A stretch of 41,549 bases of DNA, from positions 1-41,549 of IMG/VR virus record IMGVR_UViG_3300045988_081107; one strand, 5' to 3'. The notes below the pieces were generated by a model. The model saw nothing but the letters and a program-made list of their open reading frames with translations. It was not told where the DNA came from and searched no databases. The stretch comes from a virus. Made by a program: the position numbers and the translations under genes. Of the stretch, positions 1-41,549 are shown piece by piece (the first letter of the stretch is position 1; each line of letters begins with the position of its first letter).

Positions 1-112
1 GCTTCGCCCATCGCATACGGCGGTGGGATGGCATAACGCAAAACTGAAAGGAGTTTTGTTATGGACGATTTTGCAACTGGCTATCTGGCTGGGCAGGACG
101 GCGGCAATAACA
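1..112. repeat. Terminal direct repeat, left copy (identical to 41438-41549); marks circular closure of the contig
   Basis: Bases 1-112 (gcttcgcccatcgcatacgg...gcggcaataaca) recur base for base at 41438-41549. Unit length is 41437 bp. Confidence 0.95.
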
Positions 113-933
113 ACGGCGGATTCTTCGGCAACGAAGGTCTGTGGGCGGTTATCATCCTCGCCATCATCTTCGGCTGGGGCAACTACGGCAACGGGCGCAA
201 CGGCAGCGACAACGGTATGGCGAACTACATCCCGTATCTTGTAGGCACCGGCGCAACCGGTCAGGGCGGCGCAGACACTCGTGCGGCTCTGTCTGATGGC
301 TTCAACCAGCAGAATACCTCCCGCTCTCTGGCGGGCATCCAGAGCGGTATCTGCTCTCTGGGCTATGACCAGCTGGCACAGATGAACGGCGTCAACACCA
401 ACATCTCGAACGGCTTTGCAGGCGTGAACAGCGCCATCTGTCAGCTTGGCTACCAGAACGCACAGCTCGTGAACGGTCTGGAACGCAGTGTGTCCAATGG
501 CGACAACGCCATCAGCCTTGCCATCATGCAGGAGGGCAACGCACGACAGGCCGGTCATACCGCACTTGCCACGCAGCTTGCATCCTGCTGCTGCGAGAAC
601 AAGCAGCTGATCGGCGACCTGAAGTATACCATCGCAACGGAGGACTGCGCTACCCGTCAGGCTATCGCAGACAACGCCCGCGCCATCGTGGACAACTGCA
701 ACGCCAACTTCCGCAGCATGATGGACTACTTCACGCAGGACAAGATTGCCACTCTGACCGCTGAGAACCAGAGCCTGAAGTTTGCCGCTTCTCAGGATCG
801 GCAGAATGCGCTTCTGACCACCGTGATGTCTCAGCAGACCGATACCATCCTGAACCGGGTCAATCCTCGTCCGATTCCCGCTTATCAGGTGGCAAACCCC
901 AACGTGGGCGTGAACTGCTGCGGCTGCTGCTAA
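61..933 (+). CDS. Hypothetical membrane-anchored Cys-rich protein (cassette gene 3)
   Basis: The ATG lies 8 nt after AAGGAG; 290 aa. A Gly/Asn-rich N-terminus is followed by one hydrophobic helix (LWAVIILAIIFGW). There is an internal duplicated motif (SGICSLGYDQLAQMNG / SAICQLGYQNAQLVNG) and Cys clusters (SCCCE, C-terminal VNCCGCC). A hairpin plus T-run follows at 969-1004. Confidence 0.8.
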   Translation: MDDFATGYLAGQDGGNNNGGFFGNEGLWAVIILAIIFGWGNYGNGRNGSDNGMANYIPYLVGTGATGQGGADTRAALSDGFNQQNTSRSLAGIQSGICSLGYDQLAQMNGVNTNISNGFAGVNSAICQLGYQNAQLVNGLERSVSNGDNAISLAIMQEGNARQAGHTALATQLASCCCENKQLIGDLKYTIATEDCATRQAIADNARAIVDNCNANFRSMMDYFTQDKIATLTAENQSLKFAASQDRQNALLTTVMSQQTDTILNRVNPRPIPAYQVANPNVGVNCCGCC

Positions 934-968
934 CCAACACACTCCCTGATAACACCGGGTGAACCATC

Positions 969-1004
969 GGGGCAGGGGTAAGACACCTCTGCCCCTGATT
1001 TTTT
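969..1004 (+). terminator. Intrinsic terminator or attenuator inside the cassette
   Basis: GGGGCAG (969-975) pairs with CTGCCCC (989-995), followed by TGATTTTTT. It sits directly upstream of the AGGAGG RBS of the next gene. Confidence 0.6.
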
Positions 1005-1018
1005 AGGAGGAAAACAAT

Positions 1019-1390
1019 ATGGCTTGCAAAACAAGCTGCAAACTCTGCCCGCACTTGGTCATCAGTCAGGCGGTCACGTTCGCCAACGACACGCTGACCA
1101 TCAACATCCCTGCTGGCTCTTACGCAGCGGGAGAAAAATATTGTCTGGTCATTGCTCAGGCTTTGCCGGACACGACCACCATCAACGCCCCTGTGGTCAT
1201 TACCATTGGCGCAGGCACTACCGCATACCCTCTGACCGATTGCAACTGCGCTCAGGCAACCGCTGAGAGTATTCACACTCGCACCCGCTACGCTACCCGT
1301 GTGGCAACATCTGCGACCGGCACAGGCACGTTCAAGTATCTTGGCTGCTTCTGCCGTTCCCACGCTGATGCGCCCGCGTCCATTTCTTGA
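1019..1390 (+). CDS. Hypothetical small beta-rich protein with Cys-rich N- and C-termini (cassette gene 4)
   Basis: AGGAGG RBS 8 nt upstream; 123 aa. It has an N-terminal MACKTSCKLCP, a core of alternating hydrophobic/polar residues, and C-terminal CNC...LGCFC. Confidence 0.75.
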   Translation: MACKTSCKLCPHLVISQAVTFANDTLTINIPAGSYAAGEKYCLVIAQALPDTTTINAPVVITIGAGTTAYPLTDCNCAQATAESIHTRTRYATRVATSATGTGTFKYLGCFCRSHADAPASIS

Positions 1391-1403
1391 GGAGGTATAG
1401 ATT

Positions 1404-2045
1404 ATGGGCAAGACTAATTTTCGCCGCATGATGATGCTCCGTGACCACGACAAAAACCGTGAGCCGGAACGCGACCGCCTTGAGGAAGAGCGTGACCGCA
1501 GGGAACGCGAACTGGAACGCCGTCTGCGTAAGCTGGAAGGTGGCAACGACCGCTATCCCTACTATCCGCAGGAGGAGAACCGCTACATCGACCCTTACCC
1601 TATCCCCCGCTACCCTGACGTAGAGTATGCGCGCAAGATGCCGCAAATCGGCTTCTCGCAGAGCGATGACTGGGACAAGCGGTCTGGGCAGTACGAGCGT
1701 GGCGGCGCAGACAGCCGCTCCATCAAGATGCCACGTCAGCACCTCACTCACGATGAAGCGGAGGAATGGTGCGACAGCATGGTGAATGCTGACGGCACAA
1801 AGGGCTGTCACTGGACGCTGGAACAGACGCAGGACGTTGCCAAGCAACGCGGTATAACCTGCGATAAAAACGACTTTTGGGCTACGATGAACATGATGTA
1901 CAGCGACTACGGCAAAGTCGCAAAAATGTACAGCGTGGACAACACCAACTTCTACGCTGACATGGCCGCAGCGTTTTTGCAGGACAAAGACGCTGTGGAT
2001 GACAAGCTGGTCGAATACTGGGAGCGCATCGTAGAGCACGCGTAA
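1404..2045 (+). CDS. Hypothetical protein with a charged coiled N-terminus, a Tyr/Pro-rich linker and a globular C-terminal half (cassette gene 5)
   Basis: GAGGAGG RBS; 213 aa. It contains RDRLEEERDRRERELERRLRKLE, then RYPYYPQEENRYIDPYPIPRYPD. The C-terminal half contains FWATMNMMYSDYGKVAKMY. Confidence 0.8.
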   Translation: MGKTNFRRMMMLRDHDKNREPERDRLEEERDRRERELERRLRKLEGGNDRYPYYPQEENRYIDPYPIPRYPDVEYARKMPQIGFSQSDDWDKRSGQYERGGADSRSIKMPRQHLTHDEAEEWCDSMVNADGTKGCHWTLEQTQDVAKQRGITCDKNDFWATMNMMYSDYGKVAKMYSVDNTNFYADMAAAFLQDKDAVDDKLVEYWERIVEHA

Positions 2046-2132
2046 AGACCGCAGACTTTTTGCAGACTTTCGGATAGCAATTAAGTGCAAATATCGGTTA
2101 GTATTCGATAGTATCCGAAATACCGCAAACAC

Positions 2133-2181
2133 AAAAAATCCGCATGAACACTGGATTTTCCAGCATTCATGCGGATTTTTG
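2133..2181 (+). terminator. Bidirectional intrinsic terminator closing the cassette
   Basis: AAAAAATCCGCATGAA (2133-2148) pairs with TTCATGCGGATTTTT (2166-2180). An inner CTGG/CCAG hairpin is present. An A-run lies upstream and a T-run downstream. Confidence 0.8.
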
Positions 2182-2186
2182 CGTTA

Positions 2187-2212
2187 TGCAGAAGAAGGGA
2201 CTTGAACCCTAC
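2187..2212 (-). other. Probable attP core: a fragment identical in form to a tRNA 3' end
   Basis: The reverse complement reads AGGGTTCAAGTCCCT-TCTTCTGC-A. This is a T-stem/T-loop (GGTTCAAGTCC) plus a 7-nt acceptor strand plus a discriminator. There is no 5' half, and it lies 50 nt from the stop codon (3' end) of the integrase gene. Confidence 0.55.
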
Positions 2213-2262
2213 TTTTTTGGCGTTTAAACATAACAATTTCTATTTTGCAGACTTATTGCAGA

Positions 2263-3417
2263 CTATTTTTCACGGTTCGAAACGTAGTCGTCCAAGCGGG
2301 CGATATATTTTTTATCTTCTTCGTCGCGGAACTGCTGATATACCCGGCGGGTGGTCATTATATCCGCGTGTCCCATCAACTTTTGCGCCACCTTATCCGG
2401 CACGCCTGCATAGAAGAGGTTTGACGCATACAGGTGCCGGAACTGGTGGGCGGTAACGGTGGCTTTGTAGACTTTTCTTTGCGTTATGTGTTCCGGGGTG
2501 TTTCCGGTTTGAGGTATCTTTGCCAGGTGTGTGTACCACTCTGCCAGACCGATGCTCCGGCAATACGAAATCCAGCGGTTGTTATACCCGGACTGAGTAA
2601 GCGGGGCTTCGCTGCCTGACATCACATAATCTGTCGGCTTGCATCTTTTTTGGTGCTCGAGCAGTGCCGGCTTGAACGGCGTCAAGATCGGCACATCGCG
2701 ATAGCCGTTTTTGGTTTTAGGTGTTTCGAGGTATGGCTGGTTTTTGTGCCACGGCATGGCGCGGCTCACATGGATCACGCCGGCGTCAAAGTCCACATCC
2801 TTCCACTGCAGACCGTTCGCCTCGCCGATACGCAGCCCGGTATACTCGAAAAGCTGCGCCCAAAAACCGCAGCCTTCCGGGTGCGCGTGAATCACGCGCT
2901 GTTGTTCGGGCGTTGGCTCTTCTCTGCTGCCCCGCTTCATCCCGGCGGGTGGCGATGCCAGCAGAACAGGATCGCCAGCGCCGTGATAGTTTGCGCACCA
3001 GAACTTGAACACACAGCTTAACACGCTTTTGGCGTTGGTGATGGTGTGCAAAGCCTTGCCATTGGTTTTCATCCGCTCCATATAGCTGCATACCGCCTGC
3101 GTGTCAATATCCTGCATGGGGGTATCTCCAAAATAGCTTATAAAGTTCGCCAGATACCTTTTGTATGCCGTTATCGTGCTGCGCTTTATGGGCGTCCCGT
3201 CCCCTGTGATGTAGTTTTCGTATGCTTGTGCCATCTCCCGGAAGGTGGCACCGCCGTTATTTTTGCTTTCTTCCAGTGTTGCCTGCCGGTAGGCTTCTTC
3301 ATACTTTGCGGTCGCTTCGGCAACCGTGGCGCCCAGGAAGTGCTTATATTTTCCGTCCGGCATTTTGCGCTTGATCTCATACCGGCCGTCAGCGCGTTTC
3401 GTTCTTTTTCTTGGCAT
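2263..3417 (-). CDS. int: Tyrosine recombinase (phage integrase)
   Basis: 384 aa. The C-terminal catalytic region has HQFRHLYASNL...LMGHADIMTTRRVY (R-H-R-Y type signature). It is adjacent to the tRNA-like attP fragment. Confidence 0.93.
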   Translation of the reverse strand: MPRKRTKRADGRYEIKRKMPDGKYKHFLGATVAEATAKYEEAYRQATLEESKNNGGATFREMAQAYENYITGDGTPIKRSTITAYKRYLANFISYFGDTPMQDIDTQAVCSYMERMKTNGKALHTITNAKSVLSCVFKFWCANYHGAGDPVLLASPPAGMKRGSREEPTPEQQRVIHAHPEGCGFWAQLFEYTGLRIGEANGLQWKDVDFDAGVIHVSRAMPWHKNQPYLETPKTKNGYRDVPILTPFKPALLEHQKRCKPTDYVMSGSEAPLTQSGYNNRWISYCRSIGLAEWYTHLAKIPQTGNTPEHITQRKVYKATVTAHQFRHLYASNLFYAGVPDKVAQKLMGHADIMTTRRVYQQFRDEEDKKYIARLDDYVSNREK

Positions 3418-4006
3418 CCTCTATCGCCTCCTTGTTTATGGAGTAGACATCTTCCGTATTTTTTGCTGCCGCCATTCCGCAGTCGCGCGCCTGACACAGC
3501 ATTTCAATATTCGGCTGCAACCCTTCGGGATCTACGTCCGTTTTTGTGGCAGTGGCAATCTCGTAGTGGCTCAGAATCGTATTGACCACGGCCACCCTAT
3601 CCCGCAGCGGCGTGTGCAGGTTGGCCACCATTTCGGTAAGCACGCTCAGATGGTCCGACCCGTGCGCGCCGTAGCGGATGTACAAGAGCGTGTCTACCTC
3701 GTATGCGCTGCATTCTTCGATGGCCTCGTGCAGAATTCGACGTTTTTCTTTGTCGGTGGGGTCATCTTCCAGCCGTTCCAGCAGCCCCGGGTGAATGCAG
3801 GAATCCAGATACCGTTCCAGTGAAACCCCGCAGCCCACGAACCACTGCATCATCATGGGAAAGGAGATCGCGTTGATTCCCTGTTCCCACTTAATTACGC
3901 TTTGTCGGCTTACGCCCATTCGTTTCGCAAGTGTGGCTTGGCTGATTCCGGCCTCTGCCCTTGCTTTTTCCAATGTTTCCGCAACACGCAAAACCCAATC
4001 ATCCAT
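3389..4006 (-). CDS. XRE-family HTH repressor-like protein with a long C-terminal domain
   Basis: I placed the start at the internal ATG 4006 (MDDWVLRV...), preceded by GGGGATG. The HTH is ISQATLAKRMGVSRQSVIKWEQG. 205 aa; overlaps the int start by 29 nt. No S24 peptidase motif is seen. Confidence 0.8.
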   Translation of the reverse strand: MDDWVLRVAETLEKARAEAGISQATLAKRMGVSRQSVIKWEQGINAISFPMMMQWFVGCGVSLERYLDSCIHPGLLERLEDDPTDKEKRRILHEAIEECSAYEVDTLLYIRYGAHGSDHLSVLTEMVANLHTPLRDRVAVVNTILSHYEIATATKTDVDPEGLQPNIEMLCQARDCGMAAAKNTEDVYSINKEAIEDAKKKNETR

Positions 4007-4025
4007 TCCCAAACATCCCCTTTTT

Positions 4026-4102
4026 TTCGACAATTTCACAAAATTCGACTGATTTCCCGTCTTTTTTGGTTTACCATAAACTTCCAAAATTTGATGTCGA
4101 AT
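4026..4102. promoter_or_regulatory. Candidate operator set in the divergent intergenic region
   Basis: TTCGACA at 4026-4032, TTCGACT at 4044-4050 and inverted TTCGACA (GTCGAAT on +) at 4096-4102. They lie between the divergent starts at 4006 and 4164. Confidence 0.35.
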
Positions 4103-4163
4103 CTGTTCCTTTTTCCGTGTTATAACATAATTGTCAAAAAAATCCAGAAGGAGTGAAAAAATA

Positions 4164-4277
4164 ATGGATAACATCAAGGTTCTGAGCGAAATCCCGGAAG
4201 ATATGGTAATCATTGACGGTATGCCGGCATCCAAACCGCAGAACGCTGATGGAAGCCGCAAACCGTGGGAGGGTTAA
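4164..4277 (+). CDS. Hypothetical 37-aa protein
   Basis: GAAGGAG lies 10 nt upstream of the ATG. It translates to MDNIKVLSEIPEDMVIIDGMPASKPQNADGSRKPWEG. It is below the ORF-track cutoff and divergent from the repressor. Confidence 0.45.
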   Translation: MDNIKVLSEIPEDMVIIDGMPASKPQNADGSRKPWEG

Positions 4278-4281
4278 GCTT

Positions 4282-4530
4282 ATGATCAACACAAATACCA
4301 AGGAAGCTATGCTCTACGCCTACGCACAGAACGACGTGCGCAAGCTTGTCTATCATCTCTCGCAGGCCGGGTCTGATGGGTCTGCCTATGATGCAGCCTT
4401 CCAAATCCTGAAAGCTGCCATTAAGGATCACGACGCCGGCCACGACCCCGGGGCGCGGTATCGCAATATCAATGGGCGCATCGTTGCAGTGCCGGCAGCT
4501 TCCCCTTGTCCGTGTGAGCAAAAAGATTAA
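4282..4530 (+). CDS. Hypothetical 82-aa early protein
   Basis: Internal ATG at 4282, preceded by GGGAGG. It is followed by a palindromic terminator at 4558. Confidence 0.6.
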   Translation: MINTNTKEAMLYAYAQNDVRKLVYHLSQAGSDGSAYDAAFQILKAAIKDHDAGHDPGARYRNINGRIVAVPAASPCPCEQKD

Positions 4531-4557
4531 CCGCGCAGTTAATTTTGTCGGGCGTTC

Positions 4558-4590
4558 AAGGTGTCCACTGTGGACACCTTGTTTATTTTA
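4558..4590 (+). terminator. Intrinsic terminator built on the palindrome GGTGTCCACTGTGGACACC
   Basis: AAGGTGTCCAC-T-GTGGACACCTT (4558-4580) followed by GTTTATTTT. Confidence 0.75.
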
Positions 4591-4649
4591 CAGCATTTTC
4601 TTTAATCGCATAAAAATCTTCTAAGCTTCTATTCCCTAGGCCGAACGTA

Positions 4650-6077
4650 TTAGTTACGCAGTGCTTTTTCACGCACTTCCGGTGTAACAGCTTTCAGCAA
4701 ATCATAGAGGTCAATAATATCGGTGATTGCCTGCCGGTCCTGCCCCGTCCATGTGTAATCGAACTTGTTGTAATCCACGCCCTCAAAACGCATGATAACG
4801 GTATTGGCGCTCAAAAGGTTCCGCAGCCATTCAACTTCACTGTCTTCCATTTCAAAGACAGCTCCTGCAAACCACTTGCCAAGCTTTTTGTCATATCCGT
4901 AAGCGGAGTTGTCATAACCGCAAGTGTAAGTGTACTTATAATCTCCACCGCGCAGAATGATGTCATCGATATCCAGCTTGGAAGAGCCCATGTAAGTAAA
5001 ATCTTCCCAGAAAACAATCGTGTTCCCCTTGTCCCAGATATAAAGGTTGGGGCCAATGCCACACGTCTTGCGCTTGTCGAGGTTGTCATAATGCGGGGTT
5101 GTAATCGCCCAGCGGTCTTCTACTGCATCGTAGTTGACATTGCACTTTGCAAGTGCATCCTGAATACCAAGAATCTGCTGTGCTTCTGCTAGCACACCAA
5201 AATTGGTGACAGCAGCTTTTCCCGCATCATCCAATTGGTTGTAGGCATCCAAAGCGGCCACGATTGCCGCGCGTCTGCTGCGCGTGACAGTGCCGATCTG
5301 GCTGATCAGTGCTTCTACCTGCTCCGGGGTTACAGCATCATTCTGAGCATCAATAAAATCGTTTTCTGTTGGTGCGTTTTCCGACATGACAGCTTTTGCG
5401 GCCGTTACACGCTCTTCAACAGTAGCGCTTTGCAGCAGGTTATACAGGTTGATGATATCTGTCATGCCTTGTCGGCTTTCGCTATCGATGATCGTGGTCT
5501 GCGTTCTTTGCGTTCCGTTGACCTTTGCGCCATTGAAACGCAGATATGCAGTGTCGGCACTCAGAATGCGGCTCAGGCAGTCCATATCCTCGTCGTTCCC
5601 GCCAAAGGATACCTCTTCATAAAAAATCCGGTCATCGGGATAGTACTGGCGCGAAACTTTTTTAAACTTGTAGTTCGTCTGACTGGTATAATTATTGTAT
5701 TCGCCAATCAGAACATCTACATCGTTCCAGTAAAAATAGCCTTCGGTGTCCTGGGATGTAAAACTCATACCAAACCGGACTGTATCACCATATAAATACG
5801 CATACGGCATCAGGTAACTTCTATTGTTGTCTGTTTCGTAATCTTCATAAGCGGATTCAAAAAGCCAGATGCCATCCTCGTATGATACATCAATGTTAGC
5901 CAGTGCGTCTTTGATTGCCTGCACCTTGTCGGCATTCACGTCATTCTGCTGCGCAAGCACCGCAAAGGGAACGTCCCCGGCGGGGCTGGCGGCCAGCGCG
6001 GGCAATGCAGTACCTGCCATCAGCGCAGCCGCAATTGCGCCCGCCACAATAACTTTGCATTTTTCAGCAATTTTCAT
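4650..6077 (-). CDS. Secreted protein with two tandem homologous domains (lysogeny-module accessory gene)
   Basis: 475 aa. The signal peptide is MKIAEKCKVIVAGAIAAALMAGTALPALA|AS, with no lipobox Cys. Residues about 50-222 and about 300-466 are paralogous: IKDALANIDVSYEDG / IQDALAKCNVNYDAVEDR, LSADTAYLRFNG / LSANTVIMRFEG, RQGMTDIINLYNLL / RQAITDIIDLYDLL. Confidence 0.85.
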   Translation of the reverse strand: MKIAEKCKVIVAGAIAAALMAGTALPALAASPAGDVPFAVLAQQNDVNADKVQAIKDALANIDVSYEDGIWLFESAYEDYETDNNRSYLMPYAYLYGDTVRFGMSFTSQDTEGYFYWNDVDVLIGEYNNYTSQTNYKFKKVSRQYYPDDRIFYEEVSFGGNDEDMDCLSRILSADTAYLRFNGAKVNGTQRTQTTIIDSESRQGMTDIINLYNLLQSATVEERVTAAKAVMSENAPTENDFIDAQNDAVTPEQVEALISQIGTVTRSRRAAIVAALDAYNQLDDAGKAAVTNFGVLAEAQQILGIQDALAKCNVNYDAVEDRWAITTPHYDNLDKRKTCGIGPNLYIWDKGNTIVFWEDFTYMGSSKLDIDDIILRGGDYKYTYTCGYDNSAYGYDKKLGKWFAGAVFEMEDSEVEWLRNLLSANTVIMRFEGVDYNKFDYTWTGQDRQAITDIIDLYDLLKAVTPEVREKALRN

Positions 6078-6158
6078 TCGAAATCCCTCTTTCCTCTTGA
6101 TTTCAGCCTATAGCCGTTGTAATATAAAATCGCAAATACAACAAAAGGAAGTGTTACA

Positions 6159-6284
6159 GTGACCGTTAAAGACATTTTGGACTTTTTGGACGAACATCCA
6201 GAGCTTTTAGATGAAACTCTCGCATTTTTGAAAAAGCGAAAAGCCGAAAAGCTCAAAAACGAATCGGTCACTTCTTTGCTTTAG
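6159..6284 (+). CDS. Possible 41-aa ORF antisense to the XRE/secreted-protein intergenic region
   Basis: GTG start 7 nt after AAGGAAG. It gives a helical-looking peptide, VTVKDILDFLDEHPELLDETLAFLKKRKAEKLKNESVTSLL. It overlaps the stop of the minus-strand XRE gene by 17 nt. Confidence 0.25.
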   Translation: MTVKDILDFLDEHPELLDETLAFLKKRKAEKLKNESVTSLL

Positions 6285-6582
6285 ACTTGAGCAAAGTAAA
6301 AAGTGCATCGATTTCCTCTTGGCTCATATCATCCATTAACTCAACGACCTGCTTTTTCACATCATCGAGCTCGCCCATCCCGGCGGGCTCTTTTTTTGCG
6401 CCCATAAGCTCTTCAACGGTAATGCCAAAGTAGTCAGCAATCTTTTTGCGGCTTGCCACCCTAGGAAGTGAACCGTTTTTCCAACTGGTGACCGCAGACT
6501 TATTAAATCCAAGTTCTTCCGCCACATACGATGGATACTTTTCGATTTTCTCACACTCTCGCACGAAATTTTCCCAGAACAA
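6268..6582 (-). CDS. XRE-family HTH repressor-like protein (104 aa)
   Basis: I placed the start at TTG 6582, 8 nt after AGGAGG (the track ORF runs upstream without an RBS). The HTH is YPSYVAEELGFNKSAVTSWKNG. It lies upstream of, and co-oriented with, the secreted protein gene. Confidence 0.8.
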   Translation of the reverse strand: MFWENFVRECEKIEKYPSYVAEELGFNKSAVTSWKNGSLPRVASRKKIADYFGITVEELMGAKKEPAGMGELDDVKKQVVELMDDMSQEEIDALFTLLKSKAKK

Positions 6583-6615
6583 AATTGTCACCTCCTTTTT
6601 GTTAATTTTGCTGAA

Positions 6616-6669
6616 AATCCAACTGTATGCAAATAATGCCTTTACAGTTGGATGCAGTTGGATTATAAT
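6616..6669. promoter_or_regulatory. Genetic-switch region: three 10-bp operator repeats overlapping a near-consensus rightward promoter
   Basis: AATCCAACTG at 6616-6625 is the inverse of CAGTTGGATT. CAGTTGGAT is at 6645-6653 and CAGTTGGATT at 6655-6664. On the + strand, TTTACA (6641-6646), a 17-nt spacer and TATAAT (6664-6669) form a promoter. Confidence 0.7.
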
Positions 6670-6959
6670 AAAACCATACCGAGCGGTTGAAGAAGTCCCC
6701 ATACTCTCCGATCGCTTCCGGTAATTCACAGGGCTGCCACGCAGCAGGGGTTCTTCCCCCACACCGTCCTGTTGATCAGGTGCCTATGCGCGGGCACCGG
6801 GTGCAAAAAGCAGAGGGTCGCGCGTACCTTCCGATCTGCTTTCTGCCCTAAACCCAAAAATGTTGCCAAGAGTAAAAATGATAACCGCAATATCATTTTA
6901 CACCATCTTGTATGGCTTGGCAATGTTTTTATAGCGATATTTTGAAATGATTTTCAACC

Positions 6960-7154
6960 ATGGAGGTGGAAAACTTGCCGACCATTGAATGGAAAGCCGA
7001 AGTGGCTAAGCGCAAAATGATGCTTGGCTGGGGCAACCGTGAACTGGCCTTGCACGCGGGCTTATCCAAAGGCGTTGTGGACAAATACTTGTCCGGGCAC
7101 TACCCCAACGAAACGCCCCGGGAACTGATCGAGACCGCTTTGGGAATGAGGTGA
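6960..7154 (+). CDS. Cro-like small HTH protein
   Basis: The HTH-like segment is NRELALHAGLSKGVVDKYLSG. The ATG at 6960 has no RBS. A TTG at 6975 lies 8 nt after GGAGG and is the more likely start. Confidence 0.7.
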   Translation: MEVENLPTIEWKAEVAKRKMMLGWGNRELALHAGLSKGVVDKYLSGHYPNETPRELIETALGMR

Positions 7155-7159
7155 CGCGG

Positions 7160-7318
7160 ATGTTGGCTTATCTGATGTGCTTTATGGCAGGCTGCTGCCT
7201 GATGGCGTTTTTGCTTATCTGCGCCACAAGGCCGCCCCGCAAAATGATGGGGGTCTGGCTGGCGTATTTTGGCTTGATCATGGCGCTTTCGTGGCGCATA
7301 GGAGGTTTGATGGTATGA
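7160..7318 (+). CDS. Small hydrophobic membrane protein (52 aa)
   Basis: The ATG lies 5 nt after GAGGTGA. It translates to MLAYLMCFMAGCCLMAFLLICATRPPRKMMGVWLAYFGLIMALSWRIGGLMV, with two hydrophobic segments. It is not in the ORF track (<60 aa), and its stop overlaps the next start (ATGA). Confidence 0.55.
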   Translation: MLAYLMCFMAGCCLMAFLLICATRPPRKMMGVWLAYFGLIMALSWRIGGLMV

Positions 7319-7536
7319 AATGTGCATTTATTTTGGCTGATCTGATGGTCGCCCTTGGCCGCGACCCCTACCACGCAGCCTGCACCGAGATGTGGCTGAT
7401 GGTAATGATCATCGCGCCGGCGCTGGTGCTTGCCCCTTACCTGCTGTGCTGCTGGGACGAGTACATGCGTGCCGAAAACGCCCGCAGAAGGGCGGCACGG
7501 AAGCGGATCTATGAGAGGGCGCGGAACCATGAGTGA
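7315..7536 (+). CDS. Small membrane protein with a basic C-terminus (73 aa)
   Basis: GGAGG RBS. It has the hydrophobic segment MWLMVMIIAPALVLAPYLLCCW followed by ENARRRAARKRIYERARNHE. Confidence 0.6.
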   Translation: MKCAFILADLMVALGRDPYHAACTEMWLMVMIIAPALVLAPYLLCCWDEYMRAENARRRAARKRIYERARNHE

Positions 7537-8176
7537 TATTGTTCACCGCTGCAAAGACTGCGGCGCGGCGTTGCCGGAAGGCACCGGAAGCCGCAGACTG
7601 TACTGTGATGCCTGCCGCAAGCTCCGAAAGAAAGAGACCGACCACAACTATCAGAAAAAGCACATTCTCAGGAAAAGCCCAAAGCCGCCCGTGGTGCGTT
7701 ATTGCATCGTGTGCGGCAAGGCACTCCCGGCGGGGTCTACGGCGAACCGGAAGTATTGCCTTTCTTGTAGCGAGAAGGTGAATTTGGAAAAAGCAAGAGA
7801 ACGCGCCCGGCGGGCGTTGGCAGCTAAGCCGAAGGTCAAAAAGCCTACGCCGCTGCCAAAGCCTGCACCGAAGGAGAAGCTTTCTCCCGGCAGGCACCGC
7901 AAGGTGGACAAACCCTGCAAAGAGTGCGGCACGATGATGTACGGCGTGGACCCCGGCAAAATGTTTTGCGATGCTTGCAAAAAGAGCAGATACGGAAAGT
8001 CCAGCGCGGATGCCGGCACGCTGCCCGGCATTGTAAAACCCAAGGAAAAGCCCAAGACCAACCACGACCTGATCGTGGATGATAATGCTGCTGCCGCAGC
8101 CAAGGGCATGAGCTATGGCAAATTCAAGGAATGGCAGCGCAGACAGAAGGAGTTGAAAGAGCGTGGCGAAATCTAA
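7529..8176 (+). CDS. Protein with three zinc-ribbon repeats
   Basis: The start at ATG 7529 overlaps the upstream stop. There are three CxxC-(12-16)-CxxC units (CKDCG..CDAC, CIVCG..CLSC, CKECG..CDAC) separated by Lys/Pro-rich linkers. Confidence 0.75.
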   Translation: MSDIVHRCKDCGAALPEGTGSRRLYCDACRKLRKKETDHNYQKKHILRKSPKPPVVRYCIVCGKALPAGSTANRKYCLSCSEKVNLEKARERARRALAAKPKVKKPTPLPKPAPKEKLSPGRHRKVDKPCKECGTMMYGVDPGKMFCDACKKSRYGKSSADAGTLPGIVKPKEKPKTNHDLIVDDNAAAAAKGMSYGKFKEWQRRQKELKERGEI

Positions 8177-8399
8177 TAGACCCGAAGCGTGGCACGACAG
8201 CTACAAAGCTATTTTTGGCCGATATGGCTGCATCCGGCTGACTTTGGAGCAGGTCAGCGTATGTATGGGTATCCCGGCGCGGTATGTGCGCAAGCGCTAC
8301 CCGGAAGGCTGGTCTAACATGGCCGGGAAGGAAGGCTCCGGTCGGGGCAACACGATCCGGCTGGATACCCTGCTGGATCAGGAATATAAAACTCACTGA
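8163..8399 (+). CDS. Hypothetical small protein, possibly DNA-binding
   Basis: GTG start 10 nt after AAGGAG. The segment LTLEQVSVCMGIPARYVRKRY is HTH-like. 78 aa. Confidence 0.55.
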   Translation: MAKSNRPEAWHDSYKAIFGRYGCIRLTLEQVSVCMGIPARYVRKRYPEGWSNMAGKEGSGRGNTIRLDTLLDQEYKTH

Positions 8400-8431
8400 G
8401 GTGCAGCATGGACGATAAAGGAGGAGCAAGC

Positions 8432-8674
8432 ATGAAAAAAGCTATTGTTGGCGTAGCGTCCGTATTGGCAAGCGCTTTGCTAATGGCTGGATGCAATAAG
8501 CAGGTCATCGATTTGACTTATGAATACAACTGGGCGCAGCTGAAAATGCCCGACGGAACGATTGTCGAGGGCAATGTCGAAAGCTGGTGCGACTATGAAG
8601 GCGACCAGCTTCAGGTTGTGATTGACGGCGTGACCTATCTGGTTCATTCGTCCAACATTGTTATGCGTCATTGA
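8432..8674 (+). CDS. Small lipoprotein
   Basis: GGAGGAG RBS. The signal peptide has a lipobox: MKKAIVGVASVLASALLMAG|C. 80 aa. Confidence 0.75.
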   Translation: MKKAIVGVASVLASALLMAGCNKQVIDLTYEYNWAQLKMPDGTIVEGNVESWCDYEGDQLQVVIDGVTYLVHSSNIVMRH

Positions 8675-8690
8675 CGCAAGGAGGATCTTT

Positions 8691-9218
8691 ATGAAAACCA
8701 CGATGCGCGATAAGGTTTGCAAGCTGATTGGCAAGTATCAGTATCTCGAAGACTATTACAAAACGAAATCGGCCATCTACACAGGCTTTATCATCCGGAC
8801 TGCAGAGCCTGTGCAGGCAGATATGTGCGGACAGTTCTTGGCCGATTTGAACAAGCTGCTGGAAGAGGACGACGCGAAATGCAAGACCCAGCCTGAAGAG
8901 TGGCGCGACGTAGACCCCCGCAAGACCGCCCCGGCGGGCAGGCTGATCGACCCGGAAAAGGCGGATCAGATGGTGAAAGACAGCGTTGACCGCGGCACAC
9001 CGACCCGCGAGATCGCCACCGCAAGCCGGTATCTGATGCTGGCTGCCGTGAGCATCTGCACCGACAGCATGAACGCTTTTGAGCACTATCTGCACGCAAG
9101 CGAGGACTACCAGCGGGAAAACGCAGAGTACATGGTGCTGGATGGGCGCAAGGCTGCCGCACAGATCCAGAGCATCCTCGGCGTTATGTCTGAGCTGGAG
9201 GGGCTGGAAGAGCATTAA
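8691..9218 (+). CDS. Hypothetical protein
   Basis: AAGGAGG RBS; 175 aa. Its N-terminus RDKVCKLIGKYQYLEDYY is paralogous to the next gene. Confidence 0.7.
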   Translation: MKTTMRDKVCKLIGKYQYLEDYYKTKSAIYTGFIIRTAEPVQADMCGQFLADLNKLLEEDDAKCKTQPEEWRDVDPRKTAPAGRLIDPEKADQMVKDSVDRGTPTREIATASRYLMLAAVSICTDSMNAFEHYLHASEDYQRENAEYMVLDGRKAAAQIQSILGVMSELEGLEEH

Positions 9219-9240
9219 GACCTTTTGGAGGTGGCGCGAA

Positions 9241-9417
9241 ATGGCAAGCAGGAATGGAATGCGTACCCGCGAGCGGATCTGCTATCTGATAGGCAAGTAT
9301 CAGTGCTTACTGGACGATGAACGCATCTCCGACCGGGAGAGAAAGATCTACGCGGGCGTTCTGGAAGATCTTCGGCATCTTCTGGAAACGGCAATGCAGG
9401 AAGGGCTGCAGAGTTGA
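9241..9417 (+). CDS. Hypothetical small protein, paralogous to the N-terminus of the 8691 gene
   Basis: GGAGGTGG RBS; 58 aa; contains RERICYLIGKYQCLLDDE. Confidence 0.6.
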   Translation: MASRNGMRTRERICYLIGKYQCLLDDERISDRERKIYAGVLEDLRHLLETAMQEGLQS

Positions 9418-9505
9418 GCTTCCGCATTACACCAATGGCGGCAGGTGGATAAACAAAAGCCGCTGCCAGCGCAATGCGCAGAAATAAAATTTGGAGGTAT
9501 GTATT

Positions 9506-9757
9506 ATGATCCACGAACGTAAAGGCGGGCATTTCCGCCGCCAGTACAGCGCGCAGGCCAAGAAGGCCGGCGAAGCCATGATGAAGGTGATGCGGGACTT
9601 TGCAGAGCCGCTCAGCGTGCAGGACGCGCGGGATGCGTGCACCTTCTGCCGCAGCATTCTGGAAAGTCAGGTGCGCGGCTGCCCGTACAATGACGCAGCG
9701 CTGGAAGCGGAGGAGGATCTGGATGCGGTTGCAAGCACTGATGAGCCCGATGCCTAA
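9506..9757 (+). CDS. Hypothetical protein
   Basis: GGAGG RBS 8 nt upstream of the internal ATG at 9506; 83 aa. Confidence 0.6.
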   Translation: MIHERKGGHFRRQYSAQAKKAGEAMMKVMRDFAEPLSVQDARDACTFCRSILESQVRGCPYNDAALEAEEDLDAVASTDEPDA

Positions 9758-9923
9758 ATCCCCCACTTACGAGGAGACCGCAACCGGCTACGCCATCGCC
9801 GCTATGCGCATGGCAGAGCTGCCGCCGGACACCATCCAGCAGGTGGTTACGGAGATGCGCGTTATGATCGACAAGTATTCACTGGGCGAGGCGGCGCAGA
9901 TCGCCACCTCCAGCCCCTACTGA
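9723..9923 (+). CDS. Hypothetical protein
   Basis: GAGGAGG RBS upstream of ATG 9723; 66 aa. Confidence 0.55.
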   Translation: MRLQALMSPMPKSPTYEETATGYAIAAMRMAELPPDTIQQVVTEMRVMIDKYSLGEAAQIATSSPY

Positions 9924-10540
9924 TGGAGGTGGTAAGGTTGGCAACGCCAAAAGCTTCCGGGCGCGGCAGGCCGCAGAAGAGCGCTTCTGCGGCTGTTTGT
10001 GCCCCGGACGTCAAATTCCCTGTTGAAGTGCCAAAAGCCCCACAGACAGCCCCGCAGGCGGTCTCGGTGCTGATTAAGGCCATCAGCGAGGATGCAATCA
10101 AGCTGAAGCTGCTCCCCGGCGCCAATGCCGTGCGCGATATGATGGACAAAACCTTTGGCGCTGCCGGCTGGACCATGCGGCGCTATTTTGCCGATGGGCG
10201 GCTGTGGTGTCAGGTTGGCGTATACAGCCCGCAGGAGCGGGAGTTCGTGTACAAGGACGCGGGCGGGCTTTCTCTCCCCTGCCGTGACCCGGCTCTGATG
10301 CGGGAGGTCACCAGCTTTGTGTCCGCTGCCTCCTTCTGGGGTGTCGGCAGGGACGTGATGGAGCTGGACGACATTGTGCTCAAGAGCACGCAGGTGCCCA
10401 TCGTCAAAGATGACAAGGGCACTTGTCGGTTGCAGACCAGCCTGAAGGTCGACCGCTTCGCCTACGATGACGCGGGCAGCATCACCATGGTGCAGTTTGT
10501 CACCGGCGAGGGTAAGAAAATCTTATGGCCAGAGGCGTGA
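9923..10540 (+). CDS. Rad52/Sak-like single-strand annealing protein (tentative)
   Basis: 205 aa. The segment MMDKTFGAAGWTMR resembles the Rad52-family L(N/D)xxFGxxGW motif, and the gene sits next to NinB and SSB. An alternative TTG start at 9938 lies after GGAGGTGG. Confidence 0.5.
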   Translation: MEVVRLATPKASGRGRPQKSASAAVCAPDVKFPVEVPKAPQTAPQAVSVLIKAISEDAIKLKLLPGANAVRDMMDKTFGAAGWTMRRYFADGRLWCQVGVYSPQEREFVYKDAGGLSLPCRDPALMREVTSFVSAASFWGVGRDVMELDDIVLKSTQVPIVKDDKGTCRLQTSLKVDRFAYDDAGSITMVQFVTGEGKKILWPEA

Positions 10541-11094
10541 TCGGTAAGCTGCCGGTGGTATATGACCCGGTCGCCCGGCGGGTTGTCGTGGAAAACTCTG
10601 CGGAATTTGTGGAAACACAGATCCGGCAGAAGCTGGACGAGCTGGCGCACGGCAAGCCGCTGCATCTGATTTTGTCGGTAGACCTCGAACGCAAAAGCCG
10701 TACCCTGCCCCAGAACCGCATGATGTGGGCACTGCTCACCATCATGGCAGACCACTACAACGGCGGGCGCACCGGCGGTGTGACCCCGGAGGACTGCTAC
10801 ACCGAAATGCTGGAGCAGTACGGTGCGGCATTCGACTACTTGGAGGTACCGGTGGGTGCTGTGCCCGTCTTGCGCAAGTCTTACCGGCTGGTGCACGTTG
10901 TGGAGCTGCTGAACGACAACCGCTGCACGGTGAAGTGCAGCCAGGGTTCCAGCACCTTTACCACGGAGCAGATGGGACAGCTGATCGACGGCATATTTGA
11001 CCGGCTGGCGGAAATGGGCGTCAACGACCCCAATGTTACCGCCTACTGGCAAGAGTGGCAGGAGGTGCCGAAGTGGAAAAAGAAAAAGTCGTAA
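10525..11094 (+). CDS. ninB: NinB/Orf-family recombination mediator
   Basis: RTLPQNRMMWALL matches the lambda Orf/NinB RSLDQNRKLWACL motif; 189 aa. Confidence 0.7.
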   Translation: MARGVIGKLPVVYDPVARRVVVENSAEFVETQIRQKLDELAHGKPLHLILSVDLERKSRTLPQNRMMWALLTIMADHYNGGRTGGVTPEDCYTEMLEQYGAAFDYLEVPVGAVPVLRKSYRLVHVVELLNDNRCTVKCSQGSSTFTTEQMGQLIDGIFDRLAEMGVNDPNVTAYWQEWQEVPKWKKKKS

Positions 11095-11276
11095 CTCCCG
11101 AAAACAGTATTTACATTGATGGGCTCCGATTGGGTCGCCGCCTGCTTTTTTATGCAGAAGAATTGGCAGCACATGACATCCGCGGAGAATTCGCCGGAAT
11201 TATGAAAGCATTGGATATGGTCTGGGATGAGTGTTACAGATCCTCTTCGGACACCGAAAAAGGAGAAGCAAAATGA
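11073..11276 (+). CDS. Hypothetical protein
   Basis: GTG start 7 nt after AGGAGG; 67 aa. Confidence 0.5.
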   Translation: MEKEKVVTPENSIYIDGLRLGRRLLFYAEELAAHDIRGEFAGIMKALDMVWDECYRSSSDTEKGEAK

Positions 11277-11497
11277 CACAGAAACGGTTTAAGAAGCTGC
11301 TGATGGCGCAGGGCGTCTGCGCGAACACTGCACGCGGCCTTGTGGAGTATATGAAAGCCGTCAGATACTGCATTGAAAACGGCGAAGAGGTAGTCAAACT
11401 TGCAGATGCTGAAAACGTGACGTTTGAGTGCGTGAAGATTCACCCCTACGCAGAAACCTACAAGCGGATTTTGGAAGGGCGTGATTTCCTTGTCTGA
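11273..11497 (+). CDS. Hypothetical protein
   Basis: AAAGGAG RBS. The ATG overlaps the upstream stop. 74 aa. Confidence 0.6.
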   Translation: MTQKRFKKLLMAQGVCANTARGLVEYMKAVRYCIENGEEVVKLADAENVTFECVKIHPYAETYKRILEGRDFLV

Positions 11498-11801
11498 ATC
11501 CATCATGCAGTCCCGGCGGGAGTGTTACGTCTGCCGGATGAAGTACGGCGTTGTAACCGTTAAGGACTTAGAGGAACATCATGTGCTCAACGGTCCGCTG
11601 CGCCCGGTGGCGGAGCAGTACGGCCTGAAAGTCTATCTCTGCCACCGGCACCACAACGAGCCGGGCTACAGCGCCCACTTTGACCACAAGCTGCGCCTAT
11701 ATCTGAAAAAGCAGGCACAGCGCAGTTTTGAGGATGTGTATGGGCACCGCCAGTGGATGGCGGTGGTCGGAAAGGATTATTTGAAATGCTCAACGTTGTA
11801 G
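11481..11801 (+). CDS. HNH/NinG-like Zn-binding nuclease-fold protein (tentative)
   Basis: Contains CYVC...EEHHVLNG..R..AE..GL..YLCHRHHN...AH. It sits in the recombination module. The start is uncertain (11481 or ATG 11505). Confidence 0.5.
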   Translation: MISLSESIMQSRRECYVCRMKYGVVTVKDLEEHHVLNGPLRPVAEQYGLKVYLCHRHHNEPGYSAHFDHKLRLYLKKQAQRSFEDVYGHRQWMAVVGKDYLKCSTL

Positions 11802-12259
11802 CGATCATGGGCAGGCTTGTCGCTGATCCAGAGCTGCGCACCACCACGCAGGGGCATAGTGTGTGCAGCTTCCGCATAGCGTGCGACCGCAGCTATGTGC
11901 AGCAGGGTCAGGAGCGGCAGGCAGATTTTATTGATATCGTGGCATGGCGGCAGCAGGCTGATTTTGTGTCCAAGTACTTCCAGAAGGGCAGCATGATCGC
12001 CGTTGAGGGCAGGTTGCAGACCCGGAATTATCAGGACAAGAACGGCAACAGCCGAACCGCTGTGGAGGTCGTGGCGAATAATATCAGCTTCGCGGGTGCA
12101 AAGCGTCAGGACGGTCAGAGCGTGCCCTCCTACGAGCGGCAGACTACAAGCCATGTGCAGCAGGCAAAAGCCGCGCAGAACGTTCCGCAGCCCACCTACA
12201 CGCAGGGCAGCATGGATGATTTTGCCGTGATAAACGATGACGACGATCTGCCGTTTTAA
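11786..12259 (+). CDS. ssb: Single-stranded DNA-binding protein
   Basis: The N-terminus MLNVVAIMGRLVADPELR has an OB-fold pattern, the linker is Gln-rich, and the acidic tail DDDDLPF is canonical. Confidence 0.93.
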   Translation: MLNVVAIMGRLVADPELRTTTQGHSVCSFRIACDRSYVQQGQERQADFIDIVAWRQQADFVSKYFQKGSMIAVEGRLQTRNYQDKNGNSRTAVEVVANNISFAGAKRQDGQSVPSYERQTTSHVQQAKAAQNVPQPTYTQGSMDDFAVINDDDDLPF

Positions 12260-12264
12260 TAGCC

Positions 12265-12516
12265 ATGTGGAACGACACATTCTCCGAGCGATTAAAAGAA
12301 CTGCGAAAATTAAACGGCGACACCCAAACGACGCTTAGCCAGAAGCTGTTTGTATCACAAGGAGCTGTATCTTGCTACGAGCAAGGAACGGCAAGGCCTA
12401 GTTACGAAACGCTTATTACTATCTGCAAGATATATGAAACATCCGCAGATTATCTTTTGGGGCTAACTGACATAGACCCATCTGACAACGCAAGAAAGTG
12501 TAGCCAAAATTTTTAA
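12265..12516 (+). CDS. XRE-family HTH protein
   Basis: The HTH is TQTTLSQKLFVSQGAVSCYEQG, and ADYLLGLTD is typical of Firmicutes XRE regulators. The gene is visibly more AT-rich than its neighbours. Confidence 0.8.
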   Translation: MWNDTFSERLKELRKLNGDTQTTLSQKLFVSQGAVSCYEQGTARPSYETLITICKIYETSADYLLGLTDIDPSDNARKCSQNF

Positions 12517-12536
12517 TCCTTTTAGGAGGATAACGC

Positions 12537-13412
12537 GTGAAAAGTAAAACAAAACCGAAACAGGACAGTTATGTTGTCCTGCAGCGCTGGATGCGCACCG
12601 AGCTTGGATTGAAGGGCAACGAGCTGACGGTGTACGCCATCATCTACGGCTTCTCTCAGGACGGCGAGAGCGTCTATAAAGGCGGGTACGGATACCTTGC
12701 AGACTGGACAGGCCTGAGTGAAAACGGTGCCCGGAACATCGTCAAGGAGCTTGTGGCAAAGGGACTGCTGAAGGAGCTCAAAACAATGGTGGGCGGCATC
12801 CTCGTGAACCAGTACGTTGCAGTCCGAAATCCAGCCCCGGAAACGATGCCGGAGGATGGCGCAGACCCCTACAAAAATTGTACCCCTACAAAAAATGTAC
12901 CCCTACAAAAAGTGTATCCGAACCCCTACAAAAAGTGTATCCAGACCCCTACAAAAAGTGTAGACAGGAAATATATAGGGAAACCTATAGGGAAACCTAT
13001 CTATCCGCGCGAAGAGCGCGGAACGGATACGATGGATGGATTGGATACCGCACGAGAGGATGTCTTGGAACGATTCCGGGAGCAGCTGGAACTGGACACT
13101 CTGGAGCGCCGGTACGAGCCTGAGAAATTGGAGGAACTGCTGGACAACATTGTGGACATGTACTGCTGCCCCAGCATGATCCAGACCATCGGTCAGTATC
13201 CGCAGACCACGCAGTCCATCCGCAAGCGGCTGGACAAGCTTACCAGCCAGCACATCGAGTACGTTCTGGATGCGCTGCTCAACAGCACAAAGCCTGTCCA
13301 CAACATCCGGGGCTACATACGGGCGGTACTGCTGAACGCTCCCACTACTATGGAGCATTACTATCAGGCAAAGGGCAACAGCATCGCAGCTGGCGGAGGA
13401 GGTAGGCGCTGA
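12537..13412 (+). CDS. Replication initiator / replisome-organizer-like protein containing the origin iterons
   Basis: GTG start after AGGAGG. The winged-helix-like N-terminus is LTVYAIIYGFSQDG...GYLADWTGLSENGARNIVKELVAKGLL. The iteron array lies inside the gene, as in lambda O. Confidence 0.7.
   Translation: MKSKTKPKQDSYVVLQRWMRTELGLKGNELTVYAIIYGFSQDGESVYKGGYGYLADWTGLSENGARNIVKELVAKGLLKELKTMVGGILVNQYVAVRNPAPETMPEDGADPYKNCTPTKNVPLQKVYPNPYKKCIQTPTKSVDRKYIGKPIGKPIYPREERGTDTMDGLDTAREDVLERFREQLELDTLERRYEPEKLEELLDNIVDMYCCPSMIQTIGQYPQTTQSIRKRLDKLTSQHIEYVLDALLNSTKPVHNIRGYIRAVLLNAPTTMEHYYQAKGNSIAAGGGGRR
12866..12962. repeat. Five 17-bp iterons (putative ori)
   Basis: CCCCTACAAAAA(T/A/G)TGTA occurs at 12866, 12883, 12900, 12923 and 12946. 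The first three are contiguous and the last two are separated by 6-nt spacers. Confidence 0.85.
12974..12997. repeat. Two tandem 12-bp repeats next to the iterons
   Basis: TATAGGGAAACC occurs twice, immediately after an AAATATATA stretch. Confidence 0.8.
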
Positions 13413-13588
13413 TGCAGGAGATCTGGAACGAGGAACTCTACCCTCTCCCGAAGAGCAGCCCTTGCCGCAACTGCCCTTGTAAGGCGTGCTCGCCGAATTA
13501 TTACAAGAAATGCACAACATGGCTTTCGTGGTTTGCCAAAAGCTGGGACGGCATCCAGCAGCAGGCCGCAAAAGCCGCAAGAATCTGA
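13412..13588 (+). CDS. Hypothetical Cys-rich 58-aa protein
   Basis: The ATG overlaps the upstream TGA, and AGGAGG lies 8 nt upstream. It translates to MQEIWNEELYPLPKSSPCRNCPCKACSPNYYKKCTTWLSWFAKSWDGIQQQAAKAARI. It is below the ORF-track cutoff. Confidence 0.5.
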   Translation: MQEIWNEELYPLPKSSPCRNCPCKACSPNYYKKCTTWLSWFAKSWDGIQQQAAKAARI

Positions 13589-13604
13589 GAATGGGGATAT
13601 CGTC

Positions 13605-14399
13605 ATGAGAACAATGGCAAAAATCGCGATCATCAACCTGAAAGGCGGCGTGGGCAAATCTGTCACCGCTTGCAACCTCGCCTGCCTGCTGGCAGAGATC
13701 TGGTCCCGGCGGGTGCTGGTGATGGATCTGGACAAGCAGGGCAACACCACCAAGTTTTTCAACCGCTTTGCTTATGGCCGCAAGACCATGGGCGACGTGC
13801 TTACCCTGGACGCCAAAATGCAGGATGTGATCATGCAGACGGATTTTGAGCACGTCGATCTGGCACCCAGCAACATGGAGATGCTGCTTGCCAACAAGAA
13901 CGTGATGCTGGATGTGCTGCGGCCGCAGTGGGACAGGCTGCGCAAAGCGCTGGACACCATCCACAACGACTACGATTACTGCATTATCGACTGCCCGCCT
14001 GACATCGACATGGCTACCGTCAATGCGCTGGCTGCCGCCGACTGGGTGATCATCCCGGTGGACTGCGACGAGTGGGCGATGGACGGCATGGACGAGATCC
14101 GCGAGCAGGTGGACGCCATCCGGGATGCCTATAACCCGCAGCTGGAAGTGATGGGTGTACTGGCAACCAAGTACACCCGTGGCAGGTACAGTGTGGACAC
14201 CATTAACGAGATTGCAAACATGGACTTGCCCGCCTTCCGCAACCCGGATAACAGCATCCTGCGCATCGACTACAGCGTGAAGGTCAAGGAAGCCAAGGCA
14301 CGGCACCTGCCGGTGCACAAGGTCTGTCGGAACATCAAGACCAGCGCCCAGTATAAGGCACTGGCGCAGCTGGTAAAAAAATGCGTGGAGGGCGAATGA
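13605..14399 (+). CDS. parA: ParA/Soj-type partition ATPase
   Basis: Deviant Walker A IAIINLKGGVGKSVTACNLA, plus DLDKQGN and IIDCPP motifs. The start is ATG 13605 or 13614. Confidence 0.9.
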   Translation: MRTMAKIAIINLKGGVGKSVTACNLACLLAEIWSRRVLVMDLDKQGNTTKFFNRFAYGRKTMGDVLTLDAKMQDVIMQTDFEHVDLAPSNMEMLLANKNVMLDVLRPQWDRLRKALDTIHNDYDYCIIDCPPDIDMATVNALAAADWVIIPVDCDEWAMDGMDEIREQVDAIRDAYNPQLEVMGVLATKYTRGRYSVDTINEIANMDLPAFRNPDNSILRIDYSVKVKEAKARHLPVHKVCRNIKTSAQYKALAQLVKKCVEGE

Positions 14400-14876
14400 A
14401 TGAGACTGATTGATGCGGATGTGCTGCGTAAGCGCATCGAGGAAAGAATTCGAGAGTTCGACAAAGAGACATCGGCATCCAGCGCTTTTATGGGCTATGT
14501 CTTGGATGATGTGCTTGATTACATCGATACCACGCCGACTGCTGTGCTTGAAACTGTTGCTCAGTACTGGCACAATCCTGAAACAGACCCGCCCAAGGTC
14601 GAAACCGAAGTGCTGATTTTGTACCGCAACGATATTGACGGATACGGTATTACGACAGCGCACTATGAAGATGGGAGCGTTTTTTTACAAGATAGCGTAT
14701 GGTATTGGGAAGACCTTCCCGATTGGGGAACATACGACGAAGAGCAGGATGACTACAAAATCCCGAAAGGCTGGTGGGAATACCGCCATTTCAACCCTGA
14801 CGAGGTTTACAATAACCAGATAGACCGCCCTGTTGTGGGCTGGATGCCGCTGCCGCCGAAGGAGGTAAAACAATGA
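14400..14876 (+). CDS. Hypothetical protein with a DUF551-like C-terminus
   Basis: 158 aa. The Trp-rich C-terminus ends in VVGWMPLPP, as I recall for DUF551 phage proteins. It is translationally coupled between parA and the ParB-like gene. Confidence 0.6.
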   Translation: MRLIDADVLRKRIEERIREFDKETSASSAFMGYVLDDVLDYIDTTPTAVLETVAQYWHNPETDPPKVETEVLILYRNDIDGYGITTAHYEDGSVFLQDSVWYWEDLPDWGTYDEEQDDYKIPKGWWEYRHFNPDEVYNNQIDRPVVGWMPLPPKEVKQ

Positions 14877-16186
14877 GCACTGGATTGTTGAACAGCCTGA
14901 TGAATGCCCAGAGCCAGACGGTCACCCCGGCGGGGCAGCAGATGCAGGTGGTGATGATTCCGAGCCGGAATATCATCCCGAACCCGGACAATGACGAGAT
15001 CTATACCATCGGCAACATGGATGGTCTGAAGGACGATATCCAGCAGCACGGTCTCCGGCAGCCGCTGGAAGTCATCCCGGTAGAGGGCGAGCCGGATCGT
15101 TATATGCTGATCAGCGGGCACCGGCGCTGGGCTGCGTGTGGAATCTTGTCGGCGTGTGGAGAATCCCGGTTTGACACTCTCCCCTGCCTGATCCGGGAAA
15201 GCCACGGCGAATTGGACGACCGCATTGCGCTCATCACGGCGAACGCTACCGCCCGCGACCTGACCGACGGCGAGCGTCTGGCGCAGTACGAGGCGCTGAA
15301 GGATGCGCTGACCAAGAAAAAAGCAGCCGGACAGCTGGAAGGCAAGGTGCGTGACGAGGTTTGCCGCATTCTGGGCTTGTCCACCGGCGCTGCTGCCCGG
15401 CTGAACGTGATTGCCTCCTGCGAAAACGAGCTCATCAAGGAGCGCTTGAAGGCCGGAGAGATCGGTTTGATGGAAGCGTACCGCAGCGCACAGGATTATG
15501 CGCGTTTTATGGGTGTTACACCGGAAGAACCGGAGCAGAAAGAAGAACCTGTGGAAACGGTACCGGTGAAACCTGATTATGCCGAGCGGAAATTGGCACC
15601 GGAAGCCATCGCAATGGTGGAAAAGGCTCATGAGGAGCAAAGGAAAGTCCAGACTGATGCACCGCAACCTGTTGTAAGCAAAAAAACTCCGCTCCCATCC
15701 GTGTATAGCGGACAAAGATGCGATTATTCTGCATCGCACCGGTGCGAAAATGAAGCCGGTCTGAAGCATTTTATCAAGCACGGTGAAATCCGAGGCTGTG
15801 CAGGGTGCTGCCGCTACTGCAAGAGCAAAGATACCTGCGAATACAGTTGCGTGTATGCTTCCAAGGGCAAAGAAACGCAGGAACAGCCGAAAGAGCAGCC
15901 CCATGGCCGGGACACGCTGCACAAGCTGGCAGAGAAAACGCTGGGTGCAAATGCAGCGTGGGAACTGGAATGGGAAGATGTGCGTTTCCGGCTTGCGTAT
16001 TACAAGCAGCCTCTGCCCGGCGGGGCAACGTTGTGGAAGCGGATAGACACCACCAGAGAGGATGCCGGACAGCCCTGTGATGACTACGCCATCATTCTGC
16101 AGGACAACAGCTTTTTCACCTGCGGCTGGATAGGTTTCCACTCCGGTATCACGGATATTCTGACGAATTATTTTGAACTGAAATAA
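14873..16186 (+). CDS. parB: ParB-like nuclease-domain protein with a Cys-cluster C-terminal extension
   Basis: The N-terminal ParB/Srx motifs are IIPNPDNDEIY and LISGHRRWAA. Downstream lies CDYSASHRC...GCAGCCRYCKSKDTCEYSC. 437 aa. Confidence 0.8.
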   Translation: MSTGLLNSLMNAQSQTVTPAGQQMQVVMIPSRNIIPNPDNDEIYTIGNMDGLKDDIQQHGLRQPLEVIPVEGEPDRYMLISGHRRWAACGILSACGESRFDTLPCLIRESHGELDDRIALITANATARDLTDGERLAQYEALKDALTKKKAAGQLEGKVRDEVCRILGLSTGAAARLNVIASCENELIKERLKAGEIGLMEAYRSAQDYARFMGVTPEEPEQKEEPVETVPVKPDYAERKLAPEAIAMVEKAHEEQRKVQTDAPQPVVSKKTPLPSVYSGQRCDYSASHRCENEAGLKHFIKHGEIRGCAGCCRYCKSKDTCEYSCVYASKGKETQEQPKEQPHGRDTLHKLAEKTLGANAAWELEWEDVRFRLAYYKQPLPGGATLWKRIDTTREDAGQPCDDYAIILQDNSFFTCGWIGFHSGITDILTNYFELK

Positions 16187-16204
16187 ATTTTGGGAGGTTG
16201 CCGG

Positions 16205-16651
16205 ATGAAGCCACACGAATTTCGCCGTCTATATGCAATACCCTATGATATTGCCAAGCGCCGGCAGCGCATTGAGCGGCTGGAGATTTTACAGGCGGAT
16301 GGTCCACAGGCCGCCTCGGATGTGGTAAAAGCTTCTCACGGCGAGGGAAACAGCTGCGTTCTCGGCCATGTAACAGTGACCGGGACCGCAGATTCCTCCT
16401 ACAACCAGCGTGCTGCGGAGATTCGGCGGCTGAAAGACATCAACCGTATGCAGGGCAAGCTGTACAACATCGGCGTGCACATGGTGGAAGACTGCGATGA
16501 CCCGGAGCTTCGGGCGATGCTCTCGGCGATCTGCGTAGAGGGCAAAAAGCCGCAGGACGTTGCCGTGGAGCTTACCGAGCGGGGCTTTGACGTGGATGCG
16601 GAATCTATTCGCCGGAGGGTTTACCGGTGGATCCAGAAGAATGTGGGGTGA
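16205..16651 (+). CDS. Putative late-gene transcriptional activator (ArpU/RinA-like or sigma region 4-like)
   Basis: GGGAGG RBS. The C-terminal HTH-like segment is KPQDVAVELTERGFDVDAESIRRRVYRWIQK. It is the last conserved early gene before the late region. Confidence 0.45.
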   Translation: MKPHEFRRLYAIPYDIAKRRQRIERLEILQADGPQAASDVVKASHGEGNSCVLGHVTVTGTADSSYNQRAAEIRRLKDINRMQGKLYNIGVHMVEDCDDPELRAMLSAICVEGKKPQDVAVELTERGFDVDAESIRRRVYRWIQKNVG

Positions 16652-17318
16652 TCTTTTGAGCAGTAGTCAGCTAACAGACGAAGATTTCAAAATACTTGCA
16701 AGCGAACTTGAATCGGGGCGGGTTAGTGTCAATCAAGTCCGTGCAGCTGTGTTGGAAGCTGAAATTGGGCAGTACCTAGACGCCGCCAGATATGGGAACT
16801 ATGAGACTTTTTTGCAAAATTGTTCTGGACAAAAGAACACTGAAGTGTTTAACCAGTTGCACTACGAGATGGGCAAAAGCGACTTTAACGTATGTGAGGG
16901 ATGCTCAAAACTCACTTCGTTTTATGCGAATGACACGATAGCTGAACAAATATGCGAAGACCATACATGCCCTATCTGGATTGAAAATCACCCAGAACGT
17001 AAAAATCGAAGAGTTAAAACCATCACGATCGAAGAATTGAAAAAGAAAGCAGAAAAATCGCTTGAAAATCCATGTGCAGGCTGCGTGTTCAGAAAATACC
17101 ATGATTGGGCGGAACCAACGTGGACTGGTTTTTCTCAGCACTACTACGATTGCGAAAAACCGGGTTGCCCGATGTGGAGCCGTCTGTGGTGGAGAAACAA
17201 CGACGATGGGACACCCCTTATGGATCAGCAGCCGATAAGGCTAACAAGAAAATTTCAGCACGCAGTATATGAAATTGTTCGATTTTTTAATGAACTTGTT
17301 GAGTTGCTGCTGAATTGA
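16641..17318 (+). CDS. Hypothetical Cys-rich protein (AT-rich island)
   Basis: 225 aa from ATG 16641. It has several Cys pairs (CEGC, CEDHTC, CAGC, CEKPGC). The GC content drops at its start. Confidence 0.65.
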   Translation: MWGDLLSSSQLTDEDFKILASELESGRVSVNQVRAAVLEAEIGQYLDAARYGNYETFLQNCSGQKNTEVFNQLHYEMGKSDFNVCEGCSKLTSFYANDTIAEQICEDHTCPIWIENHPERKNRRVKTITIEELKKKAEKSLENPCAGCVFRKYHDWAEPTWTGFSQHYYDCEKPGCPMWSRLWWRNNDDGTPLMDQQPIRLTRKFQHAVYEIVRFFNELVELLLN

Positions 17319-17336
17319 TGGATGGAGGGTGATTTT

Positions 17337-17519
17337 ATGGATTGTAGTTCTTGCGAGGCACGTTATCTGTGCTCTTTGCGGACTGAGCCAAACTCTTTTG
17401 AATGCGTGTCAACGTTCACTAGGTACTGCATAAAAAAAGAAAAGGACTGCGATGAGCGCGGTGTTTCGCCGGTGGTGCATTTCAACCGGAGAGCCGGACA
17501 GGAGGATAAAAATGGATGA
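17337..17519 (+). CDS. Hypothetical small Cys-rich protein
   Basis: GGAGGG RBS; begins MDCSSCEARYLC; 60 aa. Confidence 0.5.
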   Translation: MDCSSCEARYLCSLRTEPNSFECVSTFTRYCIKKEKDCDERGVSPVVHFNRRAGQEDKNG

Positions 17520-17844
17520 GAAAGAAAAGACAGTACGGTTGGTCGATGTCGGAGAGCTGGAAAATAGCTTGAAAAAAGACCTTGCCGAAGAAGAAGCCAA
17601 GGGGAAAAGTGCAGACATTCTTTTTTGCGAAAGCATCGAGGATGAGCTGTCAGACCTTGGAAACCTTCCAACCATAGACCCGGAAACGCTGCGGCCTGTG
17701 GCACGCTGGGAACCGGTTGACCCGGAAAGCGATGTTAAATTCAAGTGTAGCAAATGCGAAGGCGTTATTTCCACAGATTGGGACGGAAGCGAATATTTTG
17801 AGTACTGTCCTTACTGTGGCGCGAGAACGGGGGAGAGTATTTAG
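17512..17844 (+). CDS. Hypothetical protein with a C-terminal zinc ribbon
   Basis: AGGAGG RBS; contains CSKCEG...CPYCG; 110 aa. Confidence 0.65.
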   Translation: MDEKEKTVRLVDVGELENSLKKDLAEEEAKGKSADILFCESIEDELSDLGNLPTIDPETLRPVARWEPVDPESDVKFKCSKCEGVISTDWDGSEYFEYCPYCGARTGESI

Positions 17845-17845
17845 G

Positions 17846-18091
17846 ATGACCACTGCTGAAAAAATTGTTGTTTCCGCATATACAGGATATTTGATGCGCG
17901 ATTTTGATTTAATGCACCAATACATCGAGAAAGTCATGGGCAGACCTGTTTATGTGCATGAACTTGGTTCAGAAACCTTTAACCATGAACTTATGGAGAA
18001 GGTGAAACCGGATTTTCTTAAAATTTGTTCTGGAGAAGAAGTTCATTTGCATTTACGGAATCGTAAAAGATTATCACGAAAGAAGGAATAG
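17846..18091 (+). CDS. Hypothetical protein
   Basis: The ATG lies directly after the upstream stop; 81 aa. Confidence 0.55.
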   Translation: MTTAEKIVVSAYTGYLMRDFDLMHQYIEKVMGRPVYVHELGSETFNHELMEKVKPDFLKICSGEEVHLHLRNRKRLSRKKE

Positions 18092-18097
18092 ATTGAT

Positions 18098-18298
18098 ATG
18101 ATTGCTTATGTGCTTGGCGTAGCTATTATGGCGTTTGTTAGCGTTCCTGTTTGTATGCTTTCCGTGCGGTGGGCATGGAAAAGCAGGTGGACAGTGCGGA
18201 AGATACTTATGGTGTTCACACCCGCATCTGTCGTACTGGGCGGCGTTCTTGGGTATACGATGGCGTGTCTTGTGCTCAAAATGACCGGCTTTTGCTGA
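18098..18298 (+). CDS. Small two-helix membrane protein
   Basis: It has two hydrophobic segments (IAYVLGVAIMAFVSVPVCML, VFTPASVVLGGVLGYTMACLVL); 66 aa. Confidence 0.6.
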   Translation: MIAYVLGVAIMAFVSVPVCMLSVRWAWKSRWTVRKILMVFTPASVVLGGVLGYTMACLVLKMTGFC

Positions 18299-18350
18299 TT
18301 GACACAAAATTCACATTGTGCCACTTCTCTTCGTAGCTACGCAAAAGCCG

Positions 18351-18427
18351 TGTCACAAAATGGTCGGAATGTCACAAAAAGGTCGAAATGTCCAGAATGT
18401 CCCATTTTGATGTGCTAAAATTATAAT
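18351..18427 (+). promoter_or_regulatory. Tandem 19-bp repeats followed by an extended -10 promoter (candidate late promoter)
   Basis: TGTCACAAAATGGTCGGAA (18351-18369) and TGTCACAAAAAGGTCGAAA (18370-18388) are followed by TGTCCAGAA and TGTCCC. Then come TGCTAAAAT (18413-21) and TATAAT (18422-27). There is no good -35 element. Confidence 0.45.
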
Positions 18428-18583
18428 GCAGACATTGACGGAAACGTGAATGACCTGCATCCTCATGACGAGACCCGGCGGGAAGCATAGCACAGGCTTT
18501 TGGAATCTTCCTGTGCTCAATGGATCACCGCGCCGTCCGCTTCAAGATCCAGCGGCGCACACAAAACAAAATCAAACCCGGCG

Positions 18584-18602
18584 GGTGTCCACTGTGGACA
18601 CC
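18584..18602. repeat. Second copy of the palindrome GGTGTCCACTGTGGACACC
   Basis: Identical to the 4560-4578 core. It has no T-run here and lies 10 nt upstream of a GGAAAGGAG RBS. Confidence 0.9.
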
Positions 18603-18621
18603 TTGGAAAGGAGTGCAATCC

Positions 18622-18840
18622 ATGCTTGAATTTTTCGGCAAACTGTTTTGGTCTATTGAAAAAAGCTGCGTGCTTGCACCTGTGTTCCGGGAAATTTTTC
18701 AAATAGCATTCAAAAGTAATTTTGTGTGCATCGTCTGGAGTATCGGTTTTCAGGCGAGCCACACAAAGCGTGAGCCGAGGGCAGAGATCGGAGGGCGCGG
18801 CTGTATGCAAGGGGCGCGGCCTGTTATCCGCGCAGATTAG
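18622..18840 (+). CDS. Hypothetical 72-aa protein
   Basis: The ATG lies 8 nt after AAAGGAG. A strong hairpin follows at 18879-18920. Confidence 0.4.
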   Translation: MLEFFGKLFWSIEKSCVLAPVFREIFQIAFKSNFVCIVWSIGFQASHTKREPRAEIGGRGCMQGARPVIRAD

Positions 18841-18878
18841 CAAAAGCTGCTGATACAATTTATTCGAAAATGTTTTTA

Positions 18879-18930
18879 CCCGCCTGTTATGCATGATGTG
18901 CACCGTGCATTGCAGGCGGGCATTCTTTTA
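18879..18930 (+). terminator. Hairpin with a T-rich tail upstream of the tRNA cluster
   Basis: CCCGCCTG (18879-86) pairs with CAGGCGGG (18913-20), with an inner ATGCA/TGCAT helix, followed by CATTCTTTT. Confidence 0.5.
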
Positions 18931-18931
18931 C

Positions 18932-19004
18932 GCTGCGTTAGCTCAACCGGCAGAGCATCCGGCTCATAACCGGGTCGTTGCAGGTTCGATTCCTGCACGC
19001 GGCA
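18932..19004 (+). tRNA. tRNA with a CAT anticodon (Met elongator type, or Ile2 if lysidine-modified)
   Basis: Hand-folded 73-nt cloverleaf: acceptor GCTGCGT/ACGCGGC, D arm GCTC-AACCGGCA-GAGC, anticodon arm TCCGG-CTCATAA-CCGGG, T arm GCAGG-TTCGATT-CCTGC, discriminator A. No CCA is encoded. It lacks the initiator 3xGC anticodon stem. Confidence 0.85.
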
Positions 19005-19010
19005 TAATAT

Positions 19011-19086
19011 ATTCCCGTAGCTCAATTGGTAGAGCGCTGGTCTCCAAAACCAGAGGCTGCAGGCTCAGTCCCTGCCGGGAATGCCA
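19011..19086 (+). tRNA. tRNA-Trp (CCA anticodon) with a non-canonical T-loop
   Basis: 76-nt cloverleaf: acceptor ATTCCCG/CGGGAAT, D arm GCTC-AATTGGTA-GAGC, anticodon arm CTGGT-CTCCAAA-ACCAG, T arm GCAGG-CTCAGTC-CCTGC, discriminator G, CCA encoded. Confidence 0.8.
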
Positions 19087-19173
19087 GACACACACCCTAT
19101 GAGGGGGCGTCGCATGACTAACAAGACATCACATCCACGCGGCGGGGTGCCCATTGTGAACACATTACGATAT

Positions 19174-19319
19174 GCTGCCATAGCTTAGTGGGCTAGAGCG
19201 CTTTGCATCTGATACATGCAAGGTAACATTGGCGATACACACCACCCATGGCTCTGCGTTTAGCCAGCGCAGAAGTTAATGCGGTGTGGGCGTTGGTTCA
19301 AATCCAACTGGCAGCACCA
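19174..19319 (+). ncRNA. Aberrant 146-nt tRNA-like gene (GAT anticodon loop on an 8-bp stem, plus a 68-nt structured insertion in the variable region)
   Basis: The acceptor GCTGCCA/TGGCAGC pairs perfectly and is followed by A and CCA. The D arm is GCTT-AGTGGGCTA-GAGC and the T arm is GTTGG-TTCAAAT-CCAAC. The hairpin CTTTGCAT-CTGATAC-ATGCAAGG sits at 19201-19223. The insertion at 19224-19291 contains CACACC/GGTGTG and TCTGCG/CGCAGA helices. Confidence 0.55.
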
Positions 19320-19510
19320 GACGCGCACCCTTTGAGGGGGCGGCGCGAATAGCGGGGCATCTGGCCGCGAAAGTTCCGGATGCAGCAGCACTCCACCCGT
19401 TTACGTTGTCCGAGAAACTGAATGTATACTTGGAGTGCTGCTTATATTAACGTTTAGCTTGAAATAGCTTTAATTTTTAAATCTGGCTTTTGAAGTTTGG
19501 AGCGCGTGTC

Positions 19511-20134
19511 ATGGTTCTGCCAATGGAGAACACCGAAAAGATGATTTTTCCGGGCGTGGGTAAGTATGGAATCCCTGAAATCAAACCCGAAACGGATGTC
19601 CGCATAGACAGGTTGGAATGGATACCTGTCAACTATGCTATGACAGCAACTGACAAAAAAAGCAAGGGCGTGCACTTTTACAAGGACGATTACCAGTTTG
19701 AACGGTTCTGGAACTATCCGGATAAATATATCCCGATTTTGCAACAGTTTGGCGCGGTATGTTCGCCGGATTTTTCTTTGTACAGTGATATGCCGCTTGC
19801 GGTGCAGCTTTTTATGCATTACAAAAAGCACTGGCTTGCCGCATACTGGCAGGCGCACGGCATTCACGTTATCCCAACGCTTTGCTGGTGCGGAGAACAA
19901 AGCTATGACTGGTGCTTTGATGGCGAGCCCAGAAACGCCATCGTGAGCATTTCAAGCCACGGCACACAGTCTGACCTATACGAAGCGGAATGTTTTGCTA
20001 AGCACTGCCGTAAGGCACTGGAAGTGCTTCAACCGAGCAGTATCTTGTGGTATGGAAAATGCCCTGATGAATTTGACTGGAACGTTACCAAAATAAAACC
20101 ATTCCAATACGAAAGGAGACACTACCGTGAGTAA
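19511..20134 (+). CDS. DUF4417-like protein
   Basis: GVHFYKDDYQFERFW...CSPDFSLYSDMP...HYKKHWLAAYWQAHGIHVIPTLCW matches my recollection of the DUF4417 family. I placed the start at ATG 19511, after TGGAG. Confidence 0.6.
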   Translation: MVLPMENTEKMIFPGVGKYGIPEIKPETDVRIDRLEWIPVNYAMTATDKKSKGVHFYKDDYQFERFWNYPDKYIPILQQFGAVCSPDFSLYSDMPLAVQLFMHYKKHWLAAYWQAHGIHVIPTLCWCGEQSYDWCFDGEPRNAIVSISSHGTQSDLYEAECFAKHCRKALEVLQPSSILWYGKCPDEFDWNVTKIKPFQYERRHYRE

Positions 20135-20669
20135 ACGAGGCTCGGGCAGCTCTGCGAGAGCAGGGAGCAACTATTCAAAAACGGACTATAACGAAGCGAA
20201 AGAAGCTGGATTTTCATCTATCGAAAGTAAGCAGATCGCGCAGGCAGTAAAGCTTGTAAGAGAAACAGAAACATACAAAACCTATGCGGAGCAAGCGGAA
20301 CGGGTTCTAAACAGCCCAAACTTCGCTGGTGCAAAGAATTACACGTTTGAAGGATTAAAAAAATCTTGGGTTGCTACAGATGCGATAGAACGCGAAATCG
20401 GTCGTGCGGTCACGTTCCACGACATTGACACTTACCCAAAACCGGAGTTCACATCAAAACAAACAACTTTTGCAAGGGATATTATTCTTAAAGAACTTGG
20501 GATAGATAATCCGAAGCGAAGCCCTGAAAATGTAGAACGAGAAAGAGCGAAAAAGTATTTTCGGGAGCATTACGACCCAAATCGAGAACAAAGAGAAATC
20601 ACAAGCTCTACATACAAGCGCGCGCAAAAGCGACTGCAAAAGAAAGTAGATAGCTGGTTTAAGCGATGA
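20127..20669 (+). CDS. Hypothetical Lys/Glu-rich protein
   Basis: GTG start after GGAGA; 180 aa; the region is AT-rich. Confidence 0.6.
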   Translation: MSKRGSGSSARAGSNYSKTDYNEAKEAGFSSIESKQIAQAVKLVRETETYKTYAEQAERVLNSPNFAGAKNYTFEGLKKSWVATDAIEREIGRAVTFHDIDTYPKPEFTSKQTTFARDIILKELGIDNPKRSPENVERERAKKYFREHYDPNREQREITSSTYKRAQKRLQKKVDSWFKR

Positions 20670-20700
20670 AAACTTGAAAACGTAAAAAGGCAAAAATATA

Positions 20701-21057
20701 GTGACCGATAAGTTTTACAAATGGCTTTGCTCTTTGATAGCATCGGGTGATGTGCATCCGTTCTACTGCTCCTCGCAGTGGGTGCGACTATCACACAAGG
20801 TGCTGGACATGGACAAGCACGAATGCCAGCTGTGCAAAGAGCGCGGACGTTACCGGCGGGCAGAGCTGGTGCACCATGTCAACCATGTGCGCCGCGCACC
20901 GAAGCTTGCGCTGGATATCTGGTACACCGACGCAGACGGCAACCGGCAGCGCAACCTTATCAGCGTATGCAAGGACTGCCACGAGACTGTGTGCCACCCG
21001 GAGCGGCTGCGGAAATGCAGCGGCGTTGCGCCGCTGACCCGCGAGCGCTGGGACTGA
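20701..21057 (+). CDS. HNH endonuclease (packaging-associated)
   Basis: Contains CQLCKERG...HHVNH...NLISVCKDCH. It sits immediately upstream of the terminase genes. Confidence 0.88.
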   Translation: MTDKFYKWLCSLIASGDVHPFYCSSQWVRLSHKVLDMDKHECQLCKERGRYRRAELVHHVNHVRRAPKLALDIWYTDADGNRQRNLISVCKDCHETVCHPERLRKCSGVAPLTRERWD

Positions 21058-21203
21058 CTGGCACACCCCCTGCCGAAAAAACGGGTTGAGCGGGTCAAGC
21101 CCTTATTCGTGGTGTCCCCTGACTTTGCCGCTGGCCTTGCGCGCACGCACACGCGCGAGGATGGTATACAGATTGCACAAATATGGATGAAACGGAGATC
21201 GTG

Positions 21204-21560
21204 ATGGGAAAAAGGAAAACACCGGCCACCGCCAGCGAAAAATATCGGACGGAGCTGGCGGAGATCGAGCAGGCCGCAAAAGCAGCCAACTGCGACACAA
21301 ACTTTTTATACCGCTCCACGCTGGACCGGTATGTTACGCAGCTGGACCTTCTGGATCAGGCGCAGAACGACATGAACGAGCGCGGACTTACCGTGGTAAA
21401 GACCACTCCGCGCGGCGCGGAGATTGAAGTGGCAAACCCTTCCATTCAGGTCTATAACCAGACTGCCAGCGCAGCCAACTCCACCGTATCAACGCTGCTG
21501 CGGGTCGTGCAGACGTTCAAATTTATGGCAGCAAAGCCCAGCGAGGACGATGAGCTGTAA
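21204..21560 (+). CDS. terS: Terminase small subunit (P27-like)
   Basis: GGAG RBS; 118 aa. It sits directly upstream of, and overlaps, terL. It has a helical N-terminus and the segment ANPSIQVYNQTASAANS, typical of P27-family TerS as I recall it. Confidence 0.7.
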   Translation: MGKRKTPATASEKYRTELAEIEQAAKAANCDTNFLYRSTLDRYVTQLDLLDQAQNDMNERGLTVVKTTPRGAEIEVANPSIQVYNQTASAANSTVSTLLRVVQTFKFMAAKPSEDDEL

Positions 21561-23217
21561 CATTCCCCCGGAGATTCTGGAGTACATTGAGCAGGTGGAG
21601 AACAATGCTCCGCGTGCTTGCAAGGAGCAGCACGCCCTTGTTGCACTGATCCGGCGCGTTTTTGCAACTGAAGATATTTATGTAGATACCGAGCGTATGC
21701 GGAAATACTTCCGCCTCGCCCGGTATTTTCCTTATGACCGCCTTTTTCCGTGGCAGACCTTTGCGCTGGGGCTTTGGTTATGCACCTATCGCAAGGATGG
21801 GAGCCCTCGGTTCAAAACGTTGTTTGCTATGGTCGGGCGCGGCGCTGGCAAGGATGGCGTAATTGCCATTTCCTCGGCGGCGCTGATCAGCCCATACAAC
21901 CCGGTGCCGCACTACAACGTGGATATCTGCGCCAACAACGAGGAGCAGGCTGTCACCCCCGTGAAGGATATCGTGGAGGCGCTGGAAAACCCGAAGTGGG
22001 AAGCCAAGCTTTCGCGGTTTTACTATCACACAAAAGAGGTGCTGCAGGGGCGCAAGAATCTGGGCGAGGTAAAAGGCCGCACCAATAACCCCAAGGGGCG
22101 CGATGGTATGCGTTCCGGCGCGGTTATCTTCAACGAGGTGCATCAGTACCAGAACTACGACAACATCAAAGTGTTTATCACCGGCCAAGGTAAGGTTGCA
22201 GAGCCTCGCGTTGGCTTTTTCACGTCCAACGGCGATGTATCGGACGGTCCTTTGGACGATTATCTTGCCCGTGGACGTCGCATTTTGTTTGAGGGTGAAC
22301 CGGATGAGGGCTTTTTGCCGTTCATCTGCTGCCTGAACACCAAAGACGAGGTACACGACCCAGAAAACTGGTGCATGGCAAACCCTTCCCTGCCCTATCT
22401 TCCACATCTGATGCAGGAGATCCACGATGAATACCGAGACTGGAAAGAGCGCCCGGAGCAGAACGGCGATTTTATCACAAAACGCATGGGAATCCGTGAC
22501 GGAGCAAAGGAAATCTCGGTCACGGACTACGAAAACGTCAGGGCAACAAACCGCCCCCTGCCGGATATGGCCGGCTGGAGATGCACTGTGGGCATTGATT
22601 ACGCCGAAATGAACGACTGGGCAGCAGTAGACTTGCATTTCCGCAAAGGAGACCAGCGCTATGATATCAATCACGCATGGATCTGCGCAAACAGCAAGAC
22701 CCTGCCCCGGGTAAAAGCCCCGTGGCGAACGTGGTGCGAAAACGGAGACTGCACCTATGTAGACGATGTGAGCATCTCGCCGTATCTTTTGACGGATTTC
22801 ATCCGGGAAGCCGGACGAAAATACACCGTAAAAAAAGTGGCGCTTGACCATTTCCGTTACACCATGATGGCAGAAGCGCTGCAAAGTATCGGTTTTGACG
22901 CAAAGGATAAAAACCGGGTAAAACTGGTACGCCCCAGCGACATTATGCAGGTTGACCCAGTGATACAGGATTGCTTTGACCGCAACCTGTTTACTTGGGG
23001 CGATGTGCCGCATCTGCGCTGGGCGGTCAACAATACCAAGCGCGTGCGCAGCAGCCGAGCTCAGGGTGTGGATACCGGAAACTTCATTTACGCCAAAATC
23101 GAGGGCAAAAGCCGAAAAACAGACCCGTTCATGGCGCTGGCAGCAGCCATGACGGTGGAAAGCGATCTGGGCACCGGTCAGGTGCAGCTGCCAAAGATCG
23201 GAGCATTTTGCTGGTAA
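21550..23217 (+). CDS. terL: Terminase large subunit
   Basis: 555 aa. It has the Walker A-like MVGRGAGKDG and a C-terminal nuclease-domain-sized region. It lies between terS and the portal gene. Confidence 0.9.
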   Translation: MSCNIPPEILEYIEQVENNAPRACKEQHALVALIRRVFATEDIYVDTERMRKYFRLARYFPYDRLFPWQTFALGLWLCTYRKDGSPRFKTLFAMVGRGAGKDGVIAISSAALISPYNPVPHYNVDICANNEEQAVTPVKDIVEALENPKWEAKLSRFYYHTKEVLQGRKNLGEVKGRTNNPKGRDGMRSGAVIFNEVHQYQNYDNIKVFITGQGKVAEPRVGFFTSNGDVSDGPLDDYLARGRRILFEGEPDEGFLPFICCLNTKDEVHDPENWCMANPSLPYLPHLMQEIHDEYRDWKERPEQNGDFITKRMGIRDGAKEISVTDYENVRATNRPLPDMAGWRCTVGIDYAEMNDWAAVDLHFRKGDQRYDINHAWICANSKTLPRVKAPWRTWCENGDCTYVDDVSISPYLLTDFIREAGRKYTVKKVALDHFRYTMMAEALQSIGFDAKDKNRVKLVRPSDIMQVDPVIQDCFDRNLFTWGDVPHLRWAVNNTKRVRSSRAQGVDTGNFIYAKIEGKSRKTDPFMALAAAMTVESDLGTGQVQLPKIGAFCW

Positions 23218-23249
23218 CTTACCGGTAACTTGCCGGAAGGAGAAAAACA

Positions 23250-24464
23250 ATGTCTTTTTCTGAGAAAATCAAACAGTTTTTCGGGTTTTCGCCGCCCGAG
23301 CAGAAGATTACCGCACATGATTTTTTGCTGAACGGCGATGACCTGACCTGCGAAATGCTTGGCTACTGGCAGGAGTACCAGCTGCGTGACCTTGCATTTA
23401 ACTGCTGCGTAAACCTGATTGCGAACGCGATTGCAAACTGTGAGTTCAAGACGTTTGAGCGCGGGCAACCGGTCAAATCGGATTATTACTATCTGCTGAA
23501 CGTAGAGCCGAACGTCAACGAAAACAGCACGGCGTTCTGGAAAAAAGTGATCTACAAGCTGTATGCCAAAAATGAAGCGCTTGTTGTTCCAATTCCGCGC
23601 AGTGGCAGCGTTGAGCTGGTGGTGGCAGACAGCTGGACGAAACCGGAATACATTCCCACACAGGAAAATGTATACCGCCAGATACAGGTCGGGCAGCAGT
23701 CGTATACCCGCGACCTGAAAGAGCGTGAGGTACTGCATCTGACCTTAAACAACGATGACGCAAAAAAAGTTGTGGACGCTCTGTATGAAAGCTACAAGAA
23801 TCTGGTGCAGTCCAGCATCAAGAGCAACGTCTGGAACAACGGCCAGCACATGAAGGTGCACGTTGAACAGGCGACCGATGGACAAAACAATTTTGAACAA
23901 ACGTTTTCTGCCATGCTGGAAAGCAGCTATAAACCGTTTTTGGAATCTGGCACCGGTATTTTGCCTGAGTTTAATGGCTACGATTTCCAGCTGATGAACA
24001 ACGGCACCGGCACAAAGGACACGCGGGACATCAAAGCCCTTTTTGATGACATTTTTTCTTTTACCGCGCGTGGGCTGGGCATCCCGCCCGTGCTTGTGCA
24101 GGGCGACGTGGCGGGCATCAACGACATTATCACCCACTGGCTGACCACCGGCATTGACCCGTTGGCGGCGCAGATCAGCAAGGAGTTCAGCCGGAAGCTG
24201 ATTCCAAAGACAAATTGGCTGCGCGGAGACCGCGTATATGCGGATACTTCCACCATCCAGCACTTTGATATGTTCTCCAACGCAGCGAACATTGAGAAGA
24301 TCGTCGAAAGCGCCGCATACAGCATCAACGAACTGCGCGAGGCCACCGGCGGCGCGCCGCTGCCTGATGAATGGGCCAACATCCACTGGATGACCAAAAA
24401 TATTGCTACCGTGGAGACCGTTGCAAGGGACGCCGCCACGGAAAGCAACCCGAAGGAGGAATAA
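23250..24464 (+). CDS. Portal protein (HK97 type)
   Basis: 404 aa; GGAAGGAG RBS. Its position and size fit, as do motifs typical of HK97-family portals (YYLLNVEPN..., GGAPLP near the C-terminus). Confidence 0.85.
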   Translation: MSFSEKIKQFFGFSPPEQKITAHDFLLNGDDLTCEMLGYWQEYQLRDLAFNCCVNLIANAIANCEFKTFERGQPVKSDYYYLLNVEPNVNENSTAFWKKVIYKLYAKNEALVVPIPRSGSVELVVADSWTKPEYIPTQENVYRQIQVGQQSYTRDLKEREVLHLTLNNDDAKKVVDALYESYKNLVQSSIKSNVWNNGQHMKVHVEQATDGQNNFEQTFSAMLESSYKPFLESGTGILPEFNGYDFQLMNNGTGTKDTRDIKALFDDIFSFTARGLGIPPVLVQGDVAGINDIITHWLTTGIDPLAAQISKEFSRKLIPKTNWLRGDRVYADTSTIQHFDMFSNAANIEKIVESAAYSINELREATGGAPLPDEWANIHWMTKNIATVETVARDAATESNPKEE

Positions 24465-24465
24465 T

Positions 24466-25158
24466 ATGCCGAAACCCTATTTTGATATCCAGCAGTTTGG
24501 CGAGCAGACGGATATCTATATCTTTGGCGATATCACAAAATACGCCGATGAAGCCAGCCAGGAGACCAGCGGGTACAGCCTTGTCCAGCAGCTGAAGAAA
24601 ATCCCTGATGCAGCCGAGATCAATCTGCATATCGACAGCTTCGGCGGCAACGTTTCCGAAGGATGGGCTATCTACAATGCGCTGCAAAGCAGCCGTGCGC
24701 GGGTCACGTCCTATGCAGACGGTTTTGTTGCCAGCGCTGCCATTTACCCGTTTTTGGCTGGTCAGGAGCGTGTCGCCAGCAATGTGAGCGCCTTTTACTT
24801 TCACCCGGCAAGCCAGCTTGCAGCCGGTTACGCCGAGGATCTGCGCAACGCGGCGAACGCACTGGACCAGCTGACCGAAATCGGGCTTGGTGCGTTTACG
24901 AATGCCGGCATGGAGGAACAGGCAGCCCGCGACCTTGTAAACAGCAAGGCGTGGTACTCCCCTGCCGCTATGCTTGAAAAAGGCATTGCAACCAGCATCC
25001 GCAAAACAGGCGACGCTTCCGGTGTGTCCCAGAGCGTGCGCGGCCTGATCGTGCAGCAGCTTATGGTGCCGCATAAGGATGAGACACCGCCCGCTGAACC
25101 GAAGCCCGAAGAACCGCCCGCAAAGCGCAGCTTGATGCAGATGCTTTGCAATATCTGA
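24466..25158 (+). CDS. ClpP-like (S14) head maturation protease
   Basis: LHIDSFGGNVSEGWAIYNAL...ADGFVASAAIYPFLAG matches the ClpP Ser-protease core pattern; AAGGAGG RBS. Confidence 0.88.
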   Translation: MPKPYFDIQQFGEQTDIYIFGDITKYADEASQETSGYSLVQQLKKIPDAAEINLHIDSFGGNVSEGWAIYNALQSSRARVTSYADGFVASAAIYPFLAGQERVASNVSAFYFHPASQLAAGYAEDLRNAANALDQLTEIGLGAFTNAGMEEQAARDLVNSKAWYSPAAMLEKGIATSIRKTGDASGVSQSVRGLIVQQLMVPHKDETPPAEPKPEEPPAKRSLMQMLCNI

Positions 25159-25228
25159 ACATAAGCCGTAAAGCAGCACTTCCTTCGTGGGGGTGCTGCT
25201 TTTTAAATACCAAAAAGGAGAAAACAAC

Positions 25229-26719
25229 ATGAATCTTTCTGAACTGTACAAGAACAATCAGAAGCTGAACGATCTGCGCCAGAAGCTGCACGATGCTTAC
25301 AAGAGCAACGACGAGAATGCTGTGACTGACACCTTCCTGCAGATGTTCCAGACCGTGGGCGACATCAACCGCGAGGAGTACCAGCAGCAGCTGGACGGCA
25401 TGAAGCAGGAGCTGGACAATTCCGTCCTGTATGCCCGCGGCGTGCGCCAGCTGACCAACAACGAGCGCGAGTACTATCAGGCTGTGGAGAAGGCCATGCG
25501 CGCCGACAACCCCAAGCAGGCGCTGGAGAACGTGACCGTTGTGTTCCCGCAGACGGTTATCAGCCGCGTGATGGACGATCTGGCATCCAAGCACCCCCTG
25601 CTGAGTAAGATCCAGTTTACTCCCACTGGCGGCGCGATCCGCATGATGCTGAACACTGATGGCATCCACAAGGCCAAGTGGGGCAAGCTGTGCGCCAAGA
25701 TCGTGGAAGAGCTGACCTCCGGCTTTAAGGAAGTGGACGCAGGCCTGTATAAGCTGTCTGCGTTCATCCCTGTCTGCAAGGCACAGCTGGATCTGGGCCC
25801 TGAGTGGCTGGACCGCTACATTCGCGCAATTCTGGCGGAAGCACTGGCAAATGGTCTGGAAGAGGGCATTGTCATGGGCGACGGCAACGATCAGCCCATT
25901 GGCATGGTGCGCGATGTGAGCGATAACGTTGCCGTGATCGGCGGCAAGACCTATCCCGAGAAGGCAAAGATCAAGGTCAACGATTTCGAGCCTGCCACGA
26001 TGGGCAATCTGATCTCTATGCTGGGCAAGACTGCCAACGGCAAGGATCGTGACCCGGATGATCTGATCCTGCTGGTCAACCCGCAGGATTACTACCTGCG
26101 CGTGATGCCCGCAACCACCGTGCGTGCCCCGGATGGCACCTACCGCAACGACATCTTCCCCGTTCCCCTGTCCGTCATCAAGACCGCTGCGCTGCCGCGT
26201 GGTCAGGCTGTGTTTGGTATCGGTCATCTGTACTTTGCGCCGGTCGGCATGAACAAGAACGGCCGCATCGAGTACAGCGATGATTACCATTTCGCCGAGG
26301 ACGAGCGCGTCTATCTGATCAAGCTGTATGCCAACGGCTTCCCCGTGGACAACAACGCCTTCCTGAATCTGGACATTTCCGGCCTGCAGCCCATGACCTA
26401 CCGCGTTACTACCGTTCCCGCGCCTGCCGCATCCAATGATGCAAACCTGAGCGCCCTGAAGCTGGGCAGCCTGAACCTGACCCCGGGCTTTACCTCCAGC
26501 AATGTGACCTATACGGCTACCACCTCTGCGGCCTCCAACACCATCACCGCGACCCCTGCCAACGCTGGCGCTAAGGTCAAAGTGGAAGTAGGCGGCAAGG
26601 AGATCGAGAACGGCAAGCCTGCGACTTGGAGCGAGGGCAGCAACACCGTAACCATTACCGTGACCGCAGCGGACGGCGAGACCGTCAAGACCTACACTGT
26701 CACGGTCACCAAGTCCTGA
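25229..26719 (+). CDS. Major capsid protein (HK97 fold) with an N-terminal delta/scaffold-like coiled coil and a C-terminal beta-sandwich extension
   Basis: 496 aa. It lies after the protease, and there is no separate scaffold gene. The C-terminal roughly 95 aa (NLSALKLGSLNLTPGFTSSNVTYTATT...VTITVTAADGETVKTYTVTVTK) match the cadherin-like/Ig-like pattern. Confidence 0.88.
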   Translation: MNLSELYKNNQKLNDLRQKLHDAYKSNDENAVTDTFLQMFQTVGDINREEYQQQLDGMKQELDNSVLYARGVRQLTNNEREYYQAVEKAMRADNPKQALENVTVVFPQTVISRVMDDLASKHPLLSKIQFTPTGGAIRMMLNTDGIHKAKWGKLCAKIVEELTSGFKEVDAGLYKLSAFIPVCKAQLDLGPEWLDRYIRAILAEALANGLEEGIVMGDGNDQPIGMVRDVSDNVAVIGGKTYPEKAKIKVNDFEPATMGNLISMLGKTANGKDRDPDDLILLVNPQDYYLRVMPATTVRAPDGTYRNDIFPVPLSVIKTAALPRGQAVFGIGHLYFAPVGMNKNGRIEYSDDYHFAEDERVYLIKLYANGFPVDNNAFLNLDISGLQPMTYRVTTVPAPAASNDANLSALKLGSLNLTPGFTSSNVTYTATTSAASNTITATPANAGAKVKVEVGGKEIENGKPATWSEGSNTVTITVTAADGETVKTYTVTVTKS

Positions 26720-26721
26720 CC

Positions 26722-27042
26722 ATGATCGGGATGTACGATACCGAGCTGCTGCCGGACATCAAAAACTATCTTGATATCACATGGGCAGATGATGCGCTGG
26801 ATAAAAAGATCTGGGACATCATTGTGACTGGTATGCTCTATCTGGATAGCAAGATCGGCGCAGCGCAGGACTACACGCAGCCCGGGCTTGCCCGTGCGCT
26901 GCTGATGGACTATGTGCGTTACACCCGCGACGGCGCAGCGGATATTTTCGAGCATAATTATCTGCACCTGCTGCTTGCGGCAAGAAATGAAAGGCTGGTG
27001 ACTGATTTTGCAGAGAACACGCAAAAGCCCGACCCGCCCTGA
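26722..27042 (+). CDS. Head-tail connector (gp6-like)
   Basis: 106 aa. It is the first gene after the capsid gene. The segment IKNYLDITWADDALDKKIWDII is typical of the gp6-like family. Confidence 0.7.
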   Translation: MIGMYDTELLPDIKNYLDITWADDALDKKIWDIIVTGMLYLDSKIGAAQDYTQPGLARALLMDYVRYTRDGAADIFEHNYLHLLLAARNERLVTDFAENTQKPDPP

Positions 27043-27424
27043 CACGGAAATAAGCCAGACTTTCAACAGCGGGGTCGTACAGATATTTTCTACCCGGGAC
27101 GCCGCACCGGTCGGGCACTCCCCTGTTGTGGAGTGCACGGCAAAGTGCACCCTGCGGTACGAGGAGCAGCGTCTTGGCATCAACCGGCTGTACCTGAGCC
27201 GCCAGAATCAGGCGGAGGTTGTCCGGGTGATCCGCGTGCCGGCACCGCAGAGCATCGCGATTTCCAGCCAGGACGAAGCCCAGACCGAGGACGGCAGGCA
27301 CTACCGCATCGACACGGTACAGGCCGTCCGAAGCTGGCCCCCTGCGCTGGATCTGGCGTTGCGTGCCGTGGAGCATGACTATGACAACAGCTTACAGGAG
27401 GGCACCGGGGATGACATGGTATGA
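27008..27424 (+). CDS. Head closure / head-tail adaptor protein
   Basis: Its position and size fit. The start is uncertain (ATG 27008 overlaps the upstream gene by 35 nt). Confidence 0.6.
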   Translation: MQRTRKSPTRPDTEISQTFNSGVVQIFSTRDAAPVGHSPVVECTAKCTLRYEEQRLGINRLYLSRQNQAEVVRVIRVPAPQSIAISSQDEAQTEDGRHYRIDTVQAVRSWPPALDLALRAVEHDYDNSLQEGTGDDMV

Positions 27425-27737
27425 GTGCATCATTGCTGCCCACACAGCTGTTACAGACTGCGTAAGCCACGGCGGACGGATGAAGTCCAAGCGGTACTTC
27501 GTCTGGCAGGAAGAAGCACCGGACGACCTTATTGCAGACGGAAAACACATCGAACGTGCCATGATCGGCACGACAGACTTGTTTACCTCGATGGAGTTCG
27601 ACCCGTGGTGCGAAGCGCTGGAAAAAGCGTTTGATGCTTCCGAGCACATTGCATGGAAAAGGTTGCAGCCACAGTATGAAGCGGACCGCAACATCTGGCA
27701 CTATGAATGGCGCTGGGAGGTGTCCGGCTGTGGCTAA
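27411..27737 (+). CDS. Hypothetical tail-completion/neck protein
   Basis: AGGAGGG RBS; 108 aa; located in the neck module. Confidence 0.55.
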   Translation: MTWYECIIAAHTAVTDCVSHGGRMKSKRYFVWQEEAPDDLIADGKHIERAMIGTTDLFTSMEFDPWCEALEKAFDASEHIAWKRLQPQYEADRNIWHYEWRWEVSGCG

Positions 27738-28251
27738 AATCTACGCTACCGGAGTAGACCACTATCTGCAAAAACTGGAACGCCTGAACAAAAACACGGA
27801 TGCCGTTTGCAAACAGACGGTCTATGCAGGTGCAAAAGTTGTGGGTGACGCAATCGTGGCTGCCATTGATGCCATGCCTGTGCAAGAACCGCCCGAAAAA
27901 CAGCCGTATTTTTTCCTGTCCGATGCGGCAAAAGAAAGCGGAACACTGATCACGGGCGTTTCCGAAGCCCAGAAACAGGGCTTGCGGGAAGGCTTTGGCA
28001 TTGCGCAGATGGCGCACGAAGATAACAGCTGGAACACTAAAATCGGCTTTGACGGGTACAATTCCGTCAAAACGAAAACTTATCCGAAAGGGCAACCAAA
28101 CGCTTTGATTGCTCGAAGCGTTGAGGGCGGCACCAGCATCCAGCAAAAGACCCCTTTTATTGCGCCCGCCGTCCGGCAGGCGCGCAAAGCTGCACAAAAA
28201 GCCATGGAGGAGACCATGGCGGAAAAGGTGCAGGAGATCATGGATAAATAA
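27730..28251 (+). CDS. HK97 gp10-like tail-component protein
   Basis: GTG start after GGGAGG; 173 aa. The pattern LNKNTDAVCKQTVYAGAKVVGDAIVAAI and the position before the major tail gene fit this call. Confidence 0.6.
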   Translation: MAKIYATGVDHYLQKLERLNKNTDAVCKQTVYAGAKVVGDAIVAAIDAMPVQEPPEKQPYFFLSDAAKESGTLITGVSEAQKQGLREGFGIAQMAHEDNSWNTKIGFDGYNSVKTKTYPKGQPNALIARSVEGGTSIQQKTPFIAPAVRQARKAAQKAMEETMAEKVQEIMDK

Positions 28252-28257
28252 CCTGCG

Positions 28258-28289
28258 CAGGGTGTCCACAGTGGACACCCTGCTTTTTT
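28258..28289 (+). terminator. Intrinsic terminator/attenuator built on the palindrome GGTGTCCACAGTGGACACC
   Basis: CAGGGTGTCCAC-A-GTGGACACCCTG (28258-28282) followed by CTTTTTTG. It lies just upstream of the major tail gene. Confidence 0.75.
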
Positions 28290-28308
28290 GTATGAAAGGA
28301 GAAAACAC

Positions 28309-28911
28309 ATGGTAACTACTGGTTTTTCCAACGTGCATATCGCCACTTACGAATCCGAGAGCGGCACCGTGAGTTACAGCGGCGTGCGCAAGCTGGGGCG
28401 CTCGGTGAGCATGAGCACCGATATTTCCACCAGTGATGACAACAAGTTTTACGCCGATGACCGGCTGGCAGAAACCGAGACCGGCTCTGCCTTCACCGAT
28501 GGCAGCGGCACCTGCACCGTGGACGGCCTAACCGCAGAGGAAGAGGCCTTCATCATGGGTTTGAAAGCCGGCAACTCCGTAACGCCGGACGAGGGCACTG
28601 CGGTGGAGACCTACGAGTACGGCGCATCTATGGATCCGCCTTATCTGGGGCTGGGCGCAGTCAAGAAGGTGCAGAAAGACGGCAAGAGCATGTGGAAGGC
28701 AATCGTCCTGTGCAAGATCCGCTTCAAGGTGCCCAAGGACGATGCCGAGACGCAGGGTGAGCAGATCGACTGGCAGACCCAGGATCTGGACTTCAGCATC
28801 ATGCGTGACGACAGCGCTATGAACCGGTGGAAGATCATCCCCAAGAAGGAGTTTGACACCGAGGCAGCGGCGGTTGCGTTTATCAAGAAGGCACTGGGAG
28901 GTGCAGCATGA
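28309..28911 (+). CDS. Major tail protein
   Basis: AAAGGAG RBS; 200 aa. It lies directly upstream of the chaperone pair and tape measure gene. The N-terminus FSNVHIATYESE is typical of phi13-type major tail proteins. Confidence 0.8.
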   Translation: MVTTGFSNVHIATYESESGTVSYSGVRKLGRSVSMSTDISTSDDNKFYADDRLAETETGSAFTDGSGTCTVDGLTAEEEAFIMGLKAGNSVTPDEGTAVETYEYGASMDPPYLGLGAVKKVQKDGKSMWKAIVLCKIRFKVPKDDAETQGEQIDWQTQDLDFSIMRDDSAMNRWKIIPKKEFDTEAAAVAFIKKALGGAA

Positions 28912-29345
28912 TCGAGGACAAGTACATCGTATTCGCGCACGTCAAGGATGATGAGTACCCCATGTGCATGACCATCAAGGCCCTTTCCGTGCTGGAAAGC
29001 GCTTACGGCTCGGTGGACAATATTTTTGGCGTTGCCAAGGAAGCCACAAAAACCGGCCGCGTTGCCGACCTTGCAAAGGCGGCACTGACCATTGCGCCCG
29101 TGCTTGCGGATGCAGGCCGGGACTATGTGCGGGAGATGGCGGCAGAATCCAACGACAAGGAGTTTCAGGACATGGCGCAGAGCCTGCCGGACTTCCCTGC
29201 TGCTGCGGAACTGGAAAAGAGCATGACGTGGGCAGAGTGTCGCGCACTGTGGAACGACTGCGTTACTGCAATTGCGCGCGGCTCCGGCCGCGAGGTGGAG
29301 GCTGAACCGGACAAAAGCGCAAAAAACGCGGAAAGCGCCATGTGA
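28908..29345 (+). CDS. Tail assembly chaperone, short form (gpG analogue)
   Basis: 145 aa. It lies between the major tail and tape measure genes and has a slippery heptamer near its 3' end. Confidence 0.8.
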   Translation: MIEDKYIVFAHVKDDEYPMCMTIKALSVLESAYGSVDNIFGVAKEATKTGRVADLAKAALTIAPVLADAGRDYVREMAAESNDKEFQDMAQSLPDFPAAAELEKSMTWAECRALWNDCVTAIARGSGREVEAEPDKSAKNAESAM

Positions 29346-29521
29346 TACAGCTTAACAGAACGTGGTTTCTGTTTTACGGCCGCAAACTGGGCATGAATGA
29401 GCATCAGGTGCATTCGTGCCCGGTGGGCCGTATGTTGGATTATATGGCGTGTATGCAGATAGAAAACGGCGCAAACCAGAAGCTCTACGCCACCGTGGAC
29501 GATCTGGAAAAAATACGGTAA
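28908..29521 (+). CDS. Tail assembly chaperone, -1 frameshifted long form (gpGT analogue)
   Basis: A -1 shift at A_AAA_AAC (29321-29327) opens a 64-codon extension (KKRGKRHVIQLNRTWFLFYGRKLGMNEHQVHSCPVGRMLDYMACMQIENG...) that ends at TAA 29519-29521. This stop lies just before the tape-measure RBS. Confidence 0.7.
29321..29327 (+). other. Programmed -1 ribosomal frameshift slippery site
   Basis: The heptamer A AAA AAC is in the X_XXY_YYZ register of the 28908 frame (codons GCA AAA AAC). Confidence 0.7.
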
Positions 29522-29533
29522 GGAGGTGAACGC

Positions 29534-32464
29534 ATGGCAAAAACGGATATTGGCCCCAAAATAAGCGTTGAGGGCGAAAAAGAATACCGGCAGCAGATGC
29601 AAAACATCATTGCCCGGCAGAAAGAGTATGCCGCTGAGCTGAAGTCCACCACGGCATCTATGGACGAGAACACCTCCGCAGAACAGCGCGCTTCTTCGGT
29701 GGCAGCGGTGCTGCGCAAACAGATCGCCGCGCAGACGGATGCTATGAATGCCCAGAAGAGTATGCTGCTGCAGGCCACTGAAAAATATGGCAGCGCCAGC
29801 ACACAGGCATCGGCTTACCGGACTGCGGTCTATAAGACGAATGCGGAGTTAGAAACCTTAAAAAGCCGCTTGCGCGATGCCGAAAACGGCCTTGGGGAGT
29901 TTGCGTCTAAAGCAGATGACGCAAAAGGAAGCTTGGACGGCCTTACAAACACAGATGCCGGAAGCGGTATGTTTGACGGGCTGCAATCGGCAGTCACAAA
30001 GGGAAGCATTGCGGCCAACCTCTTCAGCAAGGTCTCGAGCACGATAATTGCAGCCGGAAAGCAGGTCGTGTCGACCGGTGTGCAATACAATGCGCAGCTG
30101 GAACAGTACCAGACAGCACTGACCAATATGCTGGGCAGCGAAGCGGAAGCAGTTGCTCTTTTGGACGAGATCAAACAGGACGCTGCCAAAACACCTTTTG
30201 ATACTGCCGGTCTGGTAAAAGCAAACGAATTGCTTATTTCTACCGGCGTAGATGCCGAAAGTTCCCGCAGAACCATTCTTGCATTGGGCGACGCAGTTTC
30301 TGCTACCGGCGGCGGCAATGAAGAGTTGAGCCGCATGGCGCAAAACCTGCAGCAGATCCAGAATGCGGGCAAGGCGACCAGCGCAGATATCAAGCAGTTT
30401 GCCTACGCCGGCATAGATGTTTACGGCATTCTTGCGGACTACACCGGAAAGACTACCGAAGAAGTGCAAAAAATGACAGTCACTTATGACTTGTTATCTA
30501 ATGCGCTTATTTCGGCAGCTGACGAGGGCGGCCGCTATTTTAACTCCATGAGCACCCAAAGCGAGACGCTGAATGGTCAGTGGAGCACGCTAAAAGATAA
30601 CGCCACGCAGCTTGCCGGTCTTATGACGGCTGACCTTGCGGACGGGATAAAGGTCGTAATCGGGCACATGAATGACCTTACTGTTGCCGCGTCAGAAGCG
30701 TATGACACGGGTGGATGGCTTGGTCTGGCAGATGCGATTGCCTCTAACATCCCGATAGTATCGGAACTTAAAACCGGGTTTGAGAATGCTACAACTGCCG
30801 CGATCAATTTTTTGGATCGTGCCAGTTATGCGCTGAACAAAGGTCTTGGCAAAGATGCTTACGCCGGATACAACAGCTACGAGGATTACCAAAAAGACCA
30901 GAAGAAAAAATCAAAGCAGACTGAAGAGGCTCGGCGAAAAGCGAGAGAAGAACGCGGAAGAAAACATGCAGAGCGCGTTCGGCAGGCACAAGCAGAAGCC
31001 GCATCGAATTATATTGTCCCTACTTACAACGGTTCCGGCAGCAGTGGCAGAAGCGTCGGCAGCGGCGGCTCTGGCGGCAGAAGGACTACCACAAAACCCG
31101 CTCAGGACACCAAAAAGCTGGCGAAATCTGTTACCAACACCTCCAAGCAGCTGTTGCAGGGTACGGAAAACATTGTGGGCGCGATCAGCCGCACAGTGGA
31201 AACGGCTGACAATACTTACAACGTCTATGATGGCACGACCAAGAAGCTGAAGGGCACCACGACCGAAACTGTCCAGACCATCACGGACAGCTGGACGGAA
31301 ATGGTGGACGGCGTTGAAACGCAGTTTAAGCGGGTGCAGACCCTGACGGATGGCGTTGTGACATCTGAAAAGGTGACAAGCTCCATCGCGGATGAAGTTG
31401 CTAAAAAGTCCGTCCATACCCGTGCGGAGACCCTGACGGCGGCGCAGGCGGAGATAGACGAAGCTATTGGCTACGTCAGCCGGACTGCCCAGACATCTAC
31501 CGAAACCAAAAAAGTGCTTAACGCTGAGACCGGCGAGCTGGAAGATACTGTTGTATCTGCCACAAAGGTAGTTACAGACTGCTATAAGCGCATCGTGGAA
31601 GGCCAGGAACAGACCGTAGAGCGCACCACCACTTACACCAACGGCATTGTAACGGACATCAACGAAAAGGTTACCGACCTGAACACCGGCATCAAATACA
31701 CCGAGGGCGTTCTGGGCGGCTTCTCCAAATTTGTGCTGGATCTGGATTCTAAGCTGGGCGGGCTGGAAAAGGTTGCAAGCAACCTGACAAAAAGCCCTCT
31801 TGGGCAGTGGTTCAGCGACCTGTCAAAGGGCTACCGCGCAAGTGATAGCTTTTGGGATAACATTGACGTCCCGGGAACGCTTATCAGCGGCCTGACCGGC
31901 GCTGCGCAAGGATACCAGCTGACCGGCAACTGGGCGGGCGGGCTTGTCGGTGGAATATTTGGCATTTTCGGAAAGCTGCTCGGTACGTCTATCAACACAG
32001 AGGCGGGAAGCTGGGGCGCTGACCTTGTGTCCGGCCTTGCAAAGGGGATTCTGGGCGGAAGCGGTATTATCGCTAAGGCTGTTTCATGGATCGGCGGCAT
32101 TATAAAGGGATTTTTGCATTTTTCGCGCCCAGACGAAGGGCCCTTGCGGGAATACGAGAAGTGGATGCCTGATATGATCCAAGGCATGGCGGATGGCATC
32201 CGTGACAACGCTTACCTGCTGCAGGACGCTGCCGCAGACCTTGGCGGAAAGCTGAAGATGCAGTTGCAATACGATGTGGGCAGTGCAAACGGCTTTGCGC
32301 AGGTGGCTACCAACTCCCGCACGGTGAGCATGGGCGGCATTAACGTCAATGTGTACCCGTCTGAGGGCATGGACGAGGAGCGCTTTGCCCAGTACACCAT
32401 TACACGACTTACACAGATGATCAACGAGGAGGCGGCAGCCAGTGGAGAGGTACCTGTATTTTAA
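29534..32464 (+). CDS. Tape measure protein
   Basis: 976 aa. It is largely helical and Ala/Gln/Thr-rich, has Gly-rich hydrophobic segments near the C-terminus, and occupies the canonical position. Confidence 0.92.
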   Translation: MAKTDIGPKISVEGEKEYRQQMQNIIARQKEYAAELKSTTASMDENTSAEQRASSVAAVLRKQIAAQTDAMNAQKSMLLQATEKYGSASTQASAYRTAVYKTNAELETLKSRLRDAENGLGEFASKADDAKGSLDGLTNTDAGSGMFDGLQSAVTKGSIAANLFSKVSSTIIAAGKQVVSTGVQYNAQLEQYQTALTNMLGSEAEAVALLDEIKQDAAKTPFDTAGLVKANELLISTGVDAESSRRTILALGDAVSATGGGNEELSRMAQNLQQIQNAGKATSADIKQFAYAGIDVYGILADYTGKTTEEVQKMTVTYDLLSNALISAADEGGRYFNSMSTQSETLNGQWSTLKDNATQLAGLMTADLADGIKVVIGHMNDLTVAASEAYDTGGWLGLADAIASNIPIVSELKTGFENATTAAINFLDRASYALNKGLGKDAYAGYNSYEDYQKDQKKKSKQTEEARRKAREERGRKHAERVRQAQAEAASNYIVPTYNGSGSSGRSVGSGGSGGRRTTTKPAQDTKKLAKSVTNTSKQLLQGTENIVGAISRTVETADNTYNVYDGTTKKLKGTTTETVQTITDSWTEMVDGVETQFKRVQTLTDGVVTSEKVTSSIADEVAKKSVHTRAETLTAAQAEIDEAIGYVSRTAQTSTETKKVLNAETGELEDTVVSATKVVTDCYKRIVEGQEQTVERTTTYTNGIVTDINEKVTDLNTGIKYTEGVLGGFSKFVLDLDSKLGGLEKVASNLTKSPLGQWFSDLSKGYRASDSFWDNIDVPGTLISGLTGAAQGYQLTGNWAGGLVGGIFGIFGKLLGTSINTEAGSWGADLVSGLAKGILGGSGIIAKAVSWIGGIIKGFLHFSRPDEGPLREYEKWMPDMIQGMADGIRDNAYLLQDAAADLGGKLKMQLQYDVGSANGFAQVATNSRTVSMGGINVNVYPSEGMDEERFAQYTITRLTQMINEEAAASGEVPVF

Positions 32465-33155
32465 CGGGCACAGCAGCACCGAGTACTGCTGCCATATCGA
32501 ATACAAGCCGAAAATTCCCACTCCTAACCGGGAATATGAAAAATACAAAGTTGCTGGCCGAAATGGGGTTCTGCACACGGATCAGGGACAGTACGAGAAT
32601 ATCACGGTGTCGTATCAGCTGTACTTCCACGGCAGAAACCCCACCCCGGAACAGCTGCGCAGCATCAAGGCGTGGCTATGCGGTACGCCTGGTGCGTATC
32701 CCCTTTCGGACGGATACGACCCGGAGTATTTTTACCTTGCCATTGCAAAAATGGGCGATACCAGCAACATCTTGGATAAGTACGGCAGATTTACGGTCGC
32801 ATTTGATTGCGACCCCCGTCATTTTTTGTGGTCCGGGCGGGAGCTGCAGGAGATGACGAACGGTCAGGTGCTGCTGAACCCGCTGGATCAGGTGGCACTC
32901 CCCTATTTTGAGGTGACCGGAAACGGCGAAGAAGGCGAGTTGACGGTGAACGGAAAATCGTTTGGCATGAAGCCGCCCACCGATAAAACTGTGTACTGCG
33001 ATGCAGAAACGTGGAACGCATGGCTGGAGGACGGCACCAATGCAAACCCGGTGACCGGCGGCATCTGGCCGGAGCTGGCAGCGGGTGAAAACCTTATCCA
33101 ATGGAGCGGCGGTATCCAGACCGTGAAGATCATGCCAAGGTGGTGGACGTTATGA
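32442..33155 (+). CDS. Distal tail protein (Dit)
   Basis: 237 aa, immediately after the tape measure gene. The N-terminus YFNGHSSTEY...KYKVAGRNGVL is typical of siphovirus tail-family proteins. Confidence 0.8.
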   Translation: MERYLYFNGHSSTEYCCHIEYKPKIPTPNREYEKYKVAGRNGVLHTDQGQYENITVSYQLYFHGRNPTPEQLRSIKAWLCGTPGAYPLSDGYDPEYFYLAIAKMGDTSNILDKYGRFTVAFDCDPRHFLWSGRELQEMTNGQVLLNPLDQVALPYFEVTGNGEEGELTVNGKSFGMKPPTDKTVYCDAETWNAWLEDGTNANPVTGGIWPELAAGENLIQWSGGIQTVKIMPRWWTL

Positions 33156-34786
33156 AACCTGTTTTACACGATGAAAATGTGCTTTCGGCGGAAAACTACG
33201 GCTTTGGAACACTTTCGGATGCGCTGGAGTGCACTGTCAGCTGCGAGGAAAACGGAACGTATGACCTGACCTTGCAGTACCCGGTAACAGGCATCCATGC
33301 GGAAGAGCTTTTGGAGCGGCGTATCATCAGCGCACAGCCTTCCAGCTACGAAAACCGGCAGCTTTTCCGCATCTATCGCATCAACCGCCCGATGAATGGA
33401 CGGTTTCAGGTGTCCGCGCACCATATCTCGTATGACCTCGGCAACTGCATCGTGAAACCGTTCTCGGCAAAAACGCTTAAAGAAACGATCCAGAAACTGA
33501 ACGAAAACATTGTGGGTGACTGCAACTTTGAGATTTCGGCAGGATATGACAACGAAAAAGCCTTTTCCGTTACAAAACCCATAACCCTGCGGGCGGCGAT
33601 GCTCTCCAACAATGGCAGCAGCATTGCAGACACCTACCTTGGCTACTGGGAGTTTGACGGCTTAAAGTGCACGCTGCGGCTAAAAGAAGAGGTAAACCGG
33701 GGCGCGGTTATTGCATACGGTCTGAATCTGGTAGACGTCACGCAGGAAAAGAACATCGACAACGTATACACCCATGTCTATCCGTACTGGGCAAACGCGC
33801 AGAAGGGCAAGTTTTACGCGCTGGACCCCATAAAGGCGTCTGAAATCGAAGGATATCAGAAAATTTACCCGCTGGACTTGAGCAGCTACTTCCAGAAAGC
33901 CCCTTCGGATGCCAGCATGCGGAAAGCTACCACTGAATTTTTGTCTAAGAACCAGATCGGAAAGATAGAGCCAAGTCTGACCGTAAGCTATGTGCAGCTG
34001 GAAAAAACCGTAGAGTACAAAGACCAGAAAAACAAGATCATTATGCGCGGCGATACGGTAGAGGTGCGTTACCTGCGCCTTGGCGTGAATGTGCTGGCCA
34101 GAGTGACAAAGACCGATTATGACGTTGTTCACGACCGGTACGCCTCGATCTATGTGGGCAAGGCAAGCGAAAAGCTTGCAAGAACCACCGTGAAAGACCG
34201 CAACCGCATGAGCACCACGAATGACCGCGCCATTGACGCAAGCCGTGTAGCCACTGACTACATTGGCGAAACGGACGATGGCGGCATCCAGTTCGGGCCC
34301 GGAAGCTTTAACTACACGATCAACGAAGATGGGCTTGAATTTAATGGTGTCAAAAACAAGCTGGTTATCCACAGCTGGCAAAACGAAGAAACTGGTGAAC
34401 CGCTCGAAAGCTTCGAGGAGCAAACTTATTATGTGGATCTTACCGGTTACTCCGCTATCCTTATTACCTACGAAAGCACAAAGGGAGCCACGTGGTTTGC
34501 CGGTGGCGGCAGCGGCGGCAGAGTATCCAGCATAATACCGGTGAACGGAAAGAAGTACACGTTAATGTATGCGTGGAACAGCCCACACTTTCGGAACATC
34601 ACGGTTTATCAGGATCGCATTGAGTTTGGACCCGGAAAAGAACGGACCTCAAAATACACGATTCTGTCCATTCCGTTGCCACCAGTAAGCTATACCGGCT
34701 CTTTTAGCTTACAAAGCCCCGGATCTGATGGCTGGGATACCAACAGCGCCGTGTGCGTACCGCAAGAACTTTTTGGCTTTTTGTAA
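33152..34786 (+). CDS. Tail-associated protein (Tal, prophage-tail N-terminal domain)
   Basis: 544 aa; the ATG overlaps the Dit stop. The N-terminal pattern LSDALECTVSCEENGTYDLTLQYPV...LFRIYRI is typical of Tal / minor structural proteins. Confidence 0.8.
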   Translation: MKPVLHDENVLSAENYGFGTLSDALECTVSCEENGTYDLTLQYPVTGIHAEELLERRIISAQPSSYENRQLFRIYRINRPMNGRFQVSAHHISYDLGNCIVKPFSAKTLKETIQKLNENIVGDCNFEISAGYDNEKAFSVTKPITLRAAMLSNNGSSIADTYLGYWEFDGLKCTLRLKEEVNRGAVIAYGLNLVDVTQEKNIDNVYTHVYPYWANAQKGKFYALDPIKASEIEGYQKIYPLDLSSYFQKAPSDASMRKATTEFLSKNQIGKIEPSLTVSYVQLEKTVEYKDQKNKIIMRGDTVEVRYLRLGVNVLARVTKTDYDVVHDRYASIYVGKASEKLARTTVKDRNRMSTTNDRAIDASRVATDYIGETDDGGIQFGPGSFNYTINEDGLEFNGVKNKLVIHSWQNEETGEPLESFEEQTYYVDLTGYSAILITYESTKGATWFAGGGSGGRVSSIIPVNGKKYTLMYAWNSPHFRNITVYQDRIEFGPGKERTSKYTILSIPLPPVSYTGSFSLQSPGSDGWDTNSAVCVPQELFGFL

Positions 34787-34790
34787 GGAG

Positions 34791-35036
34791 ATGACTATTG
34801 TGAAAAAAGATGGTTACTTATACCAGTGCACCGTGTGCCCGGATGGGCGCATAAAAAACGGAGGTTGGACGCTGAAAAGCGTCATCCCGAAAACGCTGCC
34901 GCCGGATCAGCTGCTTTTTGAGGATTTCCCGGCCAACAGCAACGGTGGCAATGACTATATCTGGGACGGGCAGAATTTGATTTTTGACCCGCTGCCGGAG
35001 GAAAGCGAGGAAGCAAATGCAGAAAATCAGGATTGA
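34791..35036 (+). CDS. Hypothetical small tail-module protein
   Basis: AAGGAG abuts ATG 34791, so GTG 34800 is the better-spaced start. About 78-81 aa. Confidence 0.55.
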   Translation: MTIVKKDGYLYQCTVCPDGRIKNGGWTLKSVIPKTLPPDQLLFEDFPANSNGGNDYIWDGQNLIFDPLPEESEEANAENQD

Positions 35037-37827
35037 TTTTGATAATCCCGGTCTGCCGAAGCACATCAGCGCGGTGGAGAACGACAGCCAGAGCCGTTTT
35101 TTTCAGGCAACGCTTTACGAAAACGGCAAGGCGTATACTGCGCCTGAAGGAGCTGCTTACAGCATCATGTACCGCGGCTTCGGCCCCCAAAATCAGGGCT
35201 GGTACGATACCATCAACGACGGTGCAGGCAAGCGTGCGGCGTGTGCCGTGTCCGGCAACGTGGTCACCTGCGAGATCGCACGTCAGGCACTGCAGGTGCC
35301 GGGTCATGTGAGCATCGTGCTCTGCGTGACGACCGGAAAAGGCTATATGATCAAGAGCTGGCCTATCGAGTGCGACTGCAAAAACGACCGCTACGACAGC
35401 ACTGCGGAGATCCAGAGCTTTTTTTATATCACGCAGGTCTCTAATGCGGACTGGAATCGGATAATTCAGGCGTTGGAAGAGCTTAAAAACACGATCGACC
35501 CCACCCTCTCCCTCTCCGGAAAGGCTGCGGATGCGGCGAAGGTGGGAGAGGCGGTCAATGCGGAGGCAACCAGAGCGAAGGCAGCCGAGGAGGAGAACGC
35601 AAAGGGGATTGGACAGCTAAAGGAAGATTTAGTTGACTTATCTCATGTGAGATTGCTTAACGGATTTGACAAAGATAATACTGAAATAAATAAATATTAC
35701 AATTCACAAGGTGTGTTATCAGCATCGAACGGATGGACTGCATCCTTATCTTATGCAAGAGTTGAACCAAGCAAATCATACCATGCTAAATCAATATACA
35801 ACTATGATTTGCAAGTCATAGCTGTATGGTATGATGGAGAGCGCAATTTTATAAAGCAAGAATCAAACACATCTTTCATATCTCCAGACAATGCGAAGTA
35901 CGCAAGAATTTGTTGCAACACAAATTATGTCGATGTTCTTGTGTTTGGAAGTTTTGATTCTATTTCTGAGTATTTAGAATTTGGCAATGAAACTGTATTA
36001 AATGATTCGGTTGCAACAGACAGAATTGATGAAGCCATTTTATCTTCACAAAACGAAGCTGATTATGCTTCTAATATCACTGATTTCTATTCTTCCGAAT
36101 TTATGAATATCATATTGAGAAATGGATTTGATAAGACCTCGGTTTTAAAAAATAAATTCCTCTATATAGATGGAAGCATAAAAGATTCAAGTGGTTGGGG
36201 TGTGAACGAAAGCTATATTCTAATCAAACCATCTGTAACATATAAAGCAATGTCATATTCTTTAGACGTTAAACGAAATGTAAAAGTAGCATGGTACGAC
36301 AAGTATAAGGGCTTTATCAGAGTAGATGAAAATGTTGATTTTATAGCACCTAACAATGCTAAATTTGCAAGGTTATGTTGTACATTGAATATCAGTGATA
36401 CATTTGTGTTTACAGAAAAAGAAAATTCATCGGGAGAATATCTGGAGTATGGTTATGAAAAAAGCATAGATGAATCTGTTAAAATTCCAATTAAACCAAT
36501 TAAATCTGAAGTAACATCTGTTAATGGAAAAAAAGGAGATGTTGTACTAACTTCAGAAGATATAGGAATTTCTTCCGATGTAGAAAAAGCTGTTACAGAT
36601 TATCTTAAAAAAAATAATATTATCTCTCCTAAATTAACTATTTCAAAAGTAGTTGCAAGAGGAGGAATTAAAAATTCATATTCTACACCTACATCTGATT
36701 ATGTTACATTCAAGGATATATATCCTGTTTTCGATGTTGGGAGTAATACCACTGGTGCTGTATATGCACTTGCAGAACATCTTGTAGGTGCAACAACACA
36801 GGCTGTATACAAAAGCATAGATGGCGGTGAACATTGGACAAAGATGGGTGATTTACAAATCGACCAAGCCAATGGAATTTGGTACAATTCTATATTTGTT
36901 GAACCGTTCCAAGAAACAATTTACACAATCAAAGTTACAAACGGATATAATGACCCACATCACAATTATATTGAAAGTTTCAACTCTAGCCTTACAAAAA
37001 TCGGCTCTATGGATATTGGTGTTGGTAGAATGTTATCTGGACTTCATAGTATGGATGCTTGTATCAGCAAGGACTACTCCAAACGAGTTGTTATATTTGG
37101 AGAATATGCTTTAGAAGATGCCAAAACTGTTAGAATGTGGAAAACAGTTGATAGAGGTGCAACATGGACAAAAGTTATGGAAAAACGAGCAAATAATGGT
37201 GTTGTATATAGTGGAGAAATAAGACATTTCCATGCTGTATGTTGTGACCCATATACATTTGATTGGTGGGCTTGTAGTGGTGATGGTGATAATCAGTGTA
37301 AAATTTGGAGAAGTCAAGACGATGGGGACACTTGGATGGAAATGTTTGCAAATGGTCAGCAGACAAGAACCTTACAATTTGTATTTGAGAAAGATTGTAT
37401 CTACTATGCAATGGACTCTACTACTGCATCGACCAGAAAGTTTACCAAGCTTTTCAAGATAAACAGGGAAGATATGTCCGTTGTAGAGGTTGCCGACATC
37501 AAAAACAATTTTGCTGTCTACAACATTACAAGGACTTATACACCTAATGGCTTGATTATTTGGGCTTGTAATGAAAACGTTGCAAGTGTTGACGCTGACT
37601 CCGTATGCATCCAGTTTTATGATTACGCAACTGGGACTATTAAGGATATTTACAATTATCCGTTCAATGGGATAAAAAATACTTACAGAGGTTTCCAAGC
37701 AGCATCAAGACGTCAAGACATGGAAAGTGGCAATATTTTCTTCATGCCTACACTTAACATTGGGCAGTCAGCATATGGTACGATGAACACTTGCTCACGA
37801 TATTTTAAGGCTAAAATTACAACATGA
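35017..37827 (+). CDS. Receptor-binding / tail fibre protein: BppU-like N-terminus, two tandem ~115-aa modules, C-terminal Asp-box (BNR) beta-propeller-like domain
   Basis: 936 aa; GAGGAAG RBS. The N-terminus IDFDNPGLPKHISAVENDSQSRFFQATLYENG is BppU-like. The paralogous modules span aa 212-325 and 366-481. The Asp-boxes are SIDGGEHW, TVDRGATW and SQDDGDTW. Confidence 0.85.
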   Translation: MQKIRIDFDNPGLPKHISAVENDSQSRFFQATLYENGKAYTAPEGAAYSIMYRGFGPQNQGWYDTINDGAGKRAACAVSGNVVTCEIARQALQVPGHVSIVLCVTTGKGYMIKSWPIECDCKNDRYDSTAEIQSFFYITQVSNADWNRIIQALEELKNTIDPTLSLSGKAADAAKVGEAVNAEATRAKAAEEENAKGIGQLKEDLVDLSHVRLLNGFDKDNTEINKYYNSQGVLSASNGWTASLSYARVEPSKSYHAKSIYNYDLQVIAVWYDGERNFIKQESNTSFISPDNAKYARICCNTNYVDVLVFGSFDSISEYLEFGNETVLNDSVATDRIDEAILSSQNEADYASNITDFYSSEFMNIILRNGFDKTSVLKNKFLYIDGSIKDSSGWGVNESYILIKPSVTYKAMSYSLDVKRNVKVAWYDKYKGFIRVDENVDFIAPNNAKFARLCCTLNISDTFVFTEKENSSGEYLEYGYEKSIDESVKIPIKPIKSEVTSVNGKKGDVVLTSEDIGISSDVEKAVTDYLKKNNIISPKLTISKVVARGGIKNSYSTPTSDYVTFKDIYPVFDVGSNTTGAVYALAEHLVGATTQAVYKSIDGGEHWTKMGDLQIDQANGIWYNSIFVEPFQETIYTIKVTNGYNDPHHNYIESFNSSLTKIGSMDIGVGRMLSGLHSMDACISKDYSKRVVIFGEYALEDAKTVRMWKTVDRGATWTKVMEKRANNGVVYSGEIRHFHAVCCDPYTFDWWACSGDGDNQCKIWRSQDDGDTWMEMFANGQQTRTLQFVFEKDCIYYAMDSTTASTRKFTKLFKINREDMSVVEVADIKNNFAVYNITRTYTPNGLIIWACNENVASVDADSVCIQFYDYATGTIKDIYNYPFNGIKNTYRGFQAASRRQDMESGNIFFMPTLNIGQSAYGTMNTCSRYFKAKITT

Positions 37828-37889
37828 TTAGTTAACTAAAGAGGGCTTTATTTGACTATTTACCAGCATAAAAAGAAAGGACTGATAAC

Positions 37890-38567
37890 ATGCTCCCTAT
37901 CATGGACGTTTCCCGCTGGCAGGGTAACATTGACTGGAACAAGGTCAAGGCAAGCGGCCTTGTCTCCGGCGTGATGCTGCGGGCGCTGGGCAACAGCGCA
38001 GAGGACAAGCCCAGCAAGCCGTACATCGACCCCACCTTTGAGCGCAATTACCGCGAGTGCCAGCGGCTGGGCATTCCCTGCGGCGTGTACTACTACTGTA
38101 AGGCAACCGGTACGGAAGAGGCTGACGCAGAGCTTGCCCTGCTGCGCAAGGTGCTGACCGGCAAGACAGTGCAGCTGCCCGTTGCGGTGGACATCGAGGA
38201 TACCTATGTGCAAGCGCCGCTCGACAAGCAGACCCTGACGGACCTTGCCGCCTATGCGCTTGCTACGGTGGAGCGCTGGGGCTTTTACGCCATGCTGTAC
38301 ACCGGGCTGTACTTTGGCCGTGATAACCTGTACATGGGCGGCGCGGCACTCAAGCCATACGATGTATGGCTTGCAGCCTACCGCAGCAAAAAGCCTGCGC
38401 CGGAATGGAGTTTCGGGCTGTGGCAGTACACCAGCAAGGGCAAGATTCCCGGCGTTGTGGACGCAATACCGGGCAAGATTTCCGGTGTTGACTTGTCTGT
38501 GCCCTACAAGGACTATGCTAAAATTATCGCAAAGAAGGGTCTGACCCGTCTTCGGGAGGGCAAATGA
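37890..38567 (+). CDS. Endolysin, GH25 muramidase
   Basis: MDVSRWQGNIDWNKVKASG...GVYYY...DIED matches the GH25 catalytic pattern; 225 aa. Confidence 0.9.
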   Translation: MLPIMDVSRWQGNIDWNKVKASGLVSGVMLRALGNSAEDKPSKPYIDPTFERNYRECQRLGIPCGVYYYCKATGTEEADAELALLRKVLTGKTVQLPVAVDIEDTYVQAPLDKQTLTDLAAYALATVERWGFYAMLYTGLYFGRDNLYMGGAALKPYDVWLAAYRSKKPAPEWSFGLWQYTSKGKIPGVVDAIPGKISGVDLSVPYKDYAKIIAKKGLTRLREGK

Positions 38568-38953
38568 CCGAAAAAGAAGCTTTGCTGTGGGTGCTGGGCA
38601 TCTTGGGCAGCCTGTGCGCCGCTGCCATCACGATCGACAAGGTGCTGGAAATCATCCATAAGTACATCAAGAAGGTACAGGCTCCGGACAACGCGCAGAA
38701 CAAGCGGCTGGATGAGCTGGACAAGCGCGTCGGCACCTTGGAACAGGGGCAGCTCCAGCATACACAAGCCCTTGCAAGAGACCTGCGCCGCTTTGACGGC
38801 ATTGACGAAGAAATGCGACTTGTCCTCGTTGGCGTGCAGAACCTTTTAGATGCGCAACTATCCGGCAACAACCGGGAAGGTATGCAAAAAAGCAAGACCG
38901 ACATTAACAATTACCTGCTGAAAGGAGTAACCAATCATGGAAGCAATCCTTAA
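38564..38953 (+). CDS. Membrane-anchored coiled-coil protein in the lysis cassette
   Basis: It has the N-terminal TM LLWVLGILGSLCAAAITI followed by a helical region. It is translationally coupled to the endolysin and the holin. Confidence 0.65.
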   Translation: MTEKEALLWVLGILGSLCAAAITIDKVLEIIHKYIKKVQAPDNAQNKRLDELDKRVGTLEQGQLQHTQALARDLRRFDGIDEEMRLVLVGVQNLLDAQLSGNNREGMQKSKTDINNYLLKGVTNHGSNP

Positions 38954-39278
38954 CACTATTCTCACCCCGCTGCCCGCATGGCTGGCGCTGGTGCTCATCG
39001 TTGTGGGCACTGTGTCGCTTGTGCTGGGGCTTATCCGTCTGGGCTACGGCGCAGCGGTCAGGACGCTGGTGCTTGACCTTATCGACCAAGCAGAACGTGA
39101 GATTCAGGGCACCAAGCGCGGCGCAGAGCGCAAGGCGTGGGTCGTCAAGATGCTGCGCCACTATCTGAACAACAGCCGGTGGGGCAGGTTGATCAGCTGG
39201 GCTATCACCGAAGAGACCATGAGCAAGGTCATCCAGTTTTTCTTTGACCGCATGAAAGCGGCACTGCAAAAGCAATAA
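38937..39278 (+). CDS. Holin (LL-H-like)
   Basis: It has the N-terminal TM AWLALVLIVVGTVSLVLGLI followed by GTKRGAERKAWVVKML, as in LL-H-family holins. 113 aa. Confidence 0.7.
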   Translation: MEAILNTILTPLPAWLALVLIVVGTVSLVLGLIRLGYGAAVRTLVLDLIDQAEREIQGTKRGAERKAWVVKMLRHYLNNSRWGRLISWAITEETMSKVIQFFFDRMKAALQKQ

Positions 39279-39290
39279 GGAGACAAAAAA

Positions 39291-39596
39291 ATGTTTCATT
39301 ATCGCTACATCAAAGTCATTGCTGATTCCGAAAACATGAGTACGAAAGAAATCACTTCTGTTCTGCAAAAATACTTTGCAAAACAGAACGATGGTTTTTA
39401 CCTCGAAATCGACTTGGATGATCATGCCGCTGATTTTGATGGCAGCGGAAAATGGCTCAAGCGGTTAGAAGGAAATATTTTGTGGCTAAATGGCGAATAC
39501 GTTGCGCTCAGCGGTGTGCAACAAAACAACCCGGACGATAGCATTATCGTCAAAATTTCCGCAATTCGTTATCTCATTGTTCACAATAAGGAGTGA
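39291..39596 (+). CDS. Hypothetical protein (AT-rich)
   Basis: AAGGAG RBS; 101 aa. The composition is lower in GC than the flanks. Confidence 0.6.
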   Translation: MFHYRYIKVIADSENMSTKEITSVLQKYFAKQNDGFYLEIDLDDHAADFDGSGKWLKRLEGNILWLNGEYVALSGVQQNNPDDSIIVKISAIRYLIVHNKE

Positions 39597-39600
39597 TATC

Positions 39601-39879
39601 ATGGCAAGCATTACATACGAGCATCCCGGTGGCTTTACCGAGATGTACGCCGCACAAGAGCAATTTCGTGGCATCACGAAAATGGTCTGCGCACGTTTTC
39701 GTGGCCTCACGAAAACATACCATCTCGGCAATGTCAACAAACTGGTGACATTTTGTCACCGTTTCGCCAGCATTGGCAAAATGGTGCGCAACGCCGGACA
39801 GCTGCCGCAGCCCTTCTGGCTCGGTGGCGCCTGTGGCTGCGGCTCGTGTGGTGCTGCCAGCTGCGCTGCAAGGGCTTGA
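39601..39879 (+). CDS. Possible 92-aa protein with FRG(I/L)TK repeats and a Gly/Cys-rich C-terminus; coding status uncertain
   Basis: AAGGAG lies 8 nt upstream, and codon third positions look genome-typical. However, four DNA palindromes occupy the ORF. The C-terminus is LGGACGCGSCGAASCAARA. Confidence 0.4.
   Translation: MASITYEHPGGFTEMYAAQEQFRGITKMVCARFRGLTKTYHLGNVNKLVTFCHRFASIGKMVRNAGQLPQPFWLGGACGCGSCGAASCAARA
39664..39781. repeat. Array of four palindromes (candidate protein-binding sites or RNA hairpins)
   Basis: TTTCGTG-GCAT-CACGAAA is at 39664-39681 and TTTCGTG-GCCT-CACGAAA at 39697-39714, 33 bp centre to centre. GGTGAC-ATTTT-GTCACC is at 39744-39760 and TTTCGCCA-GCAT-TGGCAAAA at 39762-39781. 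Confidence 0.85.
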
Positions 39880-39889
39880 CCGACAGCAG

Positions 39890-40057
39890 ATGACCGCCGC
39901 CATCAAAAGCGCACCGCTTGGGAGGGTTGACCGTAAGATAGCTTTACTGCGGTACGTTGAGCGGCTCCCGCTGCCGGACATTGCAGCACAGACACATTAT
40001 AGCCGGACGGCGATAGGCTACCGGCTGAAAGGCATTGAAAAAATGCTGGATGTGTGA
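39890..40057 (+). CDS. Small sigma-70 region 4-like HTH protein
   Basis: DRKIALLRYVERLPLPDIAAQTHYSRTAIGYRLKGIEKML resembles ECF sigma region 4. The start is uncertain (ATG 39890; the frame is open from 39773). Confidence 0.5.
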   Translation: MTAAIKSAPLGRVDRKIALLRYVERLPLPDIAAQTHYSRTAIGYRLKGIEKMLDV

Positions 40058-40112
40058 TATACTAATCGTGAGCAACGAATTAGTTTTGAGCTTCTGCTCA
40101 GGCAATTCAAAA

Positions 40113-40148
40113 ACGGCAGGCTTTCGGGTCTGCCGCTTTTCTTTTTTT
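40113..40148 (+). terminator. Intrinsic terminator ending the late/lysis transcription unit
   Basis: CGGCAGGC-TTTC-GGGTCTGCCG followed by CTTTTCTTTTTTT. Confidence 0.8.
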
Positions 40149-40156
40149 ACGATTTG

Positions 40157-40390
40157 TGGTAAAATAACATCAACAAATCCTCCCGGCCTCTCGAAGAAGC
40201 ACAAGAGGGTGGATATCTGAACCCGCTAAGCCTCTCAACGATGCGTATCATGGCGGGCCTTTTAATATGATACAGTCTCCCGCCCGCCTACTTACAGTGC
40301 GTACCATGCGGGAGACGCCTTTAGGCTCGAAAGGCTACGGCCTTTGTAGAGAGCGGCATTGCCTGTGGGCGGTTCCGCTCTTGATTTTTT
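40157..40390 (+). ncRNA. Candidate structured small RNA (function unknown)
   Basis: An extended -10 TGGTAAAAT lies at 40157-65. There is no ORF with an RBS. Helices are GGCGGGC/GCCCGCC (40252-58/40282-88) and GTCTCCCGC/GCGGGAGAC (40275-83/40308-16). The terminator is AGAGCGG/CCGCTCT followed by TGATTTTTT (40350-40390). Confidence 0.35.
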
Positions 40391-40420
40391 GTCTTATTTG
40401 CACTAGTTTTGTCGAAACCC

Positions 40421-40454
40421 TTGTCTTGCAAGTCAAAACGTGATATTTTATTTT
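40421..40454 (+). promoter_or_regulatory. Candidate sigma70-type promoter of the five-gene cassette
   Basis: TTGCAA (40426-31), 17 nt, TATTTT (40449-54). Alternatively TTGTCT (40421-26), 17 nt, TATTTT (40444-49). It lies about 150 nt upstream of the first cassette gene. Confidence 0.45.
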
Positions 40455-40601
40455 TGCTTCCAATGTGAAGCCCTTAACAGTTAAGCGCTCATGCGGATTT
40501 TTCCGTGTGGGTGCTTTTCTTTTTTTTGTCCTTCGTTTGACGTTCGTTGTCCTTCGCTTTTTGTTGATGCGGTACACTGGGAGCATCAGGAGGGATGCAT
40601 T

Positions 40602-41120
40602 ATGAGTTATTATCCAACACCCGGAGCGCCTTACGTTCCGCAGCAGCCCGTCAATCCTTACGGCGGCATGGGAACGGTAGGGCTTGCCACTTCCCTGCCC
40701 AACACACAGATGCAACAGGCACAACCGCAACGTCCGCAGTCGATGAACGGGCAGCAGTCTATTCAGCAGTCGGCACAGGATGGCGGATGGCTGCTTGGCA
40801 GACCTGTGTCCAGCAGAGAGGAATTCTTGGCAATACCGTCTGACCTGTACGGCAGACCGACCTACTGCCCGGACTTGCGCAGTGGCGTGATCTACTGCAA
40901 GCGGCTTAACCCGGACACTTGTGAATCCTATGTACAGGAGTTCTACAGCCCGGAAGCATGGCGGCAGATGCAGGCGCAACAGGCACAGCAGACCGCTGCA
41001 CCGACACAGCAGTATGTGCCTATTGAGCAGTACAACGCTCTTGTGCACCGACTGGATGAACTGGAAAAGTGGCAGAAGAGCTTTTCTAAGCCCGCTGCCG
41101 CAGCGAAGAAAGGAGAATAA
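40602..41120 (+). CDS. Hypothetical protein with a Pro/Gln-rich disordered N-terminus (cassette gene 1)
   Basis: AGGAGGG RBS 8 nt upstream of the internal ATG at 40602; 172 aa. It contains YYPTPGAPYVPQQPVNPYGG...QQAQPQRPQ, then a Cys-containing globular part and a C-terminal coiled coil. Confidence 0.75.
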   Translation: MSYYPTPGAPYVPQQPVNPYGGMGTVGLATSLPNTQMQQAQPQRPQSMNGQQSIQQSAQDGGWLLGRPVSSREEFLAIPSDLYGRPTYCPDLRSGVIYCKRLNPDTCESYVQEFYSPEAWRQMQAQQAQQTAAPTQQYVPIEQYNALVHRLDELEKWQKSFSKPAAAAKKGE

Positions 41121-41123
41121 GCG

Positions 41124-41375
41124 ATGCCCTCTCCGTTTGACATGATTACTCACAGCCCTATCATGCAGCTTGCAAATCTGGCTCGCGCTGGGCAGAACCC
41201 GATGGGGCTTATCCAGCAGTTGGGTGGGCAGAATGCTCCTATCATGCAGGGCTTGAACCTGATTCAGGGTAAGAACGAAGCACAGCTCAGGACGATGGCA
41301 CAGAACCTCGCCAAAGAGCGTGGCATCGACTTGAACCAGCTGGCAAGCGTCCTGAATTTGACGCTGCCCCGGTAA
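41124..41375 (+). CDS. Hypothetical small helical Gln/Leu/Asn-rich protein (cassette gene 2)
   Basis: AAAGGAG RBS; 83 aa. It starts 3 nt after the upstream stop. Confidence 0.7.
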   Translation: MPSPFDMITHSPIMQLANLARAGQNPMGLIQQLGGQNAPIMQGLNLIQGKNEAQLRTMAQNLAKERGIDLNQLASVLNLTLPR

Positions 41376-41437
41376 CGCATCCCTCTAAGCGAAACGCTTC
41401 TCAGTTTTGCGGACTTGACAAAAACCGCTTTTGTTTG

Positions 41438-41549
41438 GCTTCGCCCATCGCATACGGCGGTGGGATGGCATAACGCAAAACTGAAAGGAGTTTTGTTATG
41501 GACGATTTTGCAACTGGCTATCTGGCTGGGCAGGACGGCGGCAATAACA
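41438..41549. repeat. Terminal direct repeat, right copy (identical to 1-112)
   Basis: Exact 112-nt match to the window start. It includes the RBS and first 17 codons of the CDS that starts at 61. Confidence 0.95.

Follow-up and report, generated by a model that had tools for sequence, protein, structure and literature searches.

A conserved five-gene accessory operon of gut phages with Cys-rich products, tentatively read as a membrane-held stalk-and-knob fibre

Introduction

Several described systems resemble parts of the phage cassette analysed here. The Ena1A/B (DUF3992) proteins of Bacillus recall in their general layout the product of its fourth gene, p2, which has about 120 aa, a predicted eight-stranded beta-sandwich, a flexible N-terminal arm bearing Cys residues, and further conserved Cys. 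At fold level, p2 comes closest to the knobs in which phage tail fibres and collagen-like proteins end, as judged from predicted structures in BFVD, and the alternative fourth gene weakly recalls the C1q/TNF-like C-terminal domain of BclA. The product of the third gene, p1, recalls the lambda Rz/Rz1 spanins in its N-terminal anchor, long helical rod, conserved Cys, Pro-rich C-terminus and holin/endolysin neighbours. Meanwhile, the conserved terminator after p1 is reminiscent of the setting of major-to-minor subunit ratios in fibre and pilus operons. CotY/ExsY, CdeC and YjcZ are alike in composition alone, namely in Cys clusters, Gly/Asn/Tyr-rich tracts and the lack of signal peptides, which spore coat proteins share.

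However, the cassette departs from each of these systems. In contrast to Ena, p2 has no DUF3992 match and no PDB sequence or fold match to Ena, the carriers include viruses of non-sporulating hosts and viruses assigned to archaea, and the abundant product of the cassette would be a membrane-anchored helical rod rather than a beta-sandwich protein. Unlike tail-fibre and collagen knobs, p2 stands alone, unfused to a shaft, is highly conserved rather than hypervariable, and is encoded outside the tail module. The spanin comparison is weakened by the assignment of most carriers to Clostridia, the lack of an outer-membrane lipoprotein partner, four extra conserved genes and the lack of a family match, and that with CotY/ExsY, CdeC and YjcZ by the lack of HMM similarity and by a host range that contradicts a spore function. 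No known system fits the cassette; no new mechanism is claimed as shown.

Organization of the cassette

The window, i.e. the whole stretch of 41,549 nt of viral DNA that was analysed, represents the circular genome, about 41.4 kb long, of a temperate phage. Its initial 112 nt recur at its end, so the window is circular and the ORF at 40602 joins the cassette, which spans the window ends in the order PQ, sm, p1, terminator, p2 and p3. The lysis genes lie on one side of it and attP and the integrase gene on the other. All five genes are on the + strand: gene 1 (PQ, 172 aa) at 40602..41120, gene 2 (sm, 83 aa) at 41124..41375, gene 3 (p1, 290 aa) at 61..933, gene 4 (p2, 123 aa) at 1019..1390, and gene 5 (p3, 213 aa) at 1404..2045. 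Every sequence feature listed in an earlier reading of this DNA (the sequence-only reading) was found in its place, including a Pro/Gln-rich first gene, which is the PQ ORF starting at about 40602. Judging from the number of homologues, p1, p2 and p3 are real genes: more than 7,498 homologues were scored for p1 (one cluster having 4,044 members), 1,503 for p2 and 153 for p3 (one cluster having 7,778 member sequences).

The Cys composition of the cassette exceeds chance: Cys makes up 3.8% of p1 and 6.5% of p2, whereas 28 other genes of the window reach 1.55% overall and 3.57% at most. In each family, moreover, Cys columns rank with those of highest conservation. A hydrophobic segment is present in p1 and in none of PQ, sm, p2 and p3, and apart from the p1 helix no lipobox or signal-like segment was found in the five products. 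The five proteins and two upstream ORFs matched no PADLOC defence model at E<=0.05.

Upstream of PQ there is a highly structured, non-coding leader (40060..40601, + strand), with a promoter-like site at 40035-40063 and terminator-like hairpins at 40114-40135, 40365-40380 and 40483-40516. The RNA fold of the leader has an energy of -180.2 kcal/mol (z = -4.26 against shuffles), and only sub-threshold matches were obtained against Rfam. Within the cassette, an intrinsic-terminator-like hairpin (969..1004, + strand) with an 11-bp stem, eight GC pairs and a T-run follows p1; the terminator scan reports it as 969-995 plus the T-run. Such a hairpin is present in 45 of the 81 spacers between p1 and gene 4; for the remaining spacers of the cassette the counts are 2 of 79, 0 of 70 and 0 of 75. 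The internal terminator of the sequence-only reading is thus both recovered and conserved, fitting differential dosage, and it probably acts as an attenuator through which genes 4 and 5 are expressed at a lower dosage. A fibre ending in a trimeric knob would normally require its parts in equal amounts, which speaks against the fibre model proposed below. Between the cassette and the integrase gene lies a long palindromic hairpin with a 20-bp stem (2134..2180, no strand assigned) and T-runs on both sides. Its position fits a bidirectional terminator ending the cassette; the scan gave three overlapping matches, all on the - strand, and its role on the + strand is our reading.

Conservation and distribution

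A fixed order was found in 91 loci: PQ, sm and p1 are followed by either p2 or a beta protein with no relation to it (famB), and last comes a DUF7841 protein or an R/Y/D-rich protein (RYD). This collinearity bears out the view that the genes form one cassette. The arrangement PQ-sm-p1-famB-RYD occurs 36 times, PQ-sm-p1-p2-DUF7841 15 times, PQ-sm-p1-p2-RYD nine times, and PQ-sm-p1-famB-DUF7841 three times. PQ lies 5' of p1 in 76 of the 91 loci and sm is present in 79, the gap between the PQ and sm genes being about -4 nt across loci. In nearly all IMG/VR relatives with sequence reaching beyond the integrase, the cassette adjoins it.

Most carriers in the genome scan are assigned to Clostridia, and six C. 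perfringens phages, XP41-N3 and CPD1 among them, carry the module. It is also found in Butyrivibrio phage Ceridwen, for which a lytic cycle only has been seen, in the plaque-isolated Bacteroides uniformis phage C3_41T2LP and in crAss-like genomes (at least 14), as well as in viruses whose records give Methanomassiliicoccales as host; no Bacillus phage in a collection of 50,697 records has it. The p1 family spans Bacillota phages, Bacteroidota phages and Methanomassiliicoccales-assigned viruses, so that its target must be host-agnostic. So far, the module has been seen in gut, rumen and faecal samples only. Beyond Bacillota, the shared parts are limited to p1, DUF7841 and the p2-like fold: a DUF7841 gene also closes the module of the Bacteroides phage, and the PQ family shows no detectable relation to the neighbours there.

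The cassette lies directly after the endolysin/holin genes in the window, Ceridwen, cr116_1 and Anaerotruncus colihominis, and in the first three of these it shares its strand with the tail and lysis genes that precede it. In XP41-N3 and C3_41T2LP it is located among early or recombination genes, away from the lysis genes. In prophages it takes an attP-proximal moron position and is insulated by terminators.

The families concerned, phrog_16490, phrog_21718, phrog_20016 and DUF7841, are catalogue entries without known function, and Pfam, NCBIfam, PHROGs, PADLOC and PDB give no function for any of the cassette families. A full-text literature search on the DUF and PHROG identifiers gave no match, and no description of the operon linkage was found.

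The anchored helical protein p1

The p1 protein has an acidic, Gly/Asn-rich N-tail, a W-flanked hydrophobic helix at about residues 26-40 and a Gly/Asn linker, and contains GGFFGNEGLWAVIILAIIFGWGNYGNG. The linker is followed by repeated units of the form xICxLGYxxxAQxxNG, here duplicated as GICSLGYDQLAQMNG and AICQLGYQNAQLVNG, and by a tail with PxPAYxVPNP (also PxPAYxVxNP) and a G/Y/N/C-rich ...GCGC end, which is VNCCGCC here. C176-178 (CCC) and C290 are invariant in the family alignment. Helices were predicted by AF2 at residues 26-36, 84-146 and 151-267, in a monomer model of low confidence (pLDDT 51).

The hydrophobic core (AF2 helix 26-36) comprises only about 13 residues; the single TM segment ascribed to p1 thus stands as a hydrophobic helix and is plausible, not proven, as a membrane span. 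In 162 sequences the N-flank of the helix is acidic (2.06 D/E and 0.40 K/R per 20 residues) and the C-flank slightly basic, a weak bias that would favour an N-out, C-in topology. The Bacteroides and archaeal-virus versions of p1 have an N-tail of 50-80 residues. Such a tail fits the topology opposite to that of the fibre model proposed below, for which the short core and the weak flank bias are likewise contrary observations. In these same versions, by our reading of the sequences, the p1 N-terminus appears to carry an sm-related ...KG(I/V)DxN... motif.

By PHROG profile, p1 is a member of phrog_16490 (E 3.9e-40; crAss-like homologue E 1.8e-50), and the homologue of archaeal virus vir335 had been given this label by its depositors. 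SF-assemblin (0.064) was the only Pfam match, and no NCBIfam family matched at E<=1. The suggestion of a YjcZ-type protein is not upheld, since neither Pfam nor NCBIfam gave a YjcZ or coat-protein match and p1 has 290 aa versus about 50 aa for that tiny protein.

The beta-sandwich protein p2 and its alternative famB

The p2 protein starts with MACKTSCKLCP and has Cys at positions 3, 7, 10, 42, 75, 77, 110 and 112, of which C10 and C42 are conserved at >90% in the family alignment. An eight-strand beta-sandwich was predicted by AF2 for residues 13-107 (pLDDT 82.7, pTM 0.72), with C3, C7 and C10 on the flexible N-terminus and C110 and C112 on the likewise flexible C-terminus, in agreement with the beta-rich core and Cys-bearing ends described earlier. 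In the same loci, p2 is more conserved (53-70% identity) than p1 (33-44%), unlike what would be expected of a receptor-binding tip on a fibre.

Among BFVD predicted structures, p2 matched at E 1e-5 to 1e-3 (TM 0.45-0.57) the knobs at the C-termini of phage proteins of the tail-fibre and collagen-like kinds. The best match among solved structures, a Pa193 baseplate/tail-fibre chain, is not significant (E 0.13, TM 0.43), and Foldseek gave no PDB match at E<=0.001. The proposed relation of p2 to the DUF3992/Ena type found no support in the fold search: no Ena structure was among the best 50 Foldseek matches in PDB, and no similarity of p2 to Ena, coat or exosporium folds was detected there. A p2 profile run against all PDB chains likewise gave no real match at E<=10; three hits were at chance level, none of them Ena. 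Neither p2 nor 73 relatives matched DUF3992 at E<=10 among the best 25 of 29 families, and the only Pfam match of p2 at E<=1 was TFX_C (0.2). The alternative gene-4 protein, famB, matches phrog_20016 (E 1e-43) and has no detectable relation to p2. Two of its 45 members weakly match Pfam BclA_C (best E 2e-4), which together with a chimera setting collagen repeats before the p1 rod recalls collagen-like proteins and the BclA C-terminal domain.

p3, PQ and sm

The N-terminal half of p3 is disordered and R/E/D/Y/P-rich, with an RE/RD-rich stretch, the putative coiled coil of the sequence-only reading, and RYPYYPQEENRYIDPYPIPRYPD, and its C-terminus (residues 109-206) is a DUF7841 domain (PF25223; E 2e-25, 89.6 bits against a gathering cut-off of 25.2). 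PF25223 is carried by 117 of the 120 homologues listed, none of which has a name, and one crAss-like protein combines a p2-like fold with DUF7841. No coat or exosporium model matched p3.

PQ, which likely starts at 40602 (MSYYPTPGAPYVPQQ), contains 14% Q and 10.5% P. Its N-terminus is disordered and P/Q/Y-rich, a small domain is conserved, and a short segment at the C-terminus is coiled-coil-like; PQ matches phrog_21718 (E 1e-7). The sm protein is Met/Gln/Asn-rich and contains no Cys.

Possible functions of the cassette

PQ, sm and p1, followed by the terminator, p2 and p3, make up a self-contained accessory operon that is carried widely by animal-gut viruses and of which this region is the core. 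We propose, at a probability of roughly one in three, that this operon builds a membrane-held stalk-and-knob fibre. A self-assembling, thiol-linked structure is the most economical reading, and it would sit on a lipid membrane, the likeliest being the cytoplasmic membrane of the host, whether infected or lysogenic. In such a fibre, p1 would be made in excess alongside PQ and sm and anchored by its short W-flanked helix, while its helical part of about 190 residues would associate in parallel into a rod, probably a trimeric one. This rod may be stapled at the invariant CCC and at the Cys/Gly tail, by metal-thiolate links in the reduced anaerobic cell and by disulfides after oxidation. The terminator after p1 would let less p2 and p3 through. 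The p2 beta-sandwich, which resembles tail-fibre knobs and has Cys in its flexible ends, and p3, with its disordered R/Y/D-rich arm and DUF7841, could each cap or decorate the rod, and the Met/Gln-rich sm and PQ may serve as assembly helpers. As to the role, our guess is a host-independent accessory at the level of the envelope, for example in receptor masking, superinfection exclusion or progeny protection. Of the self-assembling, disulfide-linked envelope or spore module suggested by the sequence-only reading, the thiol-linked structure is still favoured, and the spore-surface part and the named families are abandoned.

Natural chimeras bear on the nature of the rod. In these, another post-lysis protein runs in frame into the p1 C-terminal half (93% identical). 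Collagen triple-helix repeats lie at one of the junctions, p2 and DUF7841 still come downstream, and the p1 rod is therefore argued to be fibre-like and compatible with a trimer. In relatives of the chimera-bearing elements, the post-lysis block encodes a T4 Gp10_C baseplate domain. These fusions, together with the resemblance of p2 to tail-fibre and collagen-fibre knobs (the non-significant best PDB match also being a baseplate/tail-fibre chain), are also in line with an accessory fibre of the virion, attached to head, neck or side, with p1 as shaft, p2 or famB as distal knob, and DUF7841, PQ and sm as chaperones. We hold this to be possible, though not probable. Depositors of crAss-like genomes labelled the p1 homologue as 'spike' or 'viral fiber', the partner proteins lack a signal-peptide-like hydrophobic segment, and the placement after tail and lysis genes on the same strand would suit such a fibre; adhesion to gut mucus or particles would explain sharing across unrelated hosts and hence the gut- and faecal-restricted yet host-agnostic distribution. 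However, the W-flanked hydrophobic helix, the most constant feature of p1, would be odd at a fibre base, and the insulated moron position in prophages, the early or recombination setting in XP41-N3 and C3_41T2LP, the strong conservation of p2 and the unequal dosage implied by the attenuator do not fit a virion fibre.

That same early setting, together with the absence of export signals from all partner proteins, would suit a membrane-tethered cytoplasmic condensate or scaffold, driven by disordered regions, which organises replication or assembly or sequesters a host factor or RNA. Long low-complexity regions (P/Q/Y-, G/N- and R/Y/D-rich) occur in three of the five proteins, the flank charges of p1 weakly favour the N-out, C-in topology, and there is a loose likeness to two early proteins of phi29, p1 and p16.7, which are coiled-coil proteins anchored in the membrane. 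High Cys content is, moreover, unusual in exported proteins of Gram-positive bacteria. We nevertheless judge a condensate unlikely: no nucleic-acid-binding or replication domain was detected, host-specific targets are ill-matched to carriers of Bacillota, Bacteroidota and assigned archaea, and the knob-like p2 fold and the collagen chimeras favour a fibre over a droplet.

The position directly after the endolysin/holin genes and the Rz/Rz1-like architecture of p1 suggest an accessory to lysis, in which p1 as spanin or holin regulator disrupts the envelope or times its breakdown after holin and endolysin have acted. This is quite unlikely, since most carriers are assigned to Clostridia, which lack an outer membrane, and besides the cassette the window already encodes an endolysin and two holin-like proteins; there is neither a lipoprotein partner nor a Pfam holin or spanin family match, four further conserved soluble proteins would be left over, and in XP41-N3 and C3_41T2LP the cassette is away from the lysis genes.

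Finally, a spore-surface or exosporium-like module, with a YjcZ-like membrane protein, an Ena/DUF3992-like subunit and a Tyr-rich coat protein added to the host spore or envelope, is very improbable and largely refuted by host range and failed family tests: composition, the general Ena layout of p2 (about 120 aa, eight predicted strands, flexible Cys-bearing N-terminus), the two BclA_C matches, the coat-like lack of signal peptides and the spore-forming host C. perfringens speak for it, but p1, p2 and p3 match no DUF3992, YjcZ, CotZ or other sporulation family in Pfam or NCBIfam, p2 matches no Ena in the PDB profile search at E<=10 or among the best 50 Foldseek matches, and the module is absent from the Bacillus phages of the 50,697 records and present in lytic Ceridwen, a Bacteroides phage, crAss-like genomes and Methanomassiliicoccales-assigned viruses, Butyrivibrio and Bacteroides being non-sporulating.

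Implications

Whether the stalk-and-knob fibre is also an accessory structure of a new kind, i.e. thiol-stapled, helix-anchored, confined to the anoxic animal gut and moving horizontally between viruses that infect Bacillota, Bacteroidota (crAss-like phages among them) and methanogens, is a further step that we regard as doubtful. If true, its many conserved Cys residues could render the fibre redox-responsive, i.e. reduced or metal-bound in the anaerobic host and cross-linked by oxygen, and it would be adapted to the gut as a habitat and not to any one host. The module can be tested now in cultivable carriers, namely the six C. perfringens phages, Ceridwen and C3_41T2LP. The cassette families are very abundant and occur in phages of dominant gut bacterial groups, many of them crAss-like. 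An operon of five genes in fixed order that is found in viruses of two bacterial phyla and in archaeal-assigned viruses, and so far in gut, rumen and faecal samples only, suggests a role linked either to this habitat or to some component that all cells share, and either outcome would add a new entry to the known functions of phages.

Genomic context of the cassette

The window is a temperate tailed phage, and its sequence is a circularly closed (or terminally redundant) contig of ~41.4 kb, in which nt 1-112 are an exact copy of 41438-41549 and the p1 start codon is present twice (61 and 41499). ORFs of terminase to tail size, assigned from ORF size and order alone, occupy ~21-38 kb; a GH25 endolysin gene (37890-38567) and two small hydrophobic holin-like ORFs (38564-39278) come next, and an HTH repressor-like gene adjoins the tyrosine integrase gene (2263-3417, - strand). 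Because the window is circular, p1 (61-933, 290 aa), p2 (1019-1390, 123 aa) and p3 (1404-2045, 213 aa) continue a gene row that begins at the far end with a P/Q-rich ORF, PQ (likely start 40602, 172 aa), and a Met/Gln-rich ORF, sm (41124-41375, 83 aa). The row ends at a long palindromic hairpin (2134-2180) ahead of the integrase gene, which would place the cassette at the attachment-site end in a prophage. Among IMG/VR relatives of the integrase (36-99% identity), the cassette is convergent to the integrase gene, in nearly every case with DNA beyond the latter, and it lies immediately beside host genes in an integrated relative. More distant integrase relatives, in which a serine recombinase and a repressor replace the cassette, were uninformative.

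PQ is preceded by a non-coding, strongly structured leader of 540 nt (40060-40601) with three terminator-like hairpins, which folds far better than shuffled sequences (z = -4.26). No riboswitch or known RNA was found in it with Rfam, the matches to abiF RNA (24 bits, cut-off 37) and ctRNA_pGA1 (23.5 bits, cut-off 45) being sub-threshold; it may have a regulatory role or represent a small RNA. Just 5' of the leader lies a 94-aa ORF (39773-40057) with a weak match to Sigma-70 region 4 (E 0.0025). The closest relative (L001) has it with 95% conservation, and in two other loci (L015 and L018) the cassette is preceded by a version with 36-47% conservation. Its product is a candidate regulator of the cassette or of the late genes.

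Several other features of the window were recorded. Between the cassette and the integrase gene, a stretch on the - strand (2187-2210, ...TGCAGAAGAAGGGACTTGAACCCT...) resembles, in our own reading, the T-arm and acceptor 3' end of a tRNA, although ARAGORN calls no tRNA there; it looks like what would be expected of an attP core targeting a tRNA gene. The phage carries tRNA-Met (CAT) and tRNA-Trp (CCA) within 18932-19316, together with a third tRNA-like stretch of 143 nt (19174-19316; Rfam 44 bits, no ARAGORN call), which could be an interrupted or intron-bearing tRNA. GC content drops to 0.32 at 36001-37000 (~0.55 elsewhere), inside a 947-aa ORF of tail-fibre size (34984-37827), which suggests that the distal (receptor-binding) segment is foreign and was acquired recently. 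A 475-aa ORF of the lysogeny region (4650-6077, - strand) has a signal-peptide-like start (MKIAEKCKVIVAGAIAAALMAGTALPALAASP...) and two halves that look alike; its product may be prophage cargo that is secreted or displayed on the surface.

A conserved operon with an internal terminator

The numbers of homologues scored (more than 7,498 for p1, 1,503 for p2 and 153 for p3) show that p1, p2 and p3 are real genes. A search for p1 relatives in one genome per species gave 263 loci, most of them on contigs assigned to gut Clostridia (Oscillospiraceae, Acutalibacteraceae and Lachnospiraceae); complete or isolate genomes among them include Anaerotruncus colihominis, Lachnospira intestinalis and Acutalibacter. 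Iterated profile searches of 91 loci revealed one collinear order: PQ, sm, p1, then p2 or an alternative gene-4 family (famB), and finally a DUF7841 gene or a gene for an R/Y/D-rich protein (RYD). The arrangement PQ-sm-p1-famB-RYD was found at 36 loci, PQ-sm-p1-p2-DUF7841, the form seen in the window, at 15, PQ-sm-p1-p2-RYD at nine and PQ-sm-p1-famB-DUF7841 at three. A correlation between the type of p1 tail and the gene-4 family was looked for and none was seen.

The genes are nearly contiguous at both ends of the operon, with median gaps of -4 nt between genes 1 and 2 and 11 nt between genes 4 and 5. The spacer between p1 and gene 4 has a median of 85 nt and contains a terminator-like hairpin at 45 of 81 loci, against 2 of 79 in the similar-sized sm/p1 spacer and none in the others; the internal terminator is therefore a conserved part of the design. 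In the window, our scan recovered the terminator after p1 that the sequence-only reading had described (969-995 plus a T-run). Its conservation implies that the PQ, sm and p1 products would outnumber those of genes 4 and 5.

The p1 protein as a predicted rod

All motifs quoted in the sequence-only reading were found in the p1, p2 and p3 products. Cysteine accounts for 3.8% of the p1 residues and 6.5% of the p2 residues, compared with 1.55% in 28 other genes of the window, and the Cys columns rank among the best conserved in both family alignments. Conservation is complete at C176-C178 and at the final Cys of p1 and near 90% or higher at C98, C127 and C196; in p2 it exceeds 90% at C10 and C42 and reaches 81% at C3.

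The p1 protein belongs to phrog_16490, for which the catalogue gives no function, and its proposed likeness to YjcZ sporulation proteins was not borne out, no YjcZ, coat or other curated family being matched in Pfam or NCBIfam. Its AlphaFold2 monomer model (pLDDT 51) was too poor to serve as a fold-search query; nevertheless, a short helix (26-36) and two very long helices (84-146 and 151-267) were predicted consistently. Among the five cassette products, only p1 has a hydrophobic segment, so PQ, sm, p2 and p3 are made in the cytoplasm. The flanks of the p1 hydrophobic helix, averaged over 162 sequences, are acidic on the N-terminal side (2.06 D/E and 0.40 K/R per 20 residues) and slightly basic on the C-terminal side (0.70 K/R), and this charge pattern weakly favours an N-out, C-in topology; however, the longer N-tails of the Bacteroides-phage and archaeal-virus versions argue against it. 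The length of p1 differs by whole repeat units (261-aa variants, for example), as that of rods typically does.

Two independent chimeras occur naturally on Rep3/ParA phage-plasmids (P0183, L144 1699-3066; P0173, L145 9001-9978); they come from different data sources and differ in their junctions. In both, the first 147 residues of a 154-aa gene located after the holin continue in frame into the C-terminal half of p1 (93% identity); p2 and DUF7841 are retained on the 3' side, but neither PQ and sm nor the p1 anchor remains. The junction of P0183 carries collagen triple-helix repeats. Collagen is an obligate trimer, and the p1 rod is therefore likely fibre-like and compatible with a trimer. Cys clusters at the end of such a rod, were it trimeric, would resemble the interchain knots of collagens. 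In addition, two shorter chimeric ORFs join the p2 C-terminus to the N-terminus of p1 (P0353) or of PQ (P0297), indicating that deletions within the cassette circulate.

Families and folds of the other products

Searches of p1, p2, p3, PQ and sm against Pfam, NCBIfam, PHROGs and PADLOC returned only DUF7841, which covers the C-terminal half of p3 (E 2e-25), and PHROGs of unknown function, and querying PDB sequences with p3 by itself and with p1, p2, famB and PQ profiles gave only generic coiled-coil noise. PQ and sm were initially suspected to be common in phages of lactic acid bacteria; for PQ this was abandoned, as tblastn found PQ-like proteins in gut and faecal viruses only. The sm protein, which we took to be like the Met-rich STI1/Sgt2-type domains that bind transmembrane segments, had no Pfam support for this at E<=0.01.

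The AlphaFold2 model of p2, built from an alignment of 74 sequences, is confident (pLDDT 82.7, pTM 0.72) and predicts eight strands (residues 13-107) between a flexible N-terminus (C3, C7 and C10) and a flexible C-terminus (C110 and C112). The suggested kinship with DUF3992/Ena appendage subunits found no support in the searches: DUF3992 was matched neither by p2 nor, among the families listed (the best 25 of 29), by 74 diverse relatives at E<=10; the p2 family profile retrieved no Ena or other PDB chain; and no Ena entry was among the best 50 Foldseek matches in the PDB. Nothing there reached E<=0.001, and the top match was a Pa193 baseplate/tail-fibre chain (E 0.13). Among predicted viral structures (BFVD), family members came first, followed by tail-fibre and collagen-repeat proteins of phages, which match through their C-terminal knobs (E 1e-5 to 1e-3, TM ~0.5-0.57). 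One crAss-like protein combines a p2-like fold with DUF7841. The famB family (phrog_20016) comprises small beta-rich proteins with a conserved CC pair, and two of the 45 show weak similarity to the BclA C-terminal domain; its relation to p2 was not detectable by profile-profile comparison (hhalign, probability 1%).

Carriers, hosts and habitats

Homologues of p1 with its hallmarks (a Gly-rich, W-flanked hydrophobic helix, QCCC, an ...AASQxxQ... helix, PxPAYxVPNP and a Cys/Gly tail) were also found in phage and virus records. They occur in Butyrivibrio phage Ceridwen, which has been seen in the lytic cycle only, in six C. perfringens phages, in the plaque-isolated Bacteroides uniformis phage C3_41T2LP, in at least 14 Crassvirales genomes (labelled 'spike protein' or 'viral fiber' by the depositors) and in two viruses recorded with a Methanomassiliicoccales host. 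The Bacteroides phage module likewise ends in a DUF7841 gene (E 5e-16); a profile-profile test of PQ against its neighbours gave a probability of 2%. Given this value and the 1% for p2 and famB, conservation across phyla is claimed for p1, DUF7841 and a p2-like fold only, and not for all five genes together. Every match bearing a sample label comes from gut, rumen, faeces or sewage, and no Bacillus phage was among the matches in 50,697 phage records. This host range largely refutes a spore function, and together with the lack of YjcZ, coat, DUF3992 or Ena matches it essentially excludes the spore-surface module envisaged from the sequence.

One of the archaeal viruses, vir335 from baboon faeces, has a p1-like protein that keeps two CCC motifs and is without the Cys tail. 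Its gene is followed (L089, 5121-7339) by genes for a coiled-coil protein and for a product of 541 aa that looks adhesin-like, with its hydrophobic ends and internal repeats, and then by one for a multi-pass membrane protein; with these neighbours, the p1-like gene lies in a cluster of membrane and surface genes.

The cassette lies 3' of the lysis genes in the window, Ceridwen, the crAss-like genome cr116_1 and A. colihominis, among early or recombination genes in C. perfringens phage XP41-N3 and C3_41T2LP, and next to Rep3/ParA plasmid modules in phage-plasmids. Contigs of the last kind (L086-L088, 58-92 kb) carry it alongside lysis and fibre genes of phage type, and also encode a Rep3 replication initiator and ParA partition functions. 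A DUF7841 protein labelled 'Segatella hominis' (69% identical) is located on contigs of this type. The label is doubtful and is not taken to indicate a recent transfer between phyla; it is probably a binning error, as the GH25 lysin and SPP1-type holin on the contigs suggest a Gram-positive host.

Possible function of the cassette

All the families are catalogued only as unknown (phrog_16490, phrog_21718, phrog_20016 and DUF7841), and the literature on DUF7841, the PHROG identifiers, the carrier phages and crAss virion proteomics yielded no functional information. No description of the operon was found in the solved structures, curated families, defence models or literature searched. We rate it as outside the known kinds of phage modules, a rating that rests on the absence of any match and not on a demonstrated new mechanism.

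The best-supported, though tentative, reading, with a probability of roughly 0.35, is that the cassette, as an accessory operon, encodes a stalk-and-knob fibre placed on the membrane of the infected cell. The main rival, only slightly less likely though itself doubtful, is that the fibre is an accessory of the virion, as the fibre-knob fold of p2, the p1 chimeras and a distribution that is host-agnostic and habitat-bound would suggest. That the products form a condensate or scaffold seems improbable, and a spanin-like role in lysis even more so. Three observations argue for this membrane location: the hydrophobic helix is more constant than any other feature, the cassette occupies a terminator-insulated, att-proximal position in prophages, and in some phages it is among the early genes. 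In a membrane-placed fibre, PQ and sm would act as helpers, p1 would be an abundant, hydrophobically anchored and thiol-stapled rod, the gene-4 product would provide a knob-type beta-sandwich with Cys-bearing arms, and the gene-5 product may serve as an adaptor with a disordered arm.

What the first reader, a model, noticed from the sequence alone, without database searches (positions are those of the whole stretch)
19174..19319. 146-nt tRNA-like gene with canonical acceptor, D and T arms, an 8-bp anticodon-type hairpin (loop CTGATAC) and a 68-nt structured insertion
The acceptor GCTGCCA/TGGCAGC pairs perfectly and is followed by A-CCA. The D arm and the GTTGG-TTCAAAT-CCAAC T arm are textbook. 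Where a 5-bp anticodon stem is expected there is an 8-bp helix, CTTTGCAT/ATGCAAGG, capped by a proper 7-nt loop (C-T-GAT-A-C, which would be Ile GAU). The variable region is 68 nt (19224-19291) and forms its own helices: CACACC/GGTGTG enclosing TCTGCG-TTTAGCCAG-CGCAGA. It is too short for a group I intron and too long for a class II variable arm. It could be an intron-like or processed insertion. It could also be a decoy or mimic for tRNA-targeting enzymes, or an RNA with a non-translational role.
Basis: partly seen in the sequence, partly recalled or inferred. Interest (0 to 1): 0.65.

Follow-up and report, generated by a model that had tools for sequence, protein, structure and literature searches.

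The report
Phage tRNA with kissing-loop extra arm
This gut-phage gene encodes a full tRNA body whose variable loop carries a conserved, tightly folded ~64-nt extra domain; it belongs to an undescribed family found in about 190 copies in phage and metagenome contigs, probably works as a tRNA look-alike and not as a decoder, and standard tRNA finders miss it.

Summary
Window 19174-19319 is a 143-nt tRNA body plus CCA. Rfam's tRNA model scores it 44 bits; ARAGORN misses it. It is neither a one-off nor a pseudogene: I found 191 copies (94 unique) in phage and metagenome contigs, mostly human gut, and none in 185,579 reference genomes or in cultured phages. No copy lacks the insert.

Covariation supports the cloverleaf, the Levitt 15-48 pair, and a precise fold for the insert. 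AACAUUGGYGAUA forms a mini-hairpin: a 4-12 pair (A:U 96, G:C 88, G.U 1, no mismatch) closes the loop UUGGYGA. Its UGGY pairs with RCCA in the apical loop of a ~50-nt bent hairpin (U:A 148, C:G 29, U.G 5, 3 mismatches).

Deleting the module in silico leaves ordinary tRNAs (33/33; Lys, Ile, Thr, Ser bodies). In the window's lineage the anticodon arm is the least constrained part: 8-bp stem, GAU/GGU polymorphism, indels. I therefore read it as a non-decoding, tRNA-processed RNA that displays the arm to a partner, possibly blunting tRNA-targeting defence. Function is inferred; no transcript data were available.

The parts
19174..19180 (+). Acceptor stem, 5' strand (GCUGCCA); presumed RNase P site before G19174
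   Evidence: Pairs with 19309-19315; acceptor helix 99.4% paired over 102 unique family sequences, 6 of 7 pairs with changes on both sides. The RNase P cut is inferred.
19183..19199 (+). D arm (GCUU / AGUGGGCUA / GAGC) with A14, G15, G18 G19
   Evidence: Rfam alignment; D stem 99.8% paired; G15 (19188) covaries with C48 (19291): Levitt pair G:C 16 / A:U 85 / 1 other.
19201..19223 (+). Anticodon-type arm: 8-bp helix CUUUGCAU/AUGCAAGG with 7-nt loop CUGAUAC (19209-19215)
   Evidence: Outer 5 bp covary across the family (99.8% paired, 5/5 pairs with both-side changes). The inner 3 bp and the loop are lineage-specific: GAU vs GGU, or a 10-12-nt loop in A'.
19224..19224 (+). Variable-loop nucleotide 5' of the module (linker)
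   Evidence: Linker plus junction lengths sum to 4-5 nt in most lineages: A 1+3, B 3+2, C 4+1, L082 3+2; L079 4+2.
19225..19237 (+). Invariant strand AACAUUGGCGAUA = mini-hairpin: pair A19228-U19236 closing the loop UUGGCGA (19229-19235)
   Evidence: 4-12 pair A:U 96 / G:C 88 / G.U 1 / no mismatch in the 185 of 191 instances where the pair could be scored; same pattern in 102 unique sequences.
19230..19233 (+). UGGC: 5' strand of the 4-bp loop-loop (pseudoknot) helix
   Evidence: Pairs with GCCA 19263-19266. The Y:R pair is U:A 148, C:G 29, U.G 5, with 3 mismatches; a U:A -> U.G -> C:G path occurs within lineage B; RNAalifold chose this helix unguided.
19238..19288 (+). Long bent hairpin of the extra arm: basal stem CACACC/GGUGUG (19238-19243 / 19283-19288), internal loops, apical stem UCUGCG/CGCAGA (19253-19258 / 19268-19273), apical loop UUUAGCCAG (19259-19267)
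   Evidence: Basal stem 97% and apical stem 85% paired, with 7/9 and 6/6 pairs changed on both sides. The sequence is entirely different in lineages A, B, B2, C, L079 and L082 but the architecture is the same.
19263..19266 (+). GCCA in the apical loop: 3' strand of the loop-loop helix
   Evidence: UARCCA or a close variant (e.g. CAACCA in lineage B, UGAACCA in some B2 copies) in every lineage; covaries with 19233.
19289..19291 (+). Variable-loop nucleotides 3' of the module (GGC); C19291 = position 48
   Evidence: Levitt partner of G15.
19292..19308 (+). T arm GUUGG / UUCAAAU / CCAAC
   Evidence: Rfam alignment; T stem 100% paired, 3 pairs with both-side changes.
19309..19319 (+). Acceptor 3' strand UGGCAGC, discriminator A, encoded CCA
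   Evidence: Family conservation stops at position 72: the discriminator varies and CCA is not encoded in lineages B and C.
19320..19450 (+). Conserved 3' trailer: hairpin 19322-19347, hairpin 19357-19383, terminator-like long stem 19384-19442 plus U-rich tail
   Evidence: Folds with z -2.15, -1.54 and -5.55. It travels with type-A copies in other contigs. A compensatory GCAUCUGG/CCGGAUGC <-> GCAUCCGG/CUGGAUGC change is seen directly in the sequences.
19147..19163 (+). Degenerate copy of the hairpin GUGUCCAC-N-GUGGACAC in the 5' leader
   Evidence: A perfect copy lies directly upstream of type-A genes in L003, L005, L007, L008, L010-L013; three perfect copies occur elsewhere in the window.

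Best explanation
SHOWN: a genuine, conserved phage gene for a tRNA-bodied RNA. It keeps every structural hallmark of an L-shaped tRNA: acceptor, D, anticodon and T helices, U8, A14, R15-Y48, G18G19 and the T loop. Inside an otherwise normal 4-5-nt variable loop it carries a discrete ~64-nt domain. That domain is a mini-hairpin with an anticodon-loop-like 7-nt loop (UUGGYGA), plus a ~50-nt bent hairpin whose apical loop (UARCCA) pairs with it through 4 bp (UGGY:RCCA).

INFERRED: the RNA is transcribed with the neighbouring tRNA-Met and tRNA-Trp. RNase P cuts before G19174 and the 3' end is trimmed to the encoded CCA. The arm stays in the mature ~146-nt RNA. In this lineage (type A) the molecule no longer decodes: the anticodon helix is 3 bp too long and its loop drifts. 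It acts instead as a stable tRNA look-alike whose top half is the handle for tRNA-processing and tRNA-binding factors, and whose invariant kissing-loop arm is the working surface that binds a partner.

MOST LIKELY PARTNER (weakest step): a host factor that recognises tRNAs. In that case the RNA would serve as a decoy or shield within a small phage anti-tRNase kit. The sister lineages B and C have tRNA-Lys(UUU)-type bodies with an altered loop (A33), and tRNA-Lys(UUU) is the favourite target of immune anticodon nucleases.
For: - Family and structure: 191 copies; 96-100% pairing, 29/42 pairs compensatory, slid controls 0-58%; 4-12 pair and Y:R pair; RNAalifold picks UGGY:RCCA unguided; family model scores members 100-142 bits against <=48 for ordinary tRNAs.
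- tRNA body: 44 bits; 39-59 bits in all lineages; 33/33 called as tRNAs once the module is removed.
- Arm retained, not a passenger: no module-less allele among 15 type-A bodies or the full-length hits of >116 type-B bodies; the module is never found outside a tRNA; 13+6 nt stay invariant while all helices have turned over.
- Non-decoding in type A: 8-bp stem; GAU vs GGU in otherwise near-identical genes; A' copies with 10-12-nt loops.
- Host partner: no protein family co-occurs with the element across lineages, and no RNA-related domain is found in the window.
- Defence link (context only): B and C bodies are Lys(UUU)-like with A33; type B sits where canonical tRNA-Lys sits in L010 and L088; PrrC, PARIS and bacterial Schlafen target the tRNA-Lys(UUU) anticodon arm, and phage tRNAs escape via anticodon-loop changes (PMC10264068, PMC11464382, PMC13056530).
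Against: - Processing, retention of the arm and non-decoding are therefore all inferred.
- No partner was identified.
- One lineage (L100) has a perfect Lys loop CUUUUAA and L082 a canonical Thr loop. The UUU triplet is kept across diverged C-lineage copies, which suggests LysRS recognition or decoding there.
- Engineered tRNAs with aptamers on a long variable arm remain translationally active (PMC7590224), so a big arm alone does not preclude decoding.
- The structural alignment was hand-fitted to the model, which inflates pairing percentages. The regex counts, the RNAalifold result and the slid controls are independent of that fit.
Confidence: 0.42

Rival explanations
1. It is a working tRNA of a new architecture (a 'class III' tRNA). 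It is charged, here by IleRS, and used on the ribosome. The extra arm is an add-on that gives the phage's own tRNAs a private property, such as protection from host anticodon nucleases, selective charging or selective stability.
For: Complete tRNA body with tertiary pairs conserved. The window's loop CUGAUAC is canonical (C32, U33, purine 37). L100 and L082 have canonical Lys and Thr loops. Type B occupies the slot of canonical tRNA-Lys in sister phages. Aptamer-tagged V-arm tRNAs can translate (PMC7590224).
Against: The 8-bp anticodon helix displaces the anticodon by 3 bp relative to the acceptor end. GAU/GGU polymorphism occurs between near-identical genes, and A' copies have no 7-nt loop. 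A33 replaces the near-universal U33 in lineages B, C, L081, L112 and L079. The discriminator is not conserved.
Confidence: 0.2
2. The module is an intervening sequence. It is removed after transcription, by a phage or host endonuclease plus an RtcB-type ligase or by its own chemistry, to give an ordinary ~78-nt tRNA.
For: It is a discrete cassette inside a variable loop of normal length. Deleting it yields tRNAs recognised 33/33 by ARAGORN. The 13-nt invariant strand could be a recognition site. The same cassette sits in bodies of different anticodon identity.
Against: No intron-less alleles exist. It is far too small for group I or II introns. There is no bulge-helix-bulge at the boundaries. 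No ribozyme family matches even at E<=5. The exons would give non-canonical tRNAs (8-bp stem, A33). No endonuclease or ligase gene is linked. Covariation runs along the whole arm, more than a splice signal would need.
Confidence: 0.13
3. The arm is a new small ribozyme or ligand-binding aptamer that is embedded in a tRNA scaffold and controls the scaffold. It might be self-cleaving, producing tRNA halves, or a sensor that gates processing or charging.
For: Invariant nucleotides surround a pseudoknot, a typical signature of catalytic or ligand-binding cores. The neighbourhood is rich in small structured RNAs, including RAGATH-33 in L112. Gut phages place theta ribozymes next to tRNAs (PMC10879173).
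Against: No Rfam ribozyme or riboswitch hit. The topology (5' strand pairing with the apical loop of a hairpin) does not match HDV-like or theta folds, and the P1/P1.1 pairs cannot be drawn (and direct inspection). Cleavage in the variable loop would destroy the conserved tRNA body.
Confidence: 0.1
4. It is a degenerate tRNA pseudogene, an assembly artefact, or a DNA-level element such as an att site or transposon end inserted in a tRNA gene.
For: ARAGORN does not call it. The anticodon arm is abnormal.
Against: 191 copies in independent assemblies, with compensatory substitutions and strand-specific G.U pairs in every helix. The insert fold itself is under purifying selection. No module-less allele exists.
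Confidence: 0.02

Closest known systems
Class II tRNAs (Leu, Ser, bacterial Tyr), tRNA-Sec and allo-tRNAs (PMC5389517)
   Same: A tRNA body with an extra helix emerging from the variable region; R15-Y48 and the elbow preserved. Allo-tRNAs also have longer anticodon stems, occur in phages and metagenomes, and may be regulatory.
   Different: Their arms are 3-9 bp with a small loop and start directly after position 44/45. Here the arm is ~64 nt, begins with a 13-nt invariant strand, and closes on itself through a loop-loop helix. The acceptor/T configuration is the canonical 7/5, not 8/4 or 9/3.
Synthetic aptamer-tagged and 'pseudo-anticodon' V-arm tRNAs (Mukai 2020, PMC7590224)
   Same: A functional hairpin module grafted on the variable arm of a tRNA; one design puts an anticodon-arm mimic there to recruit a protein.
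   Different: Those are engineered, with known protein partners. Here the anticodon-like loop is natural, has a one-pair stem, and is occupied by pairing with the arm's own apical loop.
tRNA-like non-coding RNAs that borrow tRNA processing or shape (bacterial YrlA Y-RNA-like RNAs, tmRNA tRNA-like domain, phage T4 stable 'species 1/2' RNAs in its tRNA cluster; the T4 item is from my own knowledge)
   Same: A tRNA shape used as a handle for processing, stability or protein binding while the RNA does something other than decoding; phage tRNA-cluster location (T4).
   Different: YrlA is permuted, with the tRNA-like part internal, and scores only 27.6 bits against a cut-off of 69, on the neighbouring tRNAs and not on this gene. 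tmRNA lacks D and anticodon stems and ARAGORN finds none. No sequence relation to any of them.
UGGN:NCCA helix of T-box riboswitches with the tRNA 3' end (established knowledge; RNase P L15 and flexizyme use GGU similarly)
   Same: A 4-bp U-G-G-N : N-C-C-A helix in which only the N:N pair covaries.
   Different: Here both strands are internal to one RNA. The discriminator of the same molecule does not covary with Y (A73 with UGGC in the window), so the partner is the arm's loop and not a tRNA 3' end.
Theta (minimal HDV-like) ribozymes next to gut-phage tRNAs (PMC10879173)
   Same: Gut Caudoviricetes; small structured RNA physically joined to a phage tRNA; pseudoknotted.
   Different: Theta ribozymes lie 3' of the tRNA and have the nested double pseudoknot with a catalytic C. 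This module lies inside the variable loop, has a different topology and gives no HDV-family hit.

Membership tests
tRNA (Rfam RF00005) | Score at or above the curated gathering threshold | tested here: met
   44.1 bits vs 29 in the window; 39-59 bits for all lineages.
tRNA (Rfam RF00005) | Four cloverleaf helices maintained by covariation, plus tertiary signature (U8, A14, R15-Y48, G18G19, T-loop) | tested here: met
   99-100% pairing, compensatory changes, Levitt pair G:C/A:U; invariant columns.
tRNA (Rfam RF00005) | 5-bp anticodon stem with a 7-nt loop, U33 and a conserved anticodon | tested here: not met
   Window: 8-bp stem. Family: GAU/GGU polymorphism, 10-12-nt loops in A', A33 in B, C, L081, L112 and L079.
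tRNA (Rfam RF00005) | Variable region of 4-5 nt (class I) or a simple arm up to ~21 nt (class II) | tested here: not met
   68 nt in the window, up to ~90 nt in B2.
tRNA (Rfam RF00005) | Aminoacylation and use in translation | not testable with these tools
Class II tRNA / tRNA-Sec / allo-tRNA | Variable arm is a single short stem-loop starting at position 44/45; for Sec/allo, an 8/4, 9/3, 8/5 or 9/4 acceptor/T configuration | tested here: not met
   13-nt strand plus ~50-nt hairpin with loop-loop pairing; 7/5 configuration.
Group I intron in a tRNA gene | Insertion in the anticodon loop, >200 nt, P1-P9 core | tested here: not met
   64 nt, located in the variable loop, no Rfam intron hit.
HDV-like / theta ribozyme | Nested double pseudoknot (P1, P1.1, P2, P3) with G1.U and a catalytic C in J4/2; cleavage at its 5' end, adjacent to the tRNA 3' end | tested here: not met
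   Different topology; no HDV-family hit at E<=5. The 3' trailer hairpins also cannot form P1/P1.1 (inspection). Self-cleavage itself was not testable.
tmRNA | tRNA-like domain without D and anticodon stems, pseudoknots and a tag ORF | tested here: not met
   ARAGORN finds no tmRNA; D and anticodon stems are present.
YrlA (Y RNA-like) | Rfam RF02553 gathering score; Ro-binding stem formed by the 5' and 3' ends | tested here: not met
   Only a 27.6-bit hit (cut-off 69), at 18959-19063 across the ordinary tRNAs.
New family defined here (tRNA with kissing-loop variable arm) | tRNA body + AAC(R)NUGGYGA(Y)AC + hairpin with apical (U/C)ARCCA + 4-12 and UGGY:RCCA pairs; >=100 bits with model R1 | tested here: met
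   The window copy scores 125.3 bits. Members score 100-142 bits and ordinary tRNAs <=48.

The most novel reading that the evidence does not exclude
These are a natural third architectural class of transfer RNA ('tRNA-plus'). They would be charged, phage-private tRNAs or tRNA surrogates whose invariant kissing-loop arm is a cis-acting functional RNA domain. It could be a recognition tag for a dedicated factor, or a shield that makes them immune to host tRNA-targeting immunity while host tRNAs of the same identity (Lys, Thr, Ile) are destroyed. Alternatively the arm could be a new catalytic or ligand-sensing RNA fold.
Probability: 0.22. Interest if true: 0.88.

Novelty: new variant of a known kind. 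Interest (0 to 1): 0.7.

Why it matters
- **tRNA architecture:** Known tRNAs come in two architectural classes defined by the variable region. A widespread phage family that keeps the whole tRNA body but adds a 64-nt, sequence-invariant, pseudoknotted domain at that position would extend what a tRNA can be.
- **Annotation gap:** ARAGORN misses these genes, intron mode mis-assigns them, and Rfam has no dedicated family. They are therefore absent from phage tRNA censuses, including those used to argue about codon compensation versus anti-defence roles.
- **Defence and counter-defence:** If the RNA is a decoy or a nuclease-proof surrogate, it adds an RNA-based strategy to the phage-versus-tRNase conflict (PrrC, PARIS, Schlafen, VapC).
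- **Engineering:** The arm is a compact natural module that tolerates grafting onto different tRNA bodies. Engineers of aptamer-tagged tRNAs have had to design exactly that.

Tried and rejected
- **Homology searches:** The INPHARED phage collection matched only the ordinary tRNAs. Lineage B and C queries found one unannotated faecal contig and no cultured phage. Two scans of 185,579 reference genomes gave 0 hits.
- **Module outside tRNAs:** 45 extra loci were all chance matches in coding sequence, where AAC-ATT-GGT-GAT encodes N-I-G-D. A ribosomal protein S17 gene and marine GTGGCGATAC repeats were also spurious.
- **ARAGORN intron mode:** gives inconsistent anticodons and intron positions and is not informative.
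- **Known RNA families:** none found for the arm or the flanks, whether ribozymes, riboswitches, YrlA or tmRNA.
- **3' trailer as theta/HDV-like ribozyme:** rejected on pairing.
- **Linked protein partner:** clustering 3,046 ORFs from 93 loci found no family shared by lineages A, B and C; the top cluster is an antisense artefact over the tRNAs. The window's proteins show no RNA-related domain.
- **UGGY as a binding site for the molecule's own or another tRNA's NCCA end, or as a primer-binding-like site:** rejected. The discriminator does not covary, and position 12 covaries with position 4 instead.
- **Base-pairing target in the phage genome for the invariant strand:** none above chance.
- **Upstream palindrome as a dedicated operator:** it is a reused terminator-type hairpin core.
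- **Literature:** no description found, and the motif strings are absent from the searchable library. One catalogue of ~10,000 unnamed phage RNA candidates (PMC10690425) could contain it, but its tables are not held.

Full report
**1.

- a perfect 7-bp acceptor stem followed by A-CCA;
- a D arm carrying A14, G15, G18 and G19;
- a textbook T arm;
- an 8-bp helix capped by CUGAUAC;
- 68 nt between that helix and the T stem.

Rfam's tRNA model matches 19174-19316 at 44.1 bits (gathering score 29, E 2.7e-06), with 84 nt where it expects 15. ARAGORN reports only the two ordinary neighbours, tRNA-Met(CAU) 18932-19004 and tRNA-Trp(CCA) 19011-19086. With intron models it makes inconsistent calls.

**2. 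It is a family, not an accident**

Exact and degenerate pattern scans of IMG/VR and public metagenomes recovered 191 instances (94 unique sequences) of tRNA genes with the same kind of insert. Most come from human-gut assemblies.

None turned up in one genome per 185,579 prokaryotic species. None is in a cultured phage; the only deposited record is an unannotated faecal contig, MT839005.1.

The lineages differ in nearly every helix:

| Lineage | Example loci | Notes |
|---|---|---|
| A | the window, L001-L012 | 8-bp anticodon helix |
| A' | L013, L035, L041, L088, L114 | 10-12-nt loop in place of a 7-nt one |
| B | more than 116 IMG/VR contigs | the commonest lineage |
| B2 | L170, L172, L173 and others | same body as B, with a different and ~19 nt longer hairpin |
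| C | L040, L081, L100, L112 | Lys-type body |
| singletons | L079, L082 | |

A covariance model built from an unguided MAFFT alignment scores members at 100-142 bits and ordinary tRNAs at 48 bits or less, with nothing in between. The window holds exactly one member, at 125.3 bits.

The elements always lie in phage tRNA clusters, typically about 90-170 nt downstream of tRNA-Trp.

**3. Structure**

On a hand-curated structural alignment of 23 diverse sequences:
- 96.3% of cells form standard pairs, against 34-47% when the 3' partners are slid;
- 29 of 42 pairs change on both sides;
- no shuffle out of 500 reaches the observed values.

On all 102 unique curated sequences:

| Element | Paired |
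|---|---|
| Acceptor, D, anticodon and T helices | 99-100% |
| Tertiary Levitt pair 15-48 (G:C or A:U) | 99% |
| Basal stem of the extra arm | 97% |
| Apical stem of the extra arm | 85% |

So the molecule folds as an L-shaped tRNA.

The insert has a definite fold of its own:
- Its first 13 nt, AACAUUGGYGAUA (19225-19237), are the most conserved part of the gene.
- Positions 4 and 12 of this strand covary: A:U 96, G:C 88, G.U 1, no mismatch. They close a 7-nt loop, UUGGYGA, that has the anticodon-loop pattern (U at loop position 2, purine at position 6).
- Loop nucleotides U-G-G-Y pair with R-C-C-A in the apical loop (UARCCA) of the long hairpin.
- Only the Y:R pair varies: U:A 148, C:G 29, U.G 5, and 3 mismatches. 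Within lineage B the full path U:A -> U.G -> C:G is seen.
- RNAalifold chose this loop-loop helix unguided.
- The hairpin between the two strands has entirely different sequences in each lineage but the same layout: basal stem, internal loops, apical stem.

In window coordinates:
- mini-hairpin pair A19228-U19236;
- UGGC 19230-19233 pairs with GCCA 19263-19266;
- hairpin 19238-19288.

Caveat: my alignment was fitted to the structure. The regex counts, the slid controls and the RNAalifold result do not depend on that fit.

**4. A cassette inside a normal variable loop, and never absent**

The nucleotides left on either side of the module add up to 4-5 in most lineages (A 1+3, B 3+2, C 4+1, L082 3+2; L079 has 4+2). 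That is the length of a class I variable loop.

Removing the module in silico makes ARAGORN of 33 distinct bodies as ordinary tRNAs:
- Ile-GAU or Thr-GGU for A;
- Lys-UUU for B and C;
- Thr-GGU for L082;
- Ser-GCU for L079.

Searching by the 5' half of the type-A and type-B bodies, with no constraint on the rest, found no allele without the module. That covers 15 of 15 type-A hits and every full-length hit among more than 116 type-B contigs; one copy, L201, has an internal deletion.

Conversely, the module never occurs outside a tRNA body: all extra hits were coding-sequence coincidences.

**5. Is it a decoder?**

In the window's lineage the anticodon arm is the least constrained part of the molecule:
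- The helix is 8 bp.
- Near-identical copies read GGU instead of GAU (L010-L012).
- The sister lineage A' has a 10-12-nt loop with no anticodon geometry, while its acceptor and T arms are identical.
- Lineages B, C, L081, L112 and L079 have A at position 33, where tRNAs almost always have U. Only A, L082 and L100 have canonical loops.
- Conservation stops exactly at position 72: the discriminator varies, and CCA is encoded only in A and A'.

This pattern suits an RNA that needs the tRNA top half and the arm, not the anticodon.

Against that reading:
- UUU is retained across diverged C-lineage copies.
- Type B sits where a canonical tRNA-Lys sits in sister phages L010 and L088.
- Engineered tRNAs with aptamers on the variable arm can still translate (PMC7590224).

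**6. Context**

The window is a temperate siphovirus-type gut phage with integrase, SSB, ParA- and ParB-like proteins, terminase, portal, major head protein, tape measure and a GH25 lysin. The nearest cultured large terminase is 43% identical, from a Clostridium scindens phage.

The tRNA cluster lies between the early genes and the packaging genes. No sigma-70-type promoter lies just upstream in the window, so co-transcription with tRNA-Met and tRNA-Trp is likely. In L003, L005, L007 and L010 the type-A gene has its own promoter and leader.

The gene is followed by two conserved hairpins and a strong terminator-like stem.

No protein family accompanies the element across lineages, and nothing RNA-related is encoded in the window. 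Any partner is therefore probably a host factor.

**7. What it most likely is and does**

Shown: a conserved tRNA-bodied RNA with a new, compact, pseudoknotted variable-arm domain.

Inferred: it is matured like a tRNA, by RNase P at G19174 and trimming to CCA 19319. It keeps the arm, and in lineage A it does not decode. It acts through the invariant arm while the tRNA body supplies processing, stability and access to tRNA-binding factors.

The most plausible use is counter-defence, and this is the weakest step. [quoted passage not shown] Phage tRNAs are thought to escape them through anticodon-loop changes (PMC10264068, PMC11464382, PMC13056530). These small phages carry just Met, Trp and these Lys-, Ile- or Thr-bodied RNAs.

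Rivals, with my estimate for each:
- a true tRNA of new architecture (0.20);
- a removable intervening sequence (0.13);
- a new ribozyme or aptamer (0.10);
- a pseudogene, artefact or DNA-level element (0.02).

**8. Comparison with known systems**

It passes the sequence/structure tests for tRNA. It fails the anticodon-arm and variable-region criteria, so I do not file it as an ordinary tRNA.

It is not any of the following:
- a class II, Sec or allo-tRNA: the arm architecture differs and the acceptor/T configuration is 7/5;
- a group I intron host;
- a theta or HDV-like ribozyme: the topology is wrong and there is no hit (PMC10879173);
- tmRNA;
- YrlA.

The UGGY:RCCA helix is formally the same 4-bp helix that T-box riboswitches use to grip a tRNA 3' end, but here both strands are internal to one RNA.

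The nearest analogue is synthetic: aptamer- and pseudo-anticodon-tagged variable arms (PMC7590224).

I found no description of this family. The diagnostic motif strings occur in none of the ~8.3 million searchable papers. An unnamed entry in a large catalogue of phage RNA candidates (PMC10690425) cannot be excluded.

**9. Verdict**

This is a real, conserved and apparently undescribed variant of tRNA, abundant in human-gut phages. Its structure is well supported. Its function is inferred. The decisive experiment is mapping the mature RNA.

Noticed in passing
window 18481-18604: A ~125-nt conserved 'leader' with two hairpins, one resembling a tRNA-Trp anticodon arm (CUUCAAGAUCC), ending in the GUGUCCACUGUGGACAC hairpin. 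The same element directly precedes the type-A tRNA-like gene in L005, L007 and L010. It overlaps an unsupported 106-aa ORF (18520-18840), which may not be a gene.
   Followed up: partly
window 4561-4577, 18585-18601, 28262-28278 (perfect) and 19147-19163 (3 mismatches): 17-bp palindrome GTGTCCAC-N-GTGGACAC, 4 copies against 0.14 expected. At 28262 and 4561 it is the core of classic U-tract terminators, so it looks like a reused terminator or processing hairpin.
   Followed up: partly
window 19087-19115 and 19320-19347: Nearly the same hairpin, GAC(R)C(R)CACCCU(W)UGAGGGGGCG(K)CGC, follows the CCA of tRNA-Trp and the CCA of the tRNA-like gene. It may be a 3'-processing signal. It cannot form an HDV-like or theta fold.
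   Followed up: partly
window 19384-19450: 12-bp terminator-like stem (z -5.55) whose large loop holds a conserved motif, CCCGUUUACGU..GUCCGA..AACUGAAUGUA. The same motif lies inside different stems in L001, L002, L004, L006, L009, L084, L091 and L123. It lies just upstream of the packaging genes, so a DNA-level role (cos/pac) is conceivable.
   Followed up: partly
L112:2368-2488: RAGATH-33 RNA (127.6 bits, above the gathering score), about 230 nt upstream of the family member. This motif class was defined by association with small self-cleaving ribozymes.
   Followed up: no
L010:~4000-4110 (upstream of its type-A gene): Four tandem copies of TGTCCGATTTGTCCGGAA followed by an extended -10 promoter (TGTGGTATAAT) that would drive the leader plus the tRNA-like gene. 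These look like regulator binding sites.
   Followed up: no
L011:~1700-1800 and L012 (same region): The 5' half of a tRNA-Trp gene (up to the anticodon loop) is fused to the leader element. This points to recombination among these RNA modules.
   Followed up: no
L200 (type-B copy): The 3' internal loop of the extra arm (ACAUCCA) is replaced by AGUGAUG, the exact complement of the 5' internal loop. This turns the bent hairpin into a continuous helix, which should prevent the loop-loop contact.
   Followed up: no
L010:4551-4625, L088:1501-1577, L011:2090-2225: The slot about 100 nt downstream of the type-A gene holds a canonical tRNA-Lys(UUU), a tRNA-Lys(CUU), or the module-bearing Lys-like type-B gene in different phages. 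The window has none.
   Followed up: partly
window 36001-38000: GC falls to 0.36 against ~0.53 elsewhere, inside the 947-aa ORF 34984-37827 in the tail region. This is probably a horizontally exchanged receptor-binding segment.
   Followed up: no
L056, L059, L062, L065, L068, L070, L073 (marine viral contigs): GTGGCGATAC is repeated 3-4 times immediately upstream of a tRNA gene. It is unrelated to the family but shares the GGCGATAC string.
   Followed up: no
window 19490-20134: The first gene after the RNA cluster is a DUF4417 protein (182 bits; PHROG 'nuclease'). It occupies the position that an HNH endonuclease holds in L003 and L007, just before the small and large terminase genes.
   Followed up: partly

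Follow-up and report, generated by a model that had tools for sequence, protein, structure and literature searches.

The window analyzed here, a stretch of 41,549 nucleotides of viral DNA, contains five same-strand genes (g1–g5) that form a real, strongly conserved accessory module carried by many gut phages between terminators. In our best explanation, to which we assign a probability of roughly 0.4, this terminator-insulated and translationally gated module would build a membrane-anchored, fibre-like complex, rather than being a lysogeny-specific conversion island. No characterised homologue was found for any of the five proteins; they are cysteine-rich, of low complexity or coiled-coil, and show no recognisable catalytic domain.

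Architecture and conservation of the module

The window is a circular contig whose ends overlap by 112 bp (1–112 = 41438–41549; true length, 41437), and because this overlap closes the contig, the cassette runs on across the circular junction, as the first-pass annotation had proposed. The five open reading frames (ORFs) described there were all found, with AGGAGG-type ribosome-binding sites, and its view of a discrete, terminator-insulated block, with lysis genes on one side and a plausible attP/integrase region on the other, is supported. The features of the region are as follows.

39773–40057, + strand: last ORF ahead of the cassette; its C-terminal part resembles a sigma-70 region-4/HTH regulator, with a weak match to phrog_36 (transcription regulator)
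40114–40148, + strand: terminator T1, a 9-pair hairpin with a T-run, closing the lysis/late unit
40151–40323, + strand: conserved non-coding block U1, with an extended −10-like TGGTAAAAT just ahead (fold z = −2.6)
40350–40390, + strand: terminator T2, a hairpin with a T-run at 40365–40390
40426–40454, + strand: weak promoter-like TTGCAA-17-TATTTT (8 of 12 consensus positions by direct reading)
40483–40527, + strand: terminator/attenuator T3, a 15-pair hairpin (40483–40516) followed by a T-run, between the promoter-like site and g1
40528–40601, + strand: conserved g1 leader with repeated GTCCTTCG anti-SD-like motifs (fold z = −4.2)
40602–41120, + strand: g1, 172 aa; P/Q-rich N-terminus, conserved core, and C-terminal coiled coil; member of the core module
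41124–41375, + strand: g2, 83 aa; small helical protein, a frequent module member
41392–41493, + strand: g2–g3 spacer with a 20-nt inverted repeat (arms 41392–41411 and 41474–41493, 85% complementary)
61–933, + strand: g3, 290 aa; N-terminus of Gly-rich, hydrophobic (~17 aa), and Gly-rich segments, then a long helical region
969–1005, + strand: terminator-like hairpin between g3 and g4 (11-pair stem and T-run)
1019–1390, + strand: g4, 123 aa; cysteine-rich eight-strand β-sandwich (AlphaFold2 pLDDT, 87.7)
1404–2045, + strand: g5, 213 aa; charged coiled coil, P/Y-rich linker, and DUF7841 helical domain
2051–2264, no strand assigned: probable attP region, with GCAGACTTWTTGCAGACT repeats at 2051–2068 and 2247–2264 and a tRNA 3′-end-like core near 2190–2215
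2134–2180, no strand assigned: bidirectional terminator, a 20-pair hairpin whose arms are the two downstream copies of a 14-mer
2263–3417, − strand: integrase (domain and PHROG matches)

All five genes are under purifying selection among close relatives (pN/pS, 0.05–0.26; 0.07 for g1 and 0.05 for g2), and the five ORFs are therefore real genes. The close relatives comprise 80 IMG/VR loci that were retrieved via g3 and are hence all g3-selected; in these the genes are collinear and 84–99% identical, with protein identities of 76–99% for g1–g4 and 67–97% for g5, while the flanks are mosaic and the upstream endolysin is 44–94% identical and lies at a variable distance. The order g1–(g2)–g3–X–Y–(Z) is kept across 80 diverse loci in genomes of Clostridia and of some Bacilli, with g1 adjoining g3 in most of them and g2 detected in about half, and IMG/VR holds 584 confirmed matches, with protein clusters of thousands of member sequences. 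The core g1–g2–g3 recurs in Clostridia phages at differing genome positions: past the lysis genes and ahead of the integrase; in L138, in the interval from Phage_min_cap2 to the scaffold protein; in L099, downstream of tail genes; and in L003 and XP41-N3, beside early genes. An integrase is encoded within the three downstream ORFs of 12 of the 150 neighbours scanned, a like arrangement is found in L005 at a prophage end adjoining a ribosomal-protein operon, and Sigma70_r4 proteins lie directly upstream of the module in five other loci. The variable flanks and positions support the idea that the block acts as a portable module. Its composition is not distinct from that of the genome, with a modest gap in GC content (56.1% vs 52.0%) and GC3 within the range of the other genes. 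Cultured carriers of the core module are Butyrivibrio phage Ceridwen and Clostridium perfringens phage XP41-N3.

Two deletion variants were found. In L172 most of g3 is missing, together with the whole of g4 and the N-terminal half of g5, and L173 is without g1–g4; the DUF7841 domain of g5 is kept in frame in both. These natural variants, which come from metagenome contigs, indicate that the block is dispensable.

Both hairpin and T-run terminators said to end the late/lysis unit were confirmed (40114–40148 and 40365–40390), the latter moving as a separate mosaic block (40329–40388) among relatives. The T3 hairpin, absent from the first-pass annotation, contains in its 5′ arm and loop the upstream 14-mer (40489–40502), and at its position other relatives bear at least five different hairpins. 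The bidirectional terminator thought to close the block was likewise found (2134–2180); most relatives have a different hairpin, ACCCCTGTG...CACAGGGGT, 6 nt past the g5 stop, which forms the conserved right edge of the module in them. Terminators vary in sequence but flank the module on both sides in relatives too. The adjoining repeats, the tRNA-like core, and the neighbouring integrase together make 2051–2264 a probable attP.

A sigma70-like promoter had been proposed to drive the cassette. The TTGCAA-17-TATTTT sequence exists, but it is weak, it is not among the reports of a promoter scan, and T3 lies between it and g1; moreover, its −35 element is not kept in L001, and the block containing it is missing from many relatives. 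We found no conserved promoter for the cassette, and recognised none in the conserved g1 leader. This leader and the preceding T-run (40521–40601) make up the conserved left edge of the module. Its SD sequence AGGAGGG is predicted to pair with UCCUUC, and this pairing is kept in the consensus structure in 29 of 29 variants, the pairs barely varying and never on both sides. The 3′ arm of the inverted repeat in the g2–g3 spacer overlaps the g3 ribosome-binding site, so that SD occlusion is predicted for g3 as well. The spacer carries an inserted 53-aa one-TM ORF in L001 and a ~200 bp insertion at the same point in many relatives, and a 56-aa two-TM ORF, of which 17 related loci carry a homologue, is inserted immediately 3′ of U1 in L001. 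The non-coding region upstream matched no Rfam family above threshold, its only matches being sub-threshold ones to abiF (24.2 bits vs a gathering score of 37) and ctRNA.

The 14-mer TCATGCGGATTTTT occurs at 40489–40502 (+), 2167–2180 (+), and 2134–2147 (−). The three copies noted previously are all present and lie beyond chance (0.01 matches expected from shuffles; three copies reached in 0 of 100 shuffles), but the inverted copy had been placed one base off, at 2135–2148. The repeat had also been taken to bracket the block as its boundary, and the exact copies on both sides in the window, far above chance expectation, would fit a mobile element or site-specific insertion delimited by a 14-bp direct repeat. 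This explanation is already largely refuted, and we regard it as highly improbable: among the 80 relatives, the downstream copy is missing in most, copies on both sides are found only in L079 and L084, and two plus-strand copies in none. The copies belong to terminator hairpins, with a different structural role in each, and a second exact 14-mer, GCTTTTCTTTTTTT, recurs in the T1 and T3 tails (40135 and 40513), indicating that recurring terminator sequence is a general property of this region. The conserved edges of the module are located elsewhere, similarity to the window mostly stopping within the 3′ end of g5 (1966/2006); Pfam, PHROG, and NCBIfam scans detected no recombinase or transposase domain in g1–g5, and the natural deletions employed other microhomologies. 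The 14-base repeat is thus terminator sequence only and does not mark where a mobile element ends. Excision by the integrase at this repeat was dropped as a candidate because the repeat is not conserved.

Protein products and the proposed complex

Scans of all five proteins against Pfam, NCBIfam, and PADLOC gave DUF7841 in g5 as the sole match, and PDB searches with single sequences and profiles found nothing; the statement that the products fit no family accordingly holds for most of them, g1–g4 matching nothing in these three collections. PHROG profiles matched g1 (phrog_21718, 1e-7) and g3 (phrog_16490, E = 3.9e-40). No Pfam or PDB relative was found for g1. Literature searches on DUF7841 and phrog_16490 returned no papers.

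The signature protein g3 has more than 7498 homologues. It contains cysteine motifs, CCC within the helical region and CCGCC at the C-terminus, and its hallmarks are kept as far as the crAss-like phages and also in homologues from archaeal viruses, minus the C-terminal Cys tail. The family phrog_16490, noted on the archaeal virus homologues as well, is present in crAss-like, Bacteroides, and methanogen viruses, with no homologue found in the cultured crAss001 record. The hydrophobic segment is conserved, a strict hydropathy threshold being passed by only 37 of 91 homologues, and charge bias yields no clear topology. One homologue (P0063) has collagen repeats. Those of crAss-like and Bacteroides phages bear the annotations 'spike' or 'viral fiber', which are probably driven by coiled-coil similarity.

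The model of g4, which has 245 cluster representatives, showed no significant Foldseek match in the PDB (best, a baseplate/tail-fibre chain; E = 0.15). In the BFVD its matches were the C-terminal domains of many fibre proteins, both tail-fibre and collagen-like (E, 6e-5 to 1e-2; probability, 1.0; TMq, ~0.5), together with a crAss-like protein that fuses a g4-like fold with DUF7841. The earlier statement that no product looks virion-like needs qualifying in this respect, since the g4 model resembles tail-fibre tip domains; g4 has no Pfam or PHROG tail-fibre match, and its gene is separated from the tail/lysis genes by three terminators. In g5, residues 109–206 correspond to Pfam PF25223 (DUF7841; 89.6 bits vs a gathering cut-off of 25.2), and the model is confident only for residues 110–213, with no PDB match in Foldseek. 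Across relatives, slot X holds g4 or phrog_20016, and slot Y holds DUF7841 or phrog_28802; in hhalign comparisons phrog_20016 showed no homology to g4, nor phrog_28802 to g5, and the two slots therefore hold unrelated families.

No signal peptide or lipobox-like hydrophobic N-terminus was detected in g1, g2, g4, or g5, so that any complex must assemble on the cytoplasmic face. The proteins are very rich in cysteine, which is not what one would expect of a complex at this face. A link to the membrane is suggested by the conserved hydrophobic segment of g3, and by the small TM ORFs added within and just upstream of the module in relatives.

We propose that the block is a moron-type cassette of tailed phages, with the core g1–g2–g3 followed by two exchangeable slots, occupied here by g4 and g5. 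In this proposal, g3 would enter the cytoplasmic membrane via its Gly-flanked hydrophobic N-terminus and make a cysteine-stapled coiled-coil stalk, which the fibre-tip-like β-sandwich of g4 and the DUF7841 protein g5 would join, with g1 and g2 as putative assembly partners. Expression may be controlled by the terminator immediately upstream and by leaders occluding the ribosome-binding sites of g1 and g3, and the putative attenuator past g3 would be expected to yield more g3 than g4 or g5. The complex would most likely act at the cell envelope, during infection or in the lysogen, its likeliest roles being to exclude other phages or to modulate the end of infection; an essential part of the virion is unlikely.

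Known systems and alternative explanations

The cassette resembles the morons of lambdoid phages (in the HK97/lambda sense) in being a discrete and dispensable addition to a conserved backbone, in having intrinsic terminators at its ends, and in occupying different module junctions from phage to phage (in the window, between the lysis genes and attP). Unlike them, it comprises five to six genes instead of one or two, exceeds its flanks in conservation, occurs in every close relative sampled (all of them g3-retrieved), shows no convincing promoter of its own, is barely distinct in composition, and has its g3 family also in crAss-like phages. Membrane superinfection-exclusion proteins (T4 Imm, HK97 gp15, and lactococcal Sie2009) are likewise accessory and dispensable phage proteins with a single hydrophobic anchor, and their genes often lie close to the prophage end or in the early region; these proteins are, however, single and small, whereas the cassette is multi-protein with a 250–300 aa coiled-coil protein, and the likeness lies in the hydrophobic anchor of g3, with no homology. 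The i-spanin lambda Rz shares with g3 an N-terminal membrane anchor followed by a cysteine-containing coiled coil, and a location near lysis genes. A spanin was nevertheless rejected, as the cassette has no lipoprotein partner and is parted from the lysis genes by terminators, and the hosts are mostly monoderm Clostridia, with family members also in archaeal viruses. Spore-coat, exosporium, or Ena-like proteins, suggested by composition, were rejected too, with no support from Pfam, PDB, or fold and with the family also in Bacteroides and archaeal viruses.

The module might instead encode an accessory virion fibre or decoration, in which g3 would supply a trimeric coiled-coil shaft stapled by cystines, with g4 (or phrog_20016) as the knob at its far end and g1, g2, and g5 serving as adaptors or chaperones, all of them being joined to the particles in the cytoplasm. 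Such a structure would recall the T7 gp17-type or collagen-like tail fibres, which combine a coiled-coil or collagen shaft with a C-terminal β-sandwich knob: g3 is long, helical, cysteine-containing, and shaft-like, the g4 model aligns with the C-terminal tip domains of many fibre proteins in the BFVD, and P0063 carries collagen repeats. The fibre annotations of g3 homologues, the lack of a signal peptide in any member, a cysteine content that suits extracellular stability, and the neighbourhood of structural genes (in L138 the module stands between minor capsid protein 2 and the scaffold protein, and in L099, vir215, and vir335 it adjoins tail genes) point the same way. The fibre-like fold of g4 and the location in or beside structural genes of some phages fit a virion role and our preferred reading equally well. 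Yet shaft and knob are separate small proteins in the cassette, without membership of the fibre sequence families, a conserved TM-like segment opens g3, and further small TM ORFs occur in relatives. In the window, the genes are not part of the tail module and three terminators part them from the late operon, and in one phage the module stands among early recombination genes, as does a g3 homologue in a Bacteroides phage. Furthermore, deletion variants persist, the fibre annotations probably reflect coiled-coil similarity, and the block is >90% identical across phages with widely differing tail-end and lysis genes, so that the docking site on the virion would have to be generic. We consider this explanation possible, though on the doubtful side.

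The first-pass annotation had interpreted the genes as lysogenic-conversion (moron) genes, expressed from their own promoter in the prophage and conferring a new trait on the lysogen. The integrated block would indeed sit at the prophage end opposite int, beside attR, the L005 arrangement and the downstream integrases of 12 of 150 neighbours agree with this, and terminators stand on both sides. The interpretation is nonetheless unlikely, because the core module occurs in phages isolated lytically (from plaques or sewage), within a head-gene operon in one phage, and beside early recombination genes in another, the g3 family extends to crAss-like phages, the candidate promoter is weak and non-conserved with a terminator behind it, and the GC content departs only modestly from that of the genome. 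Prophage defence genes are commonly located between lysis genes and attP, and an anti-phage defence or abortive-infection system at such a hotspot would accord with a multi-gene block including a predicted membrane protein and with the weak abiF RNA match close by. This is a still less probable explanation: no component matched the PADLOC-DB defence models (sole hit, g2 at E = 0.056), domain scans of the window copy detected no effector domain, whether nuclease, NTPase, protease, or another, the g3 family occurs in crAss-like phages, and conservation is reversed relative to a hotspot, the cargo being constant while the flanks vary.

Implications for gut phages

The membrane-anchored, fibre-like complex thus remains our preferred reading of a module that is very common and under strong purifying selection, without any characterised component. 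Exchange at terminator T-runs and short microhomologies shapes the region, which corrects the idea of a repeat-bounded element. Since the core module is present in two cultured phages (Ceridwen and XP41-N3), its function is directly testable. The signature protein g3 crosses host phylum and even domain boundaries within the gut virome. We tentatively suggest, as a somewhat speculative extension, that the g3 family and its exchangeable partners may constitute an undescribed protein system, a cysteine-stapled coiled-coil fibre with a hydrophobic anchor, common to viruses of Bacillota, Bacteroidota (including crAss-like phages), and gut methanogenic archaea. If so, its function would be independent of the type of host envelope and tied to anaerobic gut life.

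Five genes across the circular junction

The ends of the window overlap by 112 bp, making it a circular phage contig, and the block of five same-strand genes (g1–g5) therefore spans 40421 through the junction to ~2181, as the first-pass annotation had it; the endolysin and integrase sides that it placed around the block were likewise both found.

37890–38567, GH25 endolysin, then two small hydrophobic proteins
39773–40057, small ORF with a C-terminal sigma-70 region-4-like HTH, ending just before terminator T1
40602–41120, g1
41124–41375, g2
61–933, g3
1019–1390, g4
1404–2045, g5
2263–3417 (−), tyrosine integrase, with an HTH repressor beyond

AGGAGG-type ribosome-binding sites precede all five genes, and pN/pS over 80 related IMG/VR loci is 0.07, 0.05, 0.11, 0.18, and 0.26 for g1–g5, respectively; the genes are real. 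Homologues number >7498 for g3, 245 cluster representatives for g4, 153 for g5, and 67 for g1, none bearing an informative name.

Repeats of GCAGACTTWTTGCAGACT (2051–2068 and 2247–2264), probably the integrase arm sites, lie on either side of the final terminator and of a sequence resembling a tRNA 3′ end (~2190–2215, reverse complement GGGTTCAAGTCCC), probably an attP core located in a tRNA gene. There are two inverted repeats of 13 nt: one, perfect, pairs 31–43, immediately before the ribosome-binding site of g3, with 2177–2189 at the end of the final terminator, and the other (92% complementary) pairs 40590–40602 in the g1 start region with 41373–41385 just after the g2 stop. Elsewhere, a 947-aa gene upstream of the endolysin (34984–37827), whose product may be a tail fibre or receptor-binding protein, has a GC content of 39% (GC3 0.36) versus 52% for the genome, which suggests recent foreign origin. 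Beside tRNA-Met and tRNA-Trp, a third tRNA-like gene (19174–19316; Rfam, 44 bits) carries an 84-nt insert in the anticodon region and received no ARAGORN call.

Terminators and edges of the module

The annotated terminators were recovered at 40114–40148 (T1), 40365–40390 (T2), and 2134–2180. A further one, T3, had escaped notice: a 15-pair hairpin with a T-run at 40483–40527, between g1 and the promoter proposed at 40426–40454. The promoter site itself exists, but it agrees with the consensus at only 8 of 12 positions, in the related locus L001 the −35 element is not preserved, the block that bears it is missing from many relatives, and T3 intervenes. The 14-mer TCATGCGGATTTTT, said to bracket the block, is indeed present in three copies (40489 (+), 2167 (+), and 2134 (−)), far beyond the 0.01 matches expected from shuffles; the upstream copy supplies the T3 hairpin with its 5′ arm and loop. 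A second exact 14-mer, GCTTTTCTTTTTTT, is common to the tails of T1 and T3 (40135–40148 and 40513–40526).

Among the 80 IMG/VR relatives, g1–g5 are collinear and 84–99% identical, and the upstream endolysin is just 44–94% identical and lies at a variable distance. The conserved left edge is a T-run plus leader (~40521–40601), preceded in different relatives by at least five different terminator hairpins, and in locus L019 the g1 leader is joined straight onto T1; the left side (40050–40525) is made up of small blocks in a patchwork. At the DNA level, resemblance to the window mostly stops at 1966 or 2006, within the 3′ end of g5, and extends farther only in loci with the window-type integrase. 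Most relatives have another hairpin (ACCCCTGTG...CACAGGGGT) 6 bases past the g5 stop, after which the flanks diverge. Iteron-like repeats (TTTAAGCAAG / TTTAACCAAG units) are inserted between T3 and the g1 leader, just upstream of the leader, in six loci (L012, L016, L042, L046, L052, and L069).

Two natural deletion variants were found, both formed at short homologies other than the 14-mer. L172 has its junction at the 13-nt repeat GGCGGCGCAGACA, which connects window positions 277 and 1701, and has lost g4 entirely, along with the greater part of g3 and the N-terminal half of g5; in L173, 40010 is joined to 1711 and g1–g4 are gone. The 14-mer occurs upstream in ~45 of the 80 loci, downstream in 5 (solely on the minus strand), and on both sides in only 2. 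Given this distribution, the second 14-mer shared by T1 and T3, and the deletions at other homologies, the repeat is terminator sequence, not a mobility boundary, and a repeat-bounded mobile element is unlikely. Terminator T-runs look like recombination points, and the 14-mer may have arisen by exchange from one terminator to another.

Predicted proteins and regulation

The N-terminus of g3 has Gly-rich, ~17-residue hydrophobic, and Gly-rich segments, followed by a long helical region, where CCC is invariant and ASQxAQ and PxPxPAY are further motifs, and the protein ends in a Cys/Gly tail; members of the family have on average 10.7 cysteines per 239 residues. Among the five products g3 alone has a hydrophobic segment, and signal peptides are absent from all of them. 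g1 starts with a P/Q/Y-rich stretch and also has a conserved core and a coiled coil, and g2 is a small helical protein. For g4, an eight-strand beta-sandwich was predicted confidently (pLDDT 87.7), without a significant match in the PDB; in BFVD its hits were first to its own family, then to C-terminal domains of many fibre proteins, both tail-fibre and collagen-like, and also to a 294-aa crAss-like 'DUF7841 domain-containing protein', which links g4 to g5. In g5, only the five-helix DUF7841 domain, with many invariant polar residues, was modelled confidently. Since this domain is kept in frame behind an upstream reading frame in both independent deletions (L172, 6001–6546; L173, 112–594) and follows unrelated N-termini in other proteins, it may be selected on its own.

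Small membrane ORFs accompany the module in relatives. Between g2 and g3, L001 has a sixth gene (5451–5612), a 53-aa one-TM ORF starting with MDDF as g3 does, and many relatives carry a ~200-bp insertion at this point that is absent from the window. Upstream of g1 in L001, inserted at window 40323/40329, is a 56-aa two-TM ORF with homologues in 17 related loci. This small membrane-protein gene, of which the window seems to retain only the leader and terminator, may form a toxin- or holin-like unit. An extended −10-like TGGTAAAAT precedes a conserved non-coding block (window 40151–40390, L001 4284–4493), which T2 closes.

The g1 Shine–Dalgarno sequence is predicted to pair with UCCUUC of the conserved leader (z = −4.2), a 20-nt inverted repeat overlies the g3 ribosome-binding site, and downstream of g3 is a hairpin with a T-run. 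The sigma-like ORF at 39773–40057 may regulate the cassette, and five other loci have sigma-type genes ahead of the module. We infer that these elements regulate the module.

Distribution and site of action

A g3 profile search of reference genomes gave 110 loci, mainly in Oscillospiraceae, Acutalibacteraceae, and Lachnospiraceae, and also in Anaerotruncus, Enterocloster, Lachnospira, and some Bacilli MAGs. By local HMM searches, the order is g1-(g2)-g3-X-Y-(Z) on one strand throughout, with g1 and g3 almost always there. Slot X is filled by the g4 family in 16 loci and by phrog_20016 in 31, slot Y by DUF7841 in 11 and by phrog_28802 in 33, and slot Z by a small HExxH protein; hhalign detected no homology between the alternatives within slot X or Y. 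The module lies between lysis genes and integrase in the window, L005, and L086, between Phage_min_cap2 and a scaffold protein in L138, after collagen-like tail genes in L099, after sigma-factor genes in some loci, and among early genes in L003. In two cultured phages, it follows the endolysin and a terminator (Butyrivibrio phage Ceridwen) or lies between antirepressor and Gam/Erf (Clostridium perfringens phage XP41-N3). Members of the g3 family are further found in many crAss-like phages and in Bacteroides phage C3_41T2LP (HMM E = 1e-24 and 2e-28) and, more remotely, in Methanomassiliicoccales viruses, whose annotators also gave phrog_16490.

The architecture, portability, and dispensability of the module are evident, and with no recognisable enzymes among its proteins they point to a tightly gated accessory module that would build a fibre-like complex anchored through g3. 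We tentatively favour the cell membrane as its site of action (probability ~0.4), because the hydrophobic anchor is conserved in g3, extra TM ORFs occur in and near the module of relatives, the block is insulated from the late operon, the module moves among phages differing in virion and lysis genes, and deletion variants persist. A serious, less probable rival is that it is instead an accessory fibre of the virion. The proposal of a lysogenic-conversion cassette is weakened by the core module in phages isolated lytically, by g3 in crAss-like phages, and by the copy within a head operon in one phage; a defence system is unlikely.

As a moron-type cassette, the block belongs to a known kind of element; a literature search found no papers mentioning DUF7841 or phrog_16490. 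The module comprises several genes with uncharacterised products, and its signature protein occurs in gut viruses of both bacteria and archaea.
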